DNA of 17,730 nucleotides from a virus, in the UHGV virus genome UHGV-1681856; one strand, given 5' to 3'. Positions 1 through 17,730 of the stretch are shown one piece after another (within the stretch, counting starts at the first letter, position 1; every line of letters starts with the position of its first letter). The position numbers were made by a program, and so were the translations under genes. The notes under the pieces are model-generated. The model had not been told where the DNA came from and did no database searches. It saw only the letters and a list, made by a program, of their open reading frames with translations.

Positions 1-645
1 TGGGTACCCAACAAGCCCAGTTTGCGGCGAAACGACATGAGAGAAGCGAGGACGTGGGATGCCGCGCTTGCACATCGCCACAATGCCGCCATCTATGTAC
101 ATGTCAACATCGCAGGCGTCTGCGAGAAATCTAAGCATTTCAACAGATGAGCCGGATAGATATGGGCTTTCTATTTTTTTGTCATCAATGCCGTAGCTTT
201 CGAAATGAAGACCGTCCATTTCACATATTTCTTTTGCAATATCAACAAGCTTAACCTCGCCATCTTTGCTGAATGCGTTTGATAGCGGGGAGACTTTGTT
301 TAATATTGCCGTAGCACTCTCGATAATAATCGAAATGTCAGGGGCGGCGGAAAAGTCAGGAAGAGCTGTAGTGATATTTCCCTTGAATATATTTGAGCGC
401 ACCCCGTTAATTTCGCAGTCGATAATCAGCATGTTCCGGAGTGCGTATTTCGTCATCCAGCGAACAGATGTTAGGCGGTTTATTTCTTGTATCGAAAGAT
501 TGTAAATCTGAACGCGAGCGGTCGGCATGAGTGCGCCGCCGCCGGTGGATATTGAGCACATCGCAGCTAGATTGCCGTACTCGTGAACATTTCCTTTGGC
601 GTCGGTTGTTGAAATAATAAGTCGTCTATTTGCGTAATTAAGCAT
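1..645 (-). CDS. Putative tail/baseplate protein, 5' partial in window (N-terminal 215 codons; 3' end lies beyond position 1)
   Basis: Minus-strand ATG at 645..643 and an open frame with no stop through position 1 (my own translation; not in the ORF track because it has no in-window stop). Overlaps the stop of the upstream gene by 8 bp, consistent with the operon. Function inferred only from position downstream of the tape measure gene. Confidence 0.4.
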   Translation of the reverse strand, partial: MLNYANRRLIISTTDAKGNVHEYGNLAAMCSISTGGGALMPTARVQIYNLSIQEINRLTSVRWMTKYALRNMLIIDCEINGVRSNIFKGNITTALPDFSAAPDISIIIESATAILNKVSPLSNAFSKDGEVKLVDIAKEICEMDGLHFESYGIDDKKIESPYLSGSSVEMLRFLADACDVDMYIDGGIVAMCKRGIPRPRFSHVVSPQTGLVGYP

Positions 646-961
646 TTTTATTGTCTATTGCGATTAATTTAAAGTCTTTTGATGCAAAATTATCCGAAGT
701 GAGTAAGGTTTCATCATCTTCGCAGAAAAACATAATGTCAAAATCGATAGAGTATGGAAGCCCTATGATCGGGGCGTTTGTCATGCATGGGCGACCAGCG
801 CAAATAAGCTCACCATCCTGAGTGAAAACATCAGCAAAGATTTTGCCATGACGCGCCGTGAGCGTGATTTTTATAGAAAAATCGCCGATTGTTGCTGTAA
901 TTTGCTGCCTGCCGACTTTTTCTATCGATATTTCGTAAAACTCTGCCATTTTATAACCCAA
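638..961 (-). CDS. Hypothetical tail-associated protein (107 aa)
   Basis: ORF packed between neighbours with short overlaps (start overlaps the upstream stop region at 951..961). No recognisable motif; function from synteny only. Confidence 0.4.
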   Translation of the reverse strand: MGYKMAEFYEISIEKVGRQQITATIGDFSIKITLTARHGKIFADVFTQDGELICAGRPCMTNAPIIGLPYSIDFDIMFFCEDDETLLTSDNFASKDFKLIAIDNKNA

Positions 962-1547
962 ATGCCGATTTAACTTTTTTGCCGACGTTGGCTAATTTGC
1001 TTGCAATCTGACTACTCGTCTTTTTTATTCCCTGCTCGGTGTTTAAATCGATGATTTTTGTCTGAACAAGTCTAATCTCTCTAAATGTCAGCGAGCATCT
1101 AATCAGTCGTTCGGTTCCACCGGCGGCTCGAAGGTAGCTATACCCGGTAATGGCGCAATTTGTGTAGACAGTTTCGGGAGTTACTATCGTGAATAAACTT
1201 GTAGAATTTGCAAGTGCTTCAATCTGGCTCAGAAAAGCAGAGCGACCGACCGTGCCGCCGGTCGACTTGATTAAAGACACTGAGACATCAAAGCCGCCGG
1301 ATACTTTGTTCAGACTACCAAACCCACCCGCTTCGATTGGGTACTGCGACACTTGGGAATTTGAAGAGTATTCAACGGTTTCAACGGAATCCACAAGCAG
1401 AAGCGGGATTCCGTTTTGATTGTAGATACCCCATTTTTCGCCGAGTATCAGATTTGTAAGCTGACTGCCCGCGAAGGATAAGATGCTATTCGTTAGCCCA
1501 TTCCCCAGTCCGGGGATTTCGGGGAATCCGATGGATGACCATTTCAT
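951..1547 (-). CDS. Hypothetical tail protein immediately downstream of tape measure (198 aa)
   Basis: ATG overlaps the tape measure stop (ATGA-type 4-bp overlap at 1544..1547), suggesting translational coupling. Position matches the distal-tail/baseplate-initiator slot of contractile-tail phages. Confidence 0.45.
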   Translation of the reverse strand: MKWSSIGFPEIPGLGNGLTNSILSFAGSQLTNLILGEKWGIYNQNGIPLLLVDSVETVEYSSNSQVSQYPIEAGGFGSLNKVSGGFDVSVSLIKSTGGTVGRSAFLSQIEALANSTSLFTIVTPETVYTNCAITGYSYLRAAGGTERLIRCSLTFREIRLVQTKIIDLNTEQGIKKTSSQIASKLANVGKKVKSAFGL

Positions 1548-3220
1548 CTTATTGACCTCGAATGCTGTGCGATGCTAGAGGATAGGGCGCGGCCCATATC
1601 GTTACCAGTTCCAGACATTGTACTTGAGGATGTCGAGACGTTGACGCTATTAATGTTTACCACGTTACCGCCGGCTACAGAAGAGGGTGGAGTGGAGTGG
1701 GATAGGGATGGGATGGAAATGCCGAATTTCGGCAATTTTGCCTCGCCAATCGGAGTTCCGTGAACATGATATGCGTTTCCAGTTCCGAATTTGTATCCAG
1801 TGGCGGCAGATTGTTGCTCTGCCTGTCGAACCCATCTTTTTGTTGCGGCAGATGCCTGCCCAAGGAAATTCGGGTTGGCGTAATGAGTATTCCCGCCGAT
1901 AGTTGACTCCATGCCTGCATTCCTCGCTCTCAAGTGGGCAAGCACGGAAGCGCGAAGGCGCGGAGAGACTCTGGACATCGGGACATTTTGCACCGTTCCG
2001 TAAACCCTCCCACCGCCTTTGAGTCCGGCGGGGTTGTTAATTGCACTGAATGCCCACTTCTGGTTAATAGCGCCCCTGACCGAGCCCTGATACGCAGCAC
2101 GGTTCAGAATTGTATCCACGACGCCACCCACTTGCTTTTGGTACTCAGATTGATTTTTGAGCGGAGTTACTTCCGTTGCCGAGACCCTTAGAATGTCGTC
2201 AATGTCTTGCTGAGACAGAATGAGCTTTCCGTTTTTAAGTCCAGTTGTCCTTCTGTTTCCGTATTGACCATTTGTTGTGCGGGCTGGGATTGCGGACGCA
2301 GATGGGGATGTCGAAGAAACCTTTTCTTTCACCCAGTTTGCGGCTTTTGATGTCGCGTTTCTAATTCCGCCTGTCGCTTTTGACAGTGTATCGTTTTTCT
2401 TCCCGAGAAAGCTATTTATGATTTCTGCAAATGTAGTCAGCGCTGGGATGATTGAGTTGCCGAGCGTAGTGGCCATGCGCTCAAGCTGAATATTCAGCTT
2501 CGCTTTGTTCTCTACAAGCTTTTTCGACTCTTCAATGTCTTTTTCCGATGTCTCGGCGGCGGATTCACTTTCTTTTAATAGTCTTTCGGCCTCACTGCGC
2601 CCGCGGACGAGCATGTTGAAAGTGCCATCGTCAATACCCATGCCTTGCGCGATTTGATACGCTTGTTGACGGTCCATTTTGCTAAACGCATCCGACAAAT
2701 CAAGCATGACGTCATTCAGTTTGCGGGCCTTGCCGTCTGCATCAAGCATTGATACGCCGATTGCATTAAAGAACGGAAGCATTGAGCTGTCGCCCTTCAT
2801 TTGCAAGTCATTCATTGCTTTCGACATCGCGGCTAGAGAGTTTTTTGCAGAATCAGCATTGCCGCCAGCCATCTCCACGGCATAAGACCATTTTTTAAGC
2901 TCGGTGGCCGACACACCGATATTCGCGCTGAAATCACCCGTACTGGCGTTTGCGCTTGCAATCTTCGTTCCAAGAGCAATGAGGCCGGATATAGCCCCGA
3001 CGGCGGCCACACCAACGGCGACCACGCCGCTGGCTAGTGCGCGGGAACCTTTTGCAGCGCTGGCCGCACCGCTACCGATTGAAGAAAACGACTCCTCAAC
3101 CGAGACGGCCTTTTTCTTTGTTCCGTCAAAACTCTTTTCAAGCTTTTTAGCTGACTTGTCGTACTCTTTTGTATCAAGCCCGATTTCTACATATAGTTCG
3201 TCAACCTTATGACTGGACAT
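1544..3220 (-). CDS. Tail tape measure protein (558 aa)
   Basis: Largest ORF of the tail module, directly downstream of the chaperone and its frameshift extension. Low-complexity Ala/Gly/Ser-rich and predicted helical segments with a hydrophobic stretch (VVAVGVAAVGAISGLIALG), typical of tape measure proteins. Confidence 0.7.
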   Translation of the reverse strand: MSSHKVDELYVEIGLDTKEYDKSAKKLEKSFDGTKKKAVSVEESFSSIGSGAASAAKGSRALASGVVAVGVAAVGAISGLIALGTKIASANASTGDFSANIGVSATELKKWSYAVEMAGGNADSAKNSLAAMSKAMNDLQMKGDSSMLPFFNAIGVSMLDADGKARKLNDVMLDLSDAFSKMDRQQAYQIAQGMGIDDGTFNMLVRGRSEAERLLKESESAAETSEKDIEESKKLVENKAKLNIQLERMATTLGNSIIPALTTFAEIINSFLGKKNDTLSKATGGIRNATSKAANWVKEKVSSTSPSASAIPARTTNGQYGNRRTTGLKNGKLILSQQDIDDILRVSATEVTPLKNQSEYQKQVGGVVDTILNRAAYQGSVRGAINQKWAFSAINNPAGLKGGGRVYGTVQNVPMSRVSPRLRASVLAHLRARNAGMESTIGGNTHYANPNFLGQASAATKRWVRQAEQQSAATGYKFGTGNAYHVHGTPIGEAKLPKFGISIPSLSHSTPPSSVAGGNVVNINSVNVSTSSSTMSGTGNDMGRALSSSIAQHSRSIR

Positions 3221-3449
3221 TTGTCAAACTTTCGTAATGTTTATTAAGTAGGTATTCGTTAAACGATGATATACAAACAACATCCCATAAATTAAGCGCA
3301 TCTTCGTATGAATAGACCGTCTGGAGCTCGTGCAGGGTGCACATTCTAGATGCAACAAGGCCGGATATTACTCGCGTCAGATTCTTGTTTTGAATCTGCC
3401 TGCACGGAACTTCAGTTGCGATAATATCCGGCGCTCGACGGCCAATCAG
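3207..3449 (-). CDS. -1 frameshift extension of the tail assembly chaperone (80 codons; G-T-like fusion product of about 227 aa)
   Basis: The -1 frame relative to the chaperone is open for 80 codons from the slippery site to a TAA at 3207..3209, which overlaps the tape measure ATG at 3220. Translated by hand: LIGRRAPDIIATEVPCRQIQNKNL...NKHYESLTNVQS. Confidence 0.6.
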   Translation of the reverse strand: MIGRRAPDIIATEVPCRQIQNKNLTRVISGLVASRMCTLHELQTVYSYEDALNLWDVVCISSFNEYLLNKHYESLTNVQS

Positions 3450-3889
3450 AAATTTATATGAATCATGAATGCATCAAAGCGAAGCTTCCAAAATGTCCGG
3501 AAATCCTCGATGTCGCCCAAATCGTGGCTGATTGGACGAGCGCGGCCGCCGTCGGGAATGAACTGAACGCAACTTAAAAGCTCATCTAGAATCGGGATTG
3601 ATACAGACGATGGAACCATTCCGAAAACATTAAAAGACGCATTCAACAGGCCGATAACACCATCTTGAGGGTCAATTTCTTTAAGTGCCGCTAAGTCGCC
3701 GACACTCTCAATCGCAGTGCCAGTTGATTCACTAATGAAATTCGTCAGGCTGACACCGGAGCTTGCAATGGCGGAAAGCATTCGCATGGCGAGGTGGTCA
3801 AATTTAAAAGCGGGCATTTCAGTGATTAGAAACTTCTTGCCTGCGTCGCGTCCTTTTTCAATAACGACTACTTGTTCTTTGAGTGCCAT
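3446..3889 (-). CDS. Tail assembly chaperone (147 aa), zero-frame product
   Basis: Sits between the tube and tape measure genes, ends with a slippery heptamer, and has an open -1 frame downstream. This matches the lambda G/GT and P2 E/E+E' arrangement. Confidence 0.6.
   Translation of the reverse strand: MALKEQVVVIEKGRDAGKKFLITEMPAFKFDHLAMRMLSAIASSGVSLTNFISESTGTAIESVGDLAALKEIDPQDGVIGLLNASFNVFGMVPSSVSIPILDELLSCVQFIPDGGRARPISHDLGDIEDFRTFWKLRFDAFMIHINF
3449..3455 (-). promoter_or_regulatory. Slippery heptanucleotide A_AAT_TTC (X_XXY_YYZ) for programmed -1 ribosomal frameshifting
   Basis: Minus-strand sequence ...ATA AAT TTC TGA; the heptamer AAATTTC sits immediately before the chaperone stop codon. 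Confidence 0.6.
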
Positions 3890-4328
3890 TACGCAATTTC
3901 CTCTTCTGTAATACTATCGATATCAAAAACAAATGTACCGGCCGACACCATATTTTGAACGGTCAATCCAGCAAACGATGTCATAAACCCGCTGAACGTC
4001 TGCCGGATTTTAAGCCCCGGATGCTCGATAACAAAGTCAAACACATAGGCGTCTTTTTGAGACTTCATTGCTTGATAGCAGTTTGTCAGTGCTGCACGCG
4101 AATTTGAGTTTGCCTCTAAGTCGATTGTCATTTTTGGAGAGCCGAAAACAAAGCCACCAGACAAGATGCCGTCAACACCGCGAACGGTTACGCCGACATC
4201 GGTATCTGAGATGCTGATTGCGCTGTCTTCTTTGAAGCCTTCAAGCTTGACGTATGTGTCAGAATATCCGCGCGCCTTCCAGAGAATCGTCGCACCCGAG
4301 CCGGACAATAATTTATCAGAAATAGCCA
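3889..4328 (-). CDS. Tail tube protein (about 146 aa)
   Basis: Small ORF between the large putative sheath gene and the chaperone. I place the start at the ATG at 4328, which is preceded by AAGGA (minus strand TAAGGATTTAAAAATG), rather than the upstream GTG at 4353 used by the ORF track. Confidence 0.5.
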
Positions 4329-4382
4329 TTTTTAAATCCTTAAATAGCCGCACTAATTAGAATACGGCTATTTTATTGAAAA

Positions 4383-5870
4383 TTACAGAACGTTTGTAGA
4401 AGTTACGTTGATTGCGATAAGCGAGCCGCCATCTGTATACCAGAATTTAATCGGCATAGATTGACGGGATTGTCTAATCTGTGGAGTTGCATCCCCGATG
4501 TGAACATAAAAGCCGTTCGCATAGATCTGAGACGCCGCATCAATTCCGGTATCCGCGTTGATTTGCGCAGCCTGAAGATTTGACAGCTTAACACCGCTTC
4601 TAATTGAACCGAAATTAAGGGCCTCATCAATTACATCTTTCATTGCCGCGCGAATGTAGGCCTTGCCTTCGGAGTTGTACGGGATGGATTTAACATTCAT
4701 CAGCATCTCAACGAGCATCAGTTGGAACTGGGAGTTAATGCGGATTTGGTTGATATAGTTGTCAATCCATTTAAACGAGCCTGAAACTTGGCCTGGGTAG
4801 AAGCTGAGGAATCGGTCGGCCGCCGTTGCCCAAGCCCCGTAAAAGTTGTATCCGTTTTCAATAAGCCTGTTCGCTTCAGATTGGTTTGTAACGTCGGCAG
4901 CTAGGCCGTCTTGGCGTCGGAACGCATAGTTAATCCTGCCGTTTCGCTCCGACCAGTCGACGGAAGCGATGGCGCCGGCGAGGAATGCGGCTTTTTTGTA
5001 CCCCTCATTGCGTTTTGCATAAATCAATGCAACGCCGTTCAGGTTGATGTTTTTAATTTGCGCGCCGAGTGATGAATTTGAACCTGTAAGCGCATCATCG
5101 TTTTCATCCCACAGAATAGTGAGGAATCGCTTATTACTGTCATTTGCCCAGTTGGCGGCAATCAGCTTGACGGGATTTGACAAGTTTACAAGCGGCACGA
5201 GCGAAACCCAGTTCTGATTAGACGCTTTGATGTTGTTCAGAATGTCATAAATCGAAATAGCCGCACGGCCGGGTACGTTAATTGTCGAGCCGAGCGTAAG
5301 GCCGAGATAACCCGATGCGGCGTTTTCAGTGAACGAAATAACTTGACTCGGTCCGGATGCTTTTGTGGAGATAACGAGTTGAGAGGTTGTCTCATTGTAC
5401 GCAGCATTCACATCGAAAGCAGTTGAGATTGCGGAGGCCAAATCCGTGAACGTAGAAATGGCCGCAATCTTGTCGGCGGTAAGTTTTTTTTCAACGCCGG
5501 AAATGCTTGCAATCAAATCTGTTTTTGAGCGTTTTGCATTATCGAGCGAATAAGGGCTCACCTGCGCACTGTAAACGCGAGCGCCGATTTCTTGCGGGTT
5601 GTATTTGTAGAAGTGAATAAGACCGGGCTTCCGAGATGAATTTTCGTACCCATTAAAATACGCCGCCGCCGCCTTGTACTCAATAGAGTTTGTGCCGAAA
5701 ACCGCCGCCACGTCATCAGGATTGGAATAGCTGACTACTTCGTTATCGGGGATAAGTTCGGAATACGATAAAAACATGCCATTAAATGACAATGCATTGC
5801 CACCAGCCGAGAGTACGGCGGGCTGTACATTGACAATCATTGATGCTGGAATAGATTTAAATGTCGCCAT
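4383..5870 (-). CDS. Tail sheath protein (495 aa)
   Basis: Size and position directly upstream of tube, frameshifting chaperone and tape measure match the sheath slot of contractile-tail phages. No motif verified. Confidence 0.5.
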   Translation of the reverse strand: MATFKSIPASMIVNVQPAVLSAGGNALSFNGMFLSYSELIPDNEVVSYSNPDDVAAVFGTNSIEYKAAAAYFNGYENSSRKPGLIHFYKYNPQEIGARVYSAQVSPYSLDNAKRSKTDLIASISGVEKKLTADKIAAISTFTDLASAISTAFDVNAAYNETTSQLVISTKASGPSQVISFTENAASGYLGLTLGSTINVPGRAAISIYDILNNIKASNQNWVSLVPLVNLSNPVKLIAANWANDSNKRFLTILWDENDDALTGSNSSLGAQIKNINLNGVALIYAKRNEGYKKAAFLAGAIASVDWSERNGRINYAFRRQDGLAADVTNQSEANRLIENGYNFYGAWATAADRFLSFYPGQVSGSFKWIDNYINQIRINSQFQLMLVEMLMNVKSIPYNSEGKAYIRAAMKDVIDEALNFGSIRSGVKLSNLQAAQINADTGIDAASQIYANGFYVHIGDATPQIRQSRQSMPIKFWYTDGGSLIAINVTSTNVL

Positions 5871-6411
5871 TTGTAACTTCCGTTATAGTGATTGAATCTA
5901 TTGTCTCTATTTCTAGAATATCGACAAATAGTTGCGGGTGACTTGTAACTGAATTGAAATTGTACACCGCTGTGACGGACCATCGTGAAATCCAGTTCAG
6001 ATGCTCATCCTGTACTGGTGTATATTTCACATCAAATATTTCAATCGGGGAGAGTGGCTCAGGAGTGTTATCAAAGCAGAAAATGTCAGTGAACAATCCG
6101 CAGAACGACCGCTGACGCCAGTCCGCGTCTTTTCCGTAAAAGTCAAGCTGAACGTAGACGTTTGTGTTCGTCTCGGACGCCGCCATATTTTGCGACGGGA
6201 AATATTCTTTCTGGTTAAACGAGGTTCTCTCTTCATGGAGAATCCACATCGATATGTAGTCCTCAGTTGGCATTGGGGCATTGCTTTGATATGCCTGAAC
6301 CACATCAATATCGGGGAATAGGCCCAAGAGGTACTTCCTAATGGCAGAATATATCTCCGACCTACTGCCTTTCTGTAATTTTATTGCCTGCAAACGATTA
6401 TCCGACACCAT
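5857..6411 (-). CDS. Hypothetical neck/tail-completion protein (184 aa)
   Basis: ORF between the head-tail joining genes and the sheath; its stop overlaps the sheath start by 14 bp. The true start may be downstream of 6411, since it overlaps the preceding ORF by 31 bp. Confidence 0.35.
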   Translation of the reverse strand: MVSDNRLQAIKLQKGSRSEIYSAIRKYLLGLFPDIDVVQAYQSNAPMPTEDYISMWILHEERTSFNQKEYFPSQNMAASETNTNVYVQLDFYGKDADWRQRSFCGLFTDIFCFDNTPEPLSPIEIFDVKYTPVQDEHLNWISRWSVTAVYNFNSVTSHPQLFVDILEIETIDSITITEVTNGDI

Positions 6412-6770
6412 TTATCCCACATTTCCGGCACGGCCACGACTTTCCATCTATTTCTGCCGTTCTCGTCGCTACCGTAGCCTTTAAACACAATTTCCGCTTG
6501 GCCCGTATTATTCAGCCTGTCCAAATCTTCAACCCTACCGTCAATGTACACAGACAGAAGCTCGGATTGCTGGTACATGCCATTAAGAATCTGGACATCA
6601 GACCCCGTGGCCTGCTGGGTTTGGACTGTGATTTCGACTTGGCGGAACTCAAGTTCCCTGCTTCCGTCGTCTGCTGTTGTGTATCCGATGGGGATGTAGA
6701 GCCACGCCTGACGGTTTTGGTTGATTGTTGACGTTACAGAGTTTGCGAACGCCCTTAGATTGATTGTCAT
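6381..6770 (-). CDS. Hypothetical neck protein (129 aa)
   Basis: Co-oriented ORF with a 4-bp overlap to the upstream gene (6767..6770). Synteny only. Confidence 0.35.
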   Translation of the reverse strand: MTINLRAFANSVTSTINQNRQAWLYIPIGYTTADDGSRELEFRQVEITVQTQQATGSDVQILNGMYQQSELLSVYIDGRVEDLDRLNNTGQAEIVFKGYGSDENGRNRWKVVAVPEMWDKWCRIIVCRQ

Positions 6771-7195
6771 CTCTTAACTCTCCACGTTACCGATCGCGCC
6801 ATCGTTGAGGTATCAATGAGGGGGTTATTGAACCCCTTTTTTGCAACTGTCGATGGGGCGTTCGGCGGGTCGTCCAGTTTCACAATCTCTTCTTTGATTT
6901 TGTTTACTGTGAACTCACCGAGAAACGAGAGAACCTTCTCGACAGGTGCGCCGGAACTCATAAACTTGCCGGCAACTCTGGAAAGCTGATTGCCGTGATT
7001 GGCGAGAGTAAGGCGCATAAAAGGGCGCGGCGGGATTTTGTCCGTACCGTACTCGTTGTAGTACGCGACCTGCGCCACATCTGTTCCATCTGCGTACTTT
7101 GCGCCGTCAACAAATCCAACTTGCAGATTGCCTGCATCTTTAAAATCTGCCGACAGCTTCGCAACTCCGACTGAAAACTTATTCCCGCCTCGCAT
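6767..7195 (-). CDS. Virion morphogenesis / head-tail joining protein (Mu gpG or HK97 gp10-like, 142 aa)
   Basis: Contains PPRPFMR and DPPNAPSTVAKKG...NPLIDTSTMARSV, which resemble motifs I recall from head-tail joining / virion morphogenesis families. Position just after the capsid block fits. Confidence 0.5.
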   Translation of the reverse strand: MRGGNKFSVGVAKLSADFKDAGNLQVGFVDGAKYADGTDVAQVAYYNEYGTDKIPPRPFMRLTLANHGNQLSRVAGKFMSSGAPVEKVLSFLGEFTVNKIKEEIVKLDDPPNAPSTVAKKGFNNPLIDTSTMARSVTWRVKR

Positions 7196-7740
7196 TACCT
7201 TCTACGCCTCACATATCTGAATGCTCGATACTTCGCCGTCATTTGCCAAAATGTCAGGCCCCACGACGTTTGAGCGAACCATTGAGCTTGTGACGACACC
7301 GCCCCGGCATTGACCGATACCGAAACCGAACCCTCGGACGCGGATGTGATTTGCCCTGTCAGTCCGCCATTCGCCGCTCGTCGTTCAAGCTCTGCAAAGT
7401 GCCGCATCAGCAGCATGAGCAGCATTGAACGCTCTTCCGTGCATCGGACTTGAGAACACGGGGAGTTTGAAACAATTTGCGTCGCTTGGAAAAACCAGAA
7501 CCGCAACCGCGCATTGCTCTCATCTCGGATTTCAGGATAAAGGTCACGGAAAAGCTCGGGGTCAAGTTCAACAATCCCATCGGTCAATGCAGCCTTCTCA
7601 GCCTCTTTCTGCTCAAGTTCCGAGATGAGCTTTATTGCGGCTGCGTCGAACTTTTCCTCATAAGTCTGAGGAGCGGTTGGTTGGGCTGGCGCTGGCTGAA
7701 CAGGGGATGGTTGTGCGAACGGCGAGGTGGCGGACGACAT
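7195..7740 (-). CDS. Hypothetical head-tail connector region protein (181 aa)
   Basis: Pro/Ala/Gln-rich N-terminus followed by a helical segment. ORF abuts its neighbours (2-bp gap upstream, 1-bp overlap downstream). Confidence 0.4.
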   Translation of the reverse strand: MSSATSPFAQPSPVQPAPAQPTAPQTYEEKFDAAAIKLISELEQKEAEKAALTDGIVELDPELFRDLYPEIRDESNARLRFWFFQATQIVSNSPCSQVRCTEERSMLLMLLMRHFAELERRAANGGLTGQITSASEGSVSVSVNAGAVSSQAQWFAQTSWGLTFWQMTAKYRAFRYVRRRR

Positions 7741-7741
7741 T

Positions 7742-8017
7742 TTATTTATCTTCCGTTACAGCGCCGCCGGCAGCAGGGTCGACGGGCGAAATGTCGGTTT
7801 CTTCGGTAGTCAGAACATTTGCGTTTGATTTTTCGGCAAACTGAATGTACCCGGCTTTAAACGCATCAGACTCTTCAATAATGGGGCGCAGGGTTTCAAA
7901 GCGGTCGTTCGGTACATCCGTGATATTTTGGGCGCCGAGGATGGTGGACGTGTTGGTACCATTGATGACAACACCATCAAATTCGACAGCAAAGGGCATT
8001 TTGGAAAATACTTTCAT
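7742..8017 (-). CDS. Small structural protein downstream of major capsid (91 aa)
   Basis: Good translation-initiation region on the minus strand (GTAAGGATTAAAAATG), separated from the capsid gene by a stem-loop. Confidence 0.4.
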   Translation of the reverse strand: MKVFSKMPFAVEFDGVVINGTNTSTILGAQNITDVPNDRFETLRPIIEESDAFKAGYIQFAEKSNANVLTTEETDISPVDPAAGGAVTEDK

Positions 8018-8031
8018 TTTTAATCCTTACT

Positions 8032-8047
8032 CCCCGCCGAAGCGGGG
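8032..8047 (-). promoter_or_regulatory. Stable GC stem-loop (CCCCGC-UUCG-GCGGGG on the transcript) between the major capsid gene and the next gene
   Basis: Perfect 6-bp GC stem with a UUCG tetraloop read on the minus strand; no U-tract follows on that strand. Likely an mRNA-stabilising or partial-termination element boosting capsid transcript levels. Confidence 0.35.
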
Positions 8048-8054
8048 ATTTTAG

Positions 8055-9044
8055 TTAGTTAGAGCAGAGAATTTGAGCAACAGCAAACGGAAAGGCTACA
8101 ACAGAGCCGTACGAAGTCTGAGACAGCTTCTGCAAGATGTACGAGCTATGTTGTTCGGGGCGATGCGTACGCAGTTTTTCGCCGTACGCAGGCATGATGT
8201 TCGGCTGTCCGTCGATGTCTCTCGCAATCATCTGAACCAGATGGCCTGCACCGGTTGCAAATTCGGGCAGCGTCCAGACTTCGAGGTTCGGATATGCTTT
8301 TTTCAGCGTATCGAACACAGTAACGCCAAACTGGTTGACTTTCAGCATGTGCTCTGCTTCAAATTCGGGCGACATCAGCAGAATGAGATTTGAATCTCGA
8401 TACGTTGACTCATTGCCAACTTTTCCTTTTGTCTGCGCGGCCAGTTTCGCAAACAGCTTATTGATTTCAGTAACGACACCAACGGCATCTTTTGTAGCCC
8501 AGCCAGAAGAGGCGGCGGCAGGGGATAACGACGGGTCGTTAGTAAAACCGTAGTTCTTCAGGCCCCTCACGCCGGAGATATACGTCTTGTTCTGAAAACG
8601 ATTTAGCGTCAAAGCAGATGCCCTCAGCACGCGCGACGTGAAGTCGATAGCCGCATTGCCGTACATCTCGGATTCCAAATCACCGAACCGCGCCCACGTT
8701 TGATAGCGGAAAGACTGACGTGTTTCGGGGTAAATGTTAACGCTAGATCCGCCGCCGTTTTCGTAATCGCCATATTTAACAGACTCACCGGTAGGCTCGG
8801 CAATCATGAACACTGCCGTATCAGTAGTCCAGTCACCCTTCTGGAACTCACCAAAAATTTGAGCGGCACGCGCAGGGGCTAAAACTGCATCAATGACATT
8901 TTGGTCAATGTATGAAGTAAGTAGCGGATGAATGCCGAGTGCGGCGGTTGTCTGAATGACGTTCGCACTGTCGGAAAGTCGACTGAAGATTTGTGGGTTG
9001 CCATGCAAGTGGATGCCGACGTCTTTTAAAGTTGATTTTGCCAT
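8055..9044 (-). CDS. Major capsid protein (329 aa)
   Basis: About 36 kDa ORF following the scaffold and small Gly-rich protein genes, and followed by a hairpin. Position and size are typical of a major capsid gene. Confidence 0.6.
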   Translation of the reverse strand: MAKSTLKDVGIHLHGNPQIFSRLSDSANVIQTTAALGIHPLLTSYIDQNVIDAVLAPARAAQIFGEFQKGDWTTDTAVFMIAEPTGESVKYGDYENGGGSSVNIYPETRQSFRYQTWARFGDLESEMYGNAAIDFTSRVLRASALTLNRFQNKTYISGVRGLKNYGFTNDPSLSPAAASSGWATKDAVGVVTEINKLFAKLAAQTKGKVGNESTYRDSNLILLMSPEFEAEHMLKVNQFGVTVFDTLKKAYPNLEVWTLPEFATGAGHLVQMIARDIDGQPNIMPAYGEKLRTHRPEQHSSYILQKLSQTSYGSVVAFPFAVAQILCSN

Positions 9045-9056
9045 TTTCTTAAGCTC

Positions 9057-9542
9057 TTATCGTTTAGAAATAATACACATTCCGCCTGCATCTGCTGCAC
9101 TTGAAACGATCCAACCGGTTTTAGTGTACCCGGAAAGAGAATCGCCATCAGCAAAGCCAGGTACACCGCCGGCTTTTGCAAATACGCTTTGACCGACCTT
9201 TGCAGCCGAGGGGGCAGAAATCCAGAAGTCGCCGCTATCGTACACAGTGACAGCCAAACCTTCAGGGATGATTTTCACGCCGTTCTCGTTTGGCGCGATG
9301 TGTGCATATGGGAAAATACCGCGACCGACGAAGCCAATCAGGCCGCCTGAACCTGATAAAGTAGCGGGGATAGAACCGCTTGCCGCACCGTCTTTCACAA
9401 AACAGAATTGACCCATTGTTACACCGCCGGCAGCAGCAACGATTTGGCCTTCTTCGGATGCGATAGTTGAGTGCGGGTTGGCGGATGCGAAATCGCCGGG
9501 ACCGCCGGATGCTTGACGCATACCTACATTTTTTTGAAACAT
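9057..9542 (-). CDS. Gly-rich head structural/decoration protein (161 aa)
   Basis: Gly/Ala-rich small protein between the scaffold and capsid genes, a slot commonly occupied by a head structural or decoration protein. Confidence 0.4.
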   Translation of the reverse strand: MFQKNVGMRQASGGPGDFASANPHSTIASEEGQIVAAAGGVTMGQFCFVKDGAASGSIPATLSGSGGLIGFVGRGIFPYAHIAPNENGVKIIPEGLAVTVYDSGDFWISAPSAAKVGQSVFAKAGGVPGFADGDSLSGYTKTGWIVSSAADAGGMCIISKR

Positions 9543-9556
9543 GTTAATAATCCTCG

Positions 9557-10672
9557 TTATAGCTTAGTGATTCGACTGATATATTCACTCTCAATCGCGC
9601 CTGCTTGCAAAGCGGAATCGGAGATTCGGGCGGCATTTTTACTTACCGCACCAAACAGCGCGCGCAGACTGCTTGCTGGAACGCCATCAAAGTCGACGCC
9701 CATCTTTTTCAGTGCGGAAGAGTAAATCTCTTCAGCCGAATCGGAAAGGGTGTCGCCAATGACTTCACGGCATTCGATTGCAGCAATACGAGCGTCACGG
9801 CTCGATTTGTTGTTTGCTTCAATCGCTTTGGAAATCAGAGCATTTACAGCAGAGTCCGAGAGATTTTCTTTTCCAGCTTTTGAATCATCTTCAGCAGCTT
9901 TTGAAGAATCCAGATTATCAGGTTCTTCATCTTTAACTTCAGATTTCCCATCTTTGCTTTCAGTTTTTCCATTTTCTGTGCTTTCGTCACTTACGTTATC
10001 ATCTTGCTTAATTTCACTGACTAAATCAGCGAGCGCCGCGGACACGCCGTCATCACTCAATGCCGATTCGTCTGATTTCAGCGCCTTTTTCAATCCTGCA
10101 ATCAGATTTAAGATTTCATCCATTTGAGATACCTTTTCCGCGCTGTCAGAAATACGCACATCGGAGCCAGCGCGGCCAGCTCCAACAAGCGCCACATGGT
10201 TTGCAACCATGCCAACAATAACACCGTCATAATCGACGCCGTCATCCGTCTTACCTGCCGCCATATTAACACTACACTTGTAATCGCAGGATAATTCAGT
10301 TTTTTGGTCGGATTCGACAAGTGCAATAGCCTCCTCATCCCAAATTGTGATTGATGCCTTCAGATATTTGCCGTCAAATTCAACGTCCGACGAGATTGTG
10401 CCGATGATTTTGGCCTCGGAGAGGTTTTTGCTGTGCTCGTTGTAAAGCGGAACATCGGTAAAGCCCTTTGCGCACTCTTTGAGCGCTTCCGGCGAGCGGT
10501 AGATTTTATAAATCTTGTTCGGCTCAAGCTGCTTGGAAACGACGCCCTGTAACTCTGAGCCGAGGTACTCATTTACAACGGCCTTGCTGATATTGCACTT
10601 TGCTACACGAAGGTAACCTGTTTCGTCTTTTTTCCTGCTTGTGCCTTTTTTAATTTCGTATACGTTTTTCAT
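9557..10672 (-). CDS. Capsid scaffolding protein (371 aa), possibly with an N-terminal protease-like domain
   Basis: Long, highly acidic Ser/Asp/Glu/Lys-rich low-complexity centre (DESTENGKTESKDGKSEVKDEEPDNLDSSKAAEDDSKAGKEN) typical of scaffolds. Sits between the minor head and capsid genes. Confidence 0.5.
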   Translation of the reverse strand: MKNVYEIKKGTSRKKDETGYLRVAKCNISKAVVNEYLGSELQGVVSKQLEPNKIYKIYRSPEALKECAKGFTDVPLYNEHSKNLSEAKIIGTISSDVEFDGKYLKASITIWDEEAIALVESDQKTELSCDYKCSVNMAAGKTDDGVDYDGVIVGMVANHVALVGAGRAGSDVRISDSAEKVSQMDEILNLIAGLKKALKSDESALSDDGVSAALADLVSEIKQDDNVSDESTENGKTESKDGKSEVKDEEPDNLDSSKAAEDDSKAGKENLSDSAVNALISKAIEANNKSSRDARIAAIECREVIGDTLSDSAEEIYSSALKKMGVDFDGVPASSLRALFGAVSKNAARISDSALQAGAIESEYISRITKL

Positions 10673-11419
10673 TTAAAGAATTTCCAAAACTGATTGAGAG
10701 AGGCATCGACATCCGTACTCCAGTCCGGGCTTTGTCCACTTGCCTTCAAGATAAGCCCCTTTTCTAATGTCATACTCCTTTCCATCGAATGCCAAATGCT
10801 CGGGACGGGGTGTTTTCCCGGCGTGTGAGTGCATCCATATTGCCTTTGTGATTCCGAGTGATTCGCGGCGCGCATCTTCGAGAATCGTTGTGGCGTAGTG
10901 GATTTGATTCCGGGCCAGCCTTTCAGCCTGTCTTTGTTTAATTCCGATGATTTCTCGGAATGCTTTTGACAGCTTCTGAATGTCAAATCCGGATGTCACG
11001 GAGTCGATGATTAAGTCCGAGGTCTTCTGTACGCCATAATCGACAAACTTCGCCACTTCTTCTGTATTCCTTGCAATCAGCGCTTGGACGGCGTCGTTCA
11101 TAAACTCGTCATACGGGAAGTCGACTTTAATGCTTGCCGCATCCTTGATTGACTTACCCATAATCTTGTCATTTGAGGCCATGACTTTCATTACGGCCCA
11201 GCGAACAGGTTCAGACAGCTTGTCTTTCGGTATCTCATGGCTACGACGCAGAGAAAGAATCGCATCGATTGCATCTGACTTTCTACCGAAGTGGCCGATA
11301 GACACGGCCTGTTTTGAAAACTGCAAGATTGCATTCTTTGCAAGTGTGTTTACTCGCTTAAAGTAACCGCGCTGCACGCCTGCATTAACCTGCGTTGGGG
11401 GTAGGATTATCTTTGCCAT
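10673..11419 (-). CDS. Phage Mu F-like minor head (head morphogenesis) protein (248 aa)
   Basis: C-terminal region WMHSHAGKTPRPEHLAFDGKEYD...GCRC resembles the Mu F / SPP1 gp7 head morphogenesis domain. Lies immediately downstream of the portal gene, as in Mu and SPP1. Confidence 0.65.
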   Translation of the reverse strand: MAKIILPPTQVNAGVQRGYFKRVNTLAKNAILQFSKQAVSIGHFGRKSDAIDAILSLRRSHEIPKDKLSEPVRWAVMKVMASNDKIMGKSIKDAASIKVDFPYDEFMNDAVQALIARNTEEVAKFVDYGVQKTSDLIIDSVTSGFDIQKLSKAFREIIGIKQRQAERLARNQIHYATTILEDARRESLGITKAIWMHSHAGKTPRPEHLAFDGKEYDIRKGAYLEGKWTKPGLEYGCRCLSQSVLEIL

Positions 11420-12839
11420 TACTTAGTCCTCTAATGATTTCATCGAACTCATCCGCATCGTCTCGTTGAACTTCGGGATAAATTGGCCGTTCCTCGGCAT
11501 CTAGTGAGCCGCGAATATCGTCAGAGCTTGCTGCGCCAACACTGGCGTACGCAACATGCATTCTGGATTTAATCTCTTGAATCTCGGCTTCTTCGCGTTC
11601 TGACATACTCATCAACGGATTGAAGATGAAATCAGCGTCATCTGTCCCGAACTCAGACATCTCAATCTGAGACAAAAGCCTTTGAATGAGGGGAAGTAGG
11701 CAGTTGTCTTGAATCCCTGCGATGAAGTCGTAATAGACCTTAATCTCGCCATCGCTCGATGCATTGAGGCCGGACGGCGTGATTCCGAGAAGTTTCACGA
11801 GCGGCACGCGAGCAACGGCTGACATTTGCTCTTGAGTCTGTCTAACTAAGTCAGCGATGCCGGAGAGCGGCGTAGCGAACTGGAAGAACTCTTCAGTTTC
11901 TTTGTTTAGTAACAGTAAGCCTCGATTATCACGGAATTTATTGAACAACTCTGCGCGCATTGTGAGTGCATTTACATCATCTTCCTGAAGCGAAGACATC
12001 ATGTCTGTCTTGATGCCTGACACAGAGTATGATTTCAACAAGTCTGCGGATGATTCAACGGCATTGTGCCAACGTCTAACGTACGGCCACATCACCTGAG
12101 TAAGTGAAATTCCGTGCATCTGATACATCGGCTTAATCATATCCACGACCGGGAACGGTACGACGTGAAGCAGATGGTCATGATGAACTTCGCGTGCCAT
12201 TAAGTACCATTTGTCGGGGTTGTACCAAGATGGTGACAAGGGGTTTGCCGTGTCGTATGAAATCGGGTTTGCGTAAATCCCATCAATCACAATCAGCTTT
12301 TTGACTTTTGATTCGCCACTCAGCGGAAGCCTCTCGTCGACGTTCGTGTTGTCAGTAAGCGATGCGGACATCAAAACCATCGAGCCGCCGTAAAACAGAC
12401 TAGAGACGAGGGCGTCACGGAATATCTTTCGTGCATTCAGTTTTTTAAGCTGATTAGTCAGAAACTCTTTGACTTCAGGGTTTTCGTGGCTTACCTCCCC
12501 CCACTCCCTGAGCGAATCGGAACTGATTGCATCTACCGCGGCGCGAATCTCCGGGATTTGGCTAAGGGAGGAGAGGGCTTGAAAGCCAATGAACCCGAAG
12601 TTCGCGGAACCTGTTTCTGCATAGCCCGCATTCAGCAAGCCGGCGGCGGACATGGCACAGGAGTCGGAAAGAGAGCTGCGGCCAACGCCGGCCACGGGAT
12701 TACGAACGCGGGCGGCGGAAAATCCGTCGAATTCGTCATTTTTAGCATTTTGTGCTAATTTCCTATACAGGGAACTTAGCATAATCTGCTTCTTTTCTTC
12801 CTTCTCTTGCTGTTTTCTGCTAAAAAACCGTTTAAACAT
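11385..12839 (-). CDS. Portal protein (484 aa)
   Basis: About 55 kDa ORF starting 3 bp after the large terminase stop and followed by the Mu F-like gene, the canonical portal position. Acidic C-terminal tail. Confidence 0.7.
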   Translation of the reverse strand: MFKRFFSRKQQEKEEKKQIMLSSLYRKLAQNAKNDEFDGFSAARVRNPVAGVGRSSLSDSCAMSAAGLLNAGYAETGSANFGFIGFQALSSLSQIPEIRAAVDAISSDSLREWGEVSHENPEVKEFLTNQLKKLNARKIFRDALVSSLFYGGSMVLMSASLTDNTNVDERLPLSGESKVKKLIVIDGIYANPISYDTANPLSPSWYNPDKWYLMAREVHHDHLLHVVPFPVVDMIKPMYQMHGISLTQVMWPYVRRWHNAVESSADLLKSYSVSGIKTDMMSSLQEDDVNALTMRAELFNKFRDNRGLLLLNKETEEFFQFATPLSGIADLVRQTQEQMSAVARVPLVKLLGITPSGLNASSDGEIKVYYDFIAGIQDNCLLPLIQRLLSQIEMSEFGTDDADFIFNPLMSMSEREEAEIQEIKSRMHVAYASVGAASSDDIRGSLDAEERPIYPEVQRDDADEFDEIIRGLSNGKDNPTPNAG

Positions 12840-12842
12840 TCT

Positions 12843-14204
12843 TTAAATCCTGTTCAGCATCTTGGTTGTGATACGCATCGCAGGCATTTCGAGCGACGCC
12901 ATAACTAAAGCATCCGCCATATTCGGGGACTTGATGCCCCGCTTCAGTAAGTCTGCTTTGCTTTCAACTTTAATCTTGCCTGACTCTGTGTACTCCATGT
13001 TCGGGGCGGATAGTTCAGAAATCAGGCCATCTAAATCCTTCAGATTCGGATTGATTGAAATCAACTCGCCTGTTTTGTACTTGGTGCCATTCTTCACTGC
13101 ATCGTGAGTCTTAACAAACTTCTCTCTGAGTGCGTACCACGCTTGAGCTTTTGCATTCTGAAAGACCTCGGAGTTCTTTTTGCCGTTCGGGTGAACTCTT
13201 GAGTCCGGCCTCTGCACTGCCTCACCCGCAATGAACGGATGGGACTTAATCCGGGACTTATTCATGTACGCCCTGACGCCGGCCCCGACGCCAATTGAAT
13301 CGTAGCGCAAAATATCAACAGCATGGGAATTGCAGATATTTTCTGCCAATCTTGCCGTCTCTATGACATCAACTCCGCCCCACGTCCTAATTTCCGATAC
13401 TTCTATGCCGTTCATGATGCACATAGCGTTCAGGTCCTGCCCCGTATCTGCTACGTCCAGCCCTGCACGGATAAGGCTTGTATTCCCAAGTCTGAGTTTC
13501 TGCATTGCATCAATAGCCGATTCAATCCATTCGTAACGGATGAACGCCGCTGACGAATCACCCGTTGGCTCGCCGAGCCATACATTTCTGTAAGCATCAA
13601 AGTCAATGCGTTTCAGATGTTCTGCCTCGGCGATGATTTCCGCCCCTGTTGTTTCATGGTCCGTGTAGTTGATTTTGATAGCTACGCAGTCTGGCGGAGG
13701 ATTAAGAACAAACCGCTCATACGCAAAGTCAGTCTTAAACCTCGGGTTGAACGTCACCCATATTTCGGACCCTGCTTTACGGATTGTAGGAATGAGAACC
13801 TGCCAGCTCTCATCCGGTACATTCTGAGCTTCTTCTACCCAGCAGATGTCTATACCTTCCATGGACTTTACGGAGTCAGGGTTGTGATGCAGGCCGGCAA
13901 AGACGAATCGACTTCCTGTTGCTGCATGTTTAATCTCAGTCTTCAGTATCTCGAACTCACCCGAATACCCCTTTGATTGAATCGTATTCTGTAAGAGGAG
14001 TTTCACTGACTCGTTGATTGACTTTTGTATCTCTCGTGTACAGAGGATAAACAGTCCCGCTCTTCTGGATAGCTCGATGAGAACCTCGGCCACTGCCCAT
14101 GACTTTCTAGATGCCCTTCCCCCGTAAGCCACTTTGTACCGATGAGGCTCTATGAGCGGGAGGAACTTTGGGTGCAGGGGCTCTCTATTCGCCATCACCG
14201 TCAT
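12843..14204 (-). CDS. terL: Terminase large subunit (PBSX-type, 453 aa)
   Basis: N-terminal Walker A-like YGGRASRKS and Walker B-like ICWVEEAQ, followed by a C-terminal nuclease-sized domain. The overall pattern matches PBSX-family large terminases as I recall them. Confidence 0.85.
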   Translation of the reverse strand: MTVMANREPLHPKFLPLIEPHRYKVAYGGRASRKSWAVAEVLIELSRRAGLFILCTREIQKSINESVKLLLQNTIQSKGYSGEFEILKTEIKHAATGSRFVFAGLHHNPDSVKSMEGIDICWVEEAQNVPDESWQVLIPTIRKAGSEIWVTFNPRFKTDFAYERFVLNPPPDCVAIKINYTDHETTGAEIIAEAEHLKRIDFDAYRNVWLGEPTGDSSAAFIRYEWIESAIDAMQKLRLGNTSLIRAGLDVADTGQDLNAMCIMNGIEVSEIRTWGGVDVIETARLAENICNSHAVDILRYDSIGVGAGVRAYMNKSRIKSHPFIAGEAVQRPDSRVHPNGKKNSEVFQNAKAQAWYALREKFVKTHDAVKNGTKYKTGELISINPNLKDLDGLISELSAPNMEYTESGKIKVESKADLLKRGIKSPNMADALVMASLEMPAMRITTKMLNRI

Positions 14205-14637
14205 CCTGTTTAGCCGCTTGCCTGAAAAGCTCGGTGAGCGAGGTCGTGTTCTCGGGCTTGGAGGATACGAGTACTTCGGACTTACTGCCCCAGTGTTTCG
14301 GGGCCATTCTTGCCGCGACCCACTTGCGGGCGTCGATTTGAAGCTTGGCTTTGGCGATGGCTTGAGCGTCTTCGTCTACGTTATCGGCTATGGCTATGAT
14401 TTGCTCTGCGTAGAAGGCGGCCTGTCCCTCGCGCGCGCGCGCGTACTCCTCTCTGAAGTTGCCAACGTCATTCTCAAGCCATCTGAACACGGTAGAAGGG
14501 GATGGCATTCCTTCATCTCTGAGGATGTCGGATAGGCTGCGCCCCTTCTCTAGTTCGGAGCATATCTTGCCACCGTGTTTTTCATACAACTCTAGCTGAG
14601 TGTTCGGCCTTCCGCGATTTTGTCCGTTTTTATCCAT
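14185..14637 (-). CDS. terS: Terminase small subunit (150 aa)
   Basis: Small ORF overlapping the terL start by 20 bp. Helix-turn-helix-like segment LSDILRDEGMPSPSTVFRWL and basic ARKWVAARMAPKHWG region typical of small terminases. Confidence 0.7.
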   Translation of the reverse strand: MDKNGQNRGRPNTQLELYEKHGGKICSELEKGRSLSDILRDEGMPSPSTVFRWLENDVGNFREEYARAREGQAAFYAEQIIAIADNVDEDAQAIAKAKLQIDARKWVAARMAPKHWGSKSEVLVSSKPENTTSLTELFRQAAKQDDGDGE

Positions 14638-14668
14638 TTATACCAAGAAATTTCAAATATTAGAATAA

Positions 14669-14701
14669 AATGCTAATTCACTAGGGTGGGTTTTTAGCAT
14701 T
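14669..14701. promoter_or_regulatory. Inverted repeat AATGCTAA-(17 bp)-TTAGCATT in the divergent terS/rusA intergenic region
   Basis: Perfect 8-bp arms at 14669..14676 and 14694..14701. Candidate operator or regulator-binding site. Confidence 0.3.
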
Positions 14702-14753
14702 AATACGCACATTTACTGCTGATATTGAAATTATATTGCATATGGATAAAAAA

Positions 14754-14782
14754 TTGTGAATTTTGGGATAATGTCGTAATAT
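14754..14782 (+). promoter_or_regulatory. Candidate sigma70-type promoter upstream of rusA
   Basis: -35-like TTGTGA (14754..14759), 17-bp spacer, -10-like TAATAT (14777..14782). Eyeballed only; AT-rich context. Confidence 0.25.
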
Positions 14783-14813
14783 ACGATCTCTTTATTCAAT
14801 CAAACGAAAGGGC

Positions 14814-15188
14814 ATGAAGATGAAATCCAGAAGACTGTTGCTACCCTACCCAATCAGTGCAAATAGGTATTGGCGGGTGTATCGTGGCCGGGTTATTCAA
14901 TCTCGTGATGCAGGTCTATACAAGCGAGATGTGGCAAAACTTGCAAAAGCATCGGGAGTTGAGGTGATACATGGGAATGTTGAAGTAAAAGTAACGCTCA
15001 GGCCGAAGATGACAAAATCAGGCGTTGAGTATAAAAAGCGTCTTGACTTAGATAATTGCCTGAAGGTGGTGTTGGATAGCTTAAACGGCGTGATGTATGA
15101 AGATGATTCGCAGATTGTTGCAATCTCTGCGCATATTGGGGAGGGATTGCCGCTCGGGGGGGTTGACGTAGAGGTTATTTATAGTTAG
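14814..15188 (+). CDS. rusA: RusA-like Holliday junction resolvase (124 aa)
   Basis: N-terminal LPYPISANRYW and acidic cluster LDLDNCLKVVLDSLNG match the RusA family signature (conserved Asp residues). Size is typical. Confidence 0.8.
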   Translation: MKMKSRRLLLPYPISANRYWRVYRGRVIQSRDAGLYKRDVAKLAKASGVEVIHGNVEVKVTLRPKMTKSGVEYKKRLDLDNCLKVVLDSLNGVMYEDDSQIVAISAHIGEGLPLGGVDVEVIYS

Positions 15189-15223
15189 TATAGCGGGGTG
15201 AATTTACTCTCCTTGAAAATTTA

Positions 15224-15252
15224 GCCGCCCACTAGTTGGGCGGTCTTTTTTT
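15224..15252 (+). terminator. Intrinsic terminator downstream of rusA
   Basis: Stem CCGCCCA / TGGGCGG (7 bp plus a G-U) with loop CTAGT, followed by TTTTTTT at 15246..15252. Confidence 0.6.
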
Positions 15253-15260
15253 GTCCGGGT

Positions 15261-15320
15261 GTGCCGAAAATTGTCAGCTTGTGCCGTTTTTTTACGGGGT
15301 GAACTGACATTTTTTGTCAC
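15261..15320. repeat. 60-bp palindromic repeat, copy 1 (59/60 identical to copy 2)
   Basis: GTGCCGAAAATTGTCAGCTTGTGCCGTTTTTTTACGGGGTGAACTGACATTTTTTGTCAC. Internal dyad TGTCAG...CTGACA around CCGT-TTTTTT-ACGG, followed by T6. Confidence 0.8.
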
Positions 15321-15343
15321 TATTGTTTACGCACCAATATAAA
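15314..15343 (+). promoter_or_regulatory. Candidate promoter overlapping the 3' end of repeat copy 1
   Basis: -35-like TTGTCA (15314..15319), 18-bp spacer, -10-like TATAAA (15338..15343). Would drive the acidic-protein gene at 15437. Confidence 0.25.
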
Positions 15344-15436
15344 TCAATAACTTACACTTTGGCACATGCTTTGCTAGATACTAGGCAAGAGGAACGAAAG
15401 TTCCGGTTCTTAAACTAGATTGAAAGGAAATTTGAA

Positions 15437-15739
15437 ATGGAGAACTTTACAGAAGAAGAGAGCGATAGTGCGGCTTTCAGAGAAATAGAGGAGAAGCTTG
15501 AAATACTTATTAATGAAGGCAAAACCATTGATTATGAAGAGGAGATGAAACTCAAAGAATTGCAAGTGATTGAACTGAGGGGAGATTTGGAGGATATAAG
15601 CATGGAAGCAATACACCATGCTTATATTCAGAATGATGTGAGATATCTGAAAGCGTACGGTAAGGAGAGATACATCGCCAGATGCCGTATCGCCCTTGAC
15701 GCTGCCGAGAGATGCTTACAAGAACTGGAGAATGAATGA
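15437..15739 (+). CDS. Small highly acidic protein (100 aa; about 27 Asp+Glu versus 13 Lys+Arg), unknown function
   Basis: ORF with a good initiation region (AAAGGAAATTTGAAATGG). Predicted helical. Sits in the accessory cassette bounded by terminators. Confidence 0.5.
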   Translation: MENFTEEESDSAAFREIEEKLEILINEGKTIDYEEEMKLKELQVIELRGDLEDISMEAIHHAYIQNDVRYLKAYGKERYIARCRIALDAAERCLQELENE

Positions 15740-15831
15740 TGAAAGAATGGAAACACGCAATCACATTATGCATCCTGATGTTTGGCTTGCCGGTCGCTGC
15801 TGAACTGATACGAATCTACTTTATTAAATAA
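15736..15831 (+). CDS. Putative 31-aa hydrophobic micro-protein (MMKEWKHAITLCILMFGLPVAAELIRIYFIK)
   Basis: ATG overlaps the stop of the acidic-protein ORF (ATGA), with GGAG 5 nt upstream. Hydrophobic core compatible with a single membrane helix. Below the ORF-track size cutoff, so found by hand. Confidence 0.3.
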   Translation: MMKEWKHAITLCILMFGLPVAAELIRIYFIK

Positions 15832-15840
15832 AGTACGGGA

Positions 15841-15863
15841 AGCAGGTTCTTCCTGCTATTTTA
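15841..15863 (+). terminator. Weak terminator-like hairpin
   Basis: Stem AGCAGG / CCTGCT with loop TTCTT, followed by ATTTTA. Confidence 0.3.
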
Positions 15864-16006
15864 ATCAACTTTAAAAGGAAATTTGAAATGGTACCGTATG
15901 GGTGAAGATGAACAAGAAAAGGAGTGAGAACTAATTAAGAAAATACAGAAAGTTTTATAAGTTACTATTTATAAATTTACCATTTAACAAATTAAAGGAT
16001 TTAAAA

Positions 16007-17730: not shown

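Follow-up and report, generated by a model that had tools for sequence, protein, structure and literature searches.

The left edge of the window raises the question of what is encoded by the uncharacterised genes that follow the tape measure gene of an uncultured phage. The window is the whole analysed stretch of UHGV-1681856, 17,730 nucleotides in length, and it features a complete structural module of a myophage, with the small and large terminase, portal, a Mu F-like protein, scaffold, capsid, neck proteins, sheath, tube, chaperone, and tape measure protein. A block of co-directional minus-strand genes runs from ~14637 down to position 1 of the window. The initial annotation described three co-directional ORFs of 198, 107, and at least 215 amino acids after the tape measure gene, reported that no motif in them could be named, and proposed that they are baseplate hub or initiator components. 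The three minus-strand ORFs, which directly follow the tape measure gene, were recovered at the same coordinates, and they are very probably, judging from their sequences, predicted folds, and gene order, the first three genes in a "minimal" myophage baseplate of the Pam3 type. The ORFs of this region are:

1544-3220, minus strand, tape measure ORF, 558 amino acids
951-1547, minus strand, predicted tube initiator ORF, 198 amino acids, ATG start
638-949, minus strand, predicted plug ORF, 103 amino acids from the ATG at 949; the maximal ORF is 638-961, which starts with the TTG at 961 and has 107 amino acids
1-645, minus strand, predicted hub ORF, 215 codons, open at the window edge; 289 amino acids in identical metagenome contigs

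All three ORFs are real genes and not chance reading frames, because their homologues lie above curated Pfam cut-offs and their order is kept in ~50 related loci. The junction between the tape measure gene and the 198-residue gene is ATGA, a 4-nt overlap, and a GAGG is located upstream of the 198-residue start. The junction between the plug gene (107 or 103 residues) and the hub gene is ATGCTTAA, an 8-nt overlap that is also present in Neisseria-type relatives. The ATG at 949 is more likely to be the plug start than the TTG at 961, as is indicated both by gene calls on contigs identical to the window and by an alignment of syntenic orthologues, and the stop of the 198-residue gene and the start of the plug gene would therefore be 1 nt apart (TAA A ATG) with no overlap. 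The overlapping stops and starts that had been described throughout hence stand for the two outer junctions, and disappear from the middle one if the ATG at 949 is the start. Plus-strand shadow ORFs in the region are without any family match, an Rfam search of the region gave zero matches, and a repeat scan of it revealed nothing beyond one weak 15-nt inverted pair. Promoter and terminator scans of the region determined nothing above chance, promoter-like sites being at chance level.

The 558-residue protein matches phrog_3824 (2e-67) and phrog_2276 "tail length tape measure" (2e-49), and its Pfam matches, PhageMin_Tail at 19.5 bits and Hydrolase_2 at 16.4 bits, are both under the cut-off. The protein is assigned by PHROG as the tape measure protein.

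The genes to the left of the window were obtained from metagenome contigs. An identical 198-residue protein is found in four contigs, and over 2.6-11.5 kb all four match the window at 100% identity. One of these (L002) carries the label human oral metagenome, and another (L004) was assembled from the same sequencing run (ERR589648). Position 1 of the window corresponds to position 9305 of the contig L001, which continues as follows:

L001 8661-9530, full hub, 289 amino acids, of which the window has the N-terminal 215
L001 9517-10290, putative spike, 257 amino acids, PF18352 at 20.8 bits, below the 26.1 cut-off, in a position that is conserved in relatives
L001, after the spike, sheath initiator, 119 amino acids, PF10934 and phrog_120
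L001, after the sheath initiator, Baseplate_J wedge protein, 395 amino acids, Baseplate_J
L001, after the Baseplate_J protein, second wedge protein, 217 amino acids, DUF2612/Phage_Wedge1
L001 12501-13253, fibre-like protein, 250 amino acids, a PHROG tail fibre with a weak H-type lectin match, ~3.2 kb beyond the edge
L001, after the fibre-like gene and before the following protein, two small ORFs
L001, start ~4.9 kb beyond the edge, protein of at least 1036 amino acids

The Pam3-type minimal baseplate set is thus present in order in L001 7759-13253 as initiator, plug, hub, spike (putative), sheath initiator, two wedges, and fibre. The initial annotation placed the fibres and receptor-binding proteins just beyond the left edge. 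The direction was correct, however, the distance was not, since the first fibre-like gene is ~3.2 kb out and does not follow immediately. The host-range determinants, the fibre genes, are accordingly outside the window. No non-phage gene adjoins the window on this side; the remainder of the hub comes first and is followed by the putative spike, the sheath initiator, and the wedges.

Each of the three proteins exceeds the curated cut-off of exactly one Pfam family, so that the absence of a nameable motif from the initial annotation reflects only the lack of search tools. Single-sequence searches of the 198-residue protein, the plug, and the hub against PDB sequences gave only marginal matches (E 0.01-0.2) in which the correct families are visible and not significant, and family profiles were therefore required. 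HMM searches placed all three proteins in baseplate families, and structure prediction covered the initiator and the hub. The earlier proposal of hub or initiator components is borne out by Pfam, PHROG, and profiles, which point to an initiator, a plug or adaptor, and a hub, and by Foldseek for the initiator and the hub. The AF2 models of the initiator and the hub were built on shallow alignments of 5-6 sequences. They are low in confidence because word-indexed homologue searches returned only 4-5 relatives each. The cores of both models are at pLDDT ~70-85.

The 215-residue fragment of the ORF at the edge scores 39.2 bits with the Pfam family PF22759 E217_GP41 "baseplate hub", and the complete protein of 289 residues scores 71.6 bits, the cut-off being 27. 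The E-values for phrog_196 "baseplate hub" are 3.5e-27 for the fragment and 1.8e-46 for the full hub. The hub profile (A2) matches 8eon_E, which is E217 gp41, at 5.6e-15 and 7yfz_t, the Pam3 hub gp19, at 9.5e-11. The AF2 model of the hub, which was built on a homologue that is 95% identical (P0006) and not on the exact window protein, has a mean pLDDT of 61 and a TM of ~0.4 to its PDB matches. Foldseek ranks 8eon_E at the top with 2.5e-15, followed by the Pa193, Bas63, and PhiTE hubs and then by VgrG, Mu gp44, and MuSo2; the matches to Mu gp44 (1wru, 9ki1_G), MuSo2 (3cdd), and VgrG range from 1e-6 to 1e-8. Pfam showed no sequence-level match of the hub to the Phage_GPD or T4 gp27 families. The edge ORF is predicted by profiles and model to be a gp27/VgrG-like baseplate hub that is equivalent to Pam3 gp19.

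The small ORF matches the Pfam family PF22479 Pam3_gp18 "baseplate plug" with 47.8 bits, compared to a cut-off of 24.2, and the match is nearly full length, covering residues 9-103 and positions 2-100 of the 101 model positions. It also matches phrog_349 "virion structural protein" at 1.5e-12. In the related loci examined, the gene after the Dit_like gene encodes an orthologue of 90-114 residues, and within the alignment of these orthologues the plug of the window diverges most, with 14-26% identity. A profile of the plug and its syntenic orthologues (A3) matches Pa193 gp34 at 4.9e-8 and E217 gp33 at 1.5e-7 in the PDB. When the plug was compared with 1.84 billion representatives in an exhaustive phmmer search, only the protein itself and large repetitive proteins that were judged spurious came back. 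The Pfam profile and synteny are hence the basis of the assignment. A two-layer, Ig-like beta-sheet fold that ends in a C-terminal helix would be expected of a protein of this family.

A small protein that is without single-sequence relatives, at a junction with the hub gene where relatives hold inserted genes, might instead be a non-structural cargo gene, or moron, between the initiator and the hub. This reading is improbable in light of the Pam3_gp18 match, which passes the cut-off over nearly the whole length, and of the alignment with the syntenic orthologues whose profile recovers E217 gp33 and Pa193 gp34. Cargo genes in the relatives are located after the plug gene and not in its place, and the 8-nt overlap translationally couples the small ORF to the hub. 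The small ORF is thus assigned, on profile and gene-order grounds, as the baseplate plug or adaptor, equivalent to Pam3 gp18, E217 gp33, and Pa193 gp34.

The 198-residue protein is matched by the Pfam family PF21821 Dit_like with 57.0 bits (cut-off 24.2), and the match spans residues 52-167 of the protein and positions 1-125 of the 127 model positions. Dit_like is the Pfam family of Pam3 gp17, the tube initiator. For a profile of the 198-residue family (A1), the E-value is 4.8e-6 with 7yfz_a "Pam3 tube initiator gp17" and 1.8e-4 with the PhiTE tube initiator. The best PHROG is phrog_1830 (4e-47), which carries no function. Weaker PHROG matches to phrog_817 "tail fiber protein" (2.6e-15) and phrog_1517 "endolysin" (8.4e-11) would fit an enzyme or a receptor-binding part in place of a structural initiator. 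PHROG labels are, however, inherited annotations and not tests, Pfam features no catalytic, LysM, or fibre domain in the protein, and the profile and fold searches both give tube-initiator chains, which makes an endolysin or tail fibre very unlikely. A search with E up to 0.1 for the LysM domain of PBSX XkdP and P2 gpX-type initiators gave no match in the initiator, the plug, or the hub.

The AF2 model of the 198-residue protein has a mean pLDDT of 57, and its core is at ~75, with residues 40-160 at ~65-86 and consisting of strands and a helix at 98-113. The core is predicted to be a tube-protein-like beta-barrel or sandwich with a flanking helix, with low confidence in the model as a whole. 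A C-terminal helix at residues 179-195, the part that would be expected to hold the plug, is predicted with pLDDT < 50. The top Foldseek matches in the PDB are 9b45_S, 8eon_A, 9ndy_A, and 7yfz_a, with a TM of ~0.4, and the top 13 matches (E < 1e-3) are all baseplate entries, including 7yfz_a and 9cuy_K/L from PhiTE. Baseplate chains of Pa193 and E217 rank first, followed by Bas63, Pam3 gp17, PhiTE, and A-1(L). BLASTP detected no sequence similarity between the initiator and the tube protein of the same phage.

The Pfam family name Dit_like might suggest a siphophage-style Dit that organises a non-contractile tail tip. The fold is common to Dit and tube proteins, and the Foldseek matches include tube and terminator chains of siphophages, with weak E-values. 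Nevertheless, a full-length sheath gene of the DUF3383/E217_gp31 type (PF11863, 331 bits) is located three genes upstream of the initiator, a sheath initiator and a Baseplate_J wedge gene are located downstream, and the best profile and structural matches are all myophage baseplate chains, so that there is hardly any likelihood of a siphophage Dit. The 198-residue gene has the tape measure gene as its immediate upstream neighbour and is followed by the plug and hub genes, a position that is kept in the ~50 related loci. Profiles and model together identify its product as a probable tube initiator that is equivalent to Pam3 gp17, E217 gp37/gp38, and the Pa193 "ripcord" gp38/gp39. The hub and initiator folds are also common to pyocin R2, diffocin, eCIS, and T6SS, but the same co-directional block features terminases, portal, Mu F-like protein, scaffold, and capsid, and a tailocin or an extracellular contractile injection system in place of a phage is scarcely credible.

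The minimal baseplate of Pam3 (PDB 7YFZ) consists of gp17 as the tube initiator, gp18 as the plug, and gp19 as the hub, in a gene order that runs from gp17 to gp24 (PMC9942802). The hub-spike complex of Pam3 forms first, and six gp17 subunits dock on the hub by their tube-like beta-barrels and start the tube (PMC9942802). The C-terminal helices of gp17 hold six gp18 plugs, which fixes the helical bundle of the wedge core to the hub, and release of the plug was proposed to free the hub-spike on contraction (PMC9942802). The module described here is like that of Pam3 in that the initiator directly follows the tape measure protein, the same order is kept through the wedge, wedge, and fibre genes, and there is one initiator gene without a tube-B gene. 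The Dit_like and Pam3_gp18 families occur in both phages, and the initiators are similar in length (198 residues here, 191 in Pam3). The sequences are very distant, however, with a Foldseek identity of ~18%, and Pam3 is from a cyanobacterium, whereas this phage was sampled in the human oral cavity. A disulphide-linked wedge and fibre are further features of Pam3. The 289-residue hub is nearer in size and type to E217 gp41 (287 residues) than to Pam3 gp19 (229 residues).

E217 and Pa193 are Pbunavirus phages of Pseudomonas (PDB 8EON, 9B45) that feature gp37/gp38 ripcords, a gp33/gp34 adaptor, and a gp41/gp42 hub (PMC10329688, PMC11456595). E217 loses its tail tip and the adaptor gp33 on contraction, while the cap, which includes the hub gp41, stays on the tube (PMC10329688). 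The Pa193 adaptor gp34 binds the hub 2:1 (PMC11456595). These phages provide the best PDB matches for the hub and the plug family and the top Foldseek matches for the initiator model, and E217-named Pfam families are also found elsewhere in the virion module (sheath, gp27, terminator). They differ in using two initiator paralogues in a 3+3 hetero-hexamer together with a tube-B ring, whereas a single initiator and no tube-B are present here. The hub fold and the place of the hub in the module are common to T4 gp27, Mu gp44, P2 gpD, and T6SS VgrG as well, however, VgrG is longer than the hub here, and the putative spike is encoded by a gene of its own.

The analysis establishes family membership by sequence, similarity at the fold level, and gene order with its conservation; a mechanism for the three proteins can be proposed by homology with the cryo-EM structures of Pam3, E217, and Pa193. 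The 289-residue hub would be a trimer that bears the spike, and its tube-like domains would give pseudo-sixfold symmetry. Six copies of the 198-residue initiator would sit on the hub as a ring of tube-like beta-barrels, and this ring would nucleate polymerisation of the tail tube around the tape measure protein, the C-terminus of which is expected to dock on the hub or spike. The C-terminal extension of the initiator would point outward and hold six monomers of the 103-residue plug. On triggering, the wedge ring would open, the plug and spike would be released, and the sheath would contract. By analogy, copy numbers of 6, 6, and 3 are expected for the 198-, 103-, and 289-residue proteins, and the contacts and the release on contraction may follow the same pattern.

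The N-terminal ~40-50 residues of the initiator are outside the Pfam Dit_like domain and are strongly conserved within its own clade. The invariant positions are G7, P9, P12, W39, N43, Q44, and the G46-L51 run GIPLLL. Nothing in the portion of Pam3 gp17 that aligns corresponds to this stretch. Together with the divergent plug, it could mark a lineage-specific docking of the tape measure protein or the hub, that is, a variant inner-baseplate interface, although this is a speculative and rather unlikely reading.

No match to GenBank phages or to complete E. coli genomes was obtained in a near-identity DNA search with positions 1-3300, and a search for related loci with the sheath protein alone revealed nothing in genome or viral contigs. 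A locus scan driven by the initiator alignment (A1) found relatives at 35-48% protein identity and ~50 related prophage or viral loci. The relatives occur in Neisseria lactamica NS19, one Conchiformibius MAG, two Snodgrassella genomes, and 52 IMG/VR contigs, and nearly all loci that are long enough keep the order sheath, tube, chaperone, tape measure protein, initiator, plug, hub, spike, sheath initiator, wedge, wedge, and fibre. The phage is sequence-divergent and without a close relative among GenBank phages, and its kinds of proteins are already known and structurally solved. Its nearest relatives are Neisseriaceae prophages, and the phage itself was seen in assemblies of human oral metagenomes. 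The relatives in N. lactamica, Conchiformibius, and Snodgrassella suggest oral Neisseriaceae as candidate hosts. The uptake-sequence motifs of the Neisseriaceae (DUS dialects) and of the Pasteurellaceae (USS) were not enriched in the window, although enrichment was seen in the positive-control relatives.

Three "hypothetical" genes of an uncultured oral-metagenome phage can now be confidently named, which matters little beyond annotation. The phage joins the minimal-baseplate myophages Pam3 and E217/Pa193, for which atomic models are available that can be used for engineering and host-range work. The junction between the plug and hub genes is a cargo-insertion slot in related phages, where inserted genes are found.

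The plug-hub junction in the window and in its Neisseria-type relatives consists of an 8-nt overlap, and one branch of relatives (loci L050-L062 and L007) features 0.3-1.3 kb of cargo genes between the plug and the hub, for example at L061 9000-9905 and L007 3039-3701. A C-5 cytosine DNA methylase (152 bits) is encoded among the cargo genes of L061 and a Bro-N protein among those of L007, and several small unknown ORFs also occur as cargo. This suggests that the plug-hub junction is a moron insertion slot within the baseplate operon.

At the right end of the window, a 74-nt direct repeat (15260-15333 and 17653-17726, plus strand; copies 93% identical) that contains the palindrome TGACATTTTTTGTCA brackets a 2.4-kb plus-strand cassette with the following ORFs:

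within 15437-17648, plus strand, ORF of 100 aa
within 15437-17648, plus strand, YadA-type trimeric autotransporter adhesin of 376 aa (Pfam)
within 15437-17648, plus strand, MazG-like protein (weak match, below the cut-off)

The head, stalk, and anchor domains of the adhesin each score over the Pfam cut-offs. The cassette resembles an adhesin moron carried by a phage, and the repeats resemble regulatory or terminator elements.

Upstream of the tape measure protein (TMP) gene, the tail assembly chaperone gene has two predicted extents:

3446-3889, minus strand, tail assembly chaperone gene (phrog_1932)
3207-3889, minus strand, chaperone plus -1 frame extension (slippery heptamer and open -1 frame)

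The 3' end of the chaperone gene reads ATA AAT TTC TGA, so that the heptamer A_AAT_TTC (3455-3449), in the register X_XXY_YYZ, immediately precedes the stop. The -1 frame continues without a stop for about 80 further codons; it extends as far as 3207 and so overlaps with the beginning of the TMP gene. The arrangement resembles a classic programmed -1 frameshift of the G/GT type, which would account for the seemingly empty 225 nt between the chaperone and TMP genes. The TMP itself (1544-3220, minus strand) features a weak match to the SleB-type cell-wall hydrolase family PF07486 at residues 367-467 (E 0.014), with a score of 16.4 bits where the cut-off is 27. The labels "lytic tail protein" and "tail fiber protein/ lysozyme" occur among related PHROGs. 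The TMP may carry an embedded peptidoglycan-degrading domain.

A homologue of the tube initiator was located in a Conchiformibius MAG (L005/L009):

L005 10001-10585 (JASBYJ010000002.1), tube initiator homologue, 43% identical

It is an isolated gene bordering a decayed prophage, which retains integrase, terminase, truncated portal, Fic, and pRha genes but has neither a TMP nor a plug or hub gene; the genes that come directly after are host housekeeping genes. Among uptake motifs, the Conchiformibius locus contains many simDUS and the Neisseria lactamica relative (L008) contains 9 DUS. Neither a Neisseriaceae DNA-uptake-sequence (DUS) dialect nor the Pasteurellaceae USS is enriched across the whole window, where the sole kingDUS 10-mer is at 4567, and these motifs therefore assign no host.

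About 4.9 kb beyond the left edge, the tail module ends in a large protein on L002, a contig identical to the window where they overlap:

L002 10871-13978, protein of at least 1036 aa (a lower bound, as L002 ends inside the gene)

Residues 981-1035+ form a metallo-beta-lactamase-fold domain (PF00753, 35 bits), which is unusual for a tail protein of fibre size.

Follow-up and report, generated by a model that had tools for sequence, protein, structure and literature searches.

A programmed -1 frameshift of the G/GT type very probably joins two reading frames in the tail module of the virus genome UHGV-1681856, so that, as read from its sequence, one gene would yield a 147-aa protein, G, and a 227-aa fusion, GT. 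The window, that is the whole stretch of 17,730 nucleotides analyzed here, carries the genes concerned on its minus strand. The original prediction had proposed at this place the G/GT-type recoding known from tailed phages, and this proposal is supported by synteny, by a slip site conserved in register and a -1 frame that is always open across the protein family, by selection on the T frame, and by a predicted RNA structure downstream. Frameshifting is already annotated in this family, for gp15 E/E' of phage BcepB1A, and is not new; the sole unusual point of an otherwise ordinary phage chaperone frameshift is that the slip site lies flush against the stop codon.

The genes follow one another in the order sheath, tube, G, T, tape measure and Dit-like, and the G/T pair thus has the tail tube gene on one side and the tape measure gene on the other, as expected for G/GT-type chaperones. 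The sheath gene (4383..5870, minus strand) matches DUF3383 (E 1.3e-98) and phrog_205 'tail sheath' (E 1.2e-85). Directly upstream of G, the gene at 3889..4353 (minus) matches phrog_1964 (E 2e-32), and since its label, 'virion structural protein', is generic, we base the tail tube identity on a weak Pfam match to E217_Gp32 (E 7e-5, under the curated cut-off) together with synteny with annotated relatives, such as phage Scipio, whose gene at the equivalent position is annotated 'tail tube protein'. On the other side, the tape measure gene (1544..3220, minus; 558 aa, ATG at 3220..3218) matches PHROG tape measure families with E values down to 2e-49. A scan for terminators found none that would separate G from the tape measure gene. 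A promoter scan of 3000..4500 returned a single match, at 4034..4007 upstream of G, and shuffled sequences gave as many; Rfam and tRNA scans returned nothing.

G (3446..3889, minus; ATG at 3889, stop TGA at 3448..3446) encodes 147 amino acids and matches phrog_1932 'tail assembly chaperone' with an E value of 8.5e-34; homologues were found in 124 loci. Its 3' codons, CAT ATA AAT TTC TGA, encode the C-terminus ...MIHINF. The minus-strand sequence confirms that the heptamer AAATTTC, in the register A_AAT_TTC, occupies 3449..3455 directly before the chaperone stop, with Asn146 in the P site and Phe147 in the A site; the zero frame reads ATA|AAT|TTC|TGA, and there is no spacer between heptamer and TGA. 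Overlapping it at 3446..3452 (minus) is an alternative shift site, T_TTC_TGA, where the P site would hold the Phe codon and the A site the stop. A -1-frame TGA at 3474..3476 (minus) leaves only the final 9 codons of G for a productive shift. Of the two in-register heptamers in the gene, AAATTTC alone falls within the 25-nt overlap with the open -1 frame. Two other genes of the window, at 6767..7195 and 951..1547, contain A_AAA_AAG; these were rejected as recoding sites, the -1 frame being closed at the heptamer and the open overlap with the gene end amounting to 4 or 16 nt.

The -1 frame is free of stops from 3473 to a TAA at 3209..3207. Beyond the G stop it provides the T extension (3207..3449, minus), exactly 80 codons from CTG at 3449..3447 to TCA at 3212..3210, followed by the TAA. 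Translation bears out the number of open codons and the product length of about 227 aa that had been foreseen: the predicted GT comprises 147 + 80 = 227 aa with the junction ...MIHINF-LIGRRAPD..., and FDAFMIHINFLIGR is the predicted tryptic peptide spanning it. The TAA had further been described as overlapping the tape measure ATG. The two open reading frames do share 14 nt, yet the TAA is clear of the ATG and lies 11 nt past it.

T itself matches phrog_3976 (E 9e-12), and a profile built from the -1-frame peptides of relatives matches T of the window over positions 1-77 of 79 (68 bits, E 1.8e-17), and no other frame matches. Scans of G, T and GT against Pfam and NCBIfam were of no use, G being left without a match, and a PDB sequence-profile search found none either. 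An AlphaFold2 model of G (pLDDT 76) had no significant match in a Foldseek search of the PDB, the HK97 chaperone scoring only E 0.9. The fused 227-aa protein retrieved G-length matches only, with no natural in-frame fusion and, at that database size, no matches to T.

Could such an arrangement arise by chance? The 20 genes of the window contain 0.0039 in-register XXXYYYZ heptamers per codon, which gives a chance of about 3% for one within the 8 positions that the 25-nt overlap permits; at the base composition found here, 88 codons in a row would escape a stop with a probability of about 1%. It is the comparative data, namely the family loci, the profile match and the codon changes, that rule out a chance origin.

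Every one of the related loci compared, about 105 distinct ones, has a -1 frame that runs on without a stop for 44-80 codons beyond the end of G, and the peptides of this frame align family-wide from the slip residue onward. In 99 of the 105 loci an in-register T_TTT_TTN stands at the aligned Phe codon (H-x-D-F-L), and three distant loci have G_GGT_TTY in the same register as A_AAT_TTC of the window. The family norm is T_TTT_TTR followed by 4-27 zero-frame codons before the stop; in relatives the heptamer often comes directly after a -1-frame TGA. The GT junction F-L-x-x-R is conserved, its Leu being encoded by a zero-frame TTR codon in relatives and by a -1-frame CTG or TTA codon in the clade of the window. 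Of the two features that the original prediction named for a check of conservation, the open -1 frame is kept and the heptamer AAATTTC is not.

The closest relative, L004 (87% amino acid identity), reads AGT TTT TAA at the slip site, that is A_AGT_TTT + TAA, or T_TTT_TAA. Since the heptamer is absent from L004, A_AAT_TTC is not strictly required and is not the sole functional element. Which elements, then, are kept? On the sequences compared, they are T_TTY at the Phe codon, a stable RNA structure downstream and, within this clade alone, the flush stop. In the T frame the window and L004 differ by 15 synonymous and 3 non-synonymous codon changes, against 2 and 15, and 0 and 16, in the other two frames. 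Even the first T codon, which overlaps the G stop, keeps its Leu, as CTG in the window and TTA in L004. The substitution pattern supports purifying protein-coding selection on the -1-frame extension from the slip site onward. The clade as defined here consists of two sequence variants in the collections searched. Exact-pattern and close-relative protein scans, each of viral and of metagenome collections, revealed no further members, and blastn of phage records found no relative at the DNA level.

A stable structure is predicted downstream, at 3356..3437 (minus), consisting of a 19-bp bulged stem (3437..3418/3375..3356) around a 7-bp hairpin (3398..3378). Its minimum free energy is -36.1 kcal/mol (z -3.2), and 1 of 200 shuffles was as stable. 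The search for a stimulatory element that had been suggested for this region turned up a candidate in both variants: L004 has the same predicted fold (z -3.0), in which an AG-to-GA change shifts the bulge and keeps the pairs. The structure begins 11 nt after the heptamer and 8 nt after the TGA; the usual spacing between slippery site and structure is 5-9 nt (PMC5009743), and the 11 nt of the window is longer. In many relatives a hairpin follows the heptamer at a distance of 6 nt. Within one subclade the named structure had 89.6% of cells paired, as compared to 26-45% with the partners slid. RNAalifold did not recover the hairpin from 19 relatives, because the stems of two subclades are out of register in the alignment. 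From these folding models, the downstream RNA structure probably acts as a stimulator.

How would the ribosome reach the T frame? What the data show is the anatomy of the sequence, the conserved site and frame, selection on T at the protein level and the predicted structure; we infer the slippage itself, its efficiency, its dominant route and the functions of the proteins. Most ribosomes would stop at the TGA and release the 147-aa G, and a minority would move back one nucleotide at AAT TTC and translate 80 further codons in the -1 frame to give the 227-aa GT. The most likely route would be a tandem slip on A_AAU_UUC, in which tRNA-Asn re-pairs from AAU to AAA and tRNA-Phe from UUC to UUU. The heptamer belongs to the class R_RR.U_UU.Y, whose members are frameshift-prone in E. 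coli (Sharma 2014, PMC4066793). One step later there would be a second chance, with peptidyl-tRNA-Phe moving from UUC to UUU while UGA waits in the A site; the tandem and P-site routes would lead to an identical protein. By analogy to lambda G/GT, the G part may bind the tape measure protein and the T part may recruit tail tube subunits, and the frameshift would set the ratio of G to GT.

Might this second chance in fact be the main event? It is conceivable, though we hold it only tentatively, that the same product arises from a single-tRNA slip of peptidyl-tRNA-Phe on U_UUC with the stop in the A site, a -1 'shifty stop', with the upstream A_AA being incidental or a secondary booster. T_TTC_TGA in the window as well as T_TTT_TAA in L004 allows the P-site tRNA to re-pair one nucleotide back while a stop fills the A site, and L004 lacks the heptamer yet keeps T_TTT + TAA. 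Alignment and codon tables identify the Phe codon of T_TTC_TGA as the positional homologue of the P-site codon in the family's T_TTT_TTR, and by the logic of the sequences one substitution converts T_TTT_TTA to T_TTT_TAA with the junction Leu retained. Counted from the stop, the structure lies at 8 nt, near the 6-nt spacing of relatives. U_UUC and U_UUU also rank second and third among the shift-prone tetramers of E. coli, but these were scored with a sense codon next and no stop in the A site, and heptamers, of which the window has a bona fide example, are generally far more efficient than tetramers (PMC4066793). As to the idea of the original prediction that a site directly against the stop may enhance slippage, the review of Atkins 2016 gives slow A-site decoding greater weight for +1 than for -1 shifts and treats the -1 shifty-stop report from potato virus M with caution (PMC5009743). 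Moreover, the use of TGA in one variant and TAA in the other speaks for no release-factor specificity.

A further reading, which we consider doubtful, makes the zero-frame stop part of the recoding signal. T_TTT_TTA would have become T_TTT_TAA by one T-to-A change; the Phe codon would then slip in a stop-dependent manner, aided by the structure 8 nt downstream, with G:GT set by termination kinetics; and A_AAT of the window would have been gained afterwards, one codon upstream, as a canonical heptamer that compensates. If stop-dependent slippage were true, the clade would provide a natural case of stop-dependent -1 frameshifting in a bacterial virus and make visible an evolutionary path between types of shift site.

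That T is a separate small gene with a start of its own, and that there is no frameshift, is very improbable. Relatives in GenBank are annotated in this way (Scipio_00028; Acjo_20 ACL7BA_000045, 'hypothetical protein'), and the window does have a 45-aa ATG open reading frame at 3344..3207. However, this ATG, the first canonical start of the T frame (codon 35), has no Shine-Dalgarno sequence, and its use would drop conserved residues such as NLTRVISGLVAS; among relatives the first start lies anywhere between codons 1 and 53. Protein conservation and synonymous change reach the slip site, including the codon that overlaps the G stop, and the in-register slippery heptamer is conserved, as in the 99 loci described above. 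On these sequence features, an independent translation start of T is unlikely.

A chance slimmer still attaches to transcriptional slippage, in which RNA polymerase would slip in a homopolymer run and add a nucleotide, leaving part of the mRNAs in the T frame. Long A/T runs can support such slippage (discussed in PMC5009743), and the site carries 6-7 T in a row in relatives. The window, however, offers only AAA and TTT triplets and L004 a T5 run, both far too short for productive transcriptional slippage, and the conserved hairpin at 6 nt suits ribosomal frameshifting. The window does come from a metagenome assembly, but the idea that faulty assembly or sequencing created the frame break, or that G-T is one in-frame gene or a decayed pseudogene, is practically negligible given two independent assemblies (L005 and L006) identical in sequence to the window and the same frame arrangement in more than 100 loci, including complete genomes of isolated phages.

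A ribosomal -1 frameshift has direct consequences for annotation. The 226 nt that seem to separate the chaperone gene from the tape measure gene are coding, and the 227-aa GT should be entered as a joined CDS. Many related genomes call for this correction as well, among them those of Acinetobacter Obolenskvirus phages, in which the T open reading frame appears as a separate hypothetical protein; in other myoviruses (Pakpunavirus/Andersonviridae) the -1 frame of the chaperone is open through a region routinely mis-annotated as intergenic or as a hypothetical gene (PMC12846349). The window and L004 also constitute a small natural experiment: they share frame, product and structure, and one has a canonical heptamer, the other T_TTT + stop only. 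This contrast can be used to gauge the share of a flanking stop in bacterial -1 slippage. Apart from the annotation and the contrast between window and L004, this is a textbook feature and no new biology.

How does the site compare to known systems? Lambda G/GT is not known to need a 3' structure, unlike the window, where a strong one is predicted; the window also represents a phage with a contractile tail. Lambda-type chaperones have no detectable similarity in sequence or fold to G of the window. As far as the lambda work is summarized in a review (Levin, Hendrix & Casjens 1993; Xu, Hendrix & Duda 2004, 2013, 2014; via PMC5009743), both systems place the two open reading frames between the tail tube or major tail gene and the tape measure gene. 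In both, the T frame ends at the tape measure start and the heptamer is in register; in lambda G_GGA_AAG is separated from the G stop by 5 sense codons, in the window A_AAT_TTC by none.

'Shifty stop' frameshifting is reported to go back to Weiss et al. in 1987. In such cases a stop lies directly 3' of a slippery codon with a re-pairing tRNA, as in the window; the well-established examples (prfB, antizyme) are +1, whereas that of the window would be -1.

In phage P2 the heptamer is T_TTT_TTG. P2 E/E+E' and the poly-T (GTTTTT) frameshifts of other myoviruses (Pakpunavirus/Andersonviridae, PMC12846349) share with the window a contractile tail and a T-rich slip site at the end of the chaperone gene, but the clade of the window has lost the T6 run. 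In Burkholderia phage BcepB1A, gp15 E/gp15' E' is a 'pre-tape measure frameshift protein' whose T domain is homologous to that of the window (tblastn 38% identity, E 2e-5). The genes come in the same order as in the window, and the annotated -1 frameshift lies at the aligned T-run T_TTT_TTC. BcepB1A has the T-run heptamer typical of the family and a long zero-frame tail (heptamer end at 1483, G end at 1591, in locus positions), whereas the heptamer of the window differs in sequence, lies one codon upstream and has the stop codon flush against it.

What occupies the apparent 226-nt gap between G, the tail assembly chaperone ORF, and the tape measure gene? The window is a metagenome contig, identical copies of which occur in independent assemblies, and PHROG and Pfam-type matches together with gene order identify it as a myovirus structural module. 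Small and large terminase, portal, head morphogenesis protein, protease and major head protein come first, followed by neck and terminator proteins, the tail sheath (4383..5870, minus strand; DUF3383/E217_gp31-like) and the tail tube (3889..4353, minus strand; labelled only 'virion structural protein' in PHROG). G (147 aa, minus strand) lies between tube and tape measure and matches phrog_1932 'tail assembly chaperone' (E 8.5e-34); the tape measure gene (1544..3220, minus strand) precedes that of a Dit-like protein. A terminator scan found none between G and the tape measure gene, and the single promoter-like match of a promoter scan lies upstream of G.

G runs from ATG 3889 to TGA 3448..3446 (minus strand; 147 codons) and ends in ...CAT ATA AAT TTC TGA. 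The original prediction of a slippery AAATTTC flush against the chaperone stop is borne out by the window sequence: the heptamer lies at 3455..3449 (minus strand) in the canonical X_XXY_YYZ register, A_AAT_TTC by zero-frame codon boundaries, and TGA abuts it with a spacer of 0. In the -1 frame, translation meets a TGA at 3476..3474 and then stays open as far as TAA 3209..3207 (both minus strand), which confines a productive shift to the final 9 codons of G. Counted from CTG 3449..3447, the extension T comprises exactly 80 sense codons and the frameshift product GT 227 aa, as predicted. The remaining predicted numbers were likewise correct, except that the TAA was claimed to overlap the tape measure ATG (3220..3218, minus strand), whereas it sits 11 nt downstream; the overlap of the two ORFs is 14 nt. 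Across the window's 20 genes the frequency of in-register heptamers is 0.0039 per codon, which puts the chance of finding one in the 8 permitted positions at ~3%; an 88-codon open frame has a probability of ~1% by chance at the window's base composition. The -1-frame peptide by itself matches phrog_3976 (E 9e-12), and PHROG family 18181 spans the predicted junction, aligning to residues 127-217 of the fused protein. An in-register A_AAA_AAG also occurs in genes 6767..7195 and 951..1547 (both minus strand), each time 69 nt before the gene stop; these are probably not recoding sites, as the -1 frame is closed there and open across no more than the last 4 and 16 nt of these genes.

Scans guided by protein sequence turned up 124 related loci, about 105 of them distinct, in viral contigs, isolate phages and genomes of Neisseria, Mannheimia, Providencia, Xenorhabdus, Snodgrassella, Oligella, Acinetobacter and others. 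In all of the distinct loci the -1 frame is open past the G stop, for 44-80 codons. An in-register T_TTT_TTN is found at conserved H-x-D-F-L codons in 99 of 105, in many directly preceded by a -1-frame TGA, and three distant members carry G_GGT_TTY in the same register as the window's A_AAT_TTC. From the slip residue on, the -1-frame peptides can be aligned family-wide (motif N-[LV]-x-x-x-I-G-x-L-V-S-x-R-x-x-T-L-H-E-L-Q-T-V-Y-x-x-E-D-A). A profile built from relatives only matches the window's -1 frame over positions 1-77 of 79 (68 bits, E 1.8e-17, Z = 10^6) and none of its other frames. Depending on the locus, the earliest canonical start of the T frame lies between codons 1 and 53, which argues against independent initiation of T. 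The GT junction F-L-x-x-R is conserved throughout, its Leu being supplied by the zero-frame TTR of the heptamer in relatives and by -1-frame CTG or TTA in the window's clade. In three GenBank relatives, Acinetobacter phage Scipio (2947..3159), Acjo_20 (3025..3186) and locus L001, T is listed as a 'hypothetical protein' of its own or carries no annotation; each has an in-register T_TTT_TTA or T_TTT_TTG, and these annotations, which lack a joined frameshift CDS, are probably incomplete.

L004, the closest relative, is the only other variant of the window's clade in the collections searched (G 87% identical in amino acids). Its slip region reads CAC GTA AGT TTT TAA, with T_TTT followed directly by the stop and no canonical heptamer. 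What stays constant is T_TTY at the Phe codon, whereas the exact AAATTTC is not kept even in L004. Of the codon changes between window and L004 in the T frame, 15 are synonymous and 3 non-synonymous, compared with 2/15 and 0/16 in the two remaining frames; the -1 frame is intact in both and clearly under purifying selection. The first T codon, which overlaps the G stop, is CTG in the window and TTA in L004 (Leu in both), the stop itself being TGA and TAA, respectively. One non-synonymous change, CAG to TAG, ends T two codons early in L004 (~3670..3690; window 3207..3220) and leaves the amino acid of the overlapping tape measure frame unchanged (TCC to TCT), so that the last two T residues are dispensable and it is the tape measure gene that constrains the overlap. 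A zero-frame stop straight after the Phe codon is peculiar to this clade among all loci examined; in relatives, 4-27 zero-frame codons lie beyond the slip site. The simplest reading is that this poorly conserved tail of G is dispensable. A single substitution, T_TTT_TTA to T_TTT_TAA, would create the stop and keep the Leu, and the AGT/AAT difference, compared without polarity, would supply the window's canonical heptamer one codon upstream. The clade's G also contains an insertion of ~22 residues near SESTGTAIESVGDLAALKEIDPQ (residues ~48-80; 3650..3750, minus strand), absent from all other aligned homologues; the AlphaFold model is poorly confident there (pLDDT <50, residues 67-81).

A candidate stimulatory structure is predicted downstream. 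For the 104 nt from the TGA, the predicted fold is a bulged stem of 19 bp (3437..3418 pairing with 3375..3356, minus strand) enclosing a 7-bp hairpin (MFE -36.1 kcal/mol, z -3.2). The same fold is predicted in L004 (z -3.0), where 4 of the 6 differences in the folded stretch fall in unpaired loop positions and an AG-to-GA double change shifts a bulge with pairs retained. In many relatives a 9-16-bp hairpin begins 6 nt past T_TTT_TTR (for example L063, 2872..2933; also L092, L076, L094, L107 and L103), and the mean z downstream of the heptamer in relatives is -1.37, where control segments taken from within G average +0.05. Stem sequences vary by subclade (GGCGGUGG... versus GGCAGUUCCCC...); in one, a named 16-bp hairpin has 89.6% of cells paired, versus 26-45% with slid partners, with modest covariation.

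Programmed -1 ribosomal frameshifting, giving G (147 aa) and GT (227 aa), is the best-supported reading of this sequence evidence. Two overlapping slip routes may operate in the window, either yielding the identical protein. Tandem slippage could occur on A_AAU_UUC, a member of the R_RR.U_UU.Y heptamer class that is shift-prone in E. coli (PMC4066793). The other route would be for peptidyl-tRNA-Phe to slip on U_UUC while UGA occupies the A site; among tetramers, U_UUC and U_UUU rank second and third for shifting in E. coli (PMC4066793), and L004 is limited to the tetramer. The stem starts 11 nt past the heptamer, or 8 nt past the stop, where usual spacing is 5-9 nt and 12-15 nt in a minority of cases (PMC5009743); the spacing to the structure fits tetramer slippage, as does the Phe codon, the positional homologue of the family's P-site codon. 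However, the window has a true heptamer, and slow A sites are generally weak in -1 shifting (PMC5009743), both of which fit tandem slippage. Transcriptional rather than ribosomal slippage is unlikely, because homopolymer runs are only 3 nt. Given ribosomal frameshifting, and by analogy with lambda, the G portion, on its own or within GT, would bind the tape measure and T would recruit tube subunits (PMC5009743).

Elsewhere in the module, the tape measure protein (1544..3220, minus strand) in its C-terminal half weakly matches Cell Wall Hydrolase (Hydrolase_2; E 0.014, residues 367-467) as well as PHROG 'lytic tail protein' and 'tail fiber protein/lysozyme' families, suggesting a peptidoglycan-degrading domain. 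The head-morphogenesis gene (MuF/SPP1 gp7-like; 10673..11419, minus strand) overlaps the portal gene (11385..12839, minus strand) by 35 nt if its first ATG is used, and PHROG family 30637 (1119 aa) matches both portal and protease, hinting at fused versions in some relatives. Upstream of the terminase genes, three opposite-strand genes (14814..15188, 16007..17137 and 17187..17648, plus strand) encode a RusA-like resolvase, a 376-aa protein whose weak similarities are to adhesin-like proteins and to large uncharacterised phage proteins, and a nucleotide pyrophosphohydrolase of the MazG type. Scans of the whole window for tRNA genes and Rfam families gave no match.

Searches of G against Pfam, NCBIfam and PDB sequences gave no match, nor did its AlphaFold model have a significant fold match; the case for family membership is therefore built on synteny, on the anatomy of the recoding site and on homology to annotated relatives, and similarity to lambda gpG is no part of that basis. 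The window's feature, read from sequence, is the conserved G/GT-type recoding originally proposed, which Xu, Hendrix and Duda reportedly described in 2004. The finding is chiefly of annotation value, its local peculiarity, a shift site flush against the stop and a changed heptamer, being of modest mechanistic interest: lambda has 5 zero-frame codons beyond the slip site and the window 0. In the same protein family, the frameshift of Burkholderia phage BcepB1A (gp15 E / gp15' E') is already annotated, at T_TTT_TTC, and analogous poly-T chaperone frameshift sites occur in other myoviruses (PMC12846349).

Follow-up and report, generated by a model that had tools for sequence, protein, structure and literature searches.

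The window, by which we mean the whole 17,730-nt stretch of the virus genome UHGV-1681856 that was analysed, is a myovirus virion module with genes almost all on the minus strand and a GC content of 47.7%. In the 5' to 3' order of the minus strand, the module comprises genes for the small terminase (14185..14637), the large terminase (12843..14204) and the portal (11385..12839), a MuF-like gene (10673..11419), a DUF2213 gene (9557..10672), a cement or minor capsid gene (9057..9542), the major capsid gene (8055..9044, 329 amino acids), an ORF of 91 amino acids (7742..8017), a head-tail adaptor gene (DUF4054/E217_gp27; 7195..7740), neck genes including a Neck1-like one, the tail sheath gene (4383..5870, 495 amino acids; PF11863/E217_gp31_N, E=1e-98), and the tube (3889..4329), chaperone (3446..3889) and tape measure (1544..3220) genes. 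The original prediction had named the gene upstream of the hairpin as that of the major capsid protein, and the assignment is solid: the protein belongs with phrog_264, a family of major head proteins (E=7e-49), tblastn links it to annotated major head proteins from Bcep1, OP2 and other phages, and it matches the major capsid chains of PDB entries 8frs and 9b40. The 91-residue product of the next gene has three homologues only among 5.8 billion proteins, and a comparison with PDB found no relative of it.

Two further features of the window were noted. A 225-nt apparent gap past a gene of 147 amino acids (3207..3455, minus strand) probably reflects programmed -1 frameshifting that extends a tail assembly chaperone. 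Here a slippery heptamer, A_AAU_UUC (3455..3449, minus strand), stands directly before the UGA stop codon (3448..3446), the -1 frame past the chaperone gene has no stop for about 88 codons, as far as position 3207 or so, and a long hairpin, GCCGGAUAUUA...UAAUAUCCGGC, begins about 14 nt downstream. The second feature is a 74-nt direct repeat on the plus strand, with copies that are 93% identical and 2393 bp apart (15260..15333 and 17653..17726) and that hold a hairpin of their own (UGUCAGUUCACCCCGUAAAAAAACGGCACAAGCUGACA). These repeats bracket an ORF of 100 amino acids, a gene for a YadA-like trimeric autotransporter adhesin (16007..17137) and a weak MazG-like match below the Pfam cut-off; this repeat-flanked cassette has the look of a moron. 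The adhesin, being of the YadA type, implies that the host is a diderm.

The capsid gene ends with a TAA codon (8057..8055, minus strand), and the spacer between this stop and the ATG of the 91-residue ORF measures 37 nt and occupies exactly positions 8018..8054. It is the largest gap of the head module, in which the other junctions overlap or are no longer than 14 nt. A hairpin with a UUCG tetraloop had been predicted to lie between the capsid stop and the Shine-Dalgarno (SD) sequence of the next gene, and this is what we find: the stem-loop U-CCCCGC-UUCG-GCGGGG-A (8048..8031, minus strand) has seven base pairs, six of them G-C and a closing U-A. Its arms are formed by U8048 with CCCCGC (8047..8042) and by GCGGGG (8037..8032) with A8031, and the loop occupies 8041..8038, so that C8042-UUCG-G8037 is a C(UUCG)G tetraloop closed by a C-G pair. 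The region as a whole reads ...UCU AAC UAA CUAAAA U-CCCCGC-UUCG-GCGGGG-A GU AAGGA UUAAAA AUG... on the minus strand. A single-stranded spacer of 6 nt (8049..8054) separates the stem from the capsid stop, and part of this spacer lies in TAACTAACTAA (8061..8051, minus strand), an element that provides stop codons in all three frames ahead of the stem. On the 3' side, the initiation region of the 91-residue ORF (8018..8030; GU, AAGGA, UUAAAA) contains the SD AAGGA (8028..8024) and precedes the AUG (8017..8015); the same context, AAGGAUU(U)AAAAAUG, is also present at 4339..4327 and 15995..16009.

The capsid hairpin has a predicted energy of -13.9 kcal/mol for its 18 nt (RNAfold), and its pairs form with a probability of 0.94-1.0 in contexts of 75, 140 and 240 nt. 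Only three compact hairpins (no longer than 22 nt, with -11 kcal/mol or lower) occur on the entire minus strand, and dinucleotide shuffles yield 0.10 hairpins of the capsid hairpin's stability per 17.7-kb strand, hence about 1e-4 expected by chance in one 37-nt gap. The raw energy is unexceptional among structures of up to 44 nt in the window (rank about 25), and all that sets the hairpin apart is its position and the perfect pairing of a compact stem. A search of the whole window with Rfam 15 at the gathering threshold returned no matches. The hairpin has the GC-rich stem and the short loop of an intrinsic terminator. The U-rich tract of 7-9 nt that should follow directly 3' of the stem was expected to be lacking, and it is: the 3' tail on the coding strand is GUAAGGAUU, with two U in the first eight nucleotides. 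The capsid hairpin is thus outside the intrinsic terminator class as defined. Terminators with U-tracts are present elsewhere in the window (15224..15244 and 17145..17163). On the plus strand the stem is followed by ATTTTAGTTAG, and a generic terminator scan calls a terminator-like site on that strand only.

Two diverged relatives of the phage, L001 and L002, were found in the protein database; their capsid proteins are 92% and 88% identical to that of the window, and the DNA identity is 84%. Both carry a hairpin at the equivalent position, CCU-CCCCGC-UUCG-GCGGGG-GCUU in L001 and CAC-GCCCGC-UUCG-GCGGGC-AAAC in L002, with the same C(UUCG)G tetraloop. The 14-nt hairpin core CCCGCUUCGGCGGG is invariant at 14/14 positions among the three lineages, and the sole stem change is a compensatory double change that turns the outer C-G pair into G-C. 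By comparison, 59 of the 161 four-fold degenerate sites in the two flanking genes (37%) are invariant over the same lineages, and under this rate an invariant core would have a probability of about 8e-7. Judged against this neutral rate, the capsid hairpin is under purifying selection. The flanks of the hairpin, 6-8 nt on the 5' side of the stem and 2-5 nt on the 3' side, are scrambled with indels in L001 and L002, and the tails, GUAAGGAU in the window, GCUUAAAG in L001 and AAACAAGG in L002, contain 0-2 U in eight nucleotides. The AAGGAUU of the initiation region is kept in both relatives. The three-frame stops of TAACTAACTAA are kept in part, with two TAAs remaining in L001 and a single one in L002.

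A further find in the protein database, L003, has a capsid protein 47% identical to that of the window and a spacer of 25 nt that lacks a GC hairpin. The capsid protein is no more than 43% identical to that of any GenBank phage, and megablast with positions 7000..9600 gave no match among GenBank phages. Scans with single proteins of viral and genome contigs for close relatives, a scan of metagenome contigs with the clade alignment, and a search of metagenome, genome and viral collections with a degenerate pattern of 29 nt taken from the beginning of the 91-residue ORF all returned nothing. The remaining finds are four contigs (L084-L087) that match the window at 100% identity and come from independent assemblies of several metagenome samples; the label of one is human oral metagenome (ERR589648/PRJEB6997), and the others carry cohort labels (also ERZ28663237 and ERZ27262891). 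The phage lineage is rare, and since only the two diverged relatives and these four identical contigs were found, the covariation rests on three sequences.

A second hairpin lies at the junction of the sheath and tube genes, and these two are the only intergenic hairpins in a late operon of roughly 14 kb. The sheath/tube hairpin, AAAUAGCCGUAUU-CUAAUU-AGUGCGGCUAUUU (4342..4373, minus strand; -15.0 kcal/mol), is located between the sheath stop codon (4385..4383) and the SD and ATG (4329) of the tube gene; the initiation context next to it, AAGGAUUUAAAAAUG, is shared with the capsid hairpin. It is kept in L001 and L002, where one pair appears as G-C, U-A or G-U over the three lineages and another two pairs have changed on one side. 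The true start of the tube gene is the ATG at 4329 (146 amino acids) versus the GTG at 4353 given by the ORF finder. Each operon hairpin is therefore found 3' of a gene whose product, capsid or sheath, is one of the two most abundant proteins in the virion. Sheath and tube proteins are needed at a ratio of 1:1 in contractile tails. As the second hairpin divides the genes for two such products, the purpose of the hairpins cannot be solely a lower expression of minor proteins, and protection of an abundant upstream gene also leaves part of the pattern unexplained.

In order to view the capsid hairpin in its wider family, we collected 80 loci by an alignment-based scan of IMG/VR (capsid proteins 39-44% identical) and dereplicated them at 85% DNA identity into 39 lineages. 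The best compact hairpin within 80 nt past the capsid stop has a median energy of -13.0 kcal/mol in these lineages, versus -7.2 kcal/mol in the 80 nt upstream of the capsid gene and -8.7 kcal/mol within the gene (paired Wilcoxon p=5e-7 and 3e-8, respectively). About 26 of the 39 lineages have a spacer of 40-130 nt in which a GC-rich hairpin precedes an SD and an ATG. Roughly 20 of these hairpins have U-rich tails and are canonical intrinsic terminators, and about six are U-poor (those of the window, L001, L002, L032, L044 and L079). A tight junction with no hairpin is seen in the other 13 lineages, which include a large group of PB1-like Pseudomonas phages; the PB1-like phage 14-1 is among those that lack a spacer after the capsid gene. 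Over the family, the distance from the stop codon to the hairpin ranges from 6 to 39 nt and that from the hairpin to the SD from about 2 to over 40 nt. From one lineage to the next the hairpins share no sequence relationship, a pattern that suggests selection on position combined with either repeated gain or fast turnover. The motif CUUCGG within 80 nt past the capsid stop is found in the mRNA sense in eight lineages and in the antisense in none, with a background expectation of about one; this orientation bias points to a role of the hairpin at the RNA level, on the coding strand.

Among named phages, the post-capsid hairpin of Bcep1 reads ...AACCGCC-UUCG-GGCGGUU-UCUUUUGU and that of OP2 reads CCCCGCCC-UUUC-GGGCGGGG-UUCUUUUUGU; vB_AsaM-56 and Acjo_20 also have canonical terminators after the capsid gene, and Klebsiella phage RCIP0114 has no post-capsid hairpin. 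Published transcriptomes of Pseudomonas phages (PMC10914365) contain no direct evidence on a post-capsid hairpin. In Bcep1 (L088, about 1306..1416), a promoter-like TTGACA...TATAGA is located 3' of the C(UUCG)G terminator, within the 109-nt spacer, and this phage may thus restart transcription past the capsid gene. In six distant relatives (L005, L008, L014, L016, L022 and L092, the last being BK070131.1), the post-capsid terminator hairpins are inverted repeats that resemble the DNA uptake sequences of Neisseriaceae, of the types GCCGTCTGAA, GCTGCCTGAA or GGTAGCC; one of these relatives is a prophage deposited as Helicobacter pametensis, and its motifs look foreign to that genus.

CUUCGG hairpins in the intercistronic mRNA of phage T4 were reportedly described for the first time in 1988. 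They share with the capsid hairpin the identical C(UUCG)G on a G-C stem between phage cistrons, and were first found in T4 mRNA as exceptionally stable structures (PMC4371310); the name denotes a structural motif and not a functional family, and by itself is silent on mechanism. Closer in position are the intrinsic terminators past the capsid gene, such as T-phi after gene 10 of T7, that of LUZ100 (PMC10134795), and those of Bcep1, OP2, vB_AsaM-56 and Acjo_20. These are likewise short GC-rich hairpins, that of Bcep1 even with the same C(UUCG)G loop, and they share a presumed purpose, a high expression of the capsid relative to downstream genes. They differ from the hairpins of the window, L001 and L002 in having a U-tract, and the spacers of Bcep1, OP2, vB_AsaM-56 and Acjo_20 measure 46-132 nt as opposed to 37-40 nt in the clade of the window.

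In mechanism, the best comparison is with 3' protective hairpins in bacterial operons. Hairpins with no U-tract stabilise the upstream cistron in malEFG and in many other operons of E. coli, some of which have consecutive hairpins (PMC5927463). Like the REP element between malE and malF and the structures of menBCE, the capsid hairpin is a stable U-less stem-loop directly 3' of the cistron with the highest need; menBCE has a second hairpin further along the operon, as does the phage late operon, and the structure is conserved in both. The phage hairpin differs in being a lone, minimal 7-bp C(UUCG)G stem-loop and not a REP element or a structure within coding sequence, and in belonging to a phage late operon, known here from sequence. 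As this class demands, the capsid hairpin is a stable non-terminator stem-loop within an operon whose co-transcription we infer from gene packing, and its structure is conserved in evolution (in the three lineages, with recurrence over the 39). A related arrangement is that of papB-papA, where RNase E cuts 5' of a hairpin and the cistron downstream is thereby stabilised (PMC5927463). Similarly, the capsid hairpin is intercistronic and has an AU-rich single-stranded stretch, CUAAAAU, just upstream; in contrast to papB-papA, the high-copy gene is located upstream and not downstream of it, and the phage case is again known from sequence. The papB-papA model could suit the sheath/tube hairpin better, as a high-copy gene is downstream there.

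We therefore regard the capsid hairpin, by analogy with these operons, as a possible barrier to 3' exonucleases that would stabilise the capsid segment of the mRNA through selective RNA processing and stabilisation, a reading to which we assign a probability of roughly 0.45. A post-transcriptional role is favoured because none of the three clade members has a U-tract and selection retains the hairpin itself. With a stem of six G-C pairs and a C(UUCG)G loop, which gives maximal stability at minimal length and makes this one of the most stable small RNA structures, the hairpin is expected to fold upon transcription. We infer a succession of read-through, cleavage, exonuclease blocking and a changed expression ratio, as follows. 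For want of a U-tract, RNA polymerase would pass the hairpin in the late (virion) operon, and the polycistronic mRNA would then be cut endonucleolytically in an AU-rich region 3' of the hairpin that is less covered by ribosomes. Exonucleases working in the 3'-to-5' direction, of the PNPase or RNase II type, would trim back and stall at the hairpin, so that the capsid segment would outlast the one encoding the head-completion and neck proteins, which are low-copy, and would yield more capsid protein per transcription event. The sheath/tube hairpin would likewise bound the next decay segment. Short motifs resembling RNase E sites (GG|AUU, GU|AUU) are present just 3' of the hairpin and are too short to serve as evidence. 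Most likely, the hairpin keeps capsid mRNA above the mRNA of the downstream minor proteins, and a hairpin of this kind is ordinary, well-known operon punctuation. The 13 lineages that cope with no hairpin, the PB1-like phages included, count against a stabilising role. The original prediction had offered stabilisation of the upstream transcript or attenuation of read-through, with a high ratio of capsid to minor proteins as the outcome. This pair of functions is a reasonable reading that the comparative data support in part: selection, recurrence in about two thirds of the lineages and the orientation of the loop are consistent with it, and the missing U-tract weakens its second member.

Several other roles were considered, none of which is mutually exclusive with an exonuclease barrier or with the others. 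Attenuation in its classical form, by read-through of a terminator, is weakened by the absence of the U-tract (0-2 U in eight nucleotides) in all three clade members, a tract that is integral to termination (bioRxiv 10.64898/2026.05.29.728758). A leaky non-canonical attenuator, at which some polymerases would pause or terminate, perhaps with the help of NusA, NusG or a phage factor, so that fewer transcripts reach the downstream genes, we consider unlikely though still worth weighing. A terminator directly past the capsid gene has been described for T7 and LUZ100 (PMC10134795), and U-rich tails follow about 20 of the roughly 26 post-capsid hairpins of the family, with Bcep1, OP2, AsaM-56 and Acjo_20 behaving likewise; as the positional equivalent is a canonical terminator in most related lineages, attenuation could be the ancestral role of this position and still be relevant. 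Yet the RNA polymerases tested in vitro fail to terminate at hairpins that lack a U-tract even with NusA and NusG (PMC3993855), and the same genome uses proper U-tract terminators elsewhere. Somewhat less probable in our estimate is a translational role, in which the hairpin would uncouple the 91-residue ORF from ribosome traffic on the capsid gene by blocking re-initiation or 70S scanning, or would partly hinder docking of the 30S subunit, or shield the SD from the upstream coding sequence, with the outcome that translation of this ORF would be set independently and probably at a lower level. The local geometry fits, as the hairpins of the clade begin 6-8 nt past the capsid stop and end 2-5 nt ahead of the next SD; nearly all other junctions of the operon overlap or span at most 14 nt, which allows coupling, and only the two hairpin junctions, each with the strong initiation region AAGGAUU(U)AAAAAUG directly 3' of the hairpin, differ. 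On the scale of the family, the variation of both spacings disfavours a role in ribosome geometry as the general function. In the minimum free energy structure for a short context, AGGAUU of the SD pairs with AAUUCU from the 3' end of the capsid gene, a pairing improved in L001 by a U-to-C change, but in contexts of 100-160 nt the SD takes other partners, which are not the same in the three relatives, and on average it is unpaired with a probability of 0.3-0.6. Sequestration of the SD by the capsid 3' end was consequently down-weighted, as the pairing vanishes or changes with the sequence context. Less probable again is a combination of these ideas, in which the capsid and sheath hairpins would both act as U-tract-independent 'cistron insulators' that block 70S re-initiation or scanning and add a factor-dependent pause or attenuation. 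If this were true, the clade would have swapped the canonical post-capsid terminator of its relatives for a purely post-transcriptional or translational device, and the family would offer a natural series for the interconversion of terminators and stabiliser hairpins.

The remaining candidates are far less credible. We find it improbable that the hairpin now lacks a function, whether as the decaying remnant of a terminator or as a palindrome that arose by chance. Terminators occupy the equivalent position in relatives, loss of the U-tract could be a first step of decay, and a third of the lineages have no hairpin at all; on the other hand, a 14/14 core where 37% would be the neutral expectation, together with a compensatory pair amid scrambled flanks, is not what decay predicts, and the chance expectation of about 1e-4 for the 37-nt gap speaks against a fortuitous palindrome. 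Least probable of all, and in our view very nearly negligible, is an intrinsic terminator for antisense transcription on the plus strand, TCCCCGC-CGAA-GCGGGGA followed by TTTTAGTTAG. The terminator-like site called by the generic scan and a weak promoter-like match just upstream (7983..8012, plus strand) would agree with it, whereas the T-run is not kept (AGGTTGG in L001 and GTGTTGG in L002), promoter-like matches in the window show no excess (19 versus 21.8 in shuffles), the UUCG loop is in the mRNA sense by 8:0 over lineages, and no conserved plus-strand gene is present. Three further candidates were rejected. A recoding stimulator past the capsid stop, for which gene 10A/10B of T7 is the reference case, conflicts with the three-frame stops TAACTAACTAA before the stem and with a stop-to-stem spacing that varies from 6 to 39 nt over the family. 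An RNase III site needs a double-stranded stem of roughly 20 bp or longer, and the stem here has only 7 bp with no robust extension in larger contexts. Finally, a hairpin made of host uptake sequences (DUS/USS) finds no enrichment of such sequences in the window, only single matches at chance level.

The capsid hairpin opens no long-standing question, and its main use is in annotating and engineering an uncultivated oral phage lineage, where it would mark a boundary of differential expression within the late operon. The E217/Bcep1-like capsid family obeys the rule that a hairpin follows the capsid gene, and the clade of the window presents a variant of it that lacks the U-tract. With a canonical terminator, a U-less hairpin and no hairpin all represented after the same gene, this one capsid family could be a small natural experiment on the stoichiometry of structural proteins.

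What the first reader, a model, noticed from the sequence alone, without database searches (positions are those of the whole stretch)
15437..15831. Translationally coupled pair: very acidic 100-aa protein plus a 31-aa hydrophobic micro-ORF
The 100-aa product has about 27 acidic versus 13 basic residues and is predicted helical. That composition is seen in DNA-mimic anti-restriction or anti-defense proteins and in some anti-sigma or regulator antagonists. Its stop overlaps (ATGA) the start of a 31-codon ORF encoding a membrane-helix-like peptide with its own GGAG. The pair sits in an accessory slot with a promoter-like element upstream and a hairpin downstream. Candidate roles are anti-defense effector, small-membrane-toxin module, or superinfection-exclusion determinant. 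I cannot assign it to a known family from sequence alone, so it is the best candidate here for an undescribed function.
Basis: partly seen in the sequence, partly recalled or inferred. Interest (0 to 1): 0.6.

Follow-up and report, generated by a model that had tools for sequence, protein, structure and literature searches.

The report
Truncated anti-CRISPR homologue plus membrane micro-protein
The acidic 100-aa gene is a shortened member of a tiny phage protein family related to the anti-CRISPR AcrIF6, and the 30-aa hydrophobic ORF overlapping its stop is a real, strongly conserved micro-protein that follows this family in every phage checked, a pairing not described for anti-CRISPRs.

Summary
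Both ORFs exist as described: 15437..15739 (100 aa, 27 D/E vs 13 K/R) and 15736..15831.

The micro-ORF is real coding sequence. It follows every full-length homologue of the acidic gene (six alleles, two phage backbones). Among four close alleles, 11 of 12 variable sites are synonymous. The conserved start is the ATG at 15739; the ATGA overlap is specific to some alleles.

The acidic protein has only seven relatives in 5.8 billion proteins, and no Pfam, PHROG, NCBIfam or PADLOC hit. Its 130-aa relatives match the type I-F anti-CRISPR AcrF6:
- Profile against PDB sequences E 4.5e-4; hhalign 93.6%.

An AcrIF9 homologue (E 6e-11) lies immediately upstream in the second phage group. Another heads the next operon of the window's own phage. 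So the pair sits in an anti-CRISPR early-gene island, probably of oral Neisseriaceae phages.

The window allele lacks the N-terminal ~35 residues that carry AcrF6's Cas8f and crRNA contacts. It keeps only the distal half, a family-specific C-terminal extension and the micro-ORF.

The anti-defence reading is therefore supported by homology and context. The micro-protein's mechanism is still inferred. I rate this a new variant of a known kind, of moderate interest.

The parts
15224..15254 (+). Intrinsic terminator closing the upstream RusA gene (14814..15188). It isolates the pair as a separate transcription unit.
   Evidence: 8-bp stem with 6 GC pairs plus CTTTTTTTGT; -15.5 kcal/mol; RusA Pfam E 3.5e-19.
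15260..15439 (+). Copy 1 of a 180-bp repeated promoter/leader/RBS cassette that ends exactly at the ATG of ORF1. It holds TTGTCA-18 nt-TATAAA, a GNRA hairpin (GGAACGAAAGTTCC) and the RBS AAAGGAAATTTGAAATG.
   Evidence: 93-97% identical copies lie before two other operons of the same phage (L001 12217-12396 and 16362-16542). One 85% copy is in the second phage group. The hexamers were read. The tool's own promoter scan did not list them.
15261..15320 (.). 17-nt inverted repeat (GTGCCGAAAATTGTCAG / CTGACATTTTTTGTCAC) overlapping the -35-like hexamer; a candidate operator.
   Evidence: 82% complementary, 26 nt between the arms. Function is inferred.
15437..15739 (+). ORF1: acidic 100-aa protein, the short-form allele of an AcrIF6-related family. 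It retains the equivalent of AcrF6 residues ~52-86 plus a family-specific ~45-aa C-terminal extension (YLKAYGKERYIARCR...LQELENE). It lacks the N-terminal ~35 aa of the 130-aa alleles.
15727..15730 (+). GGAG Shine-Dalgarno for ORF2, inside the end of ORF1. It is conserved (CTGGAGA) in five of the six alleles; the L045 junction has no GGAG.
15736..15831 (+). ORF2: hydrophobic micro-protein, 31 codons from 15736. The conserved start is at 15739, giving 30 aa: MKEWKHAITLCILMFGLPVAAELIRIYFIK. Core motif: C-x-LMFGLP-x2-[AS]EL-x-RIY-[FL][IL]K-stop.
   Evidence: Present after every full-length homologue. pN/pS is 0-0.04 within the second phage group. In L045 the relative frame is different and the overlap is 14 nt.
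15829..15863 (+). Hairpin plus AUUUUAAU after ORF2: a weak terminator or attenuator.
   Evidence: -12.4 kcal/mol, z -3.1. It is not conserved in L007 (-5.6 kcal/mol, z +0.26).
15871..15905 (+). Echo of the RBS+ATG motif (AAAAGGAAATTTGAAATG) followed by a 5-codon ORF (15888..15905). It is homologous to the RBS and start of the adhesin gene in the second phage group and marks the right-hand recombination junction of the cassette.
   Evidence: sequence.
16007..17137 (+). YadA-like trimeric autotransporter adhesin (376 aa). It lies downstream of the pair in every pair-bearing locus long enough to show it, but also occurs without the pair.
   Evidence: Pfam YadA_head/stalk/anchor; NCBIfam; contexts.
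17653..17730 (+). Start of copy 2 of the promoter/leader cassette. In the full contig it drives an AcrIF9 homologue just past the window end.
   Evidence: AcrIF9 match E 1.5e-10.

Best explanation
The pair is a two-gene early operon in the anti-CRISPR/anti-defence island of a tailed phage from human, probably oral, metagenomes. The host is probably a member of the Neisseriaceae.

ORF1 belongs to a very small family of seven proteins. Its full-length 130-133-aa members consist of an AcrIF6-like helical domain plus a family-specific C-terminal helical extension. By homology (inferred), these full-length members bind type I-F Cascade at the Cas8f/Cas7.6f junction and block target-DNA engagement, as AcrF6 does.

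ORF2 is a 30-33-aa, probably single-pass, membrane micro-protein translated by coupling to ORF1. It is under much stronger purifying selection than ORF1. I infer that it works as a stoichiometric partner of the family-specific C-terminal extension, for example by tethering or stabilising the acidic protein at the inner membrane or by adding a second activity.

The window allele is a short form. The repeated promoter/RBS cassette is joined directly to about codon 36 of the long form, so the half of the AcrF6-like domain that carries the Cas8f and crRNA contacts is gone. In this phage the pair therefore probably no longer acts as a canonical AcrIF6. What it retains is the activity of the distal half, the C-terminal extension and the micro-protein. 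The type I-F anti-CRISPR role is covered by the AcrIF9 homologue under the next copy of the same promoter.

Shown: the gene structure, conservation and coupling, homology to AcrF6 and AcrIF9, and the truncation. Inferred: Cascade inhibition, membrane insertion, and the physical partnership.
For: 1. ORF structure and composition.
2. Family size and rarity: only P0001 and P0002 in 1.84 billion representatives; seven proteins with a 3-sequence profile; nothing in 185,579 species genomes or the JGI metagenome set.
4. Key AcrF6 residues N10 and Y38 (PMC7132274) align with the N8 and ADYAY positions. These are conserved in 4 of 5 and 5 of 5 long alleles.
5. Guilt by association: the gene immediately upstream in the second phage group is an AcrIF9 homologue (E 5.9e-11). 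The first gene after promoter copy 2 in the window's phage is another (E 1.5e-10).
6. AcrF6 is also strongly acidic: 18 D/E against 3 K/R in 77 aligned residues.
7. The micro-ORF is present in 6 of 6 full-length loci. The junction varies (TAATG, ATGATG, or a 14-nt overlap in a different relative frame), yet the peptide core is conserved. Synonymous changes dominate. Micro-protein pN is 0-0.01, against 0.07-0.24 for the acidic protein between the same genomes.
8. The micro-ORF is absent where the adhesin occurs without the acidic gene.
9. The truncation is shown by alignments and the in-frame upstream stop. No N-terminal half is encoded elsewhere in the 37 kb of this phage examined.
Against: - The window protein itself shows no detectable similarity to AcrF6. 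The link is transitive through its relatives.
- The window protein lacks the equivalents of N10, Y38, D41 and D45, so anti-CRISPR activity of this allele is doubtful.
- The position equivalent to D41 is K in two of the five long alleles.
- The AF2 model rests on only six sequences, and its C-terminal third is low confidence.
- No aca-type HTH regulator was found beside the pair.
- Membrane proteins are atypical of acr operons (PMC7391736).
- Whether the host carries a type I-F system was not established.
- Nothing here shows that the two products interact or that the peptide enters the membrane.
- All pair loci also carry the adhesin downstream, so a link to that gene is not excluded.
Confidence: 0.55

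Rival explanations
1. The micro-protein, perhaps with the acidic protein, serves the downstream trimeric autotransporter adhesin. It could act as an inner-membrane helper or regulator of its export or expression.
For: Every pair-bearing locus long enough to show it has the YadA-like gene downstream, across two phage backbones. A hairpin with a U-tail lies between the micro-ORF and the adhesin in the window. The adhesin has an unusual 38-aa tail after its membrane anchor that could reach the periplasm.
Against: Adhesins 86-89% identical occur in a third phage type with neither the acidic gene nor the micro-ORF. In L047 a 68-aa gene separates them. The hairpin is not conserved in L007. The micro-ORF is physically coupled to the acidic gene, not to the adhesin.
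Confidence: 0.12
2. The micro-protein is a small membrane effector of its own: a toxin-like host-takeover peptide or a superinfection-exclusion factor. The acidic protein is merely co-expressed or acts as its antagonist.
For: Its size, hydrophobicity and basic pI resemble small membrane toxins such as TisB or Fst (my own knowledge). Its composition is given. It is far more conserved than the acidic protein, as expected if it contacts a conserved host membrane target. It is kept even in the truncated window allele.
Against: There is no sequence match to any family. The known small toxins of this kind are controlled by antisense RNA rather than by translational coupling to a protein gene (my own knowledge). 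The phage's lysis cassette is elsewhere. The micro-ORF is never found apart from the acidic gene.
Confidence: 0.15
3. In this window ORF1 is a decaying remnant of the long-form gene. It is kept open only because its 3' end provides the ribosome delivery and Shine-Dalgarno for the micro-ORF, which is the selected element.
For: The N-terminal ~35 aa with all mapped AcrF6 contact residues are missing. The retained AcrF6-like part is more diverged from the long forms (pN 0.32-0.42) than the C-terminal extension is (0.22-0.31). The cassette is flanked by two copies of the RBS-ATG motif, suggesting illegitimate or short-homology recombination.
Against: The frame is intact over 100 codons in 36-43% GC DNA. 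Uncorrected pN/pS against the long forms is 0.35-0.73 (region A 0.50-0.73, region B 0.35-0.41); for the last 34-55 codons, JC-corrected dN/dS against L007 is 0.14-0.16. The identical protein occurs on contigs that differ elsewhere by SNPs. It has its own full-strength promoter/RBS cassette.
Confidence: 0.15
4. The micro-ORF is a chance open frame in a 3' untranslated region.
For: A 31-codon open frame has roughly a 10% chance in DNA of this composition (my own estimate). Most gene callers skipped it.
Against: It is conserved in six alleles, including one with about 45% nucleotide divergence. Among close alleles 11 of 12 variable sites are synonymous. It is the only frame open in both alleles compared. 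The SD and start are conserved.
Confidence: 0.02

Closest known systems
AcrIF6 (AcrF6), type I-F/I-E anti-CRISPR; PDB 6VQX chain A
   Different: About 23-25% identity only. The family carries an extra ~45-aa C-terminal extension and an obligately coupled membrane micro-ORF. No aca regulator is adjacent. The window allele lacks the whole N-terminal half, including the Cas8f and crRNA contact residues. No activity has been tested.
AcrIF9 (PDB 7BB5, Aggregatibacter Aa1-AcrIF9)
   Same: Homologues (E 6e-11 and 1.5e-10) are the neighbouring genes in these islands and are driven by the same repeated promoter cassette. AcrIF6 and AcrIF9 were the only two of the AcrIF1-10 families tested that inhibited the Aggregatibacter type I-F system (PMC9478129).
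   Different: It is a neighbour, not part of the pair, and lies just outside the window in this phage.
Aca-controlled acr operons, including one regulator acting on several promoters (bioRxiv 10.64898/2026.07.27.740549)
   Same: A strong early promoter with inverted repeats overlapping the promoter. The same element is reused before several anti-defence operons.
   Different: No HTH or RHH regulator was identified here. The repeated unit is a whole 180-bp promoter, leader and RBS cassette at 93-97% identity.
Small single-pass membrane proteins and type I toxins of about 30 aa (TisB, Fst, AcrZ-like modulators)
   Same: Length, hydrophobicity, and a basic N-terminal cap.
   Different: No sequence relationship. 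The micro-ORF is translationally coupled to a protein gene, and no antisense RNA is evident. The resemblance is recalled from memory and is only a lead.
Prophage-borne trimeric autotransporters (Eib proteins of E. coli ECOR-9 prophages)
   Same: A YadA-like adhesin carried as phage cargo, with weak similarity (26% identity).
   Different: This concerns the downstream gene, not the pair. Here it sits in an early, anti-defence-type operon.

Membership tests
AcrIF6 anti-CRISPR family | Significant sequence or profile similarity to AcrF6 | tested here: met
   Met for the family: profile A6 against PDB E 4.5e-4, next hit 0.77; hhalign 93.6%, E 2e-7. Not met for the window protein alone, whose membership is transitive via 47-53% identical long forms.
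AcrIF6 anti-CRISPR family | All-alpha fold superposable on AcrF6 (6VQX_A) | tested here: met
AcrIF6 anti-CRISPR family | Cascade-contact residues N10, Y38, D41 and D45 (PMC7132274) | tested here: not met
   In the window allele the whole segment is absent. In the long alleles N10 and Y38 are conserved (4 of 5 and 5 of 5). The D41 position is D/E in 3 of 5. D45 falls in an AcrF6-specific insertion.
AcrIF6 anti-CRISPR family | Inhibits type I-F (or I-E) interference by binding Cascade | not testable with these tools
   No experiment was possible. Whether the host carries a type I-F system was not determined.
acr locus (guilt by association) | Adjacent to other acr genes, in an early or accessory position on a mobile element | tested here: met
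   AcrIF9 homologues lie immediately upstream (L006 9746..9964) and at the head of the next operon of the window's phage. The surrounding genes are small ORFans.
acr locus (guilt by association) | Adjacent aca gene (HTH or RHH regulator) | tested here: not met
   No HTH or RHH domain in the pair's neighbours by Pfam or PHROGs. Only an operator-like inverted repeat in the promoter cassette.
DNA-mimic anti-restriction proteins (Ocr/ArdA type) | Sequence or fold match to Ocr, ArdA or a similar protein | tested here: not met
   No Pfam, PHROG, NCBIfam or PDB hits of that kind. An acidic composition alone is shared.
Known anti-phage defence or abortive systems (PADLOC) | Match to a defence-system profile | tested here: not met
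   No hit for either product or the neighbours.
Small membrane toxin (type I TA-like) | Toxicity on expression and antisense RNA control | not testable with these tools
   No family match. No Rfam element. The gene arrangement, coupled to a protein gene, differs.

The most novel reading that the evidence does not exclude
An anti-CRISPR lineage has acquired a C-terminal adaptor and an obligate 30-aa membrane micro-protein partner. The resulting two-component module would act at the inner membrane. It might tether or sequester Cascade, or it might add a second, Cascade-independent counter-defence activity. The short window allele would be a natural separation-of-function form that keeps only that second activity.
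Probability: 0.25. Interest if true: 0.75.

Novelty: new variant of a known kind. Interest (0 to 1): 0.55.

Why it matters
Anti-CRISPRs are generally described as soluble, single-gene inhibitors, and membrane association is used as a negative feature when predicting them (PMC7391736). This AcrIF6-related family always carries a translationally coupled membrane micro-protein, and that peptide is more conserved than the Acr-like protein itself. That would be a new architecture for counter-defence genes.

It is also a concrete case of a functional phage micro-protein that most gene callers miss. The natural short allele in this window offers a ready test of which half of the module does what.

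In addition, the loci add AcrIF6- and AcrIF9-like genes in uncultured, probably oral, Neisseriaceae phages that standard sequence searches do not detect.

Tried and rejected
- Direct family searches with the window proteins found nothing: Pfam, PHROGs, NCBIfam and PADLOC. The weak DUF6664, lectin, 'DNA methyltransferase' phrog and exosortase hits are below threshold and inconsistent across alleles.
- The single-sequence AF2 model of the window protein (pLDDT 67) gave no Foldseek hit with E<1 against PDB.
- The BFVD viral-structure search with the better model gave nothing. The afdb50 library was unavailable.
- Cultured-phage records have no DNA or protein match to the region, to P0002 or to the AcrIF9-like gene.
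- Species genomes and the JGI metagenome collection have no relatives. All hits to the degenerate ELIRIYFIK DNA pattern were chance.
- The micro-ORF could not be searched as a protein because it is under the 40-aa minimum.
- A frameshift fusion of the two ORFs is rejected. The relative frame is -1 in five alleles and +1 in L045.
- A leader-peptide or attenuator role only is rejected, because the peptide sequence itself is conserved and the hairpin is not conserved.
- Rfam found no element in the leader.
- The missing N-terminal half is not encoded elsewhere in this phage's sequenced 37 kb.
- Literature searches for type I-F systems in Neisseria and for membrane partners of Acrs gave nothing usable.

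Full report
**1. The observation**

The window is a metagenome contig (ENA ERZ773076 NODE_595) from a tailed phage. The late genes lie on the minus strand: E217-type tail genes, portal, TerL and an Sf6-type TerS. An early or accessory block on the plus strand starts with RusA at 14814..15188.

ORF1 (15437..15739) encodes 100 aa with 27 D/E and 13 K/R, pI 4.5. ORF2 (15736..15831) encodes MMKEWKHAITLCILMFGLPVAAELIRIYFIK. The ATGA overlap and a GGAG at 15727..15730 are present. An in-frame TAG at 15416 excludes a longer ORF1.

A strong terminator closes RusA at 15224..15244 plus a T-run. A hairpin at 15829..15863 (-12.4 kcal/mol, z -3.1) follows ORF2. The description is therefore accurate.

**2. 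Is the micro-ORF real?**

Taken alone, a 31-codon frame in 36% GC DNA is not remarkable, so comparative data were needed.

The acidic protein is extremely rare:
- A word-indexed search of 5.8 billion proteins found only the query itself.
- Exhaustive phmmer over 1.84 billion representatives added one 130-aa relative, P0002 at 47% identity.
- IMG/VR held the same relative (L005).
- A related phage found through the downstream adhesin (L045) revealed a third, much more divergent allele of 133 aa (P0123).
- A 3-sequence profile then recovered seven family members in all.

In every locus where the acidic gene is full length, a 30-33-codon hydrophobic ORF overlaps its end. These loci are L007, L046, L047, L049, L045 and the window.
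- The junction differs between alleles: TAATG, ATGATG, or a 14-nt overlap in L045.
- The relative frame also differs: -1 in five alleles and +1 in L045. This rules out a frameshift fusion.
- The peptide core is nevertheless kept: C-x-LMFGLP-x2-[AS]EL-x-RIY-[FL][IL]K-stop.

Among the four close alleles, 12 nucleotide sites vary and 11 of those changes are synonymous (read; binomial p 3e-7 to 5e-6). Pairwise pN/pS is 0-0.04. No other frame is open in both alleles compared, the window and L007.

The conserved initiator corresponds to the window's second ATG at 15739. The ATG at 15736 exists only where the upstream stop is TGA. The micro-ORF is therefore a genuine gene.

**3. What is the acidic protein?**

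The window protein and its relatives have no hit in Pfam, PHROGs, NCBIfam or PADLOC. A single-sequence model of the window protein was poor and found nothing.

An AlphaFold model of the 130-aa P0002, built with the six-sequence alignment, reached pLDDT 77, and about 90 for residues 10-75. Three results then point to AcrF6:
- By sequence alone, a profile of the same alignment put AcrF6 first at E 4.5e-4, with the next hit at 0.77. Motif-level agreement is visible: NxxSIEQVVExIN against NILTIEQIIEAIN, ADYAY against GYYAW, and LEILIDAGAxVDYEEA against LEVLEERGAKIDRDAA.
- hhalign gives 93.6% probability.

The cryo-EM paper on AcrF6 identifies N10 (crRNA contact) and Y38, D41 and D45 (Cas8f T246/K247 contacts) as functionally important (PMC7132274). 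In the long alleles the N10 and Y38 positions are conserved, and the D41 position only partly so. AcrF6 is itself highly acidic.

**4. Context confirms an anti-CRISPR island**

In the second phage group (L006, L007, L046, L047), the gene immediately upstream of the acidic gene is an AcrIF9 homologue. These phages have a different backbone with a 2,400-2,800-aa LPD23/LPD39 protein. The AcrIF9 match is to 7bb5_A at E 5.9e-11, with other AcrIF9 structures at E 0.008-0.12. A paralogue heads the next operon in both phage groups. In the window's phage that paralogue lies about 100 nt beyond the window end (E 1.5e-10).

AcrIF6 and AcrIF9 were the only two of the AcrIF1-10 families tested that inhibited the Aggregatibacter type I-F system (PMC9478129). 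The other neighbours are small ORFans plus a MazG-like pyrophosphohydrolase.

The second-group phages carry two or three exact Neisseria-type uptake sequences per 12-19 kb, mostly the AG-DUS form. About 0.04 would be expected by chance, which points to commensal Neisseria hosts. The window's phage has only near-matches.

**5. What is special about the window allele?**

All other alleles are 130-133 aa. The window protein starts at about their residue 36.

The DNA immediately upstream is a 180-bp promoter/leader/RBS cassette that ends precisely at the ATG. This cassette recurs at 93-97% identity before two other operons of the same phage, and once at 85% in the second group.

The segment from the ATG to 15890 is bounded on the right by a 20-nt echo of the same RBS-ATG motif. 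That echo is homologous to the adhesin start of the second phage group. From about 15918 the sequence is the native adhesin leader of this backbone. The cassette therefore looks like a recombinational import bounded by the shared RBS motif.

As a result, the window protein lacks the half of the AcrF6-like domain that contacts Cas8f and crRNA. It keeps the distal helices, the family-specific C-terminal extension and the micro-ORF. No replacement N-terminal half is encoded in the 37 kb of this phage that I could read.

The retained part still shows purifying selection. dN/dS is about 0.14-0.16 for the last 34-55 codons against L007. The AcrF6-like remainder has diverged more than the extension.

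**6. Mechanism**

Shown:
- a separate early transcription unit;
- conserved translational coupling;
- a rapidly evolving acidic protein (pN 0.07-0.24 between close genomes);
- a nearly invariant micro-protein (pN 0-0.01).

Inferred:
- The long forms inhibit type I-F Cascade in the way AcrF6 does.
- The micro-protein inserts into the inner membrane. Its hydropathy peak is 1.97, with a basic N-terminal cap and a conserved Gly-Leu-Pro kink.
- The micro-protein partners with the C-terminal extension. The alignment shows that the extension is not part of AcrF6. That canonical AcrIF6 loci lack a micro-ORF, with aca1/aca2 following instead, rests on my own knowledge of the Pseudomonas and Oceanimonas loci and was not tested here.

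For the window allele I consider canonical AcrIF6 activity unlikely (about 25%). I take the retained extension plus micro-protein to be what is selected.

**7. Rivals**

- A role in adhesin biogenesis fits the invariable downstream YadA-like gene. It is weakened by three observations: adhesins 86-89% identical occur in a third, 35% GC phage type without the pair, an extra gene intervenes in L047, and the intervening hairpin is not conserved.
- A stand-alone small membrane effector, either a toxin or a superinfection-exclusion factor, cannot be excluded and would explain the peptide's extreme conservation.
- ORF1 might be a remnant kept open only to deliver ribosomes to the micro-ORF. This is possible, but the intact frame and the constraint on it argue against it.
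- A chance origin for the micro-ORF is excluded.

**8. Novelty and score**

AcrIF6 and AcrIF9 are well known. A sub-family with a C-terminal extension and an obligately coupled membrane micro-protein did not appear in the literature I could search. Membrane association is treated as atypical for Acr operons.

I classify this as a new variant of a known kind. Interest is moderate, because the homology and architecture are solid, but the function of the novel part, and of this truncated allele in particular, is inferred only.

Noticed in passing
window 15260..15439 and 17653..17730; L001 12217-12396 and 16362-16542; L007 4824-4993: A 180-bp promoter/leader/RBS cassette ends exactly at the start codon of three different operons of one phage, at 93-97% identity. 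One 85% copy is in an unrelated phage backbone. It contains a 17-nt inverted repeat over the -35-like hexamer and a GNRA hairpin in the leader. It looks like a mobile or gene-converted regulatory cassette, possibly the target of a single Aca-like regulator.
   Followed up: partly
window 15871..15905: A 20-nt echo of the cassette's RBS+ATG is followed by a 5-codon ORF (ATG GTA CCG TAT GGG TGA). This is the orphaned start of the adhesin gene of the donor phage type. The pair is thus flanked by direct repeats of the RBS motif, which suggests gene-cassette shuffling by recombination at shared ribosome-binding sites.
   Followed up: partly
window 16007..17137: A phage-borne YadA-like trimeric autotransporter (signal peptide, head repeats, stalk, anchor) has an unusual 38-aa tail after the membrane anchor (GGKPEVINQPVIVREVVREVVVREVAEAPKGKKIRQ). 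The tail is conserved in all homologues seen. The gene occurs in at least three different phage backbones and has hundreds of metagenomic relatives.
   Followed up: partly
L001 12394..12606 (about 100 nt past the window end); L006 9746..9964 and 12305..12517: AcrIF9 homologues (E about 1e-10 to Aggregatibacter AcrIF9, PDB 7BB5) are present in these uncultured phages. The second phage group carries two paralogous copies. No Pfam or PHROG family matched them.
   Followed up: yes
L045 3160..3345 and L047 6546..6752: A 61-68-aa acidic helical ORFan (MKTVTISEVEYEILKNAAEKLVKFNDELLDKM...) sits upstream of the pair in one phage and between the pair and the adhesin in another. It may be another shuffled candidate anti-defence gene. 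It has no PDB or Pfam match.
   Followed up: partly
window 17187..17648: A MazG-like nucleotide pyrophosphohydrolase (PHROG 671, E 5.5e-30) lies in the same early operon, between the adhesin and the next promoter cassette.
   Followed up: no
window 14638..14813: TerS (minus strand) and RusA (plus strand) diverge from a 177-bp AT-rich spacer. The early block therefore runs away from the packaging genes, in an order (RusA ... NinG ... methylase ... Sak/YqaJ) unlike lambdoid phages.
   Followed up: no
L006, L046, L047 (whole loci); window 2732, 9342, 14478 and others: The second-group phages carry 2-3 exact Neisseria DNA uptake sequences, mostly AG-DUS. The window phage has five one-mismatch copies in 17.7 kb, against about one expected, and no exact copy. 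The host of the window phage is therefore not settled.
   Followed up: partly
L050 491..748: On a 1.2x-coverage contig the long-form gene appears frameshifted into 85-aa and 25-aa pieces. This is most likely an assembly error rather than a second truncated allele.
   Followed up: no
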